Shown in pieces: positions 1-64,000 of a DNA stretch of 64,000 nucleotides; positions within the stretch are counted from its first letter, which is position 1, and each line of letters starts with the position of its first letter. Both the position numbers and the translations under genes were made by a program. This DNA comes from an uncultured Planctomycetota bacterium (GTDB taxonomy: Bacteria > Planctomycetota > Phycisphaerae > Tepidisphaerales > Tepidisphaeraceae), in contig CAWJEN010000006.1 of NCBI GenBank assembly GCA_963841915.1, forward strand, positions 512,001 to 576,000. Reading direction: 5' to 3'. The notes beneath the pieces are model-generated. The model worked only from the letters and a program-made list of their open reading frames with translations, had not been told where the DNA came from and did not search any database.

Positions 1-52
1 GGGGGCGGAGTTGGGTCGTGTCGAGGGTCGCGTCGCAGACGTCGCTGGCCAT
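1..52 (-). CDS. Possible 5' end of a CDS running off the window edge (MASDVCDATLDTTQLRP...); product unknown
   Basis: ATG at 52-50 preceded by AT-rich TAATTAT; frame open to the edge; only 17 codons visible. Confidence 0.35.
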   Translation of the reverse strand, partial: MASDVCDATLDTTQLRP

Positions 53-1014
53 ATAATTAGTCGTCCTGCCGAATCTCGAGCGGTCGGGTGGCGACGCGTC
101 CGGTGCGTCACCACCGCCGCATTCGAGCCGGCGTGGGGGTGCTGGTAGTAGCCGATGCGTCGCACGATGCCATTCCCGGGCATCATGTCGCCTCTGCCTG
201 ATCCTTGGCAGGGCGTACCGATCGCCGACCGCTCTGATCAGCGGCTGGCAAGCGTCGTCGGATCGGCTTCGGACAAGCTCACGTCGCAGGCTCGCGGATG
301 AACCGCGTGCGCAGGGCGTTTGCTTGTCCTCGCCTCCGCGGCTCCGGGCTCAGTCACAGGTACGTCGCAGCAGCCGGTCTGATCCTCCGGCGGCGTCGGT
401 GCATGTGGCGGCCAGTGGGGCCTGACGGAACGGGCATCATGCCTCGCGGCCGCGACCGACGGGCGTCGAAGGCAGGGCGTCTGATCACGCCAGGCATCGT
501 CGTCGTCGGGGGCCGGAACGGTCCTTGTCCAGACGAACGATCGGATGATCGTGCCGCCCTTTGTGGGGCCAGATTAGACACCGCCGATCGCCGGAGCAAC
601 GCCGACGAAGTGCCGATCACCTCTCGTGTCACCGACGCGCGCCGTCGAGGGTGTGCGGCATAAGCGCTTGCGCGCTGCTAACAAAAACAATCAACCAGAT
701 TCTGCACAACCGGCACACGTTCGAACGGCAAGCTGTCGTTAACGGACGTGCCATGTTCGAACAACGCCACTTCGTGCACGCCACGCCCTTGCTCACACTC
801 GTCGCCATCGCCGCGACCAAGAAGTATGTGCGACGCTTTTGGCCCAATCTTCCCAGGCTATGGGTCAATAGCGACAGCTCATGCGTACAGCCGAAGTCTC
901 TGCGACCTCTGTGTCAAGAGGTGCGCGTCGATGCCCACCGCGTCACGCCTTTCGGCACTTTTTCGTCACGAGCGCGCGCCGTCTGTTGTTGAAAACAGGT
1001 CGCGCCGGTGGCCA

Positions 1015-2004
1015 CTACATCGACCGCAAGTCTCGGATGAGCGCGCGACGCCGCTCGGTCTCGTGCAGCCCACGCTTGCGGTACAGCTGCAGGCCCGGCT
1101 CGTTGCGACCGTCGACAGCCAGGGCGAGCAGGTTCGTTGCCGATCGGGCGGCGCGGGCTTCGGCGTGGTCGAGCAGCAAGCTACCCAGACCCTTGCCGCG
1201 GGCGTCGGGTGAGATGCCGAGGTAGACGAGTTCCACACCGGCCGAGCCGTCCAGGCCGAGCCCACACAGGAGCAGCAACCCTTGCGGCGATCCGGTGTCG
1301 TCGACAAGCAGGTGCCAGTCGGTCGGGTCGAACACGCCAGCGGCACGGTGACCCTCGATGACGTCGTCGATTGTCCGCAGCTCTGCCAGCTCCGGGCAGT
1401 CGAGGCTGCCGATGTAGCTGTCCAACGCTGCCTTCTCGAACATCGGGCGACGATCTTCGCTGTAGTTCAGCAGTCGATAACCGTCGGGCAGCGGCCGAAC
1501 CGTGGTTTCGCCGTCAACGAGCTTGTGCAGATAATGAAGCTCTGCCAGGTCGCTGAAGCTGTTGGCGGTGACCAGCTGGTCACCGACCTCCGCCGCATCG
1601 CGGGGCAGCAAGATTTGGGCGAGCGTCGCCCCGGCGTCGCGTGCTGCCCGGCAGGCCGCCTCGACACAGCGGACGGCTAGTCGCCGAGCCTCAGGTTGGG
1701 TCGGCAGGCGGTCGGGCGTCAAAATCATCGCCGTCCGGCCGGCACCGATGGAGGCGACGGCACTGAAAAGCGGCTCATCTTTGGCACTCTTGACAACACT
1801 GAACGTCCCGGCCAGCGTCGATTCGCGGGCGGCCAGGAAGTCCGTCAACGCCGAGACGGCCGACATGGCGGCCGGTTGTCCGTCGGACCCCAGCGAAAGG
1901 GCAATGGCTTGAACGAGGGCGTGGCCCGTCGGTTCGATCACGTGCACGTCAGTGGGCTGAACTTCAGAGCGGCTAGGCCGCTGCGGCCTCTCGGTGAGGG
2001 GCAT
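1015..2004 (-). CDS. GNAT family N-acetyltransferase (two-domain, mycothiol-synthase-like layout)
   Basis: C-terminal acetyl-CoA motif YLGISPDARGKGLGSLLL and N-EPGLQLYRKRG; start moved to ATG 2004 because the ORF-track extension runs through the intergenic region into the divergent gene. Confidence 0.8.
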   Translation of the reverse strand: MPLTERPQRPSRSEVQPTDVHVIEPTGHALVQAIALSLGSDGQPAAMSAVSALTDFLAARESTLAGTFSVVKSAKDEPLFSAVASIGAGRTAMILTPDRLPTQPEARRLAVRCVEAACRAARDAGATLAQILLPRDAAEVGDQLVTANSFSDLAELHYLHKLVDGETTVRPLPDGYRLLNYSEDRRPMFEKAALDSYIGSLDCPELAELRTIDDVIEGHRAAGVFDPTDWHLLVDDTGSPQGLLLLCGLGLDGSAGVELVYLGISPDARGKGLGSLLLDHAEARAARSATNLLALAVDGRNEPGLQLYRKRGLHETERRRALIRDLRSM

Positions 2005-2377
2005 CGGCACGACAGGCGACGGTACGGCCGCTATATCGAATGACGCATCATTCACATTTGAGAACGTGCTTCTTCCGCCCAAAGCCCTTGCTCTGAATCG
2101 TCGCGGAGGTTGTAGCAGCGTCGGTGGCATCGCAGGTCGGGGTTCCTGTAACGTTGTCGGCGAGGCGGTGGGCGTGAAAGTCGTGAGCGATCTGGGTATA
2201 AAGAGGGGCCAGCCGCATACGCTGAACACCCACAGCCCCGGTCGCCTCACCGAATCGTCGGCTCTACCCGACACATCGACCGGCACCGCCACCAACTCAA
2301 CGTCGCCAACGGGTTTTTGAACCTGCCTCCCCCAAATGAGGCCCGAACCAGCTAGCGACCAACCGACACCGCCTCCG

Positions 2378-3076
2378 ATGAGCAGCCTTTTAGCGTCCAC
2401 CCGCGCCGTCTCGACTCCCGCGATTTGCCGCCTGATCAGCCGTCTCGGCCTTGCCGCGATCGTCGGTCTCGGCGGATTGGCCCTGACGTCGGCTGAAGTG
2501 TCGGCCGACTATCCAGAGCCGTCGCTTGCCCCCAAGGCCTGGGAATTTGACTTCACCTGGCGTAAGCCACAGCGCGTTGTGCTCGAAGAGCCCGACGGCG
2601 AGCGGCGGGCGTACTGGTACATGCCTTACACCGTCGTCAATGACACCGAGCAGGAACGCTTCTTCCTGCCCGACATCGTCATGGTCACGCAGACGGGCGA
2701 GCTTCTGGCGGCGGACAACAACATCCCGGCCGGAGCCTTCAATGCCATCAAGAACCGAACGCCCAGCCTGCCGATCGTGCAGCCGCGTGAAGTGTCGGGT
2801 CGACTGCTCATCGGCGAAGACCGCGCCCGCAGCAGCGTCGCCATCTGGCGTGAGCCCATGACCGAGATGGGCACGTTCCAAATCTTCGTCGGCGGGCTCA
2901 GCGGTGAGATCCAACGGCTCCAGGACCGCAACAACAAGGACCTGCTTGATGGCGACGGCAATCCGATTCTGGTCCGCAAGACCAAGCACCTCGTCTTCCG
3001 CGTCAGCGGCGATGATGTCGACACGGGTGAGTCCGACAACGTGCAGGTCGAGCGTGACCGCTGGGTGATGCGGTAA
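2378..3076 (+). CDS. Conserved hypothetical exported protein
   Basis: Hydrophobic signal (LGLAAIVGLGGLALTSAEVSA), then globular domain with YWYMPYTVVN; GC3-rich codon usage; start uncertain. Confidence 0.7.
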   Translation: MSSLLASTRAVSTPAICRLISRLGLAAIVGLGGLALTSAEVSADYPEPSLAPKAWEFDFTWRKPQRVVLEEPDGERRAYWYMPYTVVNDTEQERFFLPDIVMVTQTGELLAADNNIPAGAFNAIKNRTPSLPIVQPREVSGRLLIGEDRARSSVAIWREPMTEMGTFQIFVGGLSGEIQRLQDRNNKDLLDGDGNPILVRKTKHLVFRVSGDDVDTGESDNVQVERDRWVMR

Positions 3077-3160
3077 GGCATTTGCGTCTCCCACCCGTCG
3101 GCCTCTAGCTGCCTACACTGGCGGCCCGCTCGAAAGAGCACTGAACCAAAGGATCAAGAC

Positions 3161-3412
3161 ATGGCACATAAAAAGGGCCAAGGCTCCAGTAAGAATGGTC
3201 GCGACAGCAATCCGCAGTACCTAGGCATCAAGGCCTACGGCGGCGAGAGCGTCAAGGCCGGTAGCATCATCGTTCGCCAACGCGGCACGAAGTTCACCCC
3301 CGGCTTGAACACGAAGCTCGGCAAAGACGACACGATTTTTGCCCTCTCACCGGGCAAGGTTGAGTTCCAAGGTCGCAAGATCCACGTTCGCGAGTTCGAA
3401 GCTGTCGCCTGA
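3161..3412 (+). CDS. rpmA: 50S ribosomal protein L27
   Basis: [24 protein letters not shown]...[11 protein letters not shown]. Confidence 0.98.
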
Positions 3413-3440
3413 GCGACGCGTCATCGTGATCGACAAGCTT

Positions 3441-3466
3441 GACGCCGCGACATCCTTCGCGGCGTT
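3441..3466. terminator. Hairpin between convergent rpmA and lipoprotein genes
   Basis: GACGCCGCGA-catcct-TCGCGGCGTT; weak U tail. Confidence 0.4.
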
Positions 3467-3562
3467 GTCTGCTGCGCGGTCGGTATGGAGTGTGTTGCGG
3501 TACGATGTCTTTCTGATCATTTACCGACTGCGGCCCGTAGAGCCGCAGCTACCACCGGCTTG

Positions 3563-4075
3563 TTACGGAGTCGGCTGGGTTTGGGCGGCTTGCTTTGTCG
3601 GATCAGCCTCCGCTTGCTCGGCGGTGGTCTCATCAGGGGCTGCCGGTGCGTCTGGTTCGTCAGGTTCCGGAGCGGTGGGGTTGTCGTAGGCGAAGAGCTG
3701 CGTGTCTTCGACCAGCTCGTAGCCCCGAGCGATCTGCTCGATGCGCGGCCGCTTGACGATGGACGGCTTGTCCAGACGGTCGATCACGACGGTCGGCCCG
3801 TTCGGGTCGATGTTGATGAAAACTCGCTCACCGGTGCGGCCGATGAACTCGAAGAAGCGCAGACCTGTGTCGGCCACGGGATACTCGGGCGTGATGTCGA
3901 AGAGCTGCTTGGCAGCGAGCGTCTCGAACAAATACGTGCCGTCTGTTCGCAGCGATTCGAAGTAACCGCGGAATGGCTCGATCGGTGGTGGCTCGGCAGG
4001 GGGCGTCGAGCCGCACCCGCTCATCAGCAGGGCAAGAAGCAGGCCGGCTGTCGAGGCAATACGCGTCACAGACAA
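3563..4075 (-). CDS. Hypothetical lipoprotein
   Basis: Lipobox-like LLMSGC after hydrophobic stretch; acidic Pro-rich C-terminal tail. Confidence 0.7.
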   Translation of the reverse strand: MSVTRIASTAGLLLALLMSGCGSTPPAEPPPIEPFRGYFESLRTDGTYLFETLAAKQLFDITPEYPVADTGLRFFEFIGRTGERVFINIDPNGPTVVIDRLDKPSIVKRPRIEQIARGYELVEDTQLFAYDNPTAPEPDEPDAPAAPDETTAEQAEADPTKQAAQTQPTP

Positions 4076-4091
4076 ACGTAGCGCGGGCCGA

Positions 4092-4376
4092 TCAGACGGT
4101 CTGGGTCAGTTCGAGCGACACGATGGACAATGGATCGAAATGGATGATCTGCTCGAAGCGATCATCGGCCAGCCGCCCGACGCCGATGGCGACGATCCAA
4201 CCTTCCTCGACGACGACTTCCTCCACACTGGTGCCGTCAGCCATGTGAGCAGTAACGACGGCCGTGTACTTACGCCGCGGCACGCCATGTTCGACAAGCC
4301 ACTGCCGCCATCGCTCGGGCAGCGGCTTTGCCAGACGGTTGCGGGCGGGCGTACGGCTTGGACGGTCAGTCGGCAC
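4092..4376 (-). CDS. Hypothetical protein (94 aa)
   Basis: Overlaps the gmhB stop; plausible globular sequence. Confidence 0.6.
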   Translation of the reverse strand: MPTDRPSRTPARNRLAKPLPERWRQWLVEHGVPRRKYTAVVTAHMADGTSVEEVVVEEGWIVAIGVGRLADDRFEQIIHFDPLSIVSLELTQTV

Positions 4377-4923
4377 GAAGAATGGTCTCCGTCACCGCCG
4401 CAAGCGATGCCGCTCGCTGTGTCGGCGGAACCCGCAGGTCCGCGTCGGCAGCAGGGCTCCGCGCCAGCCCAGGTACGTCGAGCAGAATCGTTCGGCACCC
4501 GGCTGCGGCACCGGCTTCAACGTCCCGCGGTGCATCACCCACGAGCCAAGATTGAGACAACTCGACCTCCAACGCCGCCGCCGCCTGGAAAAACATGCCA
4601 GGCTTGGGTTTTCGGCAGTCGCAGTCTCCCGTCAACTCCGGATGGTGCGGACAAAACAGATGTAAATCGATGCTTGCTGCGGGATTGTCGTTCAACAGCA
4701 GTTCGTCCATGCGGGCGTCGACCCGCGCCACGTCGCCAATGGTGAACTTGCCCCGGGCGACGCCGCTTTGGTTGCTGACGGTGACGATGAGCCAGCCGGC
4801 CCGCCGCAGGTCGGCCAAACATGCAGCCGCACCGTCCATCAGCACGACCCCTTCCGGATCACCCAGGTAGTCGTCGGCAACGATGAGCGTGTTGTCCCTG
4901 TCGAAGAAGACGGCCTTGGTCAT
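4366..4923 (-). CDS. gmhB: D-glycero-D-manno-heptose-1,7-bisphosphate phosphatase / HAD-IIIA phosphatase
   Basis: FFDRDNTL, SNQSGVARG, CPHHP...CDCRKPKPGM, VGD motifs. Confidence 0.88.
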   Translation of the reverse strand: MTKAVFFDRDNTLIVADDYLGDPEGVVLMDGAAACLADLRRAGWLIVTVSNQSGVARGKFTIGDVARVDARMDELLLNDNPAASIDLHLFCPHHPELTGDCDCRKPKPGMFFQAAAALEVELSQSWLVGDAPRDVEAGAAAGCRTILLDVPGLARSPAADADLRVPPTQRAASLAAVTETILRAD

Positions 4924-5729
4924 AGCAGTTCTCCAGAGTGGTGAACCTGGACGAACTCTTTGGTTTCGTGGCAGATCGCTGTGAGCCTGCCGCGGGACAT
5001 GAACGCGCCGGTGTCAACGAGCGTGAGCGAATTGCCTTGAACGACTTCACCGACGTTCTCGATGAGCGCGGGCAGATAGTTGTCGGTCGGCGTGTGGCCG
5101 CTGTAGCTGTGTCGTTGCCAGACCTTGGCCGACCGCACCTGATTGGGCGTGTAGCGGCCCCAGATGACTTCGTGCCGAAGGTGAGCCTCACGGATGAGGA
5201 AGCTCGGGTCGTCCGGATAGTCAAGCGGCCACGAGGCGTGGACGACGAACAGATCTTCGTCGCCCTCGAAAGGCGTCAGGTCGCGGAAAAAGCGGCGGTG
5301 ATCTGCCGGTACGCGGTCGACAAGCTCTTGCAGCCAGTGTCCGAAGTCGGCGGCAGAAAGATTGTGGGGAAACTGCACGTCTCCGCCGTAGCTCGCCAGG
5401 GATTGCGGCAGGCCTTCGCCCCAGAAGATGCGGGCGGCTTCGTGGGCGTCGGCCTCGCTGGCCGGTCCACCGAGCATGGGACCGCCGGCGTAGCTGTGCC
5501 GATTGATGACGGTATCGAAGATGTCGTCGTGGTTGCCACGGACACAGGTGGCGACGCCTTCGTCCATGAGCTCCAGTAGCAAATCGACGACGCCGCGCGT
5601 GTCGGGGCCGCGGTCGCAATAGTCACCGGTGAAGTAGAACCGGGCGTCGCTGTCGCGAGCGCGCACCTCGCGAAGCAGCCCGCTGAGGGGCCGACTCATG
5701 CCGTGAATGTCGCCGACGATCCAACGCAC
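4920..5729 (-). CDS. Metallophosphoesterase (PphA/ApaH-like, calcineurin-like fold)
   Basis: GDIHG, GDYCDRG, RGNHD, GHTP, VDTG motifs; 4-bp overlap with gmhB. Confidence 0.88.
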   Translation of the reverse strand: MRWIVGDIHGMSRPLSGLLREVRARDSDARFYFTGDYCDRGPDTRGVVDLLLELMDEGVATCVRGNHDDIFDTVINRHSYAGGPMLGGPASEADAHEAARIFWGEGLPQSLASYGGDVQFPHNLSAADFGHWLQELVDRVPADHRRFFRDLTPFEGDEDLFVVHASWPLDYPDDPSFLIREAHLRHEVIWGRYTPNQVRSAKVWQRHSYSGHTPTDNYLPALIENVGEVVQGNSLTLVDTGAFMSRGRLTAICHETKEFVQVHHSGELL

Positions 5730-5816
5730 AGGGGCACAGCCTACGACGGCCCATGCCCCGCGGCAGGGGGAGCAGTGAAGTAGATGCCCTGCGCGTGCCG
5801 CCCATAACGCGAGGTC

Positions 5817-6437
5817 TTAGGCCGTGTGCCGATCAAGCAGGTCGCGCAGGCGACGCAGGGCTTCGCCGCGATGACTGATGGCGGCCTTAGCGGTCGGCGA
5901 CAGCTCGGCCGTCGTCTTGCCGATCGACTCGATGAGGAACAGCGGGTCGTAGCCGAACCCGCCCTCGCCCCGTGGTTCCCGCAGAATTGTGCCGTCGACG
6001 TGACCCTCGGCGGTGAGCTTGATGCGGCCGTCGGCGTCGCTCCAGGCCAGCACGCAGACGAATCGCGCCGCCCGGCGATCGTCGGGCACCTTCGTCAGAC
6101 GGCGAAGCAGGTATGCGTTGTTGTCCGCGTCGCCTTCACCGACGCCGGCCATGGCGGCGAATCGGGCCGAGTAGACACCCGGACTGCCGCCCAACGCCTC
6201 GACGCTCAGACCGCTGTCGTCAGCAAGCACCTCGCAACCGAACTTCTTGGCGTACAGCGACGCCTTCAGGCAGGCGTTGTCGCGAAACGTGCGACCGGTC
6301 TCATCAGGCTCGAATCCGTCATCGTCGACATCGGCCAGTGAACGCACCGTCACATCCGTAAGACCCTCGGCCAAAGCGGCGAGTTCGCGAGCTTTGCCCT
6401 TGTTTCTCGTGGCAATCAACAGGTCGTGACGCTTCAT
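5817..6437 (-). CDS. rdgB: Non-canonical purine NTP pyrophosphatase (RdgB/HAM1)
   Basis: ATRNKGK, ADDSGL, PGVYSARFA, GFGYDPLF, KAAISHRG. Confidence 0.95.
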   Translation of the reverse strand: MKRHDLLIATRNKGKARELAALAEGLTDVTVRSLADVDDDGFEPDETGRTFRDNACLKASLYAKKFGCEVLADDSGLSVEALGGSPGVYSARFAAMAGVGEGDADNNAYLLRRLTKVPDDRRAARFVCVLAWSDADGRIKLTAEGHVDGTILREPRGEGGFGYDPLFLIESIGKTTAELSPTAKAAISHRGEALRRLRDLLDRHTA

Positions 6438-6455
6438 CGACGACGAGCCTACGAG

Positions 6456-7508
6456 CTACAATCCCGCCGGACGGATGAGCGTCTTGCCTATGTCGACCGC
6501 ACGCGGAGCTTCAATCGGCGCTTCGTCCTTGGCGACTTCGCGGCCGAGCGATTCAGGTACGTTGACCAGCAACGGCTCTTCGCTCTCCTGGTAGCCGTCG
6601 ACGTCGTAGTCGTATCGTCGCATGGTGGCCATGAGCGTCGGGTCGTTGATCTCGAGCTGCACCTCGAAAGTAGCTGCCCGGCGGCCTGCCTTGTCGGTGA
6701 GGTTGCGGAGGCGATCGGGCAGCTTGCCCGAGCTGACAACGATCGGACGGGGATTGACCGGGTCGACAGACGACTCCAGCGCGTCTCTGGAGTTCACACC
6801 ACGCTTGATGGCCGACTCTGGCCAGGCTCCGATCGTGACATAGCTGAAGTTGCCTTTGTGCAGAAAGTACGCGTCGATGCCTTGCTTGCGTGCGGCTGCG
6901 ACGCTCTCGACTGCGGCCTGCTTGCGTTGTGCCGGGTCGGTGTAGACGGCGATGGCCACGGTCCAGAAGGCGTCGCTGTTCCGCAGGTCATACACAGTCG
7001 GGGCGACCGGATCGGGCTGCTCGAGCGGCACGAAGATCGCTCTGCCGAACGCCTTGATCGGCACGCCGTTGAGGCCAGCCGTCTCCATCGACTCGATGAC
7101 GGCCTTGGCCCTTTGGGCCCGCTCGCCTTCCCGCTTATCGTCTCGGACGTCGATCGTTTCGTAGAAGCCGTGGTACAGCACGCTGCGGTTCTCGCCGTGG
7201 ACGATGTAGAAGCTGGAGTCGAATGATGCCACCTCACCGGCGGCTTGTTCGGCAAACAACTTGGCCTGCTTGGCGTCGCTGGCGTGACTCGGGCCGGTGA
7301 AGTCCCGACACAAGATGGTCATTGTTGCGTTCTTCGGAATCGACACGTTCGGCACGCCACGGTCGGCACCGACGCCTTGCCGACCGGCCGAAATGTTGTC
7401 GCTTCGGGCGAGAGTCGGCGTGACGGTGGCGTTGCCGGTCTGACCCGATGGGCCGGCGCATCCGACACAGCACGTCAAGGCAACGCCGACCAGCAAAGAG
7501 TTCCGCAT
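6456..7508 (-). CDS. Hypothetical lipoprotein
   Basis: MRNSLLVGVALTCCVGC signal/lipobox; start trimmed to ATG 7508. Confidence 0.7.
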   Translation of the reverse strand: MRNSLLVGVALTCCVGCAGPSGQTGNATVTPTLARSDNISAGRQGVGADRGVPNVSIPKNATMTILCRDFTGPSHASDAKQAKLFAEQAAGEVASFDSSFYIVHGENRSVLYHGFYETIDVRDDKREGERAQRAKAVIESMETAGLNGVPIKAFGRAIFVPLEQPDPVAPTVYDLRNSDAFWTVAIAVYTDPAQRKQAAVESVAAARKQGIDAYFLHKGNFSYVTIGAWPESAIKRGVNSRDALESSVDPVNPRPIVVSSGKLPDRLRNLTDKAGRRAATFEVQLEINDPTLMATMRRYDYDVDGYQESEEPLLVNVPESLGREVAKDEAPIEAPRAVDIGKTLIRPAGL

Positions 7509-7531
7509 GTCCGGATGGTACGGCCGACGAC

Positions 7532-8134
7532 TCAACCCAGCAGTAGGACGGCTGCGCTGATGACGGTCGTCCACTGGCCGTTGCCCGCGCCCGGGGCGAC
7601 TTGGCAGTAGCTGACCGTCTTGATGATCTCGTTGCTCATTGCGTATTGCTGTTCGCGCTCGTCCCAAGCCTTGTCAGGGTCGAACGCAACACCCAGCGTC
7701 GTGGCGAGCATGGTGGCGGCAAGGTCTTCGACGAGGTCCTCGGTTGATTCCTTCGTCATGCCATAGCCGTGGTGCTCGGCGATGTAGCCGTGCTCGTGAT
7801 CCCGCGGGATGGCCAGACCGATGCCGGCGCAGGTGAGGCGGTTCTCCTCATTCGTCGCGCTTTCGGCCAGCACGACAAACGTGACCTGCCCGGCCTTGAG
7901 CTGGGGCAGGCCGATCTCCTTGTCGACGATCTCGCAGCTCGTCGGGTAGATGCTGGAGACCTTGACGAGGTTCTGCTTCTGGATGCCTGCGTCCCGCAGG
8001 GCCAACTCGAAGCTCATGAGCTTTTCCCGGTGCACGCCCGTGCCTTGGGTAAAGAACATCTGCTTCGGAACGTAGTGGGTGCTGGTGTCGATCAACGTGC
8101 GGGCAGCGTAGGAGCAGGCGGTGGCAAGTGTCAC
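7532..8134 (-). CDS. pdaD: Pyruvoyl-dependent arginine decarboxylase
   Basis: SFELALRDAGI, NLVKVSSI (Ser-Ser autocleavage site), GYIAEHH, AATMLATTLG; start uncertain. Confidence 0.9.
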   Translation of the reverse strand: MTLATACSYAARTLIDTSTHYVPKQMFFTQGTGVHREKLMSFELALRDAGIQKQNLVKVSSIYPTSCEIVDKEIGLPQLKAGQVTFVVLAESATNEENRLTCAGIGLAIPRDHEHGYIAEHHGYGMTKESTEDLVEDLAATMLATTLGVAFDPDKAWDEREQQYAMSNEIIKTVSYCQVAPGAGNGQWTTVISAAVLLLG

Positions 8135-8158
8135 GCCTCAAAAGGCGGGCGTCCTGCG

Positions 8159-8578
8159 TCAAAGCGTGCCGCGAAAATCCGGGGGCAACAGGACGACCGG
8201 AATCTTCGTTTCCCGCAGCAGCTCGACGGGCACGTTGCCGGCGATGAGTCGCTGGAACACACCCTTGTTCGTCAGGCCTAGCAGGATGAGCGTCGCTTCC
8301 CGCTCGCTGGCGGTCGAAAGGATGGCCTGTGCGACATCGTCGCTAAACATGAGCAGCGTCTGGACGCTGACGCCTTTGCTGCGGATTTTGTCGCCGAGCG
8401 TGCGGACCGCCTGCTCGCCGCGGTCGCCACCCTGATTGACGGGCGTGGCGGTGCCGGTTGGACGGGTGACGTGAACGACCAGCACCTCGGCATCGAGACG
8501 TTTGGCCAGGTCGGCCACGGGCACCACGACCCGCTCGCTCGCCTCGGGACTACTGACGGCGACGAGAATCCGGCTCAT
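8159..8578 (-). CDS. Universal stress protein (UspA family)
   Basis: MSRILVAV, LIILG, GNVPVELLRETKIPVVLLP. Confidence 0.85.
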   Translation of the reverse strand: MSRILVAVSSPEASERVVVPVADLAKRLDAEVLVVHVTRPTGTATPVNQGGDRGEQAVRTLGDKIRSKGVSVQTLLMFSDDVAQAILSTASEREATLILLGLTNKGVFQRLIAGNVPVELLRETKIPVVLLPPDFRGTL

Positions 8579-8654
8579 GCCGACAGTCTCACCACGCAAA
8601 CACAAGTGTCAAACATCAGCCGACGATCTGAGCAATTCATGCGCCTGTGTCGGT

Positions 8655-9329
8655 TCATGCGCCTGTGTCGCTTTTGAGATAAACCAGACGATCGTGAATG
8701 GCGTCGACTGGTTTGCGGTCGTAGACAAAGTCGTCGAGCTTGGCCGTGCCGGTCGTCCCCTCAACGTCGTAGACGATGCGACTGATGCCTTTACGATCCC
8801 AGTTCCCGTCGTCAATCTCTGTGATGTTGCCGGGCGAGACAGCAGGATGGCCCGGCATCTCCAGGACGTCGTTCTCGTCGAGGTAAATGCGGCCACGGCT
8901 GATGTAGAGCCAGCGGACCAGCAGCACGAGTCCCAGAGGCGGAAGCAGCATGCCAAGCCCACGCTGCAGCATGATGTCGGTGTCACTGTGCGGCTCGAGG
9001 CCTTCGTCCTGGATCCGCTCCTGCGCAGCCACCCGCGTGGCTTCGTCGCCGACCATGTCGGCTTCTTCAGCCTGCTGCGTCAGTTCCTCGAACAGCCGAT
9101 TCTCCTCCGGGTACTTCACGAAGCCGTCGTAGAGGAACCAGCAACCCATGCCGATGAGCGCCAACGTGATGACGTAGCGCACATTGCGGTAGTAGCTACC
9201 GGCCTTGGCCTCGTGCGGGCCGGCCGGTGGGACGATGGGCGACGGTGCAACACCTGGATCCCCTTCACGCGGCTCGCGCGGTTCGGGCTGCGGGTCGGTG
9301 GGCGTCTCTTGCGGGTCGAAGGCGGTCAT
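8655..9329 (-). CDS. Hypothetical membrane protein (2 TM)
   Basis: Two hydrophobic segments; WFLYDGFVKYP, WDRKGI, LDDFVY. Confidence 0.7.
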   Translation of the reverse strand: MTAFDPQETPTDPQPEPREPREGDPGVAPSPIVPPAGPHEAKAGSYYRNVRYVITLALIGMGCWFLYDGFVKYPEENRLFEELTQQAEEADMVGDEATRVAAQERIQDEGLEPHSDTDIMLQRGLGMLLPPLGLVLLVRWLYISRGRIYLDENDVLEMPGHPAVSPGNITEIDDGNWDRKGISRIVYDVEGTTGTAKLDDFVYDRKPVDAIHDRLVYLKSDTGA

Positions 9330-9526
9330 AATGAGGGTCGCGGGTCGGTTGTGGAGACGGCGGCAACGGCGCGTGCGGCACGGGCGGCGGCGGCGTGTCG
9401 GCGGGCGAGCCGCGGGCGATCACGCTCGGCGTGTGCCTTGGATCGGCCCGACAGCTCCGCCGCTAACGCCGACGCCTTATCGGCTAGTCGCTTCAAGAGC
9501 TCTCTGCCGGTGGGCTCGCCTTCCAC
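9326..9526 (-). CDS. Possible small helical hypothetical protein
   Basis: 66-aa ORF with 4-bp overlap to the downstream gene start; no motif. Confidence 0.35.
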   Translation of the reverse strand: MEGEPTGRELLKRLADKASALAAELSGRSKAHAERDRPRLARRHAAAARAARAVAAVSTTDPRPSL

Positions 9527-9577
9527 AACCGCAGTCTAATTGACTCAAACGCCCGCGGCCACCGCTATCGTCACACC

Positions 9578-10537
9578 GTGCCCAAGATCGTCGAGCCACA
9601 GCCGGTCTACGCCCTCGTCGGCACCGAATCGTTCCTCCAGCAGCATGCACTGGAAGGCATCCTCCGGCAATGCGGCGACGACACCCAACGCAGCGACGTC
9701 GACGGCACCGCGGCAGAGCCCGGTGATGTCTTCGATGAACTGCGCAGCCTGGCGATGTTTGGCGGCCGCCGACTCGTCGTCGTCCGCGACGCCGATGCCT
9801 TTGTCTCAGCCCATCGCCAACTCGTCGAATCGTATCTGGCAAGCCCGGCCGTGGGCAACGTGCTCGTCTTGCGGATGGCGTCGCTGCCAAAGAACCAGAA
9901 GGTCTACAAGCTGGCGCAGAAGGTTGGCGAGATCATCTCGTGTGAGCCGCCGAAGCAGGCGGCCGTGTCGAAGTGGCTTCTGAGTCGAGCCAAGAAGCAG
10001 CACGGCCTGGAGCTCGACCCTGCCGCCGCCGAGTTGCTGGCAGACGCCATCGGGTCGGACCTGGGCAGCCTGGACAACGAGCTGGCCAAGCTTGCCCTGG
10101 CCAGTGTCGACGGTCGGGCTGGCCCGGAGATGGTCAGCGGGGGCGTGGCTTTCCGTCGCGAGCAGCAGATGTGGATCATGACCGACGCCATGACACGTGG
10201 CGACGCGGCAGAGGCTGTCAAGATTTGGCGGCAGTTGCTGGCGACCGACGCCTCGGCCGAGTTTCGGGCGGTGACGTGGCTGTCAATGTGGCTCGAAAAG
10301 GCCGACAAGGCGCTCGTGCTTCGCCAGAAGGGCTCGCGGCCCTTTGACATCGCCAAGCAGCTCAAGATCTGGCCGGCGGCAAACGTCGAGCCGCTCATCC
10401 GCACCGCAGAACATCTCGGCCGCCCGTGGCTGCGGACCGCAACGGATCGGTTGGCGGAACTCGATTACCGCATCAAGACGGGCCTGACCGACGCCAAGCG
10501 AGGCTGCGAAGCCTTCGTCGCCACGTCAGCACCTTGA
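9578..10537 (+). CDS. holA: DNA polymerase III subunit delta
   Basis: PVYALVGTESFL, SLAMFGGRRLVVVRDA, DLGSLDNELAKL, ELDYRIKTG. Confidence 0.9.
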   Translation: MPKIVEPQPVYALVGTESFLQQHALEGILRQCGDDTQRSDVDGTAAEPGDVFDELRSLAMFGGRRLVVVRDADAFVSAHRQLVESYLASPAVGNVLVLRMASLPKNQKVYKLAQKVGEIISCEPPKQAAVSKWLLSRAKKQHGLELDPAAAELLADAIGSDLGSLDNELAKLALASVDGRAGPEMVSGGVAFRREQQMWIMTDAMTRGDAAEAVKIWRQLLATDASAEFRAVTWLSMWLEKADKALVLRQKGSRPFDIAKQLKIWPAANVEPLIRTAEHLGRPWLRTATDRLAELDYRIKTGLTDAKRGCEAFVATSAP

Positions 10538-10578
10538 GCAACCGTTCAAAGGACCTGGCATGTTGTAGAGTCGTCGCA

Positions 10579-11430
10579 ATGCCCGTCGGACTGAGCCTGC
10601 TTCGCCTCTACGCCAAGGTCGCCCCGACCGAGCGTGGCGGCTTTCGACTGGCACGACTGGCCCGCTCGCTCGTACCGCAATCCCAATGGTCGGGACTGTT
10701 TGGCGACGGTCACGGGAACCGGCTCGACCTCAATCTGGCGACGTATCCGGACGTGGCGATGGCCTGTGGGTTGTACGAGCGCGACACGGACCGCCTGCTC
10801 GCCAAGCTGCTGCCGCAAGGCGGGCACTTCGTCGACGGCGGGGCGAACCTGGGCTACTTCACCTGTCGACTCGCCCGCAAGGCTCGTCGCGTCGACGCCT
10901 TCGAGCCAGATCCGGATAATCGCGCTCGGCTTCAGGCGAACCTGGCGCGGAATCAGCTTGATGAACGCGTTCGTGTTCACCCGGTCGCCCTCGGCGACGC
11001 GGCCGGGTCGTTGACGCTGTTCCACCCGACCGACGACAGTCGTAATCATGGCGAGACATCGCGTTTTGCCATCGAAGGGGTCGAGGCGACGCAGTACGAC
11101 GTACCGATGGTGCGGCTGGACGATGCGGTCGATGCGGTGCCTGACCTTGTGAAGCTCGACCTCGAAGGCGGTGAGCTGGCGGCAGTGGGTGGGATGACGA
11201 CGTGGCTTGTGGCGTCAACTCCACCGGCGGTCGTGCTGGAGCACAATCCCGCGGCCGATACCCGTGGCGGGCACAAGCCGGGTGACGTCTGGCGGCTGTT
11301 TAACCGGCACGGCACTTGGCGGTGCTGGCGCGTCCGATCGTTCGCCGCCGGCCTCATTCAGGAGATGGCGACGCCCGATGCTGTCGACGCCTTCGATCGG
11401 CAGGCGAACCTGCTGTTTCGCCGTCGGTAG
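10579..11430 (+). CDS. FkbM family SAM-dependent methyltransferase
   Basis: FVDGGANLGYF, AFEPDP, LVKLDLEGGE. Confidence 0.88.
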   Translation: MPVGLSLLRLYAKVAPTERGGFRLARLARSLVPQSQWSGLFGDGHGNRLDLNLATYPDVAMACGLYERDTDRLLAKLLPQGGHFVDGGANLGYFTCRLARKARRVDAFEPDPDNRARLQANLARNQLDERVRVHPVALGDAAGSLTLFHPTDDSRNHGETSRFAIEGVEATQYDVPMVRLDDAVDAVPDLVKLDLEGGELAAVGGMTTWLVASTPPAVVLEHNPAADTRGGHKPGDVWRLFNRHGTWRCWRVRSFAAGLIQEMATPDAVDAFDRQANLLFRRR

Positions 11431-11457
11431 CAGCGTCGTGTAAGCTTCCGCCGCCGC

Positions 11458-13086
11458 GTGATCGACGTTCTTATCCAGACTCACAACGAGGAGCTCAACC
11501 TCCCGCACACGCTCAAAACGCTCGAAGGCGGTTGGGTCGGGCAGGTGTTCATCGTCGACTCCGGCAGTACCGACCGGACGAAAGAAGTCGCTGAATCGTG
11601 GGGAGCGACGGTCGTGCACCACGATTGGGAGGGGTACGCCCGGCAGAAGAACTGGTCGCTGGCGAACCTGCCGTTTGCGACGGACTGGGTGCTGATCATC
11701 GACGCCGACGAGGCGGTAAGCGATCGTCTTCGGGACAAGCTGGTCGAGATTGCCAATCAATCGCTCGATCCGTCACCTGACGCCGTCGTCGGGTACGAGC
11801 TCAACCGCGTCTTCATCTTCAACGGCCAGGAGATCTGGCACTGCGGCTACTACCCGAGCTGGAACCTGCGCTTCTTCCGCCGCGGCATGTGCCGTTACGA
11901 AGAGCGGCGGGTGCACGAGTACATGATCTGCGACGGCCTGACAGCAAGGCTGCCGAAGAAGGATCTGCTGATCCACAACGACCGCCGCGGGCTCGAGCAC
12001 TTCTACGCGAAGCACAATCGGTACAGCACGCTCGAAGCGCGTGAGATGTACGACAACCCCGAGCCGTGGCCGGGCTTGAAGGTGTTCCGCACCGACACGG
12101 CCCGGCGTCGGCGGTTCATCAAGAGTCGGATCCTGCCTCGTGTGCCGGCACCGTGGCTGTTCCGATTCGTCTACATGTACGTGCTGCGACTCGGCTTCCT
12201 CGACGGCCGGGCTGGCTGGCATTTGTCGAACTTCATCAGCGCTTACGAGCTGTCGATCCACCTCAAGTACAAGGAGGTCGCCCGCGGCTGGCGGTACGAG
12301 GCGGCGTCGGCCTTGGCTCTGCCGGAGGGCAAGCCGCTCCATAGCGACGCGTCCGATGCCGTCGTGTCGGCAGGCCCGGCTGCTTCTGCACCGGCGGCGG
12401 CTGATCCGGTGGTGTCGCTCAAGGTCTTTGTCGTCCGCGCAGGTGCCACCGATACAGACGTGGAACAGGCGGCCAGCGACGCGGCCCGGCTCGGCGGAAC
12501 GGTGGAGGTTGTCGACAGTATCGACAAGGTGCCGAACCACAACGACGGTTGGACGTTCCTTCTTCGCGGGGACGAGCGACTTTCTGACACCGTGGTCCGC
12601 GAGACAAAAGCATTTGTGCGTCGCGGCGGTCGTGGCATAGATCCGCGGGCGCCGGTCGCTTACGCGTTGACGTGCCAGAGCGTTGTCGCAGGCCGCCGCG
12701 TGCGGTTCGGCGGGTTCGGGCCGAAACGGCACGTCCGCCTGTTCCGCGACGGCCACGGCACGGTGCGGCACGATGCAACGGGCTTGGCCGCCGACGTGAG
12801 TGGCGGGCTCACAGGCAGGATCGACGGCCTCGTCGTGCGGGTGATCCAGCAACCGGTGAGCACACTCATCGAGCGTCGGCTTGAAGCGGCGGAGAAGGCG
12901 AGCCATCAGGCGCGGCCGGGCGGACACTTTCCACTGCGGCCGATGTGGACTTATGTGAAGCGGTTCGTGTTTAAAGGCGGCTTCCTCGACGGGTACGCCG
13001 GCGCGCTCATGTGCGGCATGGCGTACAGCGGTGAGTACATGACGCAGCTCCTCGCCGTCGAGCGAACGCGTCGACAAGACGATTGA
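11458..13086 (+). CDS. Glycosyltransferase family 2 with a second, degenerate GT2-like domain
   Basis: THNEE, VDSGSTDRT, IDADE, KHNRYS, GFLDGRAG; C-terminal repeat with RGDE and GGFLDGYAG. Confidence 0.88.
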   Translation: MIDVLIQTHNEELNLPHTLKTLEGGWVGQVFIVDSGSTDRTKEVAESWGATVVHHDWEGYARQKNWSLANLPFATDWVLIIDADEAVSDRLRDKLVEIANQSLDPSPDAVVGYELNRVFIFNGQEIWHCGYYPSWNLRFFRRGMCRYEERRVHEYMICDGLTARLPKKDLLIHNDRRGLEHFYAKHNRYSTLEAREMYDNPEPWPGLKVFRTDTARRRRFIKSRILPRVPAPWLFRFVYMYVLRLGFLDGRAGWHLSNFISAYELSIHLKYKEVARGWRYEAASALALPEGKPLHSDASDAVVSAGPAASAPAAADPVVSLKVFVVRAGATDTDVEQAASDAARLGGTVEVVDSIDKVPNHNDGWTFLLRGDERLSDTVVRETKAFVRRGGRGIDPRAPVAYALTCQSVVAGRRVRFGGFGPKRHVRLFRDGHGTVRHDATGLAADVSGGLTGRIDGLVVRVIQQPVSTLIERRLEAAEKASHQARPGGHFPLRPMWTYVKRFVFKGGFLDGYAGALMCGMAYSGEYMTQLLAVERTRRQDD

Positions 13087-13092
13087 GCAATG

Positions 13093-14064
13093 TCATCGCT
13101 TTAGCAGATCGGCTACGACTTCGGCCGTCTTGCGGTCATCGCGATTGGCCCGCTCAAGGCGGCGTGCCTTGAGCTCGATCCAACGTTCGTACAGCGAGAT
13201 CATCGACGCGTAGTCGAGCCCGGCCCCGCCATCGCGGAAGCCGCCGCGGAGCAGCGTCATGTGCAAGAAACGCAGCAAGCCTCGGCCGCGAAGGAAGTGA
13301 CTCGCATCCTTGGCGGCGCGACGTCTCGTGACGGCGTCACTGCTCGTCAGCTTCGACAGCGAAGGCAGCCCGTCACGTCGAATAATGACCGCTTCCTCGG
13401 CTTCGCGGTCGCTGTAGCCGTTGTGCTTTTCGAGCCACGTCGACAAGCCTTTGGAGAAGTTGAAGTGCAGATAAGGCTCCTCGAGGCAGCCGATCGGGGC
13501 CGTGGTCTCCTCGCGTTGGCCGTGCCCGAAGTCGACGAAGCGGGTCTGCTCGCTGTCGAAGAACCGCACCTGATACGTGGGGTAGCTGGCGCTGTAGCGA
13601 AGCCACTGCCCCATGAACATCATGCGGCTGGGGCATTGGAAGCTGCCGAATCGCCTGGAGCAGGCATCTGGATCCTCCAGCAGGTGCGACACCTCTCGCA
13701 CGAGATCGGGCGTGAACCGTTCGTCGGCATCGAGGTGAAAGTGCCACCGGTGCTTCAACGGCAGGTGGTCGATTGCGTGGTTGCGTTGCTGACCGAAGCC
13801 GGCGAATGGATGGTGGTGGGCCGTCACGCCACGGTCGCGCGCGGCTTCGACGGTGCCGTCTGTGCTGCCGCTGTCGAGGAGGTGCACGTCGTCGCACCAC
13901 TGGCACGAGTCGAGACACGGGCCGATGTTGTCTCGCTCGTTGTGTGTGAGGATGACCACCGACACCGGCACAGTCTGGCCGGCAATGACGTCGCCTGTGA
14001 CGAGGCAGGGCAGGTCGTGCTCCGTCGGCAATGAAGGCGTGCCTGCGTCGGCCAGGGGCGTCAT
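13093..14064 (-). CDS. Glycosyltransferase family 2
   Basis: VSVVILTHNE, LDSGSTDGT, FGQQRN, LDADE, KHNGYS. Confidence 0.9.
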   Translation of the reverse strand: MTPLADAGTPSLPTEHDLPCLVTGDVIAGQTVPVSVVILTHNERDNIGPCLDSCQWCDDVHLLDSGSTDGTVEAARDRGVTAHHHPFAGFGQQRNHAIDHLPLKHRWHFHLDADERFTPDLVREVSHLLEDPDACSRRFGSFQCPSRMMFMGQWLRYSASYPTYQVRFFDSEQTRFVDFGHGQREETTAPIGCLEEPYLHFNFSKGLSTWLEKHNGYSDREAEEAVIIRRDGLPSLSKLTSSDAVTRRRAAKDASHFLRGRGLLRFLHMTLLRGGFRDGGAGLDYASMISLYERWIELKARRLERANRDDRKTAEVVADLLKR

Positions 14065-14149
14065 GCCGTCAGCTTACCCCACGATGCTCGGTGACGTGTA
14101 TGCTGCCAACCCGCCCGACGGCCGTTACCCAAGCCGAGCCCGCTTCTTC

Positions 14150-15073
14150 ATGTCTAGTCCCGCAGCCACGCCCGCCGCCACCGACTCCAAGGTCGTCTTC
14201 TCGCTCGTTGTGCCGTGTTACAACGAGGAAGACGCGATCATCGAGACGCTCGACGAGCTCAAAAGTGTTCTTGCCGACGCTCCGACGCACGAGCTCATCG
14301 TCGTCAACGACGGAAGCATCGACAAGAGCAGCGAGCTTCTGCGTGAGGCCGTTGCGTCCGGCAAGTACCCGACGCTGACCGTCATCGATCACGAGTTCAA
14401 TCGCGGCTACGGTGCCGCCCTCAAGACCGGTATCCGCGGCGCGACGGCCGACTACATCGCCATCACGGACGCAGACGGCACCTATCCCAATGCGCGGCTC
14501 GGTGAGCTGGTGAATCTTGCCCGTGTCGGCAGGCACGACATGGTCGTCGGCGCACGCACGATTAAGGAAGAGGTAACGTATCCGCTGATCCGCAAGATTC
14601 CCAAGTGGTTCCTCATCCGCTGGGCGAGCTGGTTGTCAGGTCGAAAGATTCCGGACATGAACAGCGGCATGCGGGTGTTTCGGCGGGACGTGTGCCTGAA
14701 GTTCATGCGGGTCCTGCCTGACACCTTCAGCTTCACGACGACGATCAGCGTCGCGATGCTGACGAATCGATACCGCGTCCACTACGAGCCCATCGGCTAC
14801 GCCGCCCGCGTCGGCAAGAGCAAGATCAAGCCGATCCGCGACACGCTGCGGTTCATCCAGCTCATCACGCGGACCGGCATGTACTTCGCGCCGCTACGCG
14901 TGCTGGGGCCGGTGATCGGGTTGCTGCTGCTGGCCTTCCTGATAAGCTTGGGATACGACATCTTTGTCTTGGACAACCTGACGGACAAGACGGTGATCTT
15001 GCTCATGTTCGCTATGAATGTGGCGATCTTCGGGCTTTTAGCCGATATGATCGACAAGCGGAGCGTGGCATGA
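14150..15073 (+). CDS. GT2 polyprenol-phosphate glycosyltransferase (GtrB/DPM1-like) with 2 C-terminal TM helices
   Basis: VVPCYNEE, VNDGSID, NRGYGAALKTG, TDADGTY, DMNSGMR; hydrophobic C-terminus. Confidence 0.88.
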   Translation: MSSPAATPAATDSKVVFSLVVPCYNEEDAIIETLDELKSVLADAPTHELIVVNDGSIDKSSELLREAVASGKYPTLTVIDHEFNRGYGAALKTGIRGATADYIAITDADGTYPNARLGELVNLARVGRHDMVVGARTIKEEVTYPLIRKIPKWFLIRWASWLSGRKIPDMNSGMRVFRRDVCLKFMRVLPDTFSFTTTISVAMLTNRYRVHYEPIGYAARVGKSKIKPIRDTLRFIQLITRTGMYFAPLRVLGPVIGLLLLAFLISLGYDIFVLDNLTDKTVILLMFAMNVAIFGLLADMIDKRSVA

Positions 15074-15143
15074 TGGCCGTATCAGAGGGATCGGCCGGCC
15101 GGCGTGGCTACGAGGCTATTGCTGCAACGAGAGGAGCACCGCT

Positions 15144-15968
15144 TTGAGTCACCATGGTTCTACAGCTGCTGCTCCGCCGCCGGTGACCGACCGCGAGGAA
15201 CGCGATCGTGAACTGTTCGAAACCATTGCCGACGACTACTGCCGCAAGGATCTTCAGCCGGCGAGTCGTCGCGCTCGCAAGCTGCGGCTCGACGCGACAC
15301 TCGCGCTGCTTCCTGCAGAGGCCCGTAAGCCGAGCGGACACTTGCCGGACGTGCTCGACGTCGGTTGCGGGGCCGGCTTCACGGCCACGTACCTGCATGG
15401 TCACTACCGCCGCTACGTCGGCGTCGACTACAGCCGACCGCTGATCGACCTCGCCAAGCGGCACAACGTCTTTCCCGAGGCCACATTCTTCGCAGGCAAT
15501 GCGAAGGATCTGCCCGATATCGACGACGGGTTCGACCTGATCGTCATGATCGGCGTCCTGCACCACATCGACGATCCTGCCGCAGCGCTGAGCGAGATGG
15601 TCGGCTTCCTCAGGCCCGGTGGCTGGATCGTCGCCAACGAGCCGCAACCCGACAACCCGGTCGTCATGCTCGCCCGTCGCGCCCGAGCGTCGGTGGACAA
15701 GCATTATTCGTCGGAGCAGAGTTATCCCAGCGCCGCGTCGCTGGCCCAGCTGTACCGTGACGCAGGGCTGACTGAAGTGGCTACGCAGTCACAAGGCTGG
15801 CTAAGCACGCCTTTCGCCGAGACGTCGCCTGGTGGCGTTGCCCAGTGGCTTGCCCGTCCGCTGTCGGCCACCATGTGCGGCGTCGACCGAATGCTCACGA
15901 AGTCCGGCCTGCCGCTGCGTCGCCTCGCGTGGAACTCCATCGTCGCCGGCCGTCGACCCGATGCATAA
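15144..15968 (+). CDS. Class I SAM-dependent methyltransferase
   Basis: VLDVGCGAG, GVDYS, GVLHHI, LRPGG; start uncertain. Confidence 0.85.
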   Translation: MSHHGSTAAAPPPVTDREERDRELFETIADDYCRKDLQPASRRARKLRLDATLALLPAEARKPSGHLPDVLDVGCGAGFTATYLHGHYRRYVGVDYSRPLIDLAKRHNVFPEATFFAGNAKDLPDIDDGFDLIVMIGVLHHIDDPAAALSEMVGFLRPGGWIVANEPQPDNPVVMLARRARASVDKHYSSEQSYPSAASLAQLYRDAGLTEVATQSQGWLSTPFAETSPGGVAQWLARPLSATMCGVDRMLTKSGLPLRRLAWNSIVAGRRPDA

Positions 15969-15971
15969 ATC

Positions 15972-16418
15972 ATGGCCGCTGTTGTAGTAGAGAGTCAGGC
16001 ATTCGACGATGCCTCGCCTGTTGGCGAGCCGAGACGAACCTTCGCATCACAAGTGGCCCGCTGGGTAATGCTCAGCGGCATCAGCTTCGTGCTCAACCTT
16101 GGCCTGACCATTGTGCTGCATGAGGTGATCGGCTGGGCCGAAGAAGCCGCGTATGCCACTTCACTCGGGGTGGTATTGGTGGTGAACTTCATCCTGTGCC
16201 GCACCTTCGTCTTCAATGCGGCCGCAGGTTCCTTAAGACGTCAGGCACTGGGCTACCTCGGCGGCACGATCATCTTCCGCAGCCTTGAATACGTGTGCTT
16301 CCTCGGCATCCACAGCGGTTTTGACGTCGACTATCGGCTGACCGTCATCGCCGTCTCCGTCGTGGCCATGGTGGTCAAATTCTTTGTCTACCGCGTGCTG
16401 TTCAACGGCAAGGCCTGA
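15972..16418 (+). CDS. GtrA family flippase-like membrane protein
   Basis: Four TM segments, VNFILCRTFVF motif. Confidence 0.8.
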   Translation: MAAVVVESQAFDDASPVGEPRRTFASQVARWVMLSGISFVLNLGLTIVLHEVIGWAEEAAYATSLGVVLVVNFILCRTFVFNAAAGSLRRQALGYLGGTIIFRSLEYVCFLGIHSGFDVDYRLTVIAVSVVAMVVKFFVYRVLFNGKA

Positions 16419-17698
16419 GGATCATCGAGCTGTGCGGGGTCTTTGCGAACCGCCAGCAGCAGTACAACGAGCCCGCCGATCCAGGCGACCGGTTCGAGAA
16501 TCGACAGCCCGATCCGATACGCATCGGCCAGACCCTCAGGCACGCCCGGCAGACGCGTCGGTAGCCAAAGGCTGAGTCCGACGAGCCAAAACCACACGCC
16601 ACACGCGCGGCCGCCCTTGCTTGCGACGATCAGCAGCGGAATCAGCACGAATAGGAGCAGGCTGTTGTCCGTGTTCTGGTGGTAGGTCCAGTATCTGGCC
16701 CCAACGGCAGCGACGGCGAAGCTGAGCAGGAGCGACCGGTCGCGAATCTGCCACAGCATGATGCTGGCGACGCCCGCCACACCCAGCAGGCACGTCCACA
16801 ACGCGACCTGCGGATCGACGCCCGCCGCGAGCAGGCCCTGGAGCAGGCCGATGCCCTTGTGCATGAACCCGCTCGCATCTTCGGCCGCGCCGGCGGTGAC
16901 TGTCAGCGGGTCGATGCCGCTGAGTAGTGTCGTGACCAGCGCACCTGCAACGACAACCCCGCCGGCGACCAAGACGGTGATCCAGCGGCCTCTGAGGAGC
17001 GGTGCCATCAGGAACGGCACGCCACTCGTCGGCTTCAAGACCGCATAGCCAAGTGCGATTCCGCCCCCGATGGCCGACGCGTAGCCGCCACCTTCTTCTC
17101 GTCGCCGAATCAGGAGATAGGCCAGCGCGAGGAAGCCGAGGACAATTGTGCCGAAGTTGCCGTACCGGATCGCGTTGCCGAGCGTGGCACAGCCAAGAAC
17201 ACTCGCGACCGCAAGCACCCGCGTCGTTTGCGAGCACCCACGGCTGACAAACCACGCCCAATAGCAACCGAGTCCTACACCCGCTGCACACATGGTCGCA
17301 AAAGCAACCTCGGCCGCTGATCGAGGCAGTCCCAGCACGGGCATGGCCATGCCGTAGGTCGACGCCGGGTAGAGCCCACCCGGCCAGCCGATCGACGAGT
17401 CAAGCAGCGTCGCCTCAGGCGGAATGGGATCGTACTTCTTGATGCCAAGGCTTTTGGCCTCGTCGTAGATCTGCTGCACCGTGATGCCACGCATCAGATA
17501 GTGATGCTCGGCATAGCGGTAATTAAAGTCGTTGGCTTTGCCGGTCAGCACGAAGCTGATCCCAAACACGAAGTACAACCCGCCCAGGAGCAGCAGGGCG
17601 ATCGAGACGACGAGCAGGCCCCGATCATGCAGGAACAGCGGCCGAGGTCGACTCGACGCCAAGGCAGCTGCTTCAATGCGGCTTGGCTTAGTCGACAT
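16388..17698 (-). CDS. GT-C fold membrane glycosyltransferase (GT87/DUF2029-like)
   Basis: DF motif after first TM, YP-containing loop, GN, LKP motif, many TM helices. Confidence 0.72.
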   Translation of the reverse strand: MSTKPSRIEAAALASSRPRPLFLHDRGLLVVSIALLLLGGLYFVFGISFVLTGKANDFNYRYAEHHYLMRGITVQQIYDEAKSLGIKKYDPIPPEATLLDSSIGWPGGLYPASTYGMAMPVLGLPRSAAEVAFATMCAAGVGLGCYWAWFVSRGCSQTTRVLAVASVLGCATLGNAIRYGNFGTIVLGFLALAYLLIRRREEGGGYASAIGGGIALGYAVLKPTSGVPFLMAPLLRGRWITVLVAGGVVVAGALVTTLLSGIDPLTVTAGAAEDASGFMHKGIGLLQGLLAAGVDPQVALWTCLLGVAGVASIMLWQIRDRSLLLSFAVAAVGARYWTYHQNTDNSLLLFVLIPLLIVASKGGRACGVWFWLVGLSLWLPTRLPGVPEGLADAYRIGLSILEPVAWIGGLVVLLLAVRKDPAQLDDPQALPLNSTR

Positions 17699-17769
17699 GG
17701 CGGTCAGTATGCTGCAACACTGTTGCCACGCAAAGCAGAAGCCCGCTGTCTGCGCACGATTGTCTCACC

Positions 17770-18888
17770 ATGCAGATATCCATCGTCACCGGACCGTTCT
17801 GGAGCCCGCCCCCCGCACCTGGTGGGGCGGTGGAGCGCCGCTGGTTTCACGTGGCCAAAGAGTTTGTCAAGCTCGGACACGACGTGACGTTTCTGAGCCG
17901 CCGTCACGACAAGAGCTTCGCAGCGAATGAGATCATCGACGGCGTGAAGCACGTGCGTCGGCTCAGCCTCAAGAGTGCCGGCTCGATCAAGGGCAACATC
18001 GTCAAGGACAGCCTGTACGCCGCCCGCATGACGGCGGCATTGCCTAAGGGTGACATCCTCGTGACGAATACCTTCTGGCTGCCCGTCTTCGCGCCGCGGC
18101 TTCGGCCGGGTGCCGGCAAGGTTGTCGTCAATGTCGCCCGCGCGCCCAAGGGACAACTATGGCTTTACAAGAAGGCGTCGCTGCTCGTTGCTCCGTCGAA
18201 GGCGGTGGCGGAGATGATTCGCAAGGAAGTGCCCGATCAGGCAGCCAAAGCACGAGCGGTGGCTAACCCGATTGACACGAGCGTCTTTGCCACGAGCGAC
18301 ACGCCTGAGCCGACGCGGCCGACTGTCGTCTACACCGGCAGAGTGCACCCCGAGAAAGGCCTCGATCTGCTGGCGAAAGCCCACCGACAGCTACGGGCGA
18401 CGCGGCCGGACCTGGAGACGCAGATTATCGGTGCCTGGACCATCGAGGACGGTGGCGGCGGACCAGAGTTTCGCGACGAGCTGGCCCGGCTCGGCGGTGA
18501 TGGACTCGTGTTTCAAGACCCGATCTGGGATCGACCGGCCCTTGCAGAGGCCATTCGCGGGGCCAACGTCTACGTCTACCCGTCCGTGGCCGAGCGGGGC
18601 GAAAGCTTTGGTTGCGCACCGTTAGAGGCGATGGGCTGCGGCCGCGCCAGCGTGCTGAGCGGCCTGGAGGCATTTGACGATTACGCGCACGGCGGTGACA
18701 ACTGTCTTCGCTTCGACCACAGACGCGTCGACGCGGCCGAGGATTTGGCCGACAAGATCGCCATGCTGCTCAATGACTCGACACTGCGGCTGCGGCTCAG
18801 TGCCGCTGGTGCACAGACGGCAACGGCGTACTCCTTCTTGCGAATCGCCGAGCAATATGAGGCTGAGTTTCAAGCACTCCTTAGCTAA
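17770..18888 (+). CDS. Glycosyltransferase family 4
   Basis: GGAVE, GHDVT, GRVHPEKG, ESFGCAPLEAMGCG (EX7E). Confidence 0.92.
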   Translation: MQISIVTGPFWSPPPAPGGAVERRWFHVAKEFVKLGHDVTFLSRRHDKSFAANEIIDGVKHVRRLSLKSAGSIKGNIVKDSLYAARMTAALPKGDILVTNTFWLPVFAPRLRPGAGKVVVNVARAPKGQLWLYKKASLLVAPSKAVAEMIRKEVPDQAAKARAVANPIDTSVFATSDTPEPTRPTVVYTGRVHPEKGLDLLAKAHRQLRATRPDLETQIIGAWTIEDGGGGPEFRDELARLGGDGLVFQDPIWDRPALAEAIRGANVYVYPSVAERGESFGCAPLEAMGCGRASVLSGLEAFDDYAHGGDNCLRFDHRRVDAAEDLADKIAMLLNDSTLRLRLSAAGAQTATAYSFLRIAEQYEAEFQALLS

Positions 18889-18983
18889 AAGTGAATGTCC
18901 GGGTCTGCTTTCTTCGGAGGCGAGTTCATGAGGTACGGTTTCAACATGTCGACTTCGACATCCGCCAGTGAGGAAGAAGCCAA

Positions 18984-19313
18984 ATCGTCGCCGGCCCGTT
19001 CTACAGCTCGCTGCCGATGCCTGGTGGGGCGGTTGAGCGTCGCAGGTTCAATATATCTCTCAGGCCTTTGCACGCATGGGGCATGACGTCACCTTTCTAT
19101 CACGTCGATGCTTCGCTTGAAGACTGTTGATGGCGTGCAGCATCCTTGAGATCCCTTCAAGTCGACGCATGAAGTTTGGTATATCTTGCACCGGCAGAAT
19201 CCATCCGGAGAAAGGGCTGGACGTGCGGTGCGAGGCGTACCGCAAGCTGCGTCGGCGTTGGCCTGACCACAAAGGTGGTCGGTGCATGGACCGTGCTGCA
19301 CGGCGGTCTCGGG
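18984..19313 (+). pseudogene. Decayed paralog of the upstream GT4 gene
   Basis: Colinear fragments IVAGPFYSSLPMPGGAVERR / QAFARMGHDVTFLSRR / TVDGVQH / TGRIHPEKGLD / VVGAWT match 17770..18888, broken by frameshifts, stops and a large internal deletion. Confidence 0.85.
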
Positions 19314-19345
19314 GACAGCCGCGACGACTTTGGTAGTGCTCTACC

Positions 19346-19855
19346 GTGTTGACCTTGCCCGACCTTCTGAGCCAACTTCGCGAGGCAACGCGGCCGATTC
19401 ATGATGAGCTCGACGCGATGCAGGTGCCCAACACAACGGCTGCGTACATCGATTTTCTGGCAGCCATGTGCCGCTCGCACGCATCGCTGACACGTGTTCT
19501 CGGTCAGACGCAGGTCGATCAGGTCGAGCGTTTACGGGCGGATTTGCGGGATCTAAGAGCGGCAACACCGTTGACGTTGACGTTCGACCACGACGGCGGC
19601 GAGCTGGGCGTGCGGTATGTCGTGCTTGGCAGTCACTTTGGGAACAAGTCGATGCTTGCGAGCATCAAAGCCGCCTTACCAGATGTGCCGACGCGGTTTT
19701 TGTCGGGTGACGGACTGGAAAGCGAGCGCTGGAAAGCTTTCAAGGCGACGCTGCTCAACGTCGATCCGCAGGCCAATGATCTGCACGTAAGTGCCGCCGT
19801 AGCAACGTTCCGACACTTTGAGCGGGGCTTCCGGGAGCCGAAGATGAGGGCGTAG
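19346..19855 (+). CDS. bphO: Biliverdin-producing heme oxygenase (BphO/HemO-like)
   Basis: LREATRPIH (heme-ligand His), YVVLGSHFG, W..F, A..TF; directly upstream of a phytochrome. Confidence 0.8.
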   Translation: MLTLPDLLSQLREATRPIHDELDAMQVPNTTAAYIDFLAAMCRSHASLTRVLGQTQVDQVERLRADLRDLRAATPLTLTFDHDGGELGVRYVVLGSHFGNKSMLASIKAALPDVPTRFLSGDGLESERWKAFKATLLNVDPQANDLHVSAAVATFRHFERGFREPKMRA

Positions 19856-19868
19856 CATCTCTGGCTTC

Positions 19869-22268
19869 ATGGATGATTCGGCCCAACTCGAACAGGCGAC
19901 GACCGCAGATCCGCGGCATGAGTACGACCTTTCAGACTGCGACCGCGAGCCGATCCACATTCCGAATCAGATTCAGCCGCACGGCGTGCTTCTCGTCGTT
20001 GGGATGGAGAGTAAGCGTGTCGTTCAAGCTTCGGTCAACGCGACGGAGCTATTTCCCGGTGCCGTCGTCGGGCAGACGCTGAAGGACGTGCTAGGTGATT
20101 CGACAGCGGACTGTGTCTTTAGCCATGTTGACGAACCGGGCTACGCAATCTTACCGGCAAGGCTCTGCAGTCTGACCGTCAAAGGCGTCGAGCATGCCGT
20201 CAGCGGGCACGTTCATCCGGACAACGGACAGCAAATTCTGCTCGAGGTCGAACCCGACGACGGTAAGACGTCGGTCGACGTCGGCAACGACGTCCGTGAG
20301 GTGCTCGTCAAGCTCCATACGGCTGAGGATCCCGAGGGTTTTTGTAACGATCTGGCCGATCACGTCCAACAGTTGACCGGATTCGACCGCGTGATGGTCT
20401 ACCGGTTCGACGCCGACTACAACGGATCAGTCGTCAGCGAGTCGATTGATCGTGCAGCGGTCGATCGCATCGAGCCGTTTCTCGGCCTGCACTACCCGGC
20501 CACTGATATTCCAGCACAGGCGCGGGCGTTATATCTGCGGAACTGGCTTCGGCTGATTCCGGACATGAGCTATGAGCCGGTGCCGTTGACACCTGCGGAT
20601 AACCCGCTCGTGCCCGACGGTCAGCGACTGGATATGAGCTTTGCGCTGGTTCGCAGCGTCTCGCCGATCCACGTCGAGTACCTGCAGAACATGGGCGTGA
20701 CAGCGACCATGACGCTGAGCCTGATCGACCTGCGCGGCCGCGACGGCGAGGTGCGTCGGCCGACGGGCGGATTTGATCCCATGAGTGAAGGCGGGCCACG
20801 CCTGTGGGGCCTTATCGCCTGTCACCACTACACCGGGCCAAAGCACATCAGCTTCGCGAAGCGTTCAACCTGCGACGTCATCGCTCGCATGGCCAGCCTG
20901 CAACTTTCGACGCAGCGGGCAGGCCTGGAGAGTCGCAAGCTCGCCAGGACACGCCAAGTCCAGACGCACCTCGCCTCGGCGGCAAGTGAGACGCTCAACG
21001 CAGATACGTCGCTCTACGAAACGCTCATCCACGGCAAAACGTCGCTCGCTGACCTTGTCGAAGCCGACGGCGTGGCGGCAGTTTCCATGCAGCAGGTTGT
21101 TTCCTCCGGCACGTCACTCGATGACGCGACGCTGCGGCAAATCGCGTCCTGGGCTTGTGACGAAGCGTTCAAGTCGCAAACGTCGACAGCCGTCGTGCAC
21201 ACCGATCGGCTGACGCTTATTGCCCCAGAATTTGCCGACCACGAAGCCGTTCGAGCCGAGGCGAGCGGCGTGATGGCAGTCCCGCTGTCTCCCGACGGTG
21301 AAGCGCTGTTGTGGCTCAGACGCGAACAGGTTCAGAACGTTAACTGGGCCGGAAACCCGGAAAAGGCGATCGAAATCAGCAGCGACGGTGGCGAGATCCG
21401 CATGTCGCCGCGGAAGAGCTTTGCAAAGTGGCAGCAGTCGCTGCTCGGTAGAAGTGAGGCGTGGAGCGACGCCGACGTCTCGTCGATCAGGGAGTTTCGT
21501 ACGACGCTAAGCGAGCTTGTCATTAGGCGTTCGAGCCAGATCGAGCAGCTCAACGATGAGCTTGCACGAAGCAACGCCGACCTCGACGCTTTTGCCTACG
21601 CAGCGGCGCACGATCTTCGTGAGCCGTTGCGCGGTATTTCAAGCTTGGCCGCCTTTACGTTGGAGGATTTTGCTGACTCTTTGGAGGATGAAGCGGTTCG
21701 CAACATCACCCGCATGCAGCGGCTGGCAGTACGGATGGATGGGCTTGTCAGGTCGCTGTTGGACTTTGCCCGTATGCGCGGCACTGCCATTTCGATGGAC
21801 CCTGTTCGCCTCGATGCTGTGGTGGAGGAGGTGCGCGAAAGACTGTCCGATCTCGTCAGCCGACGCGACGGTGAGATTGTCATCGTCAACGAGCTGCCGA
21901 CCGTCCGAGGTGATGAGACGCTTATCGCCGAGGTGTTCCAGAATCTGATCAGCAATGCCATCAAGTACAGCCCGGACGCGCCGCGGCGTGTAGAGGTCGG
22001 CATAGGAGATGCTCCTTTCGGCGGAAGAGCGCTGTTCGTCAAAGACAACGGGGTCGGCATCAGACCTGAGCATCGGCAGGATGTCTACACCATCTTCCGG
22101 CGGTTCCACATCGAGGATCAACGCTTTACCGAAGAGGGAGGCACGGGAGCCGGGCTCACGATTGTGCGTCACGTCATCGAGCGGCACGGCGGCAAGATCA
22201 GAGCGGCAGACAACGCCGACGGCTCGAAGGGCACTACCTTCTGGTTCACCTTCGGCCAGCCGCTGTAA
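19869..22268 (+). CDS. bphP: Bacteriophytochrome histidine kinase (PAS-GAF-PHY-HisKA-HATPase)
   Basis: CDREPIHIP.IQPHG (biliverdin-binding Cys), GFDRVMVYRF, DIP, SPIH.EYLQNMGV, LWGLIACHH, WAGNP, PRKSF, HDLREPLR, NLISNAIKY, DNGVG, GTGAGL. Confidence 0.96.
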   Translation: MDDSAQLEQATTADPRHEYDLSDCDREPIHIPNQIQPHGVLLVVGMESKRVVQASVNATELFPGAVVGQTLKDVLGDSTADCVFSHVDEPGYAILPARLCSLTVKGVEHAVSGHVHPDNGQQILLEVEPDDGKTSVDVGNDVREVLVKLHTAEDPEGFCNDLADHVQQLTGFDRVMVYRFDADYNGSVVSESIDRAAVDRIEPFLGLHYPATDIPAQARALYLRNWLRLIPDMSYEPVPLTPADNPLVPDGQRLDMSFALVRSVSPIHVEYLQNMGVTATMTLSLIDLRGRDGEVRRPTGGFDPMSEGGPRLWGLIACHHYTGPKHISFAKRSTCDVIARMASLQLSTQRAGLESRKLARTRQVQTHLASAASETLNADTSLYETLIHGKTSLADLVEADGVAAVSMQQVVSSGTSLDDATLRQIASWACDEAFKSQTSTAVVHTDRLTLIAPEFADHEAVRAEASGVMAVPLSPDGEALLWLRREQVQNVNWAGNPEKAIEISSDGGEIRMSPRKSFAKWQQSLLGRSEAWSDADVSSIREFRTTLSELVIRRSSQIEQLNDELARSNADLDAFAYAAAHDLREPLRGISSLAAFTLEDFADSLEDEAVRNITRMQRLAVRMDGLVRSLLDFARMRGTAISMDPVRLDAVVEEVRERLSDLVSRRDGEIVIVNELPTVRGDETLIAEVFQNLISNAIKYSPDAPRRVEVGIGDAPFGGRALFVKDNGVGIRPEHRQDVYTIFRRFHIEDQRFTEEGGTGAGLTIVRHVIERHGGKIRAADNADGSKGTTFWFTFGQPL

Positions 22269-22802
22269 TTGACGGCTCTACCGTTGAGCGTGTCAGACCT
22301 TGCTGTTGCCGTTAGCGACCACGATCACGCCACCGGTTCCCGCCTTGCCGACGCACGATTTGTGCTGGTCGAGTACGGCGATTACGAGTGCCCTTCGTGT
22401 GCCGCCACGCAAGTTCACGTCGAGAAGCTGTTGGCAGAGCGGGACGATGTGTGCGTGGTGTTTCGCCACTTTCCGTTGACCAGCGTGCACCCGACGGCCG
22501 GTGTGGCGGCACAAGCTGCCGAGGCGGCGGCGGCGCAGGGTAAGTTCTGGCCCATGCACCACGCCCTCTACGAGTCGCCCGGCGGTGATCCGACGAACGA
22601 CCTCGACGCCACCGCCATGCGGATTGGCCTGGAGCTTTATCGCTTTAACAATGACCTGACGTCCGGCATCTACGCACCCAAAGTCGCCGCTGATGTCGAC
22701 GGTGGCAAGCGCTCGGGCGTGACCGGGACGCCGACCTTCTTCCTCAACGGCCGCAGGCTCAAGCTCAGGTCGCCCGCCGATCTCGCCGCAGAGCTGGAGT
22801 AG
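22269..22802 (+). CDS. DsbA-like thioredoxin-fold oxidoreductase
   Basis: EYGDYECPSC, FRHFPL, QGKFW, GVTGTPTFFLNG; no signal peptide. Confidence 0.88.
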   Translation: MTALPLSVSDLAVAVSDHDHATGSRLADARFVLVEYGDYECPSCAATQVHVEKLLAERDDVCVVFRHFPLTSVHPTAGVAAQAAEAAAAQGKFWPMHHALYESPGGDPTNDLDATAMRIGLELYRFNNDLTSGIYAPKVAADVDGGKRSGVTGTPTFFLNGRRLKLRSPADLAAELE

Positions 22803-22806
22803 CACC

Positions 22807-23001
22807 ATGCCGATCTACACCGTCCCGCCACAGCTTGAACGCTTCGTCGTCGCCCGCGGCAGCGACCGCTCCTGGGTCGTTGTGGCCGAAGATGATCACG
22901 CGTTCGTCATCCCGTGCCGAGACGAATCGCAGGCGAAGGCAATTTGCGAGCAGCTCAACAAGAACGACCACGACGGAACTGTCGTGGTCGACTTGCTGTA
23001 A
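22807..23001 (+). CDS. Small hypothetical protein (64 aa)
   Basis: Starts 4 bp after the DsbA-like stop; typical codon usage. Confidence 0.6.
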   Translation: MPIYTVPPQLERFVVARGSDRSWVVVAEDDHAFVIPCRDESQAKAICEQLNKNDHDGTVVVDLL

Positions 23002-23018
23002 CGGGATGACGCGAGGCC

Positions 23019-24425
23019 TCAGTGCCCCTCGACCGGTTCGCCGAGCATCGATTTGAGCTCGGTAAGCTTGTCCTGAAGGGCGCTAGCTTCCTTGGCTTCG
23101 AGGTTCAGGCGGAGCATCGGCTCAGTGTTGCTCTTGCGGACGTTGAACCACCATCCTTCGGCCTTGGCGTTGACGGTGATGCCGTCGAGGTAGTCGACTT
23201 CCTGGGTCTTGTACTTGTCGGCGAGGGTGCGGATCATGCCGTCCTTGTCCTCGACCTTGAAGTTCATTTCACCGCTCTGGTGGTAGCGGTCGATCGGACC
23301 GGCCAGGCCGCTGAGCTTCGTGTCGCTACTGCTCAGAATGCTCAGCGTCTTGGCAAAGGCGATTGCGCCGCTGTCGGCGTTGAAGTTGTCGCGGAAGTAG
23401 AAGTGACCGCTGAGCTCGCCACCAAACACGCCGCCCGAATCGGCCAAAGCCTTTTTCATGAAGACGTGACCGACGCGTTCGCGGATCGGCTTACCGCCCG
23501 CTTGCTCGATCTCTTCTGCAAGGGCATGCGTGGATCGAAGGTCGTAGACGATGCTGCTGCCGGAATTACCTTCTTCCTTGAGGAATTCGCGGGCGATGAT
23601 GGCCGTAAGGATGTCGCAGCCGACGACTTCAGCGTTCTCATCGATGAACAGGCACCGATCGGCGTCGCCGTCGAAGCAGACACCTGCATCGACGCCGTCG
23701 CCGGCTTTAACGCCTTCCTTCAGCTGGACGAGGTTCTCCTCGACGAGCGGGTTGGGCTCGTGGACGAACGGCACGCCGTACTCGAAGTTGATCTCAGACA
23801 TCGTCAGGTTCTCGACGCCGCCGAAGACTTTGGGAAGCATCATGCCGGCCATGCCGTTGGAGGCGTCGACGACGATGTTGACCGGCCGCTTGAGGTCGAG
23901 GAACTTCAGGACGTGCTCGCGGTAGGCGGGCCAGATATCCTCTTCGACCGTGGTACCGGCCTTGCCCGTTTCGCCGCGTCGTGAGAGTTGCTGAGCGATG
24001 CGTTCGATGTCCTTGAGGCCGGTCTGGCTGCCGATGGGCTTAGCGCGTGGGCCGCTGATCTTAAAGCCGTTGTACTCGACCGGGTTGTGACTGGCGGTGG
24101 TCTGAATGCCACCGACGCAGTCGAAATGGTTGATGGCGAAGTAGATGCACGACGTGTCGATCATGCCGACATCGATGACGTTCATGCCGGTCGAGCGGAT
24201 GCCGTCGATGAGTGCGGTGGCCAGTTCGGGCGAGTGGGGCCGCATGTCGCGCCCGACGACCATCGTGTCCATCTTGCCGACAGGTTTGCCGAAGTTACCG
24301 GCTGACCGTTGCAGGAAGACGGCCGCTGCGTGACCGACCTTCCAGGCGTCTTCCGGACCGAGCGGGTCGGGGTACGTGGCGCGAACGTCGTAAGCCTTGA
24401 AGATTTTGCTGATCATTTCAGACAC
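23019..24425 (-). CDS. Phosphomannomutase/phosphoglucomutase
   Basis: FKAYDVR, TASHNP, FDGDADR, GGELSGH, RKSNTEP. Confidence 0.95.
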   Translation of the reverse strand: MSEMISKIFKAYDVRATYPDPLGPEDAWKVGHAAAVFLQRSAGNFGKPVGKMDTMVVGRDMRPHSPELATALIDGIRSTGMNVIDVGMIDTSCIYFAINHFDCVGGIQTTASHNPVEYNGFKISGPRAKPIGSQTGLKDIERIAQQLSRRGETGKAGTTVEEDIWPAYREHVLKFLDLKRPVNIVVDASNGMAGMMLPKVFGGVENLTMSEINFEYGVPFVHEPNPLVEENLVQLKEGVKAGDGVDAGVCFDGDADRCLFIDENAEVVGCDILTAIIAREFLKEEGNSGSSIVYDLRSTHALAEEIEQAGGKPIRERVGHVFMKKALADSGGVFGGELSGHFYFRDNFNADSGAIAFAKTLSILSSSDTKLSGLAGPIDRYHQSGEMNFKVEDKDGMIRTLADKYKTQEVDYLDGITVNAKAEGWWFNVRKSNTEPMLRLNLEAKEASALQDKLTELKSMLGEPVEGH

Positions 24426-24489
24426 ACCCTACGTCGACGGCTCACGCACGTGCAGGGGCAAAGGGGGCGTAGTGTGTTAATGTCAAGTC

Positions 24490-25110
24490 ATGACCGCTGC
24501 CAAGGAGATTGATTGGTCGAAGCCTGTTCGAATGACCGAGGCTGAATACCTGGCCTTCGAGGCGCAGTCCGACGAGAAGCACGAGTTCGATGACGGCGTC
24601 GTTCGGCCGCTGAGCCGGCTGATCATGATGGCCGGTGGGACGAGGTCGCACAGCCGGGTCATTGCGCGGATCATTCGCAGCATCGGAAACGCGCTCGATG
24701 GCACAGGTTGCGAGGTGTACGAGAGCAACCTTGCTGTCAAGGCGCGGAACGATGTCCGGTACAGCTACCCAGACGCCAGCATCGTGTGCGGCAAGCCGGA
24801 GGAAGATCCGGCGTCGTCTGACCACGTCATCAACAATCCCATCTGCGTCATCGAGGTCCTCTCACCCGGCACTGCGAAATACGACCGCACAGACAAGTTC
24901 GACAGTTACGCCCGCATCGAGTCGCTTCGCGAATACGTCCTCATCGAGCATGACGACCCGGTCATCCAGACACTTTATCGCGAGGAAGACGGCCGCTGGA
25001 CCTTTGCCAGCTTCCACGGCCGCGACGCGGTGGCCAAACTACGGAGCGTCGACATCGAGATCCCGTTGAACGCGCTCTTCGACATGCCCGAGAACGAAGA
25101 CGCAGCTTGA
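24490..25110 (+). CDS. Uma2 (DUF820) family endonuclease-like protein
   Basis: MTEAEYL.E, KHE, MAGG, YPD, IEVLSP.T, LREYVLI. Confidence 0.9.
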   Translation: MTAAKEIDWSKPVRMTEAEYLAFEAQSDEKHEFDDGVVRPLSRLIMMAGGTRSHSRVIARIIRSIGNALDGTGCEVYESNLAVKARNDVRYSYPDASIVCGKPEEDPASSDHVINNPICVIEVLSPGTAKYDRTDKFDSYARIESLREYVLIEHDDPVIQTLYREEDGRWTFASFHGRDAVAKLRSVDIEIPLNALFDMPENEDAA

Positions 25111-25126
25111 TGAAGCTGGGCGCACG

Positions 25127-25154
25127 AAAAAGCCCCTCCGATCGCGGAGGGGCT
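25127..25154 (-). terminator. Rho-independent terminator of the desaturase gene
   Basis: AGCCCCTCCG-atcg-CGGAGGGGCT perfect stem with an A-run on its left (U-run on minus strand). Confidence 0.75.
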
Positions 25155-25174
25155 GAGAAGCTCGAGTCATCTGC

Positions 25175-26149
25175 TCAATGCTGCCGCGGGTTCATCTTGG
25201 CAGCTTGACGTTGACGGTTCGGCACCTTGACGTCATAGGCGAGGCCGACCAATTCCATGATCTTGATGACAATGTAGCTCGCGTCGAACTCCCACCACCG
25301 CAGGCCATGGCGGGCGCTTGTGGGGAAAGCGTGGTGGTTGTTGTGCCAGCCTTCGCCGAGGCCGAGGAAGCCGAAGATGACGTTGTTGCGGCTTTCGTCG
25401 TTGCTCTTGAAGGGGCGGCTGCCCCAGAGGTGGCAGACGCTGTTGATGCTCCACGTGATGTGGTGGACGAGCAGCAACCGAACCAGGCCGCCCCAGATGA
25501 AGCCGAGGAAGACGCCTGTCCAAGACATTGTCAGCAGTCCGCCGATGACGGCCGGGATGATGAAGCCCATGAGGGCCCAGACAGTCCAGAGCTTGCTCAT
25601 GACCATCGTGACTTTGTCGGCCCGCAGGTCTGGGTTGTACTTCTCGAGATTCTTCGGATCGCCCCGGAAGATCCAACCGATGTGGGCGTGCCAGAAGCCT
25701 TTGAGGACACCCTTAACGCCGCCGCCGTGGTGGTGGGGCGAGTGCGGGTCATGCTCGTGGTCACTGTGCTGGTGGTGGCAGCGGTGCATCGCCGCCCAAG
25801 TGGTCGGCGGCCCCTCAACGCTGGTCGAGCCGAGAAAGACAAGGAACGCCTTCACCACAGCGTTGGTCTTGAAGCTCTGATGGGTGAAGTACCGGTGATA
25901 ACCGACCGTCACACCCAACGCGGTGGCGATGTAGCCACCGACGAGCAGAAACGCGTACGTCCACGAGAACCCCCAGCCCCAGCTCAGCGCGATGCCAGCG
26001 ATGAGAGCAACGAACGGCAGGATCACGACGATCAGGCTGGCGATCTTTTCACCCCAGCCTTGCTCGTCGAGGTGATCGGTGGGTGGATGGGCGTGACCCT
26101 CCGAACGCGCAGGGGCGACGGTGGTGACGGCGTTGGGCGTTACGTCCAT
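25175..26149 (-). CDS. Acyl-CoA/acyl-lipid delta-9 desaturase
   Basis: His boxes HRYFTH, HRCHH, HNNHH; DPHSP; NSVCH; GEGW. Confidence 0.95.
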   Translation of the reverse strand: MDVTPNAVTTVAPARSEGHAHPPTDHLDEQGWGEKIASLIVVILPFVALIAGIALSWGWGFSWTYAFLLVGGYIATALGVTVGYHRYFTHQSFKTNAVVKAFLVFLGSTSVEGPPTTWAAMHRCHHQHSDHEHDPHSPHHHGGGVKGVLKGFWHAHIGWIFRGDPKNLEKYNPDLRADKVTMVMSKLWTVWALMGFIIPAVIGGLLTMSWTGVFLGFIWGGLVRLLLVHHITWSINSVCHLWGSRPFKSNDESRNNVIFGFLGLGEGWHNNHHAFPTSARHGLRWWEFDASYIVIKIMELVGLAYDVKVPNRQRQAAKMNPRQH

Positions 26150-26304
26150 GTGATCGAGAGTCTACGGGAAACGGTGAGTCGGTGGGACGAGCAAACGAGG
26201 AAAGGCGCTACTCGCCCGGCGACCCCTGCCGCGGTGCATCGTACGCGATCTATGCCAACGGGTTCGCCTCCCTTAAATCGTCCCGCGGCGATATGCCGCT
26301 GCAG

Positions 26305-27108
26305 TCAGGCGGCCTCGAGTTCCGCCCCCCGCTCAGCGGCGGCAGTGACGGCGTCATCGACAAGTTTCTGCAGCCCACCTGCCGCAAAGGCCTGCAACGC
26401 CGCCGCCGTCGTGCCGCCCGGGCTCGTCACCCGACGCCGCAGCTCCGCAGGCGTGTCACCCATCGGTGAATCGAGCAACGCTGCCGCGCCCACAAAGGTT
26501 TGACGCGCCAGCAGCATCGCCTCGTCCGCACCAAGTCCCGCACGCTCACCGGCTGCAGCAAGCGCTTCGACGATCGCGAAAAAGTAGGCCGGCCCGCTGC
26601 CGCTCACGGCTGTGACAGCGTTCATCTGCATCGCGTCCACCTCCACCGTCACCGATGACGCGAACAGGCGGTGAAGCACCCAATCTATGTCCGCCTCCGT
26701 CGCACCAGGCCCCCTGGCGATGGCAACCACGCCTCTACCGACCAGCACCGGCGTATTTGGCATCGTCCGCACGATCCGCCCGCCGGGCAGACGCTCGGCA
26801 AGAAAGTCGCCCGTCACGCCTGCTGCAATGCTGACGAACAACTTTCCGTTGGCAAGCTCTCGCAGCGGGGCAATGGCGTCGGCCATCACCTGCGGCTTAG
26901 TCGCCAGCAGCACCACGTCGGCCTCCGAGATCGCCTTCACCACGTTCTCCATCGGCTCGGCTCCGGTAAACGAGCCGCGCTTGGCCTCGTCTGGATCGCA
27001 CGCGATGGCTCTGCCCACTGCCGGCGACTTTGCGGCGAGCACTGCCGTCAAGATCGCGCCGCCCATGTTGCCACAGCCCAAAACGGCCAGCGTCGGTTGA
27101 TCCTTCAT
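26305..27108 (-). CDS. proC: Pyrroline-5-carboxylate reductase
   Basis: GCGNMG, KPQ, SIAAG, RTMPNTP, AVSGSGPAY, VTSPGGTT. Confidence 0.96.
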   Translation of the reverse strand: MKDQPTLAVLGCGNMGGAILTAVLAAKSPAVGRAIACDPDEAKRGSFTGAEPMENVVKAISEADVVLLATKPQVMADAIAPLRELANGKLFVSIAAGVTGDFLAERLPGGRIVRTMPNTPVLVGRGVVAIARGPGATEADIDWVLHRLFASSVTVEVDAMQMNAVTAVSGSGPAYFFAIVEALAAAGERAGLGADEAMLLARQTFVGAAALLDSPMGDTPAELRRRVTSPGGTTAAALQAFAAGGLQKLVDDAVTAAAERGAELEAA

Positions 27109-27131
27109 GCTCCGACGGTACAGCCGTCGCG

Positions 27132-27800
27132 TTACAGCTGCCGATGGACGCTCCGCGGGGCGTTGACGATAAGGTTGCCGCGGAAGAAACGAATGGTGGC
27201 GGTGCCGCCGTTGTCCTGCCAGATGTCGGGGCGGATGGTCGCCTGGATGAGGTCGATGATCTCTTGTGCCCGCTCGGCCTCTGAGTCTTCATCGTCCCCG
27301 CCGCGACCACCGCTCTGGCCGCCGCCGCCGCCGTTGTTGCCACCGCCACCTTGGCCGCCTTGACCACCACCATTGCCGAGGTTGTCCGGGTAAAAGTCCG
27401 GAATCGTCACGAGCAGGTCGCGAATGTCGTACGTCCGCACGACCGTCTTGGCGTCGGCGATGCGCTGGGTCGTGACGTGCACCACGCCGTCGTCGACGTA
27501 GTAGTCGAGCGTCTCGATCGGCCGCACGGCCCGCAGGGCGAATTTCAGAATGACTGCCGGCGACGTCCGCGGCAGTTGCAACGATATTTCCGTCTCCCGC
27601 AGCACGCCTGCCGCCTCCAGCGCCGCCCAGTCAACGTAAAATGGCTGTCCCGTCACGTTCCGCAGGTACGCGATGATGTCCTCGAACGGCACCTGATCGA
27701 AGTCGACTGTCGCCACCGTCGCCTGCCGCGGTGCAGGTTGAGCCGACGCGACAGCGGTGCCGACAAGCAGTGCGGTAACGGCAGCGAGGATCAGACGCAT
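27132..27800 (-). CDS. Exported protein with secretin/TonB N-terminal (STN/N-domain)-like region and Gly-rich loop
   Basis: Signal peptide; VDFDQVPFEDII.YL, RTYDIRDLL, LIQATIRPDIW, LIVNAPRSVH. Confidence 0.65.
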   Translation of the reverse strand: MRLILAAVTALLVGTAVASAQPAPRQATVATVDFDQVPFEDIIAYLRNVTGQPFYVDWAALEAAGVLRETEISLQLPRTSPAVILKFALRAVRPIETLDYYVDDGVVHVTTQRIADAKTVVRTYDIRDLLVTIPDFYPDNLGNGGGQGGQGGGGNNGGGGGQSGGRGGDDEDSEAERAQEIIDLIQATIRPDIWQDNGGTATIRFFRGNLIVNAPRSVHRQL

Positions 27801-27846
27801 GGGGCACTTTCTGCTGGCTGTGAGCTTAGAATCAGTCGGTGTCGGC

Positions 27847-28119
27847 TTACTTCGACTCGACCGTCTCGGCCGAAATCTGCTTCTTGAACGGCTCTTCCTC
27901 GGCTGGTTTGGGCAGGGCGGGCTTGTCGCTTTCGGCCTCGATCTCGTCGCCGATGCCTTTGAGGCCGCGCTTGAACTCGACGATGCCCTTGCCGAGTGAT
28001 CGGCCCACTTCAGGCAGTCGCTTCCCGAAAAAGAGCAAACCGAGCACGCCGATGATGGCCATCTCGCCCGGTCCGGGCGTCCAGAAGGCAAGCGTGGTCG
28101 TCAGTGGGTAAGTTATCAT
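27847..28119 (-). CDS. tatA: Twin-arginine translocase subunit TatA/E
   Basis: PGPGEMAIIGVLGLLFFGKRLPEVGRSLGKGIVEFKRG. Confidence 0.92.
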   Translation of the reverse strand: MITYPLTTTLAFWTPGPGEMAIIGVLGLLFFGKRLPEVGRSLGKGIVEFKRGLKGIGDEIEAESDKPALPKPAEEEPFKKQISAETVESK

Positions 28120-28155
28120 GGCGTGAATCTCCGGAGCAAGGCGTTGGCCTCTAGC

Positions 28156-29310
28156 TTACACGCTTTGGGCCGATGATTGTTCCGTAGAATCTTCGTTCGT
28201 CCCGCGCAGCCGCGACAACAGATCCTCAATGTCCGGGGGCAGCGGTGCGGCAATGGTCGTCGGCTGCAGCGTTCGCGGGTGCGTGAACGTGATTTCTGCC
28301 GCGTGCAACGCCTGGCGGGCGAAATGCTTCGTCTCGCCTGCATCGTGAAATTCGATGACCCTGCCGCCGTACATCGTGTCGCCGACGATCGGATAGCCCT
28401 TGAAGCTGAGGTGGACGCGGAGCTGGTGCGTCCGCCCGGTGCGTGGCTTGAGGCGGATCAGGCTGAAGCCGGCGTAGGGCTCCTTGTGACGCAGATCGTT
28501 GGGGTTGTCGCCGCGAACGAGCTTGAGCCCCATGGACTCGGGCGGGTCGCGGAAGGTTTCTTCAACCTGGTACTGGGTCGTTGCCGTTTTGCCGCCCTTT
28601 TCGATCTTGCGGACGGCCTGCCGCTCGCGGACGTACGCGTCGGGGCCGATCGGCAGGTCGATCATGTCAGCCTGCAGCTCTGGAATCCCGTGGGCGACGG
28701 CGAGGTACGTCTTTTTGATCGTGCGGTTCTCGAACTGCCGCCCGAGCCGCCAGTGGGCTTCGTCGCTCTTGGCCACGAGCATGACACCGGTCGTGTTGCG
28801 GTCGAGCCGGTGCAAAATGCCCGGGCGGTGCGGGCCGCGGACGGTCGACCACGACTTGGCGTAGTGGATGAGGCCGTTGACGAGGGTGCCGTTCCACACG
28901 CCCCGCGCCGGGTGGACGATCAGGTTGCTCTGCTTGTTGATCGCCAGCAGGTGGTCATCTTCGTAGAGCACGTCGAGCGGAATCGGCTCGGGCTCGATCG
29001 TTTCTCGCCTGGGCGGCGGGGCAGACACGATGACCTCTTCACCCTCGCGTGGCTTGTGCGATGCCTTAACCGACTTGCCGTTGACGGTAACCGCCTTTTC
29101 CTTGATCAGACGCTGCACCTCCGCACGGCTCAGATGCCCCACGCGGTCGACAAGATACTTGTCGAGTCGGTTGTCGAGGTCGCGACCGACGCGAAAGACG
29201 TGTCGGCGTGTCGACGTGTCGGGCGTGTCGGGCGTGGCAACTTCGTCGCCGTCGTCGTCTATGGGTGCGTCGTCGGCTATGACGTCGTCGTCGAGCGGGT
29301 CATTAATCAA
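28156..29310 (-). CDS. rluD: RluA/RluD family 23S rRNA pseudouridine synthase with S4 domain
   Basis: RLDKYL S4 domain, INKQSNLIVHP, HRLDRNTTG, TGRTHQLRVH, PIVGD, QALHA. Confidence 0.9.
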   Translation of the reverse strand: MINDPLDDDVIADDAPIDDDGDEVATPDTPDTSTRRHVFRVGRDLDNRLDKYLVDRVGHLSRAEVQRLIKEKAVTVNGKSVKASHKPREGEEVIVSAPPPRRETIEPEPIPLDVLYEDDHLLAINKQSNLIVHPARGVWNGTLVNGLIHYAKSWSTVRGPHRPGILHRLDRNTTGVMLVAKSDEAHWRLGRQFENRTIKKTYLAVAHGIPELQADMIDLPIGPDAYVRERQAVRKIEKGGKTATTQYQVEETFRDPPESMGLKLVRGDNPNDLRHKEPYAGFSLIRLKPRTGRTHQLRVHLSFKGYPIVGDTMYGGRVIEFHDAGETKHFARQALHAAEITFTHPRTLQPTTIAAPLPPDIEDLLSRLRGTNEDSTEQSSAQSV

Positions 29311-30314
29311 GGGGCAGGTTGCGTGGCCGGTTGCGTTGCGGGCTGCGACGTCGAAGCGGCTGGGGGCGTGAGGGTCAATCCCTCGACACCAAGGTCGGTG
29401 AGACTGCTCGGGGTGTCATCCTCGCCGAGGCTGCCGAGGTCGACGCCCGATTCCTGGCCGAGCGGCGTCGGGGTGTCGGGAATGATCAGCGGCGAGTTCG
29501 TCGTCAGGTAGGCCAGCTGATTCCGCCGCTGTCGCGCCAACGCCTTGAACGGCTCGGGTACGGCTTCACCGTTGACAATGGCCTCGTACCGCTCGCCGGC
29601 CGCCTCGAACTCCGTCCGCTCCTCGAAGATCGCTGCCAGCCCGAAGAGGGCGGCAACGCGTTGCGTCGTAAAGTCGTTGTAGTCGTCGAGCACACGCTGA
29701 TACGCCTGCTCGGCCGAATTAAGCCGGGCGTCGGCAGATGCGGGTGCGTTGTACGCATCGGCAGGCCGCGTCGCCGGTTGGGCGACTGGCATCGACGCCA
29801 GATACCAGTGGTAATCACCCTCGAGCCGGGCCGCCTGGGCACGCATGGCGTCGCTGTCGGCGCCGCTCTCGATAAGCTCGATCGACTGCTGGAACACCGT
29901 CTCGAACTCACTCACCCTGTCTGCTACCTGATCTTCGGTCATCGTCGGCGCACGCAGGCTCAGGCCGCGTGCGCCTTCGACGAGCTCCTGCTGAAGACGC
30001 GTCATCTCGCCCTTGGCAACCAAAGCCGCCTGGGCGTCGGCCTTCGCTCTCAGATTCAACGCCCAGGCGATGACTGCGGCGGCGACGAGGATGATGACGA
30101 GCCAGTTGGCGTAGTCCTTGGACAACTCGCCGAGCTTGACGAGGCCGCGGCCCAGGGCGCTGTCATTCAGGACGCTGTCGTCACCCTTGGCCGGCTCGGA
30201 GGCGTCAGGGGCTTGCTCATCGGGCACCGTCGGCAGCACGACTTCGTCACGCCGCTCGATCGTGCCGTCATCGGAGGTGGGCTGGTTGTCGTCCGCTTGT
30301 TCGTCCGCCGGCAT
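29307..30314 (-). CDS. Membrane-anchored TPR protein (YfgM-like)
   Basis: Single N-terminal TM, TPR-like helices (ALFGLAAIFEE...AGERYE), ATQP tail. Confidence 0.6.
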   Translation of the reverse strand: MPADEQADDNQPTSDDGTIERRDEVVLPTVPDEQAPDASEPAKGDDSVLNDSALGRGLVKLGELSKDYANWLVIILVAAAVIAWALNLRAKADAQAALVAKGEMTRLQQELVEGARGLSLRAPTMTEDQVADRVSEFETVFQQSIELIESGADSDAMRAQAARLEGDYHWYLASMPVAQPATRPADAYNAPASADARLNSAEQAYQRVLDDYNDFTTQRVAALFGLAAIFEERTEFEAAGERYEAIVNGEAVPEPFKALARQRRNQLAYLTTNSPLIIPDTPTPLGQESGVDLGSLGEDDTPSSLTDLGVEGLTLTPPAASTSQPATQPATQPAP

Positions 30315-30629
30315 AGGACGGCAGTGTAGACGCGGCGACGGTCAGGGCGCGTGTCGCCCGGGCAGGTGGTTGAAGAGGGGCAATGGCGTTATCGGCGGGG
30401 CGTGCGGGCAAGTTTGGGCAGCCGTGACGCGCGTTGTGGCTTGACACGCCTTGGCCACCTGCGGACACTCTGCGCGTGGCCCGCACCGGCCGCCCCCGCC
30501 CCAAGGCCGCCGACGTCCGTCGCTGCGGCGTCTTCCGAGGAGTCGAGCCTGTGATCGTTACATCGGCAGATGCCGTTACGGTCGCACCGCCATCCGTCGA
30601 TTCGTTTCACCTGTCAAGCGCCGCATCAC

Positions 30630-32951
30630 ATGAGCCACGCGACCCGCACCTTGTCCGCCGACCGTCGGCCAGCTCCGGCTGGATGTCGCCCCTCGCTTGC
30701 CGCCAGGCTGGCCCTCTCAGCCGCCGCGTTGTCGGCACTGACCGTCGCCTCTCCAGGCCTCGGACTCGTCGCACCCGCCGCGGCGCAGCAGGTCACCGAG
30801 GAGCCCTCGGCCCAGCCGTCTGAAGAACTGCTCGACCTCGTTGACGACTTCTACCACACCGCCACGCTCGCCAACTACCCGGCCGCCCGGGCGTACGGCC
30901 AGCAGGTGCTCGACACTGCCGAAGAGCCCGAAGCGGTGCTCGAAGCCTTCCAGCAGGTCTACGACCGCCGCCCCGACCCGCTCGTCGGGCTCGATGAACA
31001 GCTCATCCGGTTCCAAGGCATTCCCGAAATTGCCGAAGTCAGTGGGGCGGTCGTCGACCTCGTCAACGAAGGTCGACAGGCCCGGGCCACGCGGCTCAGT
31101 TTCCTACAAAGCCAGGTCGAGCGTCTCGGTAACGGCGGCATCGCCTACGGCAACGCAATCGAGAACCTTCGCAGCAGCGGCGAGTACGCGACGCCGGTCC
31201 TGCTGTCGAACCTGTTCGACCCCAACCGCCAGGAACTGCAGAACCCGATCCGTCGGGCGCTGGTCGATCTGGGCCTGCCGATGGTCAGCCCGCTGCTGGC
31301 AGCGCTCAACGCAGAAGATCCTCAGGTCAAGGCAGAGGTCATGCAAGCCCTCGGCGAGCTCGGCTACAGCGAGGCGATTCCCTACGTCCTCGAGCAGGTC
31401 GAGACGAACCAGGGGCAGCTCGTCCAGCAGGTCGGCACCCAAGCCCTGGGCCGCCTCGGCTACGCAGGCGGCAGCACCGCCGCCAGCGAGTATTACACCG
31501 TCGCCGAGTCGTTCTGGCTCAACCGGTCGCCCATTCAGCCCGACAGCGGCTTCGAAGGGGCCAACCTTTGGCGTTGGGACCAAGGCAGCCTCGCCGCCAC
31601 GACAGTACCGGCCGAGATCTTCAACGAACTCATGGCCATGCGCGCGGCTGGTAACACGCTCGCGCTAAGCCAAGGCGCCAACGCCGCCCCGCAGCAGGTG
31701 CAGGACGACGCGCTGTCGCTCTGGCTCGCCAGCAACTACCGCCGCGAGATCGAGCTGCCCGAAGGGGCGACCGACAACAGCCGTCCCGACAGCGACGCCA
31801 CCGCCGGTTACTATGGCACGCAGGCGGGTGTGAAGTACCTGCAACAGGTCATCGAACGCGCCGCCAACGAGCGGACGCTTCCGCCCGAGAGCCGGTACGA
31901 CTCGGCCGCCGTCGCCTTGGCGGCAGTGCAATCGATGCAGGACGTCGTCGGCGAGAGCACACTCGAAGCCGGTGCGACCCCACTGACCCGCGCGATGCAA
32001 TTCCCCGACCGCCGCGTCGCGATGGAAGCCGCGTTGGCCCTGGCCCAGGCGCTGCCCACCAAGGCGGTAGAGGGCGGTGAAAATGTCGTTCCGCTGCTCG
32101 CCGACGCGTTGAGCCAGACCGGCGAGCCGACGGTGCTGCTGGTCATGGACAACGGCGACGAACGCAACGCCGCCAATGAAGCGTTGACCGAAGCCGGTTA
32201 TCGCGTGCAGGACGCAACGAGCGTTCAGGACGTCGTCGCCAAGGCCGACGTGCTGGCAGGCGTCGACGTGCTTGTCATCGACGGCAAGCTGTCGAACCCG
32301 AGGGCCATTCTGGAGGCCGCTCGTGGCACGCCCAAGCTTCGAAGCAGCGCCAAGCTGTTCCTGGTCGAGACGGCATCGAGCGAGTTCGGCCGTCTCAGTG
32401 AAAGTGACCCGACCGCCGCCATCACGACCGCCCGCGCCAGTCAGGCGCTGGTCGACGCCATTGAGAAGGCTCGCGTCGATGCCGGCGGCCTGCCGCTCGA
32501 CGAAGAGGGCGCAACCGCCCTCGCCACCCGGGCTGCCGATCTGCTGATGGATATCGGCCTCGACAGCAGCGTCTACTCGCTCGAAACTGCCCGGCAGCCT
32601 TTGCTGGCGAGCCTCGATGACGAACGTCCCGAGATCCGCCAGATGGCGACCAAGATTGTTGCCCAGCTCAGCGGTGCCGAGCCGCAGCAAGCGTTGCTGT
32701 CACTCGGTGATGACGCGTCGGCCCCGGACGAGGTGCGCGTGTCGGCCTTCGACGGGCTGGCCTCGAGTGCCAAGCGGTACGGCAACCTGCTCGGTCAGGC
32801 TGAGGTCGACACGCTGCTGACCGCCGCGGCAGAGACCGAGTCGCCCGAGGTTCGCGCCGCCGCCGCCAAGGCCGTCGGTGCCTTGTCGCTGCCGGTCGAT
32901 CAGGCCCGCCGCCTGATCATCGAAAGCACGCGGACGGCCGACGTGCCGTGA
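30630..32951 (+). CDS. Exported HEAT-repeat protein with an internal receiver-like alpha/beta domain
   Basis: Signal-like N-terminus, HEAT repeats (LLAALNAEDPQVKAEVMQALGELG; VRAAAAKAVG), CheY-like segment VLLV...GYRV...DVLVID. Confidence 0.75.
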   Translation: MSHATRTLSADRRPAPAGCRPSLAARLALSAAALSALTVASPGLGLVAPAAAQQVTEEPSAQPSEELLDLVDDFYHTATLANYPAARAYGQQVLDTAEEPEAVLEAFQQVYDRRPDPLVGLDEQLIRFQGIPEIAEVSGAVVDLVNEGRQARATRLSFLQSQVERLGNGGIAYGNAIENLRSSGEYATPVLLSNLFDPNRQELQNPIRRALVDLGLPMVSPLLAALNAEDPQVKAEVMQALGELGYSEAIPYVLEQVETNQGQLVQQVGTQALGRLGYAGGSTAASEYYTVAESFWLNRSPIQPDSGFEGANLWRWDQGSLAATTVPAEIFNELMAMRAAGNTLALSQGANAAPQQVQDDALSLWLASNYRREIELPEGATDNSRPDSDATAGYYGTQAGVKYLQQVIERAANERTLPPESRYDSAAVALAAVQSMQDVVGESTLEAGATPLTRAMQFPDRRVAMEAALALAQALPTKAVEGGENVVPLLADALSQTGEPTVLLVMDNGDERNAANEALTEAGYRVQDATSVQDVVAKADVLAGVDVLVIDGKLSNPRAILEAARGTPKLRSSAKLFLVETASSEFGRLSESDPTAAITTARASQALVDAIEKARVDAGGLPLDEEGATALATRAADLLMDIGLDSSVYSLETARQPLLASLDDERPEIRQMATKIVAQLSGAEPQQALLSLGDDASAPDEVRVSAFDGLASSAKRYGNLLGQAEVDTLLTAAAETESPEVRAAAAKAVGALSLPVDQARRLIIESTRTADVP

Positions 32952-33129
32952 TTCCATCGCGATGCTGAACCGTCTCGAAGCGGGTCGAAGCATGTCGTTG
33001 CCACCTTGTGTGATGCGGCAGGTGCTTCGACCCGCTTCTGTTTCAAGAAGCTCGACGATTCGTCGGCGTCTTCGGCGAGTCGGCACCTTGTCGCCTTTGC
33101 CCGACGCCGATACGGTCAGCAGACCCGAC

Positions 33130-34761
33130 GTGCGCCACTTCAACCGACTCCTGCCGATGTTGGCGACCTTGCTGCTCCTGGCAGCCGGCTGCACGCCGTC
33201 GCACTCGGCCTACGCGGCCACGGATCGCCCGATCATCGACCGCCGCGGCATCGACTTCCCGGCCGGCCTGCAGCTCGAAGTCGCCGCCCGTGGCCTCACT
33301 GCCGCCACCGCTCTCGCCGTCGACGAGGTTGGTGGTTACGTCTTCGTCGGTGACCGCAGCGTCCGCGGCGAAGAGATTCGCGTCGTCCGCTTCGACCCGC
33401 AGTCGGGCCAGGAAGCCGAGATCTATCCGGCTCGCGATGCCGTCGTGAGCTGGTTCGACAAACGCGACCGGCTCTACGCACCCGTCGGTGGCCTGCTCTA
33501 CGACAAGGGCGAGCTCTACGTCACCGCGCGCGACGAAGACGGCCTGGGCGTCATCGTCGCCTTCGACTTGCGGACGTGGCAGCCCAGCGACAACAGGCCA
33601 CCCGTTCGCACTGTCGTCGGTGAACTTCCGGCCCGGGGAGATCACAGCGTCACGTCGCTTGCCCGGCATCCGCTCACCGGCCGTCTCTACTTCGGACTCG
33701 GCAGCGCCACCAACAGCGGCGTCGTCGGCCTCGACAACGCGGCCGGCGGCTGGCTCAAAGGGCACCGCACCTTCCACGACAAACCGCTCGTTCCGCTCAA
33801 ACTCTTCGGTTATCGCTTTGACACCGAGGATCCATTCGGCGGCCTGCTCACGCCCGACAAGGTCAACACGGCACCGTTCCACGCGTTCGGCGCAAGTGGC
33901 CAGCGGGTCGATGCGGCAGACAACTCGAAGCCGACCGCCGCCGTCTACAGCGTCGATCCGCGGGGTGGTGATCTGCGTGTCGAAGCGCATGGTCTGCGGC
34001 ATCCGACGGGTTTGGCGTTCAATGACTTTGCTGCGTTGTACGTGACGAATCAGGGCATGGAGCTGCGGGGCACGCGGCCGGTGCGGGACGATCCGGACGT
34101 GGTGGTCCGCCTGTTCGCCGCCGACGGCAGCGGGTCGGCGACGTGGTATGGGTGGCCCGACTATTCAGCCGATCTGCTGCCGGTGACGATGCGTCGATTC
34201 CAGCCGCCGCGTCAATTACTCGCGCGGACCGGCTACGCGGAATTGAGCTTCCTCATCGACCATGCCGCCAGCGGCAGCGACGACGGCGGCTTGGCAGAGC
34301 CGGACCCCGAGACGCTGCTGACCGCCAGATTCCCACCGCTGAGCGGCGCGTCGGGAACCGCCTTCGTTCCCGAAGACGTGCCGGGATTCGAAGCCTTTGC
34401 CGGTGAATTGGTCGTGGCCCTGCGAGGGGACAGGACGCCGTTCGCCAACAGCGACTATCTGCCGATCCGCGGCAAGCTCGGCCGCCAGGTAACGGCCGTC
34501 GACGTCAACGGCGGGCAGCAGCGCCCGCTCATCTACAACACGGCCGTCGACGGCAAGGGCGAACTGCCGACCGACACGCTCGACCGACCCGTTGCTGTTC
34601 ACTTCGGCCTCGGTGGCCTGTGGGTGCTCGATCAAGGCGTGGTCACCTACGATGACGGCCGCGCCCGCTTCAAGCCGGGCTCGGGCCGGTTGCTCCTGCT
34701 CAGCCAGCCGCAGGTAGCGGTCGAGGCCGAGCCGGTCGAGGCGACGACGCAGCCTCAGTGA
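33130..34761 (+). CDS. Glucose/sorbosone dehydrogenase-like beta-propeller lipoprotein
   Basis: Lipobox LAAGC; LYFGLGSATNSGVVG, AHGLRHPTGLAF, RGTRPV, WYGWPD, DRPVAVHF; start uncertain. Confidence 0.75.
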   Translation: MRHFNRLLPMLATLLLLAAGCTPSHSAYAATDRPIIDRRGIDFPAGLQLEVAARGLTAATALAVDEVGGYVFVGDRSVRGEEIRVVRFDPQSGQEAEIYPARDAVVSWFDKRDRLYAPVGGLLYDKGELYVTARDEDGLGVIVAFDLRTWQPSDNRPPVRTVVGELPARGDHSVTSLARHPLTGRLYFGLGSATNSGVVGLDNAAGGWLKGHRTFHDKPLVPLKLFGYRFDTEDPFGGLLTPDKVNTAPFHAFGASGQRVDAADNSKPTAAVYSVDPRGGDLRVEAHGLRHPTGLAFNDFAALYVTNQGMELRGTRPVRDDPDVVVRLFAADGSGSATWYGWPDYSADLLPVTMRRFQPPRQLLARTGYAELSFLIDHAASGSDDGGLAEPDPETLLTARFPPLSGASGTAFVPEDVPGFEAFAGELVVALRGDRTPFANSDYLPIRGKLGRQVTAVDVNGGQQRPLIYNTAVDGKGELPTDTLDRPVAVHFGLGGLWVLDQGVVTYDDGRARFKPGSGRLLLLSQPQVAVEAEPVEATTQPQ

Positions 34762-34780
34762 GATAGTCTGTAGCAGCAGT

Positions 34781-37291
34781 TCAGCGTTTGCTGCTTTTAC
34801 CAAAGCTGTTGGCCGTCCACAGCACCGGCGGCCTCGCCAGGTCGTCGACGCTCAAGAACGCTTCACCCGTGATGCGGAACTTGGCCGTTTCGCCAGGTAG
34901 TAGCGTCACGCACGCGTCGCTTACTTCCACGTCCTTGTCCAGCCGGTCGGCGAACACGCACAAGTCGCGGACCAGCGTCCCGGCGGTGACGGCGAAAATG
35001 TAGTGGCCGTCCTTCTCGTAACCGTCGTAAGCAAAGGCAGGCGGCGCGTAGTCGAGCTCCTTATCAGGGGCAAACCACCACCAGCCACGCTCGCCACCCG
35101 GCAGGCTTGCCACAAGGGCCGTGTCGCGACGGCCGTGCATGTCGCGGGGCACGAGGAACCGCCCGACGCCGCGTGGCTCGATCGTCATCGTCTCCTTGTG
35201 CACCGCGATCGGCTCGCCCCGCACATCGACCTGTTTCAGCACGCACTCGCCGCTCCAGAGGTCGTCGGTGTCGTTGACGCCGTAGACCGCCAGCGCGTCG
35301 GTGCTCCCGACCCGACGCGGCTTGATCGTGACGATGCGCGGGGCAAAGAACCGCCGCGTCGCGTGGTAGAGCGGCTTCTTGCCACCTTTTGAGTCGAGGG
35401 CTGACCAGGAGCTGACGGGGTAGCAGTCGTTGTACTGCCAGTAGACCGCGCCGCTGCACCAGGGCGACAATGCCCGGAACCACTCGATGCCCAACGACAG
35501 CGCCCGCGCCTGCATGACCTGGGCGAGGTAGCAGAACGCGTCGAAGTCGTGGTCAGGTGGCACGAAGTCGTCGGCCATCCGGTGCCGCGTCTGCACCTGA
35601 CCGTCACGGCCGTTCTTGTTGTGCAGGGTCATGACGACGCTGTGCCAATGCCGTTCCTCGGGCGGGATGGCCTCGCTGAGCGTCGGCCAGGTCGGCGGCC
35701 CGTGGTAGCCGAACTCGGTCGCCATCCGCGGGTAGTGGGCGAGGTAGTTGCGGTACTCGCCCGGGCCATGCCAGACGTCCCAGATGTGCCGGTTACCGAA
35801 CTCGTTGGCATTAGGGTGCCGTTGGGGCGTGCCGCTGTACGGGCTGCCGGGCCAGTAGGGCGTGGCCGGGTCGAGTTCGGCGACGATTTTTGGCAGCAGG
35901 TCGAAGTAGTACCCATCGCCCCAGCCGATGCCTTGCCCGCTGAGCTTTTGGTACTCAGGCTTGTCAGCGTGGAACCACAAGTTCTCGTTGTTGCCGTTCC
36001 AGACGACGACGCTCGGGTGCCTGCAGAGCCGGCTGACATTGTGCCGGGCCTCCCGTTCCACGTTGCTGCGGTACGGCTCGAGCTCTGGGTAGGTCGAGCA
36101 GGCGAACAGGAAGTCCTGCCAGACCATCACGCCCAGTTCGTCGCAGGTCTCGTAGAAAGCATCGTCTTCGTACAACCCACCGCCCCAGACGCGGAGCAGG
36201 TTCATGTGAACCTCGCACGCCGTCTCGATGCGATGGCGGTACCGTTCTGCCGTGACACGATGCGGGAAGCAGTCGTCGGGGATCCAGTTAGCACCCTTGG
36301 CAAAGACGCGACGTTCGTTGACGTAGATCGCCATCTGCTCGCCCATCTTGTCGGCGATGGGTTCGCCGACGGGTCCGGCATCGGGTGTGGTGTCGATGCG
36401 GACGGTGCGTAGGCCGACGCGGTGGCTTGTCGTGGTGCCGTCGGGCAGCGAGACGTCGAGCGTGTAGAGGTTGGAATTGCCGTAGCCGCGCGGGAACCAG
36501 CGGGCGGGGCGGTCGATGGTGAACGTGATCGGGCTGCTGCCTTCAAACTCGAGCGACTGGTCGAAGCCATGGCCGTAAAGTCTTGCCGTGATCGCAAGTC
36601 GCTCACCCTCGGCGTCGACAAGCACGTCGAGCACCGCCCGCTCGGCAGTGGCCTGTCGGACGATCGGGCGGACGAAGTCGATGCGGGTCTTGTCCCACGC
36701 CTCCAGCCGGATCGATCGCCAGACGCCGCTGGTGACGACCGTCGGCCCCCAGTCCCAGCCCATGTTGCACGCCATCTTCCGCAACATGTTGTGAGGCAAC
36801 GGCGTGCCACGCTGCCCGCCGTCCACCGGATATCCCGGATAGACGTCCCGCGCCAGCCGCTCGGCCTCGGGCACGGGGGCGAGGAAGTCGATCACGAGGT
36901 CGTTGCTGCCGGGCCGCAGGGCGGCTTTGGCATCGAAGCGGTGGGCGACGTGCATGTTGTCGCTCGTGCCGATGTGTGTGCCGTTGAGCGTGAGCGTCGC
37001 CAGCGTGTCAAGGCCGTCGCAGGCGAGATCGACGTGCTGGGCGGTGAAGTCGGCCGGCAGCTCGAAGGAGCAGGTGTACCGCCAATTCGTACGGCCGATC
37101 CAGAACTGGTGCAGCTCGTTGTCGCTGGAATACGGATCCTCCAACAGACCGGCGGCCATGAGATCTGTGTGGACGCAGCCGGGCACCGTGGCCGGAATGT
37201 CGCCCGCGTCACGGACGGCCTCTGGAACGTCGTGCAGATTGTCCGTCGGGCGGACGGTCCAGGTGGCGGCGGTGAGGTCGAGGATCGGCAT
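34781..37291 (-). CDS. Beta-mannosidase, glycoside hydrolase family 2
   Basis: ATVPGCVHTDL, GLDT, RK...GWDWGP, KGANWIP, LRVWGGG, WQDF.FAC, WNGNNE, TEFG, YWQYND. Confidence 0.93.
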   Translation of the reverse strand: MPILDLTAATWTVRPTDNLHDVPEAVRDAGDIPATVPGCVHTDLMAAGLLEDPYSSDNELHQFWIGRTNWRYTCSFELPADFTAQHVDLACDGLDTLATLTLNGTHIGTSDNMHVAHRFDAKAALRPGSNDLVIDFLAPVPEAERLARDVYPGYPVDGGQRGTPLPHNMLRKMACNMGWDWGPTVVTSGVWRSIRLEAWDKTRIDFVRPIVRQATAERAVLDVLVDAEGERLAITARLYGHGFDQSLEFEGSSPITFTIDRPARWFPRGYGNSNLYTLDVSLPDGTTTSHRVGLRTVRIDTTPDAGPVGEPIADKMGEQMAIYVNERRVFAKGANWIPDDCFPHRVTAERYRHRIETACEVHMNLLRVWGGGLYEDDAFYETCDELGVMVWQDFLFACSTYPELEPYRSNVEREARHNVSRLCRHPSVVVWNGNNENLWFHADKPEYQKLSGQGIGWGDGYYFDLLPKIVAELDPATPYWPGSPYSGTPQRHPNANEFGNRHIWDVWHGPGEYRNYLAHYPRMATEFGYHGPPTWPTLSEAIPPEERHWHSVVMTLHNKNGRDGQVQTRHRMADDFVPPDHDFDAFCYLAQVMQARALSLGIEWFRALSPWCSGAVYWQYNDCYPVSSWSALDSKGGKKPLYHATRRFFAPRIVTIKPRRVGSTDALAVYGVNDTDDLWSGECVLKQVDVRGEPIAVHKETMTIEPRGVGRFLVPRDMHGRRDTALVASLPGGERGWWWFAPDKELDYAPPAFAYDGYEKDGHYIFAVTAGTLVRDLCVFADRLDKDVEVSDACVTLLPGETAKFRITGEAFLSVDDLARPPVLWTANSFGKSSKR

Positions 37292-37353
37292 CGTCTGACG
37301 AGAGCTTAAACAAGCCGGCATGCGATCGTCACAGGAACGTGCTGCGTGAAGGT

Positions 37354-37381
37354 TAAGCTGGGCGGTTCAGGTGGCCGATGT
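37354..37381 (+). promoter_or_regulatory. Sigma28 (FliA)-like promoter
   Basis: TAAG-N16-GCCGATGT upstream of the HTH-REC regulator. Confidence 0.5.
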
Positions 37382-37574
37382 TGTCTGGGCGACTTGGCGG
37401 CGCACGTTGTGCCGCGATAGGCTCTTCGGCTCGGCCGAATCCGCAGACGGTCGACGCTCGAACCCCACGCATCGGCCGCAGCCGACGTTTCCCACGTTCA
37501 CCAGTCGGCCTAATTTCACGGATCAAAGAGCCCATGAGCGTCAGCACGGATCAGCAGCAGGCGAGGCAGCTTCG

Positions 37575-38138
37575 ATGAAACAGATCTACACGACTGGTGA
37601 AGCCGCCGACGTCTGCAAGGTCAGTCAGCAAACCATCATCCGCTGCTTCGATGCAGGCCGCCTCAAAGGGTTTCGCGTTCCGGGTAGTAAGTTCCGCCGC
37701 ATCCCGCACGACGCCCTCGTCGAGTTCATGCGGACCAACGGCATCCCTGAAGATAATCTCAACGGCGGTAAACAACGCGTGCTCGTCGTCGACGACGACC
37801 CCGAAATCGTCGAGCTTTTCTGCGACGTCCTCGACCGGGACGGCCGCTTTGAAGTGCACTCGGCTGGCACCGGGTACGAAGCAGGCCTGCTCACCAGCGA
37901 GCTCAAGCCTGACCTGATTCTGCTCGACTACCTCTTGCCCGACATCAACGGCAATGCCGTCTGTGCCGCAATTCGCAGCAAGCCGGAACTGAGCGAAACC
38001 AAGATCATCGTCGTCAGCGGCGCGATCGAGTCGGCCGAGATCGAAGATCTGCTCGCTGCCGGTGCCAACGACTTCGTCCGTAAGCCGTTCGACATCGAAC
38101 AGCTTGTCGGCAAAGTGGCCGACATGCTGGGCGTTTAA
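37575..38138 (+). CDS. Response regulator with N-terminal excisionase-like HTH (HTH_17) and receiver domain
   Basis: YTTGEAA.VCKVSQQTIIRCFD.G.LKGFRVPGSKFRRIP; VLVVDDD, LLDYLLPDING, KPF. Confidence 0.9.
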   Translation: MKQIYTTGEAADVCKVSQQTIIRCFDAGRLKGFRVPGSKFRRIPHDALVEFMRTNGIPEDNLNGGKQRVLVVDDDPEIVELFCDVLDRDGRFEVHSAGTGYEAGLLTSELKPDLILLDYLLPDINGNAVCAAIRSKPELSETKIIVVSGAIESAEIEDLLAAGANDFVRKPFDIEQLVGKVADMLGV

Positions 38139-38158
38139 GGCCTTCATCAACGCAAGAC

Positions 38159-38189
38159 ACCGGCCCGAACGCGTCGCGTCCGGGCCGGT
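38159..38189. terminator. Hairpin between the convergent regulator and recA
   Basis: ACCGGCCCG...CGGGCCGGT stem with inner ACGCG/CGCGT pairing. Confidence 0.55.
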
Positions 38190-38219
38190 ATTCGTGCAGC
38201 GGCACTTTCTATCGGCGGC

Positions 38220-39350
<1,131 letters not shown>

Positions 39351-39631
39351 GTCTTGGGAATCTTTCGTGCCGGGTCTCTACCCGCTCGCGTCGGCATGGG
39401 AGCCGCGTCGGGTCAGCCGGCAGGATGTCGTGACTGTGGGGGATCGGCTGTGCATCCGGTTGCACGGGGCGGTCGCCGGGCGAGGACGCGCGAGACGCCT
39501 CTGCCGACGATGGCCCATACCGATGCCGAGCTGGGCGGAAGTCACGTCCGCCATCGCCCGGCCATCTCTGTACGGCGGAGGTTAGGGGGAAGATCGACCG
39601 AACGCAAGAAGAAAATCTATCGGGCGGAAAT

Positions 39632-39762
39632 CCAGAGGAACGCGAAGGCAAGGAGGAGCGAAGGTCCGCAAAGCAGGAGAAGAAGGGGTCAGAGTTTCTC
39701 TCTCTGATCCTTCTGGCATTCTTTGCGGACCTTCGCTCCTTCGCGCTTTCGCGTTCCTCTGG
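39632..39762. repeat. Long imperfect palindromic element (intergenic copy)
   Basis: 42-bp arms at 39632-39673 and 39721-39762 with 4 mismatches, plus an inner stem; related to 58310..58428. Confidence 0.85.
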
Positions 39763-39769
39763 GCGACAC

Positions 39770-41032
39770 TCACCGCACGCCGTTGTACAGGAACAGCATC
39801 CGTGGCGACGACGCCTCGTGCAGCAACTCCACGGCCAGCGACTTGGCCGACTCGGCGTCGAGCTTCAGCTCCGGTGCCGTCGCCAGGCCAAGTGCCTCCA
39901 AAGCCGTCGGTTGGCGGTCGTAGCGGACGATGTGCGGCTTGGTCAAACCGGCCGTTGTGGCGGCAAATCCTGTCGCGTCATCAAGAAAGCCCAACTGGTC
40001 GACCAACCCTAGATCAACCGCCCGCTGGCCGACGAAGACAGCGCCGCTGGCGACTTCGTCAAGTGTCGCGCCTGCCGACGTGATCTGCCCGCCGCGACCC
40101 GCTTCGACGACAGCGCGGAACAGGTCGTACTGCTCGTTCAACAATGCTTTGACGTCGCTCAAATCCTGTTCGTCGGGCTCGGCGAAGGTGTCGAGGAAGT
40201 CCTTCCGCGGCGAGCCGTCGGCGACGATCGTCTGCAGCTTGATGCCCGTTTTCTCCGCAAAACCGCTCAACTGCGGGTACTGGATCAACACGCCGATGCT
40301 GCCGGTGATGGTCGTCTCCTCGGCAAAGATGGTGTCGGCGGCGCAGGCGATGTAGTACCCGCCGCTGGCGGCAACGTCGTCGAAGTGGACGATGACCGGC
40401 ACTTGTTTGTCAGCCTTGAAGTCGAGCAACGCCTGGTACATCTGGTTGCTGTCGGTCACGGTGCCGCCCGGGCTGCTGACGTCGATGACGATCGCCTTGA
40501 CGTTGTTGTCCTTTGCCGCCGTCGCCAGGTGGCGGCGAAACAGCTTTTCCGTCTCGTCGACGATGAGGCCACGCACGGGAATGACGGCCACGGTTTCGGC
40601 GCGGTCACCGGTGGACACGACGTTTTGCACCACCGCGTCCGTGCTGCTCGAGCTGGCCGCGCCGACGACGGCGGCGATCAGAAACAGCCCGACGAGCACG
40701 ATGCCCACGAACGTTCCGACCGCCAGGAGCGTCAGCAGGATGGGTCGCCACTTGTTCGGCTTCTTGGGCGGCATGCCGTACCCGCCGGGCATCGGGGCAA
40801 ACCCCATCGGCGGAAACCCGGGTGGGGGCGGTGGCGGAAATCCTGGTGGACGCGGTGGCATCTGACCCGCCTGAGGTGGTGTCGGTGCACCGCGCGGCGG
40901 TGGGGCCTGGCCTGTAATCGGTGGCATCGGTGGTGAGCCCGGTGGACGCAACGCCCCACGCGGATCAACCGGTGGTTGCCCCGCACCCGGTGGCGGCGGA
41001 ACGGGTGCGCCTTCTTCGTGCTGCGTCGACAT
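39770..41032 (-). CDS. sppA: Signal peptide peptidase SppA (short S49 type) with Pro-rich N-terminus
   Basis: SSPGG, VAASGGYYIA, TGSIGV, GLVDQLG; one TM. Confidence 0.9.
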   Translation of the reverse strand: MSTQHEEGAPVPPPPGAGQPPVDPRGALRPPGSPPMPPITGQAPPPRGAPTPPQAGQMPPRPPGFPPPPPPGFPPMGFAPMPGGYGMPPKKPNKWRPILLTLLAVGTFVGIVLVGLFLIAAVVGAASSSSTDAVVQNVVSTGDRAETVAVIPVRGLIVDETEKLFRRHLATAAKDNNVKAIVIDVSSPGGTVTDSNQMYQALLDFKADKQVPVIVHFDDVAASGGYYIACAADTIFAEETTITGSIGVLIQYPQLSGFAEKTGIKLQTIVADGSPRKDFLDTFAEPDEQDLSDVKALLNEQYDLFRAVVEAGRGGQITSAGATLDEVASGAVFVGQRAVDLGLVDQLGFLDDATGFAATTAGLTKPHIVRYDRQPTALEALGLATAPELKLDAESAKSLAVELLHEASSPRMLFLYNGVR

Positions 41033-41256
41033 CGCCTTCACGATAGCGCGCCCGCAATGCTCCTCTTCGTCATTAACAGGGCAGCGAAGCCGATCGACTT
41101 CGTCGGCGACGCACGACGGGGCGTTGGGCATGAACTGCGCCAGTGGGCAAGGTGCCTCGGCTGCGCCCGGGATGGCCGATAGTTACTTCGCGGTGTGTCC
41201 CGGGCGGGTGCGCACGCCGATCACCGACCCGGAGCACCGTCGAGACTGACGAGCCC

Positions 41257-42618
41257 TCAGCGTCGCAATTGCTCCAACAACGCCTGACCCGCGGCGGCGG
41301 CTCGCCAACCGCTCAGGACCGGAAGGTCCTCCATCGCCTCGCCCCGGCTCATCTGCCGCACGACCGTCTCGACGTCTCGGCGGCTGGCGAGCAGGTTCGG
41401 GTCGAGCCCTTTGGCGTACGCGATGCTTTGTAAGATCGCCCACGCGGCGTCCGTGTCGAACTTGTCCCGCAGCGTCGGCTCGTAAGGCTCATTCTCGTGG
41501 TCCTCGCGGTCGGCGTCCAATCCGCGAGCCACCGCATCGAGCATCATCTGCCCGTACTCCTCGGCAATCGGGCGTGGCATGTGCCGAATTTCGGCCAGCG
41601 ACTTGATCGACTTGGGCGGGTGACGGGCGATGCCGACCAGCACTTCGTCCTTGACCACCGCCCGCGGCGGCAGGTCCATCGCGCGGGCGGTCGTGTCTCG
41701 CCACGTCGCCAGTTCTCGAACGATCGGCCGCCCGTGACCGTTCAGCCCGCTGTACCCCTTGAGCCGCGCCCACGGTGCCTCGTTGACGTCGTGAAGCGCC
41801 TTGCGGCACCGACGCTCACACTCGGCGACCGCCCAGTCGTGTCGCTCGTCATCAAGCTGGCTCTCGATCCAGCTCAAGATGAGCGGCAAATACCGCACGT
41901 CGTCGGCGGCGTAGCTGAGCTGCTTGCCGCTGAGCGGCCGCTCGTCCCACTGGGTGAACGTGTAGCCCTTGCCCAGCTTGAGTCCGCCGTCCGGATCGAT
42001 GCCATCGATGGCGACGGTCGAGACGTACTCGACGAGCTTGCCGAGGCTCGCCGGGAAGGGCAGGCCGCAGAAGCCGGCAGCGATCTGCGTGTCCCAGACG
42101 TTGGCCGGGGCTTTGCCGGTCAGCCGTGCGACGGGACCCAGATCCTGCTCGCCGGCATGAACGATCTTTTCGATCGCCGGATCGACCATGAGCTGCCAGA
42201 ACGGCGTCAGGTCGATTTCGGCAAGCGGATCGATGAGTGCGACCTGCCGAGGCGTGGCGACCTGTATCAGGCAGAGCTTGGGGTCGTAGGTCGACTCACC
42301 GATGAATTCGGTGTCGAAGGCGAAGCGGGCCGGGCTGCCGTCGTCACCGGGTCTGGCGAGGTCTTCGAGCACGGCCGAAAGGGCCTCAGTGTCGCTGATC
42401 AGGCTGGCCTTGCCGGTCGGAACGAGTCTGTTTTCGCCGAGTTGCTTCTTGACGCCACGCCGTTTGAGTTCGTCAGCCGGGTTGCTGTGGGCTTCTTCGT
42501 GCCTGCCGCGGCGGTGTCGTGAGCGCACGCTGCGGAGTCGGTCGGCCACACGTTCCATGCTCGCATCGCTGGGCGATGAGACGTCGGATGGGCGAGGATC
42601 AAGTTTGGCTTCAGACAC
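41257..42618 (-). CDS. rnd: Ribonuclease D (DEDDy exonuclease plus HRDC)
   Basis: FDTEF, LCLIQ, HAGEQDL, DTQIAA, W..RPL, YAADDVRYL, HRDC region; start uncertain (GTG 42618 or ATG 42559). Confidence 0.9.
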   Translation of the reverse strand: MSEAKLDPRPSDVSSPSDASMERVADRLRSVRSRHRRGRHEEAHSNPADELKRRGVKKQLGENRLVPTGKASLISDTEALSAVLEDLARPGDDGSPARFAFDTEFIGESTYDPKLCLIQVATPRQVALIDPLAEIDLTPFWQLMVDPAIEKIVHAGEQDLGPVARLTGKAPANVWDTQIAAGFCGLPFPASLGKLVEYVSTVAIDGIDPDGGLKLGKGYTFTQWDERPLSGKQLSYAADDVRYLPLILSWIESQLDDERHDWAVAECERRCRKALHDVNEAPWARLKGYSGLNGHGRPIVRELATWRDTTARAMDLPPRAVVKDEVLVGIARHPPKSIKSLAEIRHMPRPIAEEYGQMMLDAVARGLDADREDHENEPYEPTLRDKFDTDAAWAILQSIAYAKGLDPNLLASRRDVETVVRQMSRGEAMEDLPVLSGWRAAAAGQALLEQLRR

Positions 42619-42750
42619 AGCAAAACAGGGCACAGCCGGCCGGGCCGCCGGCACCACGTCAGGAATGCCACGCCCGAGTGGGTGCAGCAGCTTTAACCTA
42701 ATCCCAATCTGCCCGATATGCAAACGGCCAAACGGGCCGCCAGCCGTGCC

Positions 42751-42818
42751 CAAGATGCCACGCCCCACAAGGTGCCACGGCCTAGAAGGTGCCACGGCCC
42801 ACAAGGTGCCACGGCTCG
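42751..42818. repeat. Tandem array, 4 x 17 bp (consensus CAAGGTGCCACGGCCCA)
   Basis: Units start at 42751, 42768, 42785 and 42802. Confidence 0.85.
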
Positions 42819-42900
42819 TGCCGCGTTCTGACGCGGCCGACCGGTGTCGGGGAGGGCGTTGGCCGAACACGGTCTCGGACACGGGTTGCCCGCCGCAGAC

Positions 42901-42992
42901 GGCGGCTCAATCCGTGGCACCAAGGCGGCCCAAACCGGGTCACCGGGGCGGCTCCATCCGTGGCACCAAGGCGGCTCAAACCGGGGCACCCC
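42901..42992. repeat. Tandem array, 4 x 23 bp (GGCGGCTCAATCCGTGGCACCAA-like, ABAB pattern)
   Basis: Units start at 42901, 42924, 42947 and 42970; core CCGTGGCACC is the reverse complement of the 17-bp array core. Confidence 0.85.
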
Positions 42993-43027
42993 GGCAGGAT
43001 CCGGGCGTCTGCAAGCCGTCCGGTGGG

Positions 43028-44137
43028 TCAGGCGGTCGCAGTTTCGATGACGTCGACGAGCCGCTTTTCGGGGCGGTCCTGCCACCGTTTGCCGTGCCAG
43101 GCGTAGCCGGCAACGAGCGGCATCGCAACCGTCGCCTCACTGAAGACCATTTGCTCTTCTGCCACGTCGACCTTGCCCCAGCTGCAGGCCTCCTTGAGCG
43201 TTGACGACGACAGGGCACCGTCGCGCACGTCGGCGACGGTGATCTGGACGGCGTATTTGTGCATCGTCGGCTCCTTGCCGAAAATGTCGGCCGCGACGGC
43301 GATGTCCTGGGCGTAGTTCTTGGGCACGCCTCCGCCGATCATGAAGAGGCCGGTCGAGGGGTTCTTGTCCTTGACGAGGCACAGCTCGTAGAAGTCGCGG
43401 ACGGCGTCGAGGGTGAACATGGAGCTTTCGCCCGCTTTCATGCGACGCATCTGGTGCTGGATCATGCCGAAGCCGGCCGAGCAGTCGGCACCGGCGGGCA
43501 GGAAGATCGGCACGCCTCTCTTGTAGGCGGTGTGGACGATCGATCGGCCGTCGCCCTTGACGCCGACCTTGTCGAGGTGTTTGCCGAGTTCGCCGAGGTA
43601 TTCGCGTGAGGAGTAGGGGCGTGGCTCGAGTTCGTCGCAGATCTCGCCGCACAGGTCGTCGCAGACGCGGAGTTCTTCCTCGTCGATGAAGGTGTCGTAG
43701 ATGCGGTCGATCATCAGCTCTCGGAGCTGGTCGTCCCAGACGCCCGACTTGTAGCGATCGTCGGCGACGTAGTGCTTGAAGCCGAGGGCCTCGAAGAAGT
43801 CCTGGTCGACGATGTTGGCGCCGGTCGAGACGATGGCATCGACCATGTTGGCCTCGAGCAGGTCGACGATGACGTGCTTCATTCCGGCCGAGATGAGGCT
43901 GCCGGCGAGCGTGAGGATGCAGGCGCACTCCGCGTCGCCGGTCATGTCATCGAGGATGCGTGCGGCCCGGGCAAGGTCACGGCCGCTGAAGGCGGTGTCG
44001 GCCATCTGGTCGACGACGGGCCGGATGTCGACCGTCTTCATGTCGAAGTGCTTGATCGGCCGGGCGAGCAGCTCCGAGCGTGGCGGCAGGGGGGACGGCG
44101 GACCAAAATCGGCGGCGGTTTCTTTGACGCGGGACAT
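43028..44137 (-). CDS. Deoxyhypusine synthase-family protein (probable homospermidine synthase type)
   Basis: TLAGSLISAG, STGAN, DRIYD, GGGVPKN, DGALSSSTLKEACSWGKV, SEAT. Confidence 0.88.
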   Translation of the reverse strand: MSRVKETAADFGPPSPLPPRSELLARPIKHFDMKTVDIRPVVDQMADTAFSGRDLARAARILDDMTGDAECACILTLAGSLISAGMKHVIVDLLEANMVDAIVSTGANIVDQDFFEALGFKHYVADDRYKSGVWDDQLRELMIDRIYDTFIDEEELRVCDDLCGEICDELEPRPYSSREYLGELGKHLDKVGVKGDGRSIVHTAYKRGVPIFLPAGADCSAGFGMIQHQMRRMKAGESSMFTLDAVRDFYELCLVKDKNPSTGLFMIGGGVPKNYAQDIAVAADIFGKEPTMHKYAVQITVADVRDGALSSSTLKEACSWGKVDVAEEQMVFSEATVAMPLVAGYAWHGKRWQDRPEKRLVDVIETATA

Positions 44138-44302
44138 GCGGCCGCACGATATGGCGGCCGCGGCGGCGCATGCGATCTGATACCGCAAAGGCTCGCTTCA
44201 CTGACGACCCGCCGCGTGCGGCGCATGCAGGATCAGGTTCAGTGGCGTTGCTTTCACCCGCAACGCCGACGACCCGCCAACGGAGTCGGCGGGTCGTAAA
44301 GC

Positions 44303-44318
44303 TGTTCCACGTGGAACA
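44303..44318. promoter_or_regulatory. parS site
   Basis: Perfect palindrome TGTTCCACGTGGAACA matching the ParB consensus TGTTNCACGTGNAACA. Confidence 0.9.
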
Positions 44319-44375
44319 TTTCGAGGTGTCGGGAGAGCAGAAACCTTCGCCACGAACGGCAAACCGGGTCGAGAA

Positions 44376-44391
44376 TGTTCCACGTGGAACA
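44376..44391. promoter_or_regulatory. parS site
   Basis: TGTTCCACGTGGAACA; palindrome extends to AATGTTCCACGTGGAACATT. Confidence 0.9.
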
Positions 44392-44434
44392 TTTGCCCCT
44401 TGCCAAACCTCATGTGGCCGCCGCGGCGCAGCGC

Positions 44435-45424
44435 TTAAGCGAGCACGGCGACAAGTTCTTCCAGATCGCGACGTTGTGGATCGTGGGGCTCACGCTCGAG
44501 ATAGGCCGTCAGCCACCGGGCGGCTTGGCGTTGCTGACCGATGCGGGCGAGGACGAGGCCGAGATCGCGGCACAGGTGCGGCTGATCGGGCCACAGGAGC
44601 AGCTCGAGTTCGAGCATTGCGGCGACGTCTTCGTGCCGACCGTCAGCGGTGAAGGTCTGCAGGAGGTTCTGGATGAGTCGCGTGACCCAGTGGCGGTGCG
44701 TGACGGGTCGGAGCATGTCCTCGTCGAAGCCCGTCTCGGGGCCGGCACAGGCGGCGACACGTTCCATCGCATCGCGGTCGTCGAGCAGTCGGCCGCCGTC
44801 GTAGCAGTCGACCATCGTCCGGCCGCCGATGTCCAGGCCGGCGACGAAGTGGCCTGGTAGTCCAACGCCCCAGGCGTCGAGGCCGAGCCGACCGGCCACG
44901 AGCTTGTAGACCAACGCCAGCGTGATCGGCAGGCCGCGACGCGACTCCAACACGGCAGGCAGGCACGAGTTGTCCAGGTGGTAGTAATCTCCGGGATTAC
45001 CACGGAAACCGGCGACATCGAAGAGCGCCCGGTGAACGTGGGCGGCGACGGCCTGCGGGTTGATGGCGGCACGCTTGCGGGTGGCGTCGATCCCGCCGAA
45101 CGGCTCGGCGGCGTCGCGGCAAAGGGTTGCGAGCATCTCTTCGGATGAGGCGATGTCGGCACCAGGTCGAAGGTGCAGCGCGACGGCGTTCATGGCGGCG
45201 AGCAAGCCGTCGTCGCTGTCGAGCGGGCGACGGTCCTTGTCACCGCCGCACGCTTGGGCGGCCATGAGGTCGAAGGCGTCGGGCGCGCAGCACGTGGGTG
45301 CGAAAGGCGCGTTGGACTTGGAGCGGGCGGACGACTTGCGACGCGCCGGCTTGGCCGGTTGGTCGGCGGTCGTCGAGGCAGCGGTGTCGGCAGCGGCGGT
45401 ATCGGCTGGCTTGCGGCGGGGCAT
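44435..45424 (-). CDS. SirB1-family transglutaminase-like protein with C-terminal TPR
   Basis: GFRGN..DYY..DNS.L..VLESRRGLPITL, GVGLPGHF, RDLGL TPR. Confidence 0.88.
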   Translation of the reverse strand: MPRRKPADTAAADTAASTTADQPAKPARRKSSARSKSNAPFAPTCCAPDAFDLMAAQACGGDKDRRPLDSDDGLLAAMNAVALHLRPGADIASSEEMLATLCRDAAEPFGGIDATRKRAAINPQAVAAHVHRALFDVAGFRGNPGDYYHLDNSCLPAVLESRRGLPITLALVYKLVAGRLGLDAWGVGLPGHFVAGLDIGGRTMVDCYDGGRLLDDRDAMERVAACAGPETGFDEDMLRPVTHRHWVTRLIQNLLQTFTADGRHEDVAAMLELELLLWPDQPHLCRDLGLVLARIGQQRQAARWLTAYLEREPHDPQRRDLEELVAVLA

Positions 45425-45566
45425 AAGCGGCGGTCGTTTGGGCGGGCGGCCGGCCACACACATGGCCGTCTCCACACGCCATCGGCGTTTGGGCCGTCGT
45501 GCCTGCAGCACGACCGATAGCTGCGCTTGATTCGCCCGAAGAGGCCGCTAGCCTTGCCACCGCGAA

Positions 45567-45638
45567 TCGGCAGTAGCTCAGCGGTAGAGCAGTCGGCTGT
45601 TAACCGACCGGTCGAAGGTTCGAATCCTTCCTGCCGAG
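45567..45638 (+). tRNA. tRNA-Asn (GTT); CCA not encoded
   Basis: Cloverleaf: TCGGCAG/CTGCCGA acceptor stem, GCTC/GAGC D stem, GTCGG-CTGTTAA-CCGAC anticodon arm, GAAGG-TTCGAAT-CCTTC T arm. Confidence 0.97.
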
Positions 45639-45706
45639 TTTCAGGAGCGGCAACGCGAGTTCCCCTCGCCGCTCCTCGAACCTCTTCAAGCACCAAAACA
45701 ACGACG

Positions 45707-45722
45707 CGTTCCACGTGGAACG
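45707..45722. promoter_or_regulatory. parS-like site (variant)
   Basis: CGTTCCACGTGGAACG within a 20-bp palindrome at 45705-45724. Confidence 0.75.
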
Positions 45723-45755
45723 CGCCGCGTCTCTCGTCTGCTTGCAGCCCCGTCG

Positions 45756-46835
45756 CTACTCCGTCTCGGTGTTGGCCTGATCCACGAGGGCGGGTATGGC
45801 CGTCGGGTCGAACCAGCGTTGCCGTGCGACGATGGTGCCGTCGGGCTTGACGACGATGGCAAAATCACCCGCCTGACCGTCGGCGATGTGCTCCAGCAAA
45901 ACATCGTCCATCGTGTCGAGTACCACCGTCACGCCCGGGCGATTCGTCGGAAGCCGCTCGCGAACCACCCGGGCGGCGGCGACGCGATCATCGGCGGAGG
46001 CGTGCTGCGGGATTGAAATATTCTCCTCTTCGTTTCGGGCAACACCGCCGTCGGGGTGGCGCTCGCGGGTGTAGACGACCACGAGGTCTGCCTGCCGATC
46101 AGTCGAATCGCGAAGTTGATCGATCAGCCAAGGCAGGTCGGCCACCCGATCGCGGAACGACGGGGCCGACCAGGACCCCAAGACAAAGATCGTCGGCCGA
46201 TGCTCGGCCAACAGGTCACCGAGCGTGACGTCGTTACCTGTTCCGGTCAGAAGCGCCATGTCGGCCGGTAGCGGCTTCATCACGCCGCCACGGAGTCGGT
46301 CGGCAAAGCGGGACGGCATGGGTGCCTCGTCCACCGACGCTGCCTTATCGCCGAAGCCACCGCTGCCACGGACGTTCTCGGGCATCTTGGCTTCGTTGCC
46401 CTCGGGCATGTTCTGCCGGCGGTTGGGGTCCCGCCTGTCGCCTTGCTTGCGGGCGGCCTGCATCTTGGCTTGCAGCGCCTTCTGCTGGTTGGGCGTCAGG
46501 ATGTCGCCCAAATCGGTGCGAAAGCGGACGAACCGCTCGCGGGCGGCCTTGGTGCGGGCTCGGCGGTCGTCGCCGTGCGTGTCGTTGATGTTCTTGAGGT
46601 CGGCCTGAAGATCCTTAACCTTGCCGCGAAGCTCGACTTGCTGGTCCTCCGTGAGGTCAAGGCCTTGCACCAGCTCGATCACTTGTCGCAGATACCTGCC
46701 GCCTTGGCCCTGAAGGTTGGAACGACGCTGCTCGGCTGCGGGCCGTGTTGCCGGTTTCGTCGTCTGGGCTGACGCGACGCTTCCGGCAACGAGCGTGGCA
46801 GCGAGGGTGAGCGGTAAAAGCAGGTTGCGTGTCAT
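45756..46835 (-). CDS. Exported protein: Spy/CpxP-like LTxxQ helical region plus iodothyronine-deiodinase-like thioredoxin fold
   Basis: Signal peptide; LDLTEDQ and ILTPNQ motifs; RPTIFVLGSWSAPSF, VYTRERHP, IPQHASADDRVAAA, VVLDTMDD. Confidence 0.7.
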   Translation of the reverse strand: MTRNLLLPLTLAATLVAGSVASAQTTKPATRPAAEQRRSNLQGQGGRYLRQVIELVQGLDLTEDQQVELRGKVKDLQADLKNINDTHGDDRRARTKAARERFVRFRTDLGDILTPNQQKALQAKMQAARKQGDRRDPNRRQNMPEGNEAKMPENVRGSGGFGDKAASVDEAPMPSRFADRLRGGVMKPLPADMALLTGTGNDVTLGDLLAEHRPTIFVLGSWSAPSFRDRVADLPWLIDQLRDSTDRQADLVVVYTRERHPDGGVARNEEENISIPQHASADDRVAAARVVRERLPTNRPGVTVVLDTMDDVLLEHIADGQAGDFAIVVKPDGTIVARQRWFDPTAIPALVDQANTETE

Positions 46836-46918
46836 GAGCTTGAGGAGAAGGGCCACAACGCACAACGCCGAAGCGGCACGAGCTATTGCAGTCGATCATT
46901 CTTCTGCTGGTGCCGGTC

Positions 46919-46958
46919 AAAAAAAGTGCCGCCCGGGTGGGGGAAAAACCCGGGCGGC
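46919..46958 (-). terminator. Rho-independent terminator (minus strand)
   Basis: 11-bp perfect stem GCCGCCCGGGT/ACCCGGGCGGC followed on the minus strand by AC and 7 U; no minus-strand CDS ends upstream of it. Confidence 0.8.
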
Positions 46959-47110
46959 GGTAGGCCGAGGGCGCTGGACGGAAAGGGGAAATTCCGACCA
47001 GCGAGGGGGCATCCCTCGGCCGAATCTGAACAAGATGTCTCCGCTGCACCGTCTTGAGTTCCCGCCTTCTAAAGCTGCGTCTGACTGGGGCGACACAGTA
47101 CGGAGGTAAT
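46919..47110 (-). ncRNA. Candidate small regulatory RNA with C-rich loops
   Basis: Orphan terminator, nested hairpin at 46963-47021 and sigma28-like promoter at 47145-47118; not matched to a known family. Confidence 0.55.
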
Positions 47111-47117
47111 TCGTTTA

Positions 47118-47145
47118 CTATCGATAATTCGTTCGTGATGGCTGA
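47118..47145 (-). promoter_or_regulatory. Sigma28-like promoter for the candidate sRNA
   Basis: TCAG-N16-ATCGATAG on minus strand; overlaps direct repeats TAATTCGTT at 47107 and 47125. Confidence 0.35.
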
Positions 47146-47341
47146 AACAGGGGATCGTTTTGCCATAGCAGCAGCAGGTGCAGGCGCAATGCGAAGCGGC
47201 GCAGGACTTCATCCGTGGGCGACCAACGTCGGCCTGATCCGACCGCTGCGACAAAGGAATACGATCTGTATGTCAAGCGATGCCGTACGACTTGCCAACG
47301 CATCGCCACAATCGCACGCCATAACCCTGTCACAGCCTGCC

Positions 47342-48487
47342 ATGACAAACCGAGCCGCCCGATCGATTACCCGTTCCGTCCGCCGTGTAGCACTGTCTGC
47401 CTTGGCGGCGGCGGCGGTGGTCTCTGCCTTTGCTGTCGCGCCGGTCCAGGCCGAGCCTCAAGCCGTTGGTGTCAACGCCGAGCAGGACGAAAGCACCCTG
47501 TTCATCCGTTTTCGTGACCTTCGCAATGGCGGCGTCCTCGAAACCAGCATCGTCACCTACGTCAACGACGCAGGCCAGGAGGTCGACCTCATCGGTGCCG
47601 TCCATGTCGGTGACGAGGCGTATTACGATCTGCTCGACGAGCGCTTTGCCGGGTATGACGTGCTGCTGTACGAGATGGTCAAGCCCAAGAACGTCGACAT
47701 GGCCGCCCGCAACCGGGCGACGGAGGAGCCGCCATTTGCGATGAAGCTCATCGGCGGGCTGCAGAAGGGCATGCAGCTCGCGCTCGAACTCGACTTCCAA
47801 ACCGAGGAAATCAACTACTCTGCTGCTAATTTTGTCCACGCCGATCTTGACCTTGAAACATTCATGCAGCTCCAGGAGGAGCGTGGCGAAAGCTTCCTTG
47901 ACCTCATGATCAAGCAGATGGTCAACGACATCATGCGACCGGCCGAGGCCAACGGGCGGGCTCAGCCGCAGGTGTCGCTGCTGGAGATCATGGATGCAAT
48001 GAACGCGCCCGACCGTGCCCGTCGACTCAAGCTGTTGTTCGCCCGTGAGCTGTCACGCATGGACGACCTGTCGGCCGTCTTCAACTCAGGCGAAGAGGGT
48101 TCGGTCATCCTCGATGTGCGAAACGAGAAGGCGGTCGAAGTGCTCGACAGCGAGCTGGCCAGGGCCGGCATCGACGAGATCGGCATCTTTTACGGGGCCG
48201 CTCACATGAAGGGCATCGCCGAACTGCTTGAAGAGCGTGGCTTCCGCCGCCAGGGCCAGCCGGAATATCTCGTGGCTTGGGACATGACGCTCGACAACCG
48301 CGGGCGTCGCGAGATGCAGGAACTGACGCGTCAGGCCATAATCGAGAATGCGGGTGGCGCGGCAGAAGGTGGCGCGGCAGCGGCGGCGATGAAGGCCGAG
48401 CTTGACGGACTGCGTCGTGAGAACGAAGCCCTTCGCCGCCAGGTGCAAGCCCTTCGTCAGCAGCTCGAAGCTGCCGACAAAGAGTAA
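47342..48487 (+). CDS. Conserved exported hypothetical protein (possibly TraB/TIKI-like) with C-terminal coiled coil
   Basis: Signal peptide; VDLIGAVHVGD, LLYEMV, FVHADL, RN, IFYGAAHM. Confidence 0.7.
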   Translation: MTNRAARSITRSVRRVALSALAAAAVVSAFAVAPVQAEPQAVGVNAEQDESTLFIRFRDLRNGGVLETSIVTYVNDAGQEVDLIGAVHVGDEAYYDLLDERFAGYDVLLYEMVKPKNVDMAARNRATEEPPFAMKLIGGLQKGMQLALELDFQTEEINYSAANFVHADLDLETFMQLQEERGESFLDLMIKQMVNDIMRPAEANGRAQPQVSLLEIMDAMNAPDRARRLKLLFARELSRMDDLSAVFNSGEEGSVILDVRNEKAVEVLDSELARAGIDEIGIFYGAAHMKGIAELLEERGFRRQGQPEYLVAWDMTLDNRGRREMQELTRQAIIENAGGAAEGGAAAAAMKAELDGLRRENEALRRQVQALRQQLEAADKE

Positions 48488-48538
48488 GCGACTGACTAGG
48501 AGTAAGCGACTGACGAGCGAGGCAGGGCCGCATCTTGC

Positions 48539-49765
48539 TCATGCGGCCATGGCGACATCGTCCTCAGTCTCGCCCTCAGGATCGCCACTGAGACGGGAGC
48601 AGATGTCTTGGAGTCGCTGAATGGCAACAGCGGCTTCTGCAACGCTCATTGTCGCGTCGAGGCTTACCACCGCCTCGGCGGCGGCTTCAGTGACGGGCGT
48701 GAAGCCGAAGCTCGTCCCGCCGCCACGCAGGCTCACGCACAGGGCCCGGCACTTGGCGAGATTATCACTCGTGACGGCCGACTGCAGGTCGCTGCACAGG
48801 CTGGCTGCGTTGTTGACGAAGTCGACGACCATCGGCCTCATTTCCGCTTGACTGCTGACGGTGCTGTGAATCTTCTCTCCGTCGCTGCTTGCTCCACCTG
48901 AATTGGCGAGCCAGCCTGCGACGCTGGCGATGAGCTTCTCTGCGTCGTAGGGCTTGCTGAGGATGCCACACGCACCGGCCTCGCGAACTCTGCGAAGCGT
49001 CTCCTGGTTCGACTCGGCGGTGCAGGCGGCGACCCGCGGGACGGCTACGTCCAGGACACGCCGCACGACCTCTTCGGCCGGAACGTCTGCTTCGTCACCG
49101 GCAAGGTTCAAGTCGACGATGGCCAGCACGAACGGGTTCTTCGCCGACTGGTTGGCAAGGGCCTCGCAGGCCTCGCTGAGCTTGGAGACGCCGGTCAGTT
49201 CGATTTTGGTCCGACGCAGGTGGTGCTGCATGAGACGTCGATCAAGCTCATTGTCGTCGAGCAGGAGCACGCGGCCGCTGACCGTCTGCGGGTTGCGGGC
49301 ATCAACCTCGAGCACGTTTGCGTTCTCGGGATCGAGGTAAAGCTTGGGAAAGATGCGCCGGTCAAACTTGACGCCGACGGTGTGCCACGAGCCAGCGATG
49401 TGGTCGCAATGCTGTACCTGTCCGCGGACGGTGTCTTCGCCACCGATGTAGCGGTTGAGGGTGACGTCGCAGCGGGTTCCAACGTGCAGGTAGCCGCCGT
49501 GGATGAAGCTCAGGCCACCAGCGGAGAGGTCACGGGTCAGAACGGTGCGTTCGGTGATGGAGCCGCCGGGGTGGTGGACCAGGAGTCCGACGCCGCTACG
49601 TCGGTAGGTGATTCGGGCGCTGCGGCGACCGCTTTTGCCGTTGTCGGCAGCGTCTTTGGCATCAAGACGGTCGAGGAGTGCTTGAAGCTGCTCCTCCTGC
49701 TTGCCGTTGCCGCTTTTTGGCTGCATGACGGCCTTGCCTGGCTGCTTGAGCGATCGCGATTGCAT
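48539..49765 (-). CDS. PilZ - receiver - Hpt-like signalling protein
   Basis: RRSAR (RxxxR) and DLSAGG (DxSxxG); LLLDD, IVDLNL, SKPY; Hpt-like SLRGGGTSFGF. Confidence 0.82.
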   Translation of the reverse strand: MQSRSLKQPGKAVMQPKSGNGKQEEQLQALLDRLDAKDAADNGKSGRRSARITYRRSGVGLLVHHPGGSITERTVLTRDLSAGGLSFIHGGYLHVGTRCDVTLNRYIGGEDTVRGQVQHCDHIAGSWHTVGVKFDRRIFPKLYLDPENANVLEVDARNPQTVSGRVLLLDDNELDRRLMQHHLRRTKIELTGVSKLSEACEALANQSAKNPFVLAIVDLNLAGDEADVPAEEVVRRVLDVAVPRVAACTAESNQETLRRVREAGACGILSKPYDAEKLIASVAGWLANSGGASSDGEKIHSTVSSQAEMRPMVVDFVNNAASLCSDLQSAVTSDNLAKCRALCVSLRGGGTSFGFTPVTEAAAEAVVSLDATMSVAEAAVAIQRLQDICSRLSGDPEGETEDDVAMAA

Positions 49766-49865
49766 GATGAGGCGTTGGGTGACGTCGTCAGGTGTGGTGT
49801 TGCTGGTGGACGAAGGCGTCGTGCCTGCATCGCAGCCGGTGTTGGAACCCCCGCCCACGCCTACT

Positions 49866-49893
49866 TTGTCGACCGACTCAAGGGGACGGTTTA
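49866..49893 (-). promoter_or_regulatory. Sigma28-like promoter
   Basis: TAAA-N16-GTCGACAA about 100 bp upstream of ATG 49765. Confidence 0.45.
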
Positions 49894-50063
49894 AGAGGTC
49901 TGACAGAAGATCGGCCCGATGAGCACGGAGCCCCTGCCGCATGTGGCTGCGAGCGCAGCTATGGAGGAACGATCATCGACGGGTTTAAGCTGCAGGCACG
50001 TTCAGGCCGACGCGTAGGTTCCTGCTCCGCTCGTTCAGGTCGCTCTCACCGCCTTTAGATGTC

Positions 50064-51329
50064 ATGACGCTCGCAGACCCTGCTTCGCCTACTTCTGTCA
50101 GTGTCCCGCAACAGCTGCCGTCGGTGCCGGCGGTGGCGGTGTTGGTGCCCGAGTTCCCGTCGCAGACGCACGTCTTCTTCTGGCGTGAGATTCTGGGCTG
50201 GCGGGGTGCGGGGGCGACGGTGGACCTGCTCAGCACGCGTCGTCCGCCCGACGACGCCTGCCGCCACGAGTTTGCCGACGAGGCTCGTCGGCAGACGCAC
50301 TATCTGTGGCCACCTGCCAAGCGCGACGTCTTTGCCGGGCTTCTCGTGTCGCCCAAGCGTTGGAAGCTCGGGCTGAAATATGTCGCCTCGCTGTCAGAAT
50401 CGTCTTTGAAGGGCCGCCTGAAGGTAAGTTTTTTGCTCGCCTCGGCGGCCGACCTGGTCGCTTGGGCTCGCAATCGCAACGTCCGGCATGTCCATTGTCA
50501 CAGCTTCGCCGATGCCGCCCATGTCTGCCGCATCGCCCGGTTGTTCGGCGGGCCGACCTACTCGCTGACACTTCACGGCGACCTGCCGGTCTACGGCACC
50601 GATCATAAGAAGAAGATTGCCGAATGCTCCGCCGTCGGATGCGACGGGCCGCACCTCGTCGAGCAGCTTGTCGGGCTCGGCTACCCGAAGGAGCGGGTGC
50701 TTCCAAACTGGATGGGCGTCAACACAGACGACTTCCAGCCGACTCCGCCCGATCCCACGCCTAAGCGACTCCGGCTGATCACGGTGGCCCGACTTGGCCC
50801 GAGCAAGGGCCACCGTTATGCCGTGCAGGCGGTCGGCAAGCTGGTGAGCGAGGGTCACGACATCACGTACAGCCTCGTCGGTGAGGGCGAGGAGCGGAAC
50901 AGCATCCGTGAAGAAGCCAAGGCCGCCGGTGTGGCCGACCGGGTGCACTTCTTCGGCACGTTGGGCGAAGGTGACGTGCGACGGCAGCTAGTCGAGCACG
51001 ACGCTTTCGTCCTGCCGAGCGTCGGACTCGGCGAGGCGGGGCCGATCAGCGTCATGGAAGCCATGGCCTGCGGATTACCGGTCGTTGCCAGCAAGATTGG
51101 AGCGACGACAACCATGATCCAAGATGGCAACACCGGCTTTCTCTGTGATCAGCAGGACGTCGACGGGCTGGCAGCTGCGCTCGGACAACTGTCGAGTGAC
51201 CCGGCGGTCCGGCAGCGTCTGGGTGAGGCGGCTCGGCGTCACGCGGTCGAGCACTTCGACAGCCGCCAAACGAGCCTTCGTCTGTTTGAGCACATCCGCC
51301 GCTGGACGCCTGAGACTTTCAAGATGTAG
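50064..51329 (+). CDS. Glycosyltransferase family 4
   Basis: PEFPSQTHVFFWREI, HVHCH, VARLGPSKG, EAGPISVMEAMACGLPVV. Confidence 0.92.
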   Translation: MTLADPASPTSVSVPQQLPSVPAVAVLVPEFPSQTHVFFWREILGWRGAGATVDLLSTRRPPDDACRHEFADEARRQTHYLWPPAKRDVFAGLLVSPKRWKLGLKYVASLSESSLKGRLKVSFLLASAADLVAWARNRNVRHVHCHSFADAAHVCRIARLFGGPTYSLTLHGDLPVYGTDHKKKIAECSAVGCDGPHLVEQLVGLGYPKERVLPNWMGVNTDDFQPTPPDPTPKRLRLITVARLGPSKGHRYAVQAVGKLVSEGHDITYSLVGEGEERNSIREEAKAAGVADRVHFFGTLGEGDVRRQLVEHDAFVLPSVGLGEAGPISVMEAMACGLPVVASKIGATTTMIQDGNTGFLCDQQDVDGLAAALGQLSSDPAVRQRLGEAARRHAVEHFDSRQTSLRLFEHIRRWTPETFKM

Positions 51330-51398
51330 ATGCGACTTGACATTTAGCTGACGCATCGAGCTTCATCGACGCCTGCTGGCACCCGATGCACGGGTGTT

Positions 51399-54300
51399 GT
51401 GCCCACTAAACCTGCCGAAACTCGCAGAGCTGCAGCCAATCTGACTGAACCGTCCGATCAGACGGAGGCTCTGGCGTGTGCGGTACTCCAACAGCCCGCG
51501 CCGCAAACAACCGGCATCCTGACGTGGCTGCGCTGGCTGCATGCGACGAGCCTGTTGTTGATGATCGGCCTGATGCTGATCGGTGGGTACACGCTTTGGG
51601 AGGTCATTGCTGCTGCGAAGCCGGACGGTGAATTGGTCAATCGCGCTGGCCGCCAGCGGATGCTCAGCCAGCGGGTGGCACGCCTTGGTCTGGAGGTTGC
51701 TGTCGCGTCTGGTCCTCAAGCCGGTACGGTAACGCGGGATGCCTTACGGCAGGTGACGGATGTTTTTGAGCAGAACGGAAGTTGGCTCAAAGCCAACGGC
51801 GTCTTTGATCCTGAAGTCTCGGCCAACGTGCCGGCGAAGGCAGATCGACTCGTACACGTCGCTCGCGACCTTGCCGAAGCGACACCCGGCGAGTCGATGT
51901 CGGTGGCTCGTGCTGTTCTGGCTGCCAGCGACGAGTTTCTACCCGCGATGGAGCAAGCCGTTGCCGAAGCGGAGCGGCAGGCGACCGCACGCTTAAGTGC
52001 GGGTGAGCAACGCATCGTGATCCTGCTCTGCGCGAGTCTGGTGGTGTTAGCCGCACAAGTTCGATTCGTGTACCTGCCCGCACAGCGTCGGGTGCGTCGC
52101 GGGCTTGATGCCGAGCGAGAGGTTGGACTTGGATCACGTCGGTGGGCGTTGGCAGAGATGGGAGAACGCCGTGCGGTCGATGCGGTCCGGGCTTCGTTGC
52201 AAAAGGCGGTTGATCGTTATGCCGCCGCCGAAAAACGGGCCAGGGAAGAAGACGATAAACGGCGGGACATGGAGGTCCGCTACGACCTTGCCGTCAATGG
52301 GACGAATGATGGCTTCTGGGACTGGGACCTCCGCACCAATCAACTTTACTTCTCACCGGCGTACGGGCGACAACTCGGATACGAACAAGGAGAACTCGAG
52401 GCGAGCTTCGAGATTTGGAACGAAATCTGCCACCCTGACGACCTCGAATCGACGATGGCTGCTATGCAGGCACATCTCATGGATCCGAGCGTCGCTTACC
52501 GTGCGACCTTCCGGCTCAAGCATCGGTTCGGTGGGTGGCGCTGGATGGAAGCCCAGGGTCAGGCCGCGCGGAACGACAAGGGCGAGCTTATCCGTTTTGC
52601 CGGCTCTAATCGTGATGTGACCGACGAGCGTGAGCGACAAAGGCGACTGCGCGAACAGGGCCGCATCCTGGGTCAGTTCGTCACCCACACGCCGGCTGCG
52701 GTGGCGATGCTCGACAAGCACATGTGCTACCTCGCGGTCAGCAATCGCTGGCTAACCGACTACGGCCTTTCGGGTCGATTCGAAGCGGACGAGCTGGTTG
52801 GTCAATGTCACTACGACGTTTTCCCGGACATTCCCGACCGTTGGAAGGAACACCACAAGCGCGTGTTGGCCGGCGAGCACCTCGAGAGCGATCACGACAT
52901 CTTCGAGCGCGAAGACGGGCCGGACGTCCACCTTCGATACAAGCTGCATCCATTCTTCAACGACGACGGCAGTGTGGGCGGCATGCTCATGTTCACCGAG
53001 GTCATCACCGAGCGATACGAGGCCGAAGCGGCAATGGCCCGGCAGCAGGCGTTGCTGTCTGCCGTGTTGTCGGCGGTGCCGAACATGCTGTACTGGAAGA
53101 ATGCCCAAGGCCGCTACGAGGGCGCGAGCGAGGCCATGCTGAAGGCGTTGAACCTCAACGACCCCGTCGAACTCATCGGCCGCACTGACGCGCAGACGCC
53201 ACTGGCCGCTAGCAGTGAAGAGTTTGCCGCAGGCGAGCGTGAAGCCGTCGCCGCCGGCGGCAAGGTGGTCACCTCCGAGCACGACGTACCGCTCATCGGC
53301 CCGGACGGATCTGGCGCAGTCCGCACCTGGAATGCCTCGCGGATTGCAATTTCTGACGCAGAAGGCAACACGGTTGGCGTGGTCGGTGTGTTTGAAGACG
53401 TCACCGAACGCCGGCTTGCCGAAGTCGAGTTGCTCGACACGAATCAGCGGATGTTCCATCTGACGGGTGAACTCGAGGAGCGCGGCGAACAGCTCACGGC
53501 AATTGCTGCAGAGTCGGATCGCCTGCGGAAGGACGCGCTGGAACTCAAGGACCGCGCTGAACATGCCAGCCGTGCCAAGGGCGACTTCATCGCCGATGTG
53601 AGTCATGAAATTCGCACCCCGATGGCGGCCATCATGGGCTACGCCGAGGGTCTGGCGACGGACGATCCCGCGGCCGCCCGGGCCGCTGCACAAGCGATTG
53701 GTCGCAACGGCCGACACCTTCTCGCGCTGCTAAATGACGTCCTCGACGCCAGCAAGCTCGAAGCCGGCATGGCCAAGCCTGAGCTTGCGCCGTCCGATAT
53801 CCGCACGATTGTCGAAGACGTTGCCGTCGCAATGGGCGACACGTGCGCGAGTAAGAACATCGTTTTCGAGACGAAAGTCGACGCAGAGGTTCCTGCCGCA
53901 GTGCGAACGGATGGCCGACGCCTTCGCCAGATTCTCTTTAACCTTGCCGGCAATGCCGTCAAGTTCACGCGTCAGGGTTCAGTTAAGATCGACGTGGCGT
54001 GGAAGGACGAGCGACTCGACGTTGCAGTCACTGACACCGGCGTTGGTGTGCCGGCCGACAAACTTCATCTGCTGTTCGGTCGCTACGACCAGGCCGACAG
54101 AACAGTGGAACGCCAATTTGGTGGCACCGGGCTTGGCTTGTCGATCAGCCTCCAACTTGCAGAATTGCTTGGTGGCTCAATCACCGTCGACAGCACGCAC
54201 GGCGTCGGCTCCGTGTTCCGCGTCACGCTGGCAGCACCGGCAGTCGATCTCGTTACTGCTGAACCCGTGCGAGATGCCGCACCGGCCGCCACGTGCCCGC

Positions 54301-55019
54301 ACACACGCGTGTTGCTGGCAGAGGACAATGACGACCTGCGTCGACTTGCGATGCTGATGTTGAAAGGCAGCAACTTCGACATCACGGCCGCCAGTGACGG
54401 CGGCGAAGCATTGGAGCTTGCACAAGCGGCCAACGCGGCGAATCAACCCTTTGGCGTCGCGCTCATTGACCTGCACATGCCGGTCTACGACGGCCTCGAA
54501 GTGTGCCAACGCCTCCGCGTGATGGACCCGTCGATGCAGTTCATCGCTCTTACGGCCGCCGGTCACCAGGCCGCTAAGCAGTTTGCAGAGGTCGGATGCG
54601 ACACCATTCTGACGAAGCCGGTCGACCGTTCGGAACTTCGCGACGCAGTCACGCGCAAAGCGTCTGCTTGGCATGACGCCAATGCGGCCGTCAGAGCAAC
54701 CGTGTCGGCTGTCGAAGCTGACGAAGGCAATGCCGCCATGGCGGAATTGTCGGCGAGTTACGCAGCCAAGTTCGAGCAGACGGCGGTCGACCTGCGACGG
54801 GCGGGATCGGCCGGTGAAACGGCCGCAGTCCGTAAGATTGCGCACGACCTCAAGTCCGCCGCCTCATTCGGCTTCGCCGCCATCGGTCCCATAGCCGGCA
54901 CGGCAGAGGCGGAGGCGGATCGACTTCTGGCAGGTGAACTCGTCGACCTGCGTGAGCCGGTCGAGGCACTGGCGTCGGCATTGGAGGCGTCGATCGTGCC
55001 GACACGCCGGGCGGCGTGA
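51399..55019 (+). CDS. Hybrid sensor histidine kinase (PilJ/NarX-like sensor, 3 PAS, HisKA, HATPase, REC, Hpt)
   Basis: NRAGRQRMLSQR between two TMs; DGFWDWD, HPDD; SHEIRTPM, NLAGNAVKFT, DTGVG, GGTGLGL; AEDN, IDLHMP, TKP; AHDLK; start uncertain. Confidence 0.92.
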   Translation: MPTKPAETRRAAANLTEPSDQTEALACAVLQQPAPQTTGILTWLRWLHATSLLLMIGLMLIGGYTLWEVIAAAKPDGELVNRAGRQRMLSQRVARLGLEVAVASGPQAGTVTRDALRQVTDVFEQNGSWLKANGVFDPEVSANVPAKADRLVHVARDLAEATPGESMSVARAVLAASDEFLPAMEQAVAEAERQATARLSAGEQRIVILLCASLVVLAAQVRFVYLPAQRRVRRGLDAEREVGLGSRRWALAEMGERRAVDAVRASLQKAVDRYAAAEKRAREEDDKRRDMEVRYDLAVNGTNDGFWDWDLRTNQLYFSPAYGRQLGYEQGELEASFEIWNEICHPDDLESTMAAMQAHLMDPSVAYRATFRLKHRFGGWRWMEAQGQAARNDKGELIRFAGSNRDVTDERERQRRLREQGRILGQFVTHTPAAVAMLDKHMCYLAVSNRWLTDYGLSGRFEADELVGQCHYDVFPDIPDRWKEHHKRVLAGEHLESDHDIFEREDGPDVHLRYKLHPFFNDDGSVGGMLMFTEVITERYEAEAAMARQQALLSAVLSAVPNMLYWKNAQGRYEGASEAMLKALNLNDPVELIGRTDAQTPLAASSEEFAAGEREAVAAGGKVVTSEHDVPLIGPDGSGAVRTWNASRIAISDAEGNTVGVVGVFEDVTERRLAEVELLDTNQRMFHLTGELEERGEQLTAIAAESDRLRKDALELKDRAEHASRAKGDFIADVSHEIRTPMAAIMGYAEGLATDDPAAARAAAQAIGRNGRHLLALLNDVLDASKLEAGMAKPELAPSDIRTIVEDVAVAMGDTCASKNIVFETKVDAEVPAAVRTDGRRLRQILFNLAGNAVKFTRQGSVKIDVAWKDERLDVAVTDTGVGVPADKLHLLFGRYDQADRTVERQFGGTGLGLSISLQLAELLGGSITVDSTHGVGSVFRVTLAAPAVDLVTAEPVRDAAPAATCPHTRVLLAEDNDDLRRLAMLMLKGSNFDITAASDGGEALELAQAANAANQPFGVALIDLHMPVYDGLEVCQRLRVMDPSMQFIALTAAGHQAAKQFAEVGCDTILTKPVDRSELRDAVTRKASAWHDANAAVRATVSAVEADEGNAAMAELSASYAAKFEQTAVDLRRAGSAGETAAVRKIAHDLKSAASFGFAAIGPIAGTAEAEADRLLAGELVDLREPVEALASALEASIVPTRRAA

Positions 55020-55020
55020 A

Positions 55021-55599
55021 TCACGAACCGCGGAGAGCGAGGATCAGCTCGATTTCACCAGCAGGCCGCTTGACCTTGCGGGCGATCTGGTCGAGTGGTT
55101 CACCTGCGTCGGCCAAGTCGTAGATGTCGCGGTGGGCGGCGATGCCGGCCAGCCCGCTGTCGGCCGGGCCGCTCTTACCGGCTGATACGGCTTTGACCAA
55201 CTCGGCCGCCTTGGCCTTGGCGGCGTCGACTTGCGACACCGGTGCCGCTGACTGGGTCGCCCGTGACAACTGCTGAATCGCCACATCAGCCTCGGCCAGC
55301 AATGCCTCGAGCTTGGCCGCCTTGGCATCGAGCTCGCCGCCCATGCGACGCGACAGCGACTCGAGGTCGAGGACAAGCGACTGCATCGCCCGCTCCGTCG
55401 AGCGTTCGGCGGCCAGGCTTCGGCCCTGCGTCGCCGGCTTGTTCAGCGGGTCACGACGCTGCTTGCGTCGCTCCTTGGCCGGCCGGATGAGCAGCAGGTA
55501 AATCAGCGTCAGCGCACCAATCGCTAGTGCCGCGACGGCGTAAGGGTCGCTCGTGTCGAGCGACGAGTCGGACTGAGCTAGTAGAAAGGCGGTGGTCAT
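55021..55599 (-). CDS. Membrane-anchored coiled-coil protein with C-terminal HTH-like motif (DUF2802/DUF6115-like)
   Basis: N-terminal TM, coiled coil, IYDLADAG...IAR.V.RP.GEIELILAL. Confidence 0.6.
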   Translation of the reverse strand: MTTAFLLAQSDSSLDTSDPYAVAALAIGALTLIYLLLIRPAKERRKQRRDPLNKPATQGRSLAAERSTERAMQSLVLDLESLSRRMGGELDAKAAKLEALLAEADVAIQQLSRATQSAAPVSQVDAAKAKAAELVKAVSAGKSGPADSGLAGIAAHRDIYDLADAGEPLDQIARKVKRPAGEIELILALRGS

Positions 55600-55671
55600 G
55601 GCGTCACGTCCTGTGACTGTGGGGAGCGTCACGCGTCCTGCGCGACGTGTCAAATCCGGCTGTAGCTGGCC

Positions 55672-56841
55672 CTAAGAACGACTGCTGTTCAGCAGCACGT
55701 CTTCGAGCGCCTCGTTCAACGCGTTGCACGATCGCTCGACCTGGTCGGGTGTAATCGTGCTGAAGAATGGCAACGCCAGCGTCCGGTCGCTGACCCGCTC
55801 GCACACCGGGAAGTCGCCGACTTTGTGGCCCAGACGCTCAACCATGAACGGCTGCAAGTGGATCGGCGGGAAGTAGTTGTTGCAGCCGATGCCACGGAGC
55901 CGCAGGCGGCGGATGACCTCGTCGCGGTCACCTGGCTCGAACAGTTCATTCAGCCGTACGACGAAGACGAACCAGCTGGCCGCCTCGTCCTCGTCGAGCG
56001 TCGGAAGGATCAGGAAGCGGTTGTCCATCAGCCGCTCGGTGTACATCGCGGCAGCGTTCCGCCTGCCTTCGAGGATCTCGGGTAGCCGGTCGACCTGGAC
56101 GCAGCCCATGGCCGAGTTGATCTCGCTGAGCCGGTAGTTGTACCCGAGCCTCGCGTGGGCCAACCAGCCCATGCCGTCGCGGCCCTGGTTCCGCAGGCTC
56201 CGGCACATGTCTGCGAAGCGGTCGTCATCGGTGACGATCATGCCGCCCTCGCCGGTGGTGATCTGTTTGTTGGGATAGAAGCCGAAGACGCCCGCGCGGC
56301 CGAATGAGCCGATCGGGCGGTCGCCGAGACGTCCACCAAAGCCTTCGCAGCAGTCTTCGATGAGCGTGACTTCGTTGCGTCGGCAAACGCGCTCGAGGTC
56401 GTCCATGCCACCCGGATGGCCGAAGGTTTCAACGGCGACCATCGCCTTTGTCTTATTCGTGATGGCCGCTTCGGCCAAGGCCGGGTCCATGTTCAGCGTT
56501 TGGGGGTCAATGTCGGCGAAGACCGGCTTGGCGTCCACAAACAATGCGGCGTTCGCACTGGCGACGAAGGAGAAGGGCGTCGTGACCACTTCGTCACCCG
56601 CGTCGACGCCGGCTGCAATCATGCAGCAGTGCAGGCCGGCCGTCCCGCTGGAGACGGCGATCCCGAATTTGCGACCGGCGACGGCGGCACACTTCTCCTC
56701 AAACTCCTCGACCTTCGGGCCCAGCGACAGCGTGCCCGACTGCATGACGGCCACGACCGCATCGATCTCGGCCTGCGTGATGTCAGGGTTCGACAGCGGA
56801 ACGAGATTGGGCGTGGTTTTGGGCGGGTGGGTGGCACTCAT
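55672..56841 (-). CDS. DegT/DnrJ/EryC1/StrS PLP-dependent aminotransferase
   Basis: SSGTAGLH, TTPFSFVAS, IEDCCE, FYPNKQITTGEGG, GYNYRL. Confidence 0.95.
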   Translation of the reverse strand: MSATHPPKTTPNLVPLSNPDITQAEIDAVVAVMQSGTLSLGPKVEEFEEKCAAVAGRKFGIAVSSGTAGLHCCMIAAGVDAGDEVVTTPFSFVASANAALFVDAKPVFADIDPQTLNMDPALAEAAITNKTKAMVAVETFGHPGGMDDLERVCRRNEVTLIEDCCEGFGGRLGDRPIGSFGRAGVFGFYPNKQITTGEGGMIVTDDDRFADMCRSLRNQGRDGMGWLAHARLGYNYRLSEINSAMGCVQVDRLPEILEGRRNAAAMYTERLMDNRFLILPTLDEDEAASWFVFVVRLNELFEPGDRDEVIRRLRLRGIGCNNYFPPIHLQPFMVERLGHKVGDFPVCERVSDRTLALPFFSTITPDQVERSCNALNEALEDVLLNSSRS

Positions 56842-56941
56842 GCGAAAGGGCTGCGGGTCCGATAACTGTATCGGACACAACCAGAGCGACGCTTGAGGTG
56901 CCGTAGGGTGGTCCCCGGCTCACCAGAGACCAAACCACCGG

Positions 56942-59161
56942 ATGCCCGAGACCCTCGACTACCAATTCGCCCGCAAGCGCAAGAAGAACAAGACGCAGTA
57001 CGTCTGGCGGGCGGCGCGGTACCTCAAGCCGTACAAGCGGCTGGTGGTGGCGAGCATCGTCTGCGCGATCTTCGCCGGCGGCATCTTCTTCGGCGGCCTC
57101 GGGGCGGTGCTGCCGGTGATGAAGGTGCTGCTCGAAGGTGATACGCCGCAGATGTGGGTCAACCGGATGGTGGCGGAGGAGCGGTGGGGCATCGACCTGG
57201 CGGACGATCCGGATGAGGTTAAAGTTGTCGAAGCGACGGAGTGGCCGAAGGCGGATCACGTCAGTCCTCAGGTGGGTGCAGCTGAACCCGTTGTCTTCTC
57301 GTGGCCGAATCTTCCAAACACAGGTGTTGCCGATCAACTGCGGTACCTTGCTGATGCAGAGCGAGCCGACCTGCAGCCCGATTCTGGGCGTGAACCAGTT
57401 CAAGGGGCGATAACGGTGGGTTGGCTCCGGATGGAGCCGACGCCGCGAGATGTGGCACTTCATCTCCGCCTGCTTCGCCGCGGGGCCTACCTCCTGCCAT
57501 CGCATCCGGTCGGGGCCGTCCTCGGCATCATGGGCGTCATCTTCCTTTTGAGCGCCCTCGCCAACACGATCCGTTTTGTCCAAGAATTCCTCAGCAACAA
57601 GGCCAGCCTGTCGGCCGTCAACGACATCCGCCGCGACTTGTACGGCCATGCGCTGCGGGCGCCGCTGTCCTACTTCGGCAAGACCGGCACCGGCGACATC
57701 ACCAGCCGCATCGTCGGCGACTGCGGGCAGTTGCAAGAAGGCTTCCGCACGCTGCTCGGCAGGGCGGTGCAGGAGCCGATCCTGGCGTTCTTCGCGTTCA
57801 TGTTCGCCCTGTGGATCGACTGGCGGCTGACGCTGTTCATCATCGTGATGGCCCCATTCATGGTCGTCATCCTGCGGCGGTTCGGCAAAAAGATGCGCCG
57901 GGCCGGCCGGGCGACGCTGGCGGAGAACGCGGAGCTGCTCGGACAGATCGAGGGCACGCTGTCTGGCGTGCGCGTCGTCAAGGCCAACAACGCCGAGGCC
58001 GCAGAGGTCGGGCGGCTGCACGGCGTGCTCGATCGACTGCTGGGCCACCAGTTGCGGCTGGCGAAATACGACGCGATGAGCACGCCGGTCCTCGAAACGC
58101 TGGCGGTGCTGGCGCTGGGCCTCATCCTGGCGGTTGCGACATACTTCGTCCGTGTCGATGAATCGCTGTCAGCGACGGAGGGCATTCTGGTCCTCGTCGC
58201 CCTCGTCCAGATCGCCGAGTCATTGCGGAAGATCAGCAAGCTCAACATCGTCCTCCAGCGCACCAACGCGGCCGGGCAGCGCGTGTTTGAGGCAATAGAT
58301 GCCGAGACAGAAACGCGAAGCGGCGAAGAGGCGAAGTCAGAGCCAAGGGAGAGAGAAAGCTCCAAATTCGAGCCATCTCCCTCTTCTGCTCTTCGCTCTG
58401 ACTTCGCTCCTTCGCCCCTTCGCGTTTCAGATTCCGTCGCCTTTGAGGATGTGACCTTCTCCTACGCAGACGACCTGCCGCCAGCGCTTCAGGACGTGTC
58501 GCTGACGGTTGCCGCCGGCGAATCGATTGCTGTTGTCGGGCGGAACGGCAGTGGTAAGACGACGTTGCTGTCGCTCCTGCCGCTCTTCTTCAAACCGAGC
58601 TCGGGCCGCGTGACGATCGACGGCAAAGACATCCGCGACTTGCCGTTGCACGGCCTGCGGTCGCTCATCGGCGTTGTCACGCAGGACGCCCACGTCTTCC
58701 CCGGCACGATCGCCCACAATATCGCCTACGGCCGCCCGGAGGCGACGCGTGCCGAAGTCGAAGCCGCCGCCAAGCAAGCCGAAGCCCACGAGTTCATCCT
58801 TGCCAAGCCCGACGGCTACGACACCGTCCTGACTGGCCTCGGCGGCGGCCTGTCGGGCGGGCAACGCCAGCGCCTCAACATCGCCCGCGCCATCCTCCGC
58901 GACCCGCCAATCCTCATCCTCGACGAGGCCACCAGCCAGGTCGACGCAGAAAGCGAACATTTGATCCAGAACGCGATCAGCCGCCTGATGAAGGGCCGCA
59001 CGACGTTCGTCATCGCCCACCGCTTCAGCACGATCCTCGATTGCGACCGCATCGCCCTCATGGAGGCCGGAAAGCTTGAAGCCGTCGGCACACACGACGA
59101 GTTGCTCGCCACCAGCGACGTCTACCGCCAGCTCTACGAACGGCAACTTGTGGCCGCCTAG
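56942..59161 (+). CDS. ABC transporter permease/ATP-binding protein (MsbA-like exporter)
   Basis: TMD plus NBD: GRNGSGKTT, LSGGQRQR, ILDEATS, IAHR. Confidence 0.93.
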   Translation: MPETLDYQFARKRKKNKTQYVWRAARYLKPYKRLVVASIVCAIFAGGIFFGGLGAVLPVMKVLLEGDTPQMWVNRMVAEERWGIDLADDPDEVKVVEATEWPKADHVSPQVGAAEPVVFSWPNLPNTGVADQLRYLADAERADLQPDSGREPVQGAITVGWLRMEPTPRDVALHLRLLRRGAYLLPSHPVGAVLGIMGVIFLLSALANTIRFVQEFLSNKASLSAVNDIRRDLYGHALRAPLSYFGKTGTGDITSRIVGDCGQLQEGFRTLLGRAVQEPILAFFAFMFALWIDWRLTLFIIVMAPFMVVILRRFGKKMRRAGRATLAENAELLGQIEGTLSGVRVVKANNAEAAEVGRLHGVLDRLLGHQLRLAKYDAMSTPVLETLAVLALGLILAVATYFVRVDESLSATEGILVLVALVQIAESLRKISKLNIVLQRTNAAGQRVFEAIDAETETRSGEEAKSEPRERESSKFEPSPSSALRSDFAPSPLRVSDSVAFEDVTFSYADDLPPALQDVSLTVAAGESIAVVGRNGSGKTTLLSLLPLFFKPSSGRVTIDGKDIRDLPLHGLRSLIGVVTQDAHVFPGTIAHNIAYGRPEATRAEVEAAAKQAEAHEFILAKPDGYDTVLTGLGGGLSGGQRQRLNIARAILRDPPILILDEATSQVDAESEHLIQNAISRLMKGRTTFVIAHRFSTILDCDRIALMEAGKLEAVGTHDELLATSDVYRQLYERQLVAA
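58310..58428. repeat. Long imperfect palindromic element in frame inside the ABC transporter gene
   Basis: 38-bp arms at 58310-58347 and 58391-58428 with 4 mismatches; related to 39632..39762. Confidence 0.85.
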
Positions 59162-62160
59162 TCCTCGTAGAGCGAGTTCGAGTCGAACCTGAACAGAGGC
59201 ACGTCCGTCGGGGCGAACGTGAAGCGGATGCCGCGTTCCTCATCGATGCGGTCGAGGTAGACGCCGACGTTCAGGACGGCCTTCTCGAAGCGACGCGTGA
59301 CGTTGACAAAACTGCTGCGAAGGCGACCCGTGTCGAGGTCGAACCGCGAGCTGCCACGAAAGGCGTAGCGGTCGCTGACGTTGTAGTCGGCCCGTCCGCC
59401 GATGAGCGTTGCGTCGAACGGGGCGATGTAGCTTGCGTCGAATCGCATCGACAACCGTCCGCCGCGGTTCAGGTTGACCGCTGTTTCAGTGTAAAGAAGC
59501 TGTTCCGGATTCAGGCCGTAGGTGGCTGAACCTTCGAGTGCGACCGCGTCACTGACGGCCCAGCCGACGCTGGCTTCGGCGACGTCGGTCGGAATCGATG
59601 CCTCGGGCCGCGTCGCGTAGTAGACGCCGCGGAAAGGCCGATCGAGATCGTCGAACCCGCCGTCGAAGCGGTCTTCCGTCGCGGCTTCGAGGTCGCTGCC
59701 GGCACTGAAGAGGCTGGTCGAGACGTCGACGACGAAGAGGTCGACGCTTCGCTTGCCACCAGGTGGGCCGCGGTAGGTTTGCCAGCGTTGCCTCAGTCCG
59801 ACGCGTCCACCGACCATCGTGCCGTAGACGTCGACATCTTCATCGAAGATGTACGTTTCGGCGACCTCGCGTCCCGCGGACACGCCGGCGAAGGCGTCGG
59901 CGTACGGCTCGATGAGATGGCGCAATCGGTCAACGCCGAGAATGCGACTGAACGGCCGATCATCAATGCGGGCGAACACCGACGACAAGCTCACGCCCAC
60001 GCCGCCGAGGACGCGGGCGGCGGCATCACCGAGCGGCGTTTCACCCCAACCCGTCGCCCGTGCCACGACAAACGGCCGTGCCCGAACCGGCCCGAGCATG
60101 CCGGCAAATGCCAGTTCCTGACGCAAGTCAAGCCGCGGCACGACCTGCTCGCTTTGGCCCGTGTACCCGTAGCTCTGCACGCCGCGATAGCCGCGTTCGC
60201 CGGAGCGGAAATTGAAGTCGTCGTTAATGTCGTCGCTGAGCCGGTCGAACGCCATCGCGCCGAGGCGGGCTTCGCTGTTGAACGTGAAGGCCCCGATCCG
60301 CTGGCCATAGGTGCCGCCGGTGAGTTCGGGCAGTCGCTCGACGGCGGCGTTTTCCTGGATCTGGTCGGCGACGGTGGCAAAGTCCTCGGTCGACACGTTG
60401 AGCCGCAGCGTGCCATACGTGTTGCTGCCGCGTCGCGCGACGGCAAGGCTCAGGTCATGCGCCGGCCCGCGATAGAAGGCGTTTCGGTCGAAGATTTCGA
60501 GGTATGTCGGATCACTCAGGACGCCGTACCGGGCGAAGAGGGCGTAGTCCTCACCGCCGTAGGTCGCGCCGCCGGGGAAGAACTGCTCGTGCTCGTAGAA
60601 GAACCGCCCGCGGAGCAGGTCACGATCTTCGTCGACGCGTCGGCCCGGCAGGTTGTCGCGACCTTCATCGTCGAGGATTTCGAGCTTGGCGTCGCCGGAA
60701 AAGAGCGTCGGCCGCCCGCCGCCGACGTTGAGGAACAGGTCCGAGCCGTAGTTGAAGTCGGCCCCACCGTAGAGCCCGCGGTCGCCGTAGTAGGCGACGG
60801 TGTAGGTGGCGTCGAAGGCGTCGATCGGCTCAAGGCCGAGCGTCTCGCGCAAGCCCCACGTCGTGCTGATGAAGGTGCCGCGGGTCGAGTCGTCGCCGAA
60901 GTTGATGTCGCGCAACGGCAGGCGGTTCTCCGCCGTGCCGCCTCGCACGATCGGAAGGTAGAAGACCGGCACGCCGAACACCCGCGGCGTGACGTTGTCG
61001 GCCCCAAAGGTCTGCTGAATCAGCGCGTCGCCCCGGTCACGCACGTACACGCGACCTGCGTTGATCGACAGCATCGGCGTGCGGAACGAACTCGTCGACA
61101 GCTGCGCGTTGCGGGCCTCATACAGATCATCCGACACGCGGCGAATGGTCTTGGCCCGCACGGTCAGCGGCACTGTGAGCAGGCCCGAGCTGCGGGCGTG
61201 CAAGACGGCCTCACCCAACGTGGCCCGGCCGGTGCCAAAGTCGTAGTACGCCTGCTTGGCCCGCAGCCGACGGTCGAGGACCGGCAGAATCCGGTCGGCG
61301 TCCTTAGGCGTTTGCGTGACGCGGACGTCGCCCTCCAGATAGATGCCGTCGAGGTTCCGGACGAAGTCGGCAGGATCGGCCAGGTCTGCGGCGTCGTCGA
61401 GTCGCTCGAGCGCCGTGAAAAGTACCGCCCGGTCGGCTGACAGCTCGATCATGCCGCCGTCGGGCGTCTCGCGGATGACAAATACGCCGCCGGTTGCTTC
61501 GACGGCGAGCTTGCCGCGGTCGTCGATGGTCGTCTTGAGTTCGCTCGCCTGCAGCGCTGCTAGAGCGGTTGGTGGCAGCGTGGGTGCGACGGCCGAACCC
61601 TGTGGCGTGGCGTCGCGTGCTTGCGTCGTGGCCGGTGGTTTGTTGTCACCGTCGAGAGCGAGCGGCTCGATCTCGGCCCATTCTAAAGCGGCCGCGCCAC
61701 GGTCTAGCAGTGGCTGATCGGCCACGCCGCGTGGTCGCCGACGGTCGGCGTCAAGATCGAGCGGGCCGTCGGCGACAACGTTGACGACGAGCGAGTCGCC
61801 CTCACTCGAGGCGCCGGCCGCGTCCCAGCGTGCGTTGCCGAGCATCACGATGTCGAGTCGGCGACGGTTCGAGCCCGGTACTTTCCTTGACCGGACGATC
61901 ATCGCGTCGGCCCGAAGTGTCGCCTCGCCGGCGGTGATGAGGACCTGCGGCGTGTCTGCGTCGCCTTGCAGGAGCAGGATGGACGCGTCGCCGTCACGAT
62001 CGAGTGCCGCCGATGCGGCGGTGGCGGCGACGTCAAAGGCCGGCCGCAGTGTGTCGTCAGCCCGCGTGATGGAGCAGAGTGCCAGACAGGCGGCCAGCGC
62101 GAGGCTTACCAGCCGACGGCGGGGCGGGCGATGACTGATAAGAGGGGCGACCGTCGGCAA
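59158..62160 (-). CDS. LptD/OstA-like outer-membrane LPS-assembly protein
   Basis: Signal peptide, OstA-like jellyroll (IYLEGDV, FGVPVFYLP), ERLPE, RHLIEPY, beta-barrel-like alternating residues. Confidence 0.7.
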   Translation of the reverse strand: MPTVAPLISHRPPRRRLVSLALAACLALCSITRADDTLRPAFDVAATAASAALDRDGDASILLLQGDADTPQVLITAGEATLRADAMIVRSRKVPGSNRRRLDIVMLGNARWDAAGASSEGDSLVVNVVADGPLDLDADRRRPRGVADQPLLDRGAAALEWAEIEPLALDGDNKPPATTQARDATPQGSAVAPTLPPTALAALQASELKTTIDDRGKLAVEATGGVFVIRETPDGGMIELSADRAVLFTALERLDDAADLADPADFVRNLDGIYLEGDVRVTQTPKDADRILPVLDRRLRAKQAYYDFGTGRATLGEAVLHARSSGLLTVPLTVRAKTIRRVSDDLYEARNAQLSTSSFRTPMLSINAGRVYVRDRGDALIQQTFGADNVTPRVFGVPVFYLPIVRGGTAENRLPLRDINFGDDSTRGTFISTTWGLRETLGLEPIDAFDATYTVAYYGDRGLYGGADFNYGSDLFLNVGGGRPTLFSGDAKLEILDDEGRDNLPGRRVDEDRDLLRGRFFYEHEQFFPGGATYGGEDYALFARYGVLSDPTYLEIFDRNAFYRGPAHDLSLAVARRGSNTYGTLRLNVSTEDFATVADQIQENAAVERLPELTGGTYGQRIGAFTFNSEARLGAMAFDRLSDDINDDFNFRSGERGYRGVQSYGYTGQSEQVVPRLDLRQELAFAGMLGPVRARPFVVARATGWGETPLGDAAARVLGGVGVSLSSVFARIDDRPFSRILGVDRLRHLIEPYADAFAGVSAGREVAETYIFDEDVDVYGTMVGGRVGLRQRWQTYRGPPGGKRSVDLFVVDVSTSLFSAGSDLEAATEDRFDGGFDDLDRPFRGVYYATRPEASIPTDVAEASVGWAVSDAVALEGSATYGLNPEQLLYTETAVNLNRGGRLSMRFDASYIAPFDATLIGGRADYNVSDRYAFRGSSRFDLDTGRLRSSFVNVTRRFEKAVLNVGVYLDRIDEERGIRFTFAPTDVPLFRFDSNSLYED

Positions 62161-62302
62161 CGTGGGGCGATTGTCGAAGGTTTGGCGGTGGCTGCAACAA
62201 CGCGTGGCACTGCGCGTAGGTATCCGCGAAGGAGGCGGTACAGTATCCCCGACCGCCGCGTGGCCGCGCCCGCCGTTTCAGTCCTTACTTACCACACAGC
62301 TC

Positions 62303-64000
62303 ATGTCGATGTTCGAACGCTCGTCCTTGTCTCACGCCGCCTTTGCGGCAGTTCTGTCTGCTGGCCTGATCGCCCCGATTGCACTGGCCGATGCACCGTC
62401 GACGCAGCCGTCGGAGGAGAAGGAGAACGAAGGCGACTCTGGCCGGCTGTCGGGCATCCTGAGCAAGATGAAGGAGGCCGTTGAGGCCGAGCCGACGACA
62501 AAGCCGTCTGGGGACGAGGCCGCCGAGGCGACGGCGAACCTCACGCCTGGCGAGCTCATCAAGCAGATGCGTGAAAAGGCCGACGCCGAGAAGGCGATGC
62601 CGCTCGTCGCGCAGATCGACCTGAGCGTCCCGCTGAGTGAGCGGCCTGTCGGGTTCAGCCTGTTCGGTGGCGGTGGCATGGACCTGCGAAGCGTCCTGGG
62701 TCGACTCGACGCCGCCGAAAAGGATCCGGAAGTCAAAGCCGTTCTGCTGACGTTCTTCAACGGCGGCATGATGAACCTTTCCCAAGCCCAGGAGATCCGC
62801 GACAAGCTCGACGCGCTCCGCCGCGCCGGCAAGCGGACCTTTGCCTACGCCGACACGTACGACACGACGAGCTACCTTGTTGCCAGTGCCTGCACCGACG
62901 TCGTCCTCATGGACGGCGGTGAAATGTTCATGCCCGGCATCGCCATCGAGCCCATGTTCTACCGCGGCGCGCTCGACAAGCTCGGGGTCAAGCCCGACTA
63001 CGTCCAGGTTGGCGAGTACAAGGGGGCCGAAGAGCCTTACACGCGGAGCACGCCGTCGCCTGAGCTGACGAAGGAGATGGAGAAGCTCGTCGAGTCGATG
63101 TACAGCCAAGTCATCGATGAGATCAGCGGGGGACGCTCGATGGCCAAGAGCAAGGTCGAGGAAGCTATTGACCGTGCCATGACACCTGCCGGTCAGGCAT
63201 TGCAGCAGGGCTTCGTCGACCACCTCGCCGACGCCGACGGCCTGCGGGAGCTTTTCGAAGAAGAGCTTGGTGCTGAGCCCCGCATCAACGCCGCCTACGC
63301 GACGGGTGACGCGCCGTCATTTGATCCTGATAACCCCTTTGCGATCTTCCAGCTGCTCAAGCCGCAGAACATCGATGCTGACAAACCGAGCGTCGCGATC
63401 GTCTATGCACAAGGTGCGATCGTTGACGGCACTGGTGGTGCGGGTGGGCTGCTGGGCGGCGGTGACAGCGTCAACACGGAGTACATCCGCCGCGCGATGC
63501 GTCTGGCGGCACGGGACGATGAGGTCAAGGCCGTCGTGCTCCGTATCGACTCACCGGGCGGCAGCGCGCTGGCCAGCGAGGCGATGTACCAGGCAATCAA
63601 GCGTGTGGCCGAGGACAAGCCCGTGATCGTCAGCATCGGTGGGATCGCCGCCAGCGGTGGCTACTACATCGCCGTGGCCGGTGACGAGATTTATGCCGAT
63701 CCGGCGGCCATTATTGGCTCGATCGGCGTCGTCGGTGGCAAGCTCGTGCTCGACGGCCTCTACGAGAAGGTCGGCCTGAGCACAACCATGTTCAAGCGTG
63801 GTGAGAACGCCGGACTGTTTAGCCAAACCGAGCCGTGGGACGATCGTCAGCGTCGCCTTGTTCGAAACTGGATGAAGAGCACCTACGACCAATTTACAGA
63901 TCGCGTCGCCACCGGTCGCGGCGACGCTGTTGCGGACGTGGACGACATCGCCCGTGGCCGCATCTTCCTGGCCGAAGAGGGCAAGAAGCTGGGCATGGTC
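62303..64000 (+). CDS. sppA: Signal peptide peptidase SppA, long two-domain type (3' truncated by window edge)
   Basis: Own translation from ATG 62303: signal peptide, GEYKGAEE, VVLRIDSPGGSALASE, IAASGGYY, GSIGVVGG. Confidence 0.9.
   Translation, partial: MSMFERSSLSHAAFAAVLSAGLIAPIALADAPSTQPSEEKENEGDSGRLSGILSKMKEAVEAEPTTKPSGDEAAEATANLTPGELIKQMREKADAEKAMPLVAQIDLSVPLSERPVGFSLFGGGGMDLRSVLGRLDAAEKDPEVKAVLLTFFNGGMMNLSQAQEIRDKLDALRRAGKRTFAYADTYDTTSYLVASACTDVVLMDGGEMFMPGIAIEPMFYRGALDKLGVKPDYVQVGEYKGAEEPYTRSTPSPELTKEMEKLVESMYSQVIDEISGGRSMAKSKVEEAIDRAMTPAGQALQQGFVDHLADADGLRELFEEELGAEPRINAAYATGDAPSFDPDNPFAIFQLLKPQNIDADKPSVAIVYAQGAIVDGTGGAGGLLGGGDSVNTEYIRRAMRLAARDDEVKAVVLRIDSPGGSALASEAMYQAIKRVAEDKPVIVSIGGIAASGGYYIAVAGDEIYADPAAIIGSIGVVGGKLVLDGLYEKVGLSTTMFKRGENAGLFSQTEPWDDRQRRLVRNWMKSTYDQFTDRVATGRGDAVADVDDIARGRIFLAEEGKKLGMV

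Follow-up and report, generated by a model that had tools for sequence, protein, structure and literature searches.

Does the minus strand between positions 46919 and 47145 of the window (the whole 64,000-nt stretch of DNA that was analysed) encode a small RNA, and if so, does that RNA act in trans or on the gene that follows it? The locus lies between two divergent genes. Upstream of the RNA, on the plus strand, is a TraB/PrgY/GumN-family gene (47342..48487, putative start), a conserved syntenic neighbour that lies outside the RNA; downstream, on the minus strand, is a gene with a deiodinase-like domain (45756..46835). The original prediction was a new small RNA with three unpaired C-rich segments. 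Our analysis indicates that it is a divergent copy of a lineage-wide, multicopy small-RNA family that is apparently uncatalogued.

Architecture of the RNA in the window

All of the predicted structural elements were found on the minus strand where they had been placed: a nested hairpin with a bulge and an apical loop, an 11-bp terminator with a C-rich loop, and a U7 tail. By folding, the outer helix (P1) pairs 47013..47021 (5' strand) with 46963..46971 (3' strand), and it covaries in the family. P1 is followed on its 5' side by a 9-nt bulge (47004..47012) that contains C5 and forms the first exposed tract (unpaired probability 0.998). The inner helix (P2; 5' strand 46992..47003, 3' strand 46972..46983, by folding) has 6+5 bp in this copy and 8 bp in most copies. 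It closes an 8-nt apical loop with C4 (46984..46991; unpaired probability 1.0), the second exposed tract. The intrinsic terminator hairpin occupies 46928..46958, with the third exposed tract, C5, in its loop (46939-46947), and the U7 tail occupies 46919..46925. The predicted unpaired probability of the three C runs ranges from 0.998 to 1.0, and the fold of the 227-nt stretch has a z-score of -3.67, with 1 of 200 shuffles equally stable.

Among 18 strict terminator-like hairpins genome-wide, this terminator alone has CCCC in its loop. The terminator stem is nearly identical in all four genus mates, again with C5 in the loop. As proposed, no called gene ends at the terminator, and the upstream gene is divergent.

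The 5' part of the original prediction fared less well. A 5' end at 47145 is unsupported; the sole fitting -10 hexamer (TAnnnT) within 330 nt is at 47095..47100 on the minus strand, and taken alone it is at chance level. Counted from this hexamer, the RNA would be ~170 nt long (46919..47088), with a 3' end set by the U tail and a tentative 5' end. This segment is matched by our covariance models R1-R3. The proposed sigma-28 promoter was not upheld: the best minus-strand match agrees with 7 of 12 letters of a sigma-28 consensus, and ~11 such matches are expected per 500 nt. FliA is encoded in this genome; upstream of this RNA, the FliA-type match is at chance level, so the RNA is not assigned to a sigma-28-dependent class. 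It should also be noted that the best local sigma-28-like match (9/12, with ~0.3 expected per 500 nt) is on the plus strand at 47070-47096 and faces the TraB gene, away from the RNA. The 9-nt direct repeats described upstream are present (47107-47115 and 47125-47133) but are absent near the copies in all seven of the closest relatives checked.

A multicopy family across the host lineage

A DNA search matched the 3' part of the RNA in 4/4 genus mates. With a core covariance model of 61 positions, we detected 240 copies in 107 of 141 host-family genomes, covering 62 of 76 genera, at one to seven copies per genome; a hairpin-plus-terminator model recovered the RNA in 98 of the 141 genomes. The models were built iteratively and 27-38 candidates were scored per genome, so a miss in these counts does not equal absence. 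One genome, G006, enters as a tally row only and supports no positive claim. The 141-genome family is probably Tepidisphaeraceae (Phycisphaerae). Beyond it, none of 128 other Phycisphaerae genomes carried the RNA in one search, a further search gave one candidate match in 129 (E 0.008), and none of 149 genomes of other Planctomycetota carried it.

The genome studied here has one copy only, with no paralogue as a second good match. This copy is among the most divergent, scoring 44 bits compared to 70-74 bits for typical copies. Elsewhere (L227:1521-1580 and 2245-2304), one short gene is flanked by a pair of minimal copies that are nearly identical, lie 700 nt apart and have separate promoters.

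Helices covary and C tracts are retained

When 17 core hairpins were aligned with MAFFT without regard to structure, leaving out three length-divergent genus copies including the one in the window, 13 of 17 pairs had two-sided changes. Paired cells make up 92% of this alignment, compared to 48-64% when the partners are slid. A model-fitted alignment of 29 copies gave two-sided changes in 26 of 28 pairs, a figure biased by the fit. MAFFT lost register on copies that differ in length, and the pair counts do not draw on those alignments.

Folded individually, 85 of 95 copies parse as the nested hairpin. Of the 85 parsed copies, 78 have a P2 of 8 bp, 60 a loop of 10 nt and 71 a bulge of 7-8 nt; CCCC occurs in 84 loops and 79 bulges. 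The loops of the family are poly-C ending in U. One P2 strand sequence dominates the stems (53/85), the C tracts are retained where stems vary, and G-U pairs together with two-sided changes preserve the helices. Copies from this genus depart from the geometry or drop one C tract, with the others retained.

We also assembled an independent set from metagenome and viral sequences picked on the bulge end, P2 and loop only (n = 77: 80 listed among at least 120 metagenome stretches, plus three viral, minus three short and three duplicate sequences). An outer helix of at least 8 bp was present in 73 of the 77, compared to 5 in the control, and a U run followed the helix in 50. Across the family, helices covary and the C runs stay unpaired, in agreement with what had been expected of homologs.

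Promoters and transcript forms

A sigma-70-type promoter motif, TTG-N16/18-TAnnnT, is present within 260 nt upstream of 59 of 74 genomic copies, compared to 9.3 in shuffled sequence and 7 on the reverse strand. The members of the independent set with enough flank gave nearly the same result (59/74, compared to 8.8 in shuffles and 6 on the reverse strand). This TTG-type promoter was not seen upstream of the five copies of this genus.

The transcripts are predicted to take several forms. In 29 of 95 copies the promoter lies at most 7 nt from the hairpin, and in 21 of these 29 a U run directly follows the hairpin. Judging by sequence, these 21 copies would encode a ~60-nt RNA in which a single hairpin doubles as the terminator. 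Long forms of 100-260 nt, the copy in the window included, have further hairpins after the core and then a U tract; extra downstream hairpins with CCCC loops are present in 38 of 74 copies. Copies linked to nuoC have a ~90-nt, two-hairpin 5' part that closes in a U tract. In these copies (L075, L079, L082, L091-L106, L120-L128), the second 5' hairpin ends in U7 directly 5' of P1, which is possibly an attenuation site or a processing site that releases the minimal form. A conserved small ORF, as in a dual-function RNA, was not seen in the 5' extensions.

At the family level, the RNA has the features of the small-RNA class: a promoter and a terminator of its own, apart from neighbouring genes, and a conserved accessible seed. 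The promoter of the copy in the window is less certain. Of the original claim of an undescribed trans-acting small RNA, one part is strongly supported by conservation, covariation and predicted promoters, namely that a structured RNA not described before is transcribed on its own and exposes several C-rich segments. A rough scan in one genome, three orthologue checks and one pattern search yielded no conserved complementary mRNA target.

Candidate targets

The C-rich segments had been labelled as anti-Shine-Dalgarno-like. The 16S rRNA of the host ends in the canonical anti-Shine-Dalgarno sequence, CACCUCCUUU, and the enriched Shine-Dalgarno (SD) words are AGGAG and GGAG. The label is only partly right. 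In 60 of 74 family copies, CCUCCU spans the loop-stem junction, half-buried in P2. The copy in the window does not contain CCUCC, its exposed tracts are homopolymeric C, and it shows no significant preference for SD sites.

Targets were predicted with a rough duplex scan, corrected for accessibility, of 2,420 of our own gene calls in one genome. The best predicted partners of the copy in the window are G runs. At -7 kcal/mol, 14 of 323 SD-led starts were hit compared to 32 of 1210 coding windows, which is not significant (p = 0.14); other cut-offs gave no significant difference either (p = 0.13 and 0.26). When a typical family copy was scanned against this genome, which is not its own, SD-led starts were favoured over coding sequence (10/323 compared to 11/1210, p = 0.006). 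Thus, the proposed target prediction returned G runs as top partners but no significant SD preference for this copy.

Other target tests were similar. Across 141 genomes, an extended SD-complementary site occurs before ATG 919 times, compared to 894 for the reversed pattern, showing no enrichment. Upstream regions show no excess of G-run words, and the long G tracts of the genome lie mostly outside leaders. For three candidate leaders (those of a NusG paralogue, a Wzc-like gene and an HNH gene), the G run is not retained in orthologues. Because the target tests were mostly negative, we consider the tracts better termed poly-C than anti-Shine-Dalgarno.

Several features of translation signals and G-rich sequence were observed along the way. 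By our own gene calls, ~494 of ~2,035 ATG-started genes in this genome have TAnnnT 5-9 nt before the start and no -35 consensus (leaderless), and ~217 have GGAG in the SD window; across the whole genome, leaderless-looking genes make up roughly a quarter of the ATG-started calls, and genes with an SD word about a tenth. A ~26-nt hairpin with a G-rich loop is conserved 5' of UpxY/RfaH-like genes in several family genomes (L175, L177, L178, L179, L183, L193). It may be an ops-like site, a CsrA-type site or a loop-loop partner of the C-rich RNA; it was not seen at the NusG-paralogue homologue of this genome (G000:C5:1213486). At G000:C6:1405488, a G13 tract appears to break a gene whose translation, by eye, resembles a dehydrogenase E1 alpha subunit, possibly through phase variation or an assembly error.

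Proposed mode of action

The best reading of the family, to which we give a probability of about 0.6, is a stand-alone, trans-acting, Hfq-independent set of sibling small RNAs that would pair with G-rich mRNA, by analogy with LhrC and RepG. The two-helix hairpin, conserved across the family, keeps two poly-C tracts single-stranded in the predicted fold. Behind a sigma-70-type promoter of its own, it would be transcribed as a discrete RNA that ends in a U tract right after this hairpin (~60 nt) or after further hairpins, often with C-rich loops (100-260 nt). The C tracts could then seed pairing with G-rich single-stranded mRNA, either at G runs in leaders or at G-rich ribosome-binding regions, and in typical copies the P2 strand with CCUCCUU might extend the pairing. 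Several targets would thereby change in translation or stability, without Hfq.

Hfq was found in none of 41 family genomes searched. In this genome, ProQ was not found and KhpA/B gave no match over the cut-off; there are two CsrA-family matches. The fixed geometry of the hairpin (an 8-bp P2 in 78/85 copies and a 10-nt loop in 60/85) is unusual for a pairing RNA and counts against the pairing reading. The stems of the cuckoo RNAs, unlike those of this family, vary freely according to the portion of that report available to us (PMC4615179).

Viral and mobile copies and a possible protein decoy

Clear copies of the RNA are present on six IMG/VR viral contigs, representing 6 of the 14 loci returned by our loosest pattern. 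Three of the six viral copies are inside virion-gene modules; two lie directly 3' of a tape-measure gene, and the third has a terminase/P63C gene pair on one side and the portal gene on the other. At L248:3110-4306, the terminase and portal genes of a lambda-like head module enclose both a P63C-domain gene and the RNA, an arrangement that resembles a moron insert. GenBank phages gave no match, and plasmids gave a single partial match that we attribute to chance. On a further viral contig (L372:1-800), a 9-repeat CRISPR array (36-nt repeats, spacing 71-73) lies ~100 nt downstream of the hairpin RNA. No cas gene was recognised by Pfam among the three ORFs upstream of this array, and a CRISPR array adjoins the RNA at 1 of 220 loci.

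A subgroup of chromosomal copies shares common flanks. Nearby are signal-peptidase, PIN and MmeI genes and what looks by eye like part of a tRNA 3' end, at which no gene is called by ARAGORN. The common flanks and these neighbours suggest that the subgroup sits in integrated elements.

Fixed geometry and phage carriage point to a second reading, which we consider unlikely: the RNA could be a protein-binding decoy or scaffold, in which poly-C tracts at fixed spacing titrate a C-binding protein, with Rho or a KH-type protein as possible examples, and phages and integrated elements exploit the same protein. The nearly invariant helix and loop lengths, the dominant stem sequence (one P2 strand in 53/85), the lack of a convincing mRNA target, and the placement of minimal copies in phage head and tail gene modules and in integrated-element-like regions are all consistent with a decoy. 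However, the fixed geometry was partly selected by the models that found the copies, and the genus copies alter it or shed one tract while retaining the others, which fits redundant pairing seeds. Furthermore, KhpA/B does not exceed the cut-off in this genome, and no gene for a partner protein is linked to the copies.

A further unlikely idea concerns the ~60-nt self-terminating hairpin, whose two poly-C tracts at fixed spacing might either act as a decoy of a C-binding factor of the host or silence mRNAs with G runs in general, and which phages might have captured as a stand-alone insert in virion modules to redirect a host circuit. If this were true, a single lineage-wide RNA would be common to host and phage in a lineage without Hfq and with many leaderless mRNAs. 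That phages carry copies in their structural modules suggests that the RNA takes part in the interplay of host and phage.

Neighbouring genes do not support a general leader function

The original prediction offered, as its alternative, an attenuating leader for 45756..46835. As a cis-acting leader or attenuator, the RNA would control its downstream gene through terminator read-through switched by a binder of the C loops. In the window, the downstream gene is co-oriented and begins 63 nt past the match. Moreover, co-oriented downstream genes follow 31 of the 67 copies with a call, two phage contigs have the unit between a tape-measure gene and the gene after it, in the same orientation, and the long nuoC-linked copies have a hairpin and U tract immediately 5' of P1.

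The wider family argues against this alternative. Of 74 copies, 36 face a convergent gene downstream, 31 are followed by a co-oriented one and 7 have no gene called there, and the functions of downstream genes are unrelated among copies, also among those that are co-oriented. Copies in 4/4 genus mates are divergent from the same TraB gene, and their downstream genes differ; the deiodinase-like gene adjoins the RNA in one of five genomes of the genus, the one studied here. Since the downstream gene varies among genus mates and is convergent in 36/67 copies, we do not retain the leader for 45756..46835, and since downstream functions are also unrelated, a leader role is rejected as the general function. 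A cis attenuator or riboswitch would always be found 5' of co-oriented, functionally related genes, which these copies are not. The bulge C run is retained in copies whose P1 has no G run to pair with, and therefore it is not a switch strand. Because many copies are self-terminating hairpins of ~60 nt and a convergent gene lies downstream of about half, we favour a stand-alone RNA over an attenuator, and regard the latter as improbable.

The upstream side of the RNA is more constant. The upstream gene is a co-oriented nuoC in 25 of 47 cases scanned, a sample that mostly leaves out copies known to adjoin TraB. At three loci nuoC and TraB are both upstream, which ties the copy in the window to the main orthologous position. 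Beyond the TraB gene, window positions 48539-49942 encode a PilZ-receiver-Hpt fusion protein with an unusual domain order.

Finally, we regard it as highly improbable that mobile elements have spread a REP-like or insulator element, such as a dispersed DNA palindrome or a promoter-terminator cassette, with no functional RNA: genomes have up to 7 dispersed copies and some copies are in phages and near att-like sites, but the promoter and U tail are strand-specific, G-U pairs and two-sided changes preserve the helices, the position beside nuoC and TraB is orthologous across genera, and this genome has a single copy.

Comparison with known RNAs

Novelty stands after comparison with Rfam, as no family was matched at its gathering threshold. 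In Rfam 15, the window gave only a tRNA elsewhere, and 12 family loci and 20 core hairpins were nowhere near threshold. Atu_C7 (RF02501) scored 28.0 bits against the copy in the window (E 2.8e-4; gathering score 45) and ar7 (RF02342) scored 24.2 bits (E 0.02; gathering score 60). Both resemble this copy in having a C-rich-loop hairpin followed by a terminator. Because these scores are far below the gathering scores and neither model matches typical family members, we consider the likeness architectural only. 6S RNA was also considered and rejected: the genome has no RF00013 match, and the family folds as a series of local hairpins, with minimal copies of ~60 nt, as opposed to a long rod with 5'-3' pairing and a central bubble. 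RsaE of S. aureus and RoxS of B. subtilis have several unpaired C-rich seeds, but each is a single-copy RNA with a different fold, whereas this family is multicopy, folds otherwise and has no Rfam match.

We found no publication on a small RNA of this lineage in the full-text literature, which was searched partly with broad queries and largely outside subscription journals. Planctomycetes are absent from the main text of two genome screens by the Breaker laboratory (PMC11109978, PMC8632094). A catalogue of viral candidate RNAs mentions Phycisphaerae 104 times in its host columns, and our motif strings were not found in the supplement files of it that were searched (PMC10690425). A 2022 review, in the portion available, puts the annotated small-RNA families of the whole PVC group at eight (PMC9029176). 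With few small RNAs catalogued in Planctomycetota, the present work adds a well-defined, highly conserved multicopy family. The ~60-nt form is unusually compact, as one hairpin is both seed carrier and terminator. The lineage consists of abundant polysaccharide-degrading soil bacteria; since it has no detectable Hfq and has cultured members, among them Tepidisphaera mucosa, Humisphaera borealis, Fontivita pretiosa and Terricella alpina (PMC13514998), chaperone-independent riboregulation can be tested in it.

Three known systems are closest in design, and our account of each follows the available part of the respective report. The cuckoo/ar14/CcsR RNAs of Alphaproteobacteria have two to four adjacent simple hairpins, each with CCUCCUCCC in its loop, and variable stems (PMC4615179). 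They share with this family a multicopy, modular make-up and pyrimidine-rich loops, and the long forms here likewise add C-rich hairpins. Unlike cuckoo RNAs, this family has a nested hairpin, poly-C tracts ending in U in the loop rather than CCUCCUCCC, and conserved stems, so we do not count it as a member.

RepG of Helicobacter pylori uses a C/U-rich terminator loop to pair with a homopolymeric, phase-variable G repeat in an mRNA leader (PMC8295292). The proposed action of a C-rich hairpin loop on a G run would be the same here. In contrast to RepG, this family is multicopy, has two tracts per hairpin, and yielded no conserved G-repeat target.

LhrC1-5, Rli22 and Rli33-1 of Listeria monocytogenes form a group of up to seven siblings with several C-rich sites each, and their target pairing is reported to be independent of Hfq (PMC8079631). 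LhrC has two adjacent stem-loops and a single-strand joint, and its UCCC motifs are placed in loop A, in the linker and in the loop of the terminator (PMC8079631). Like LhrC, the family described here is multicopy with several C-rich sites, one of them, in the copy in the window, in the terminator loop. The three C-rich sites are placed differently, however: two belong to a single nested hairpin, one in its bulge and one in its apical loop, and the third is in the terminator loop. The family also belongs to another phylum and lacks an Rfam match, and membership of the LhrC group was rejected. By analogy, the family would work most like LhrC and RepG while belonging to neither.
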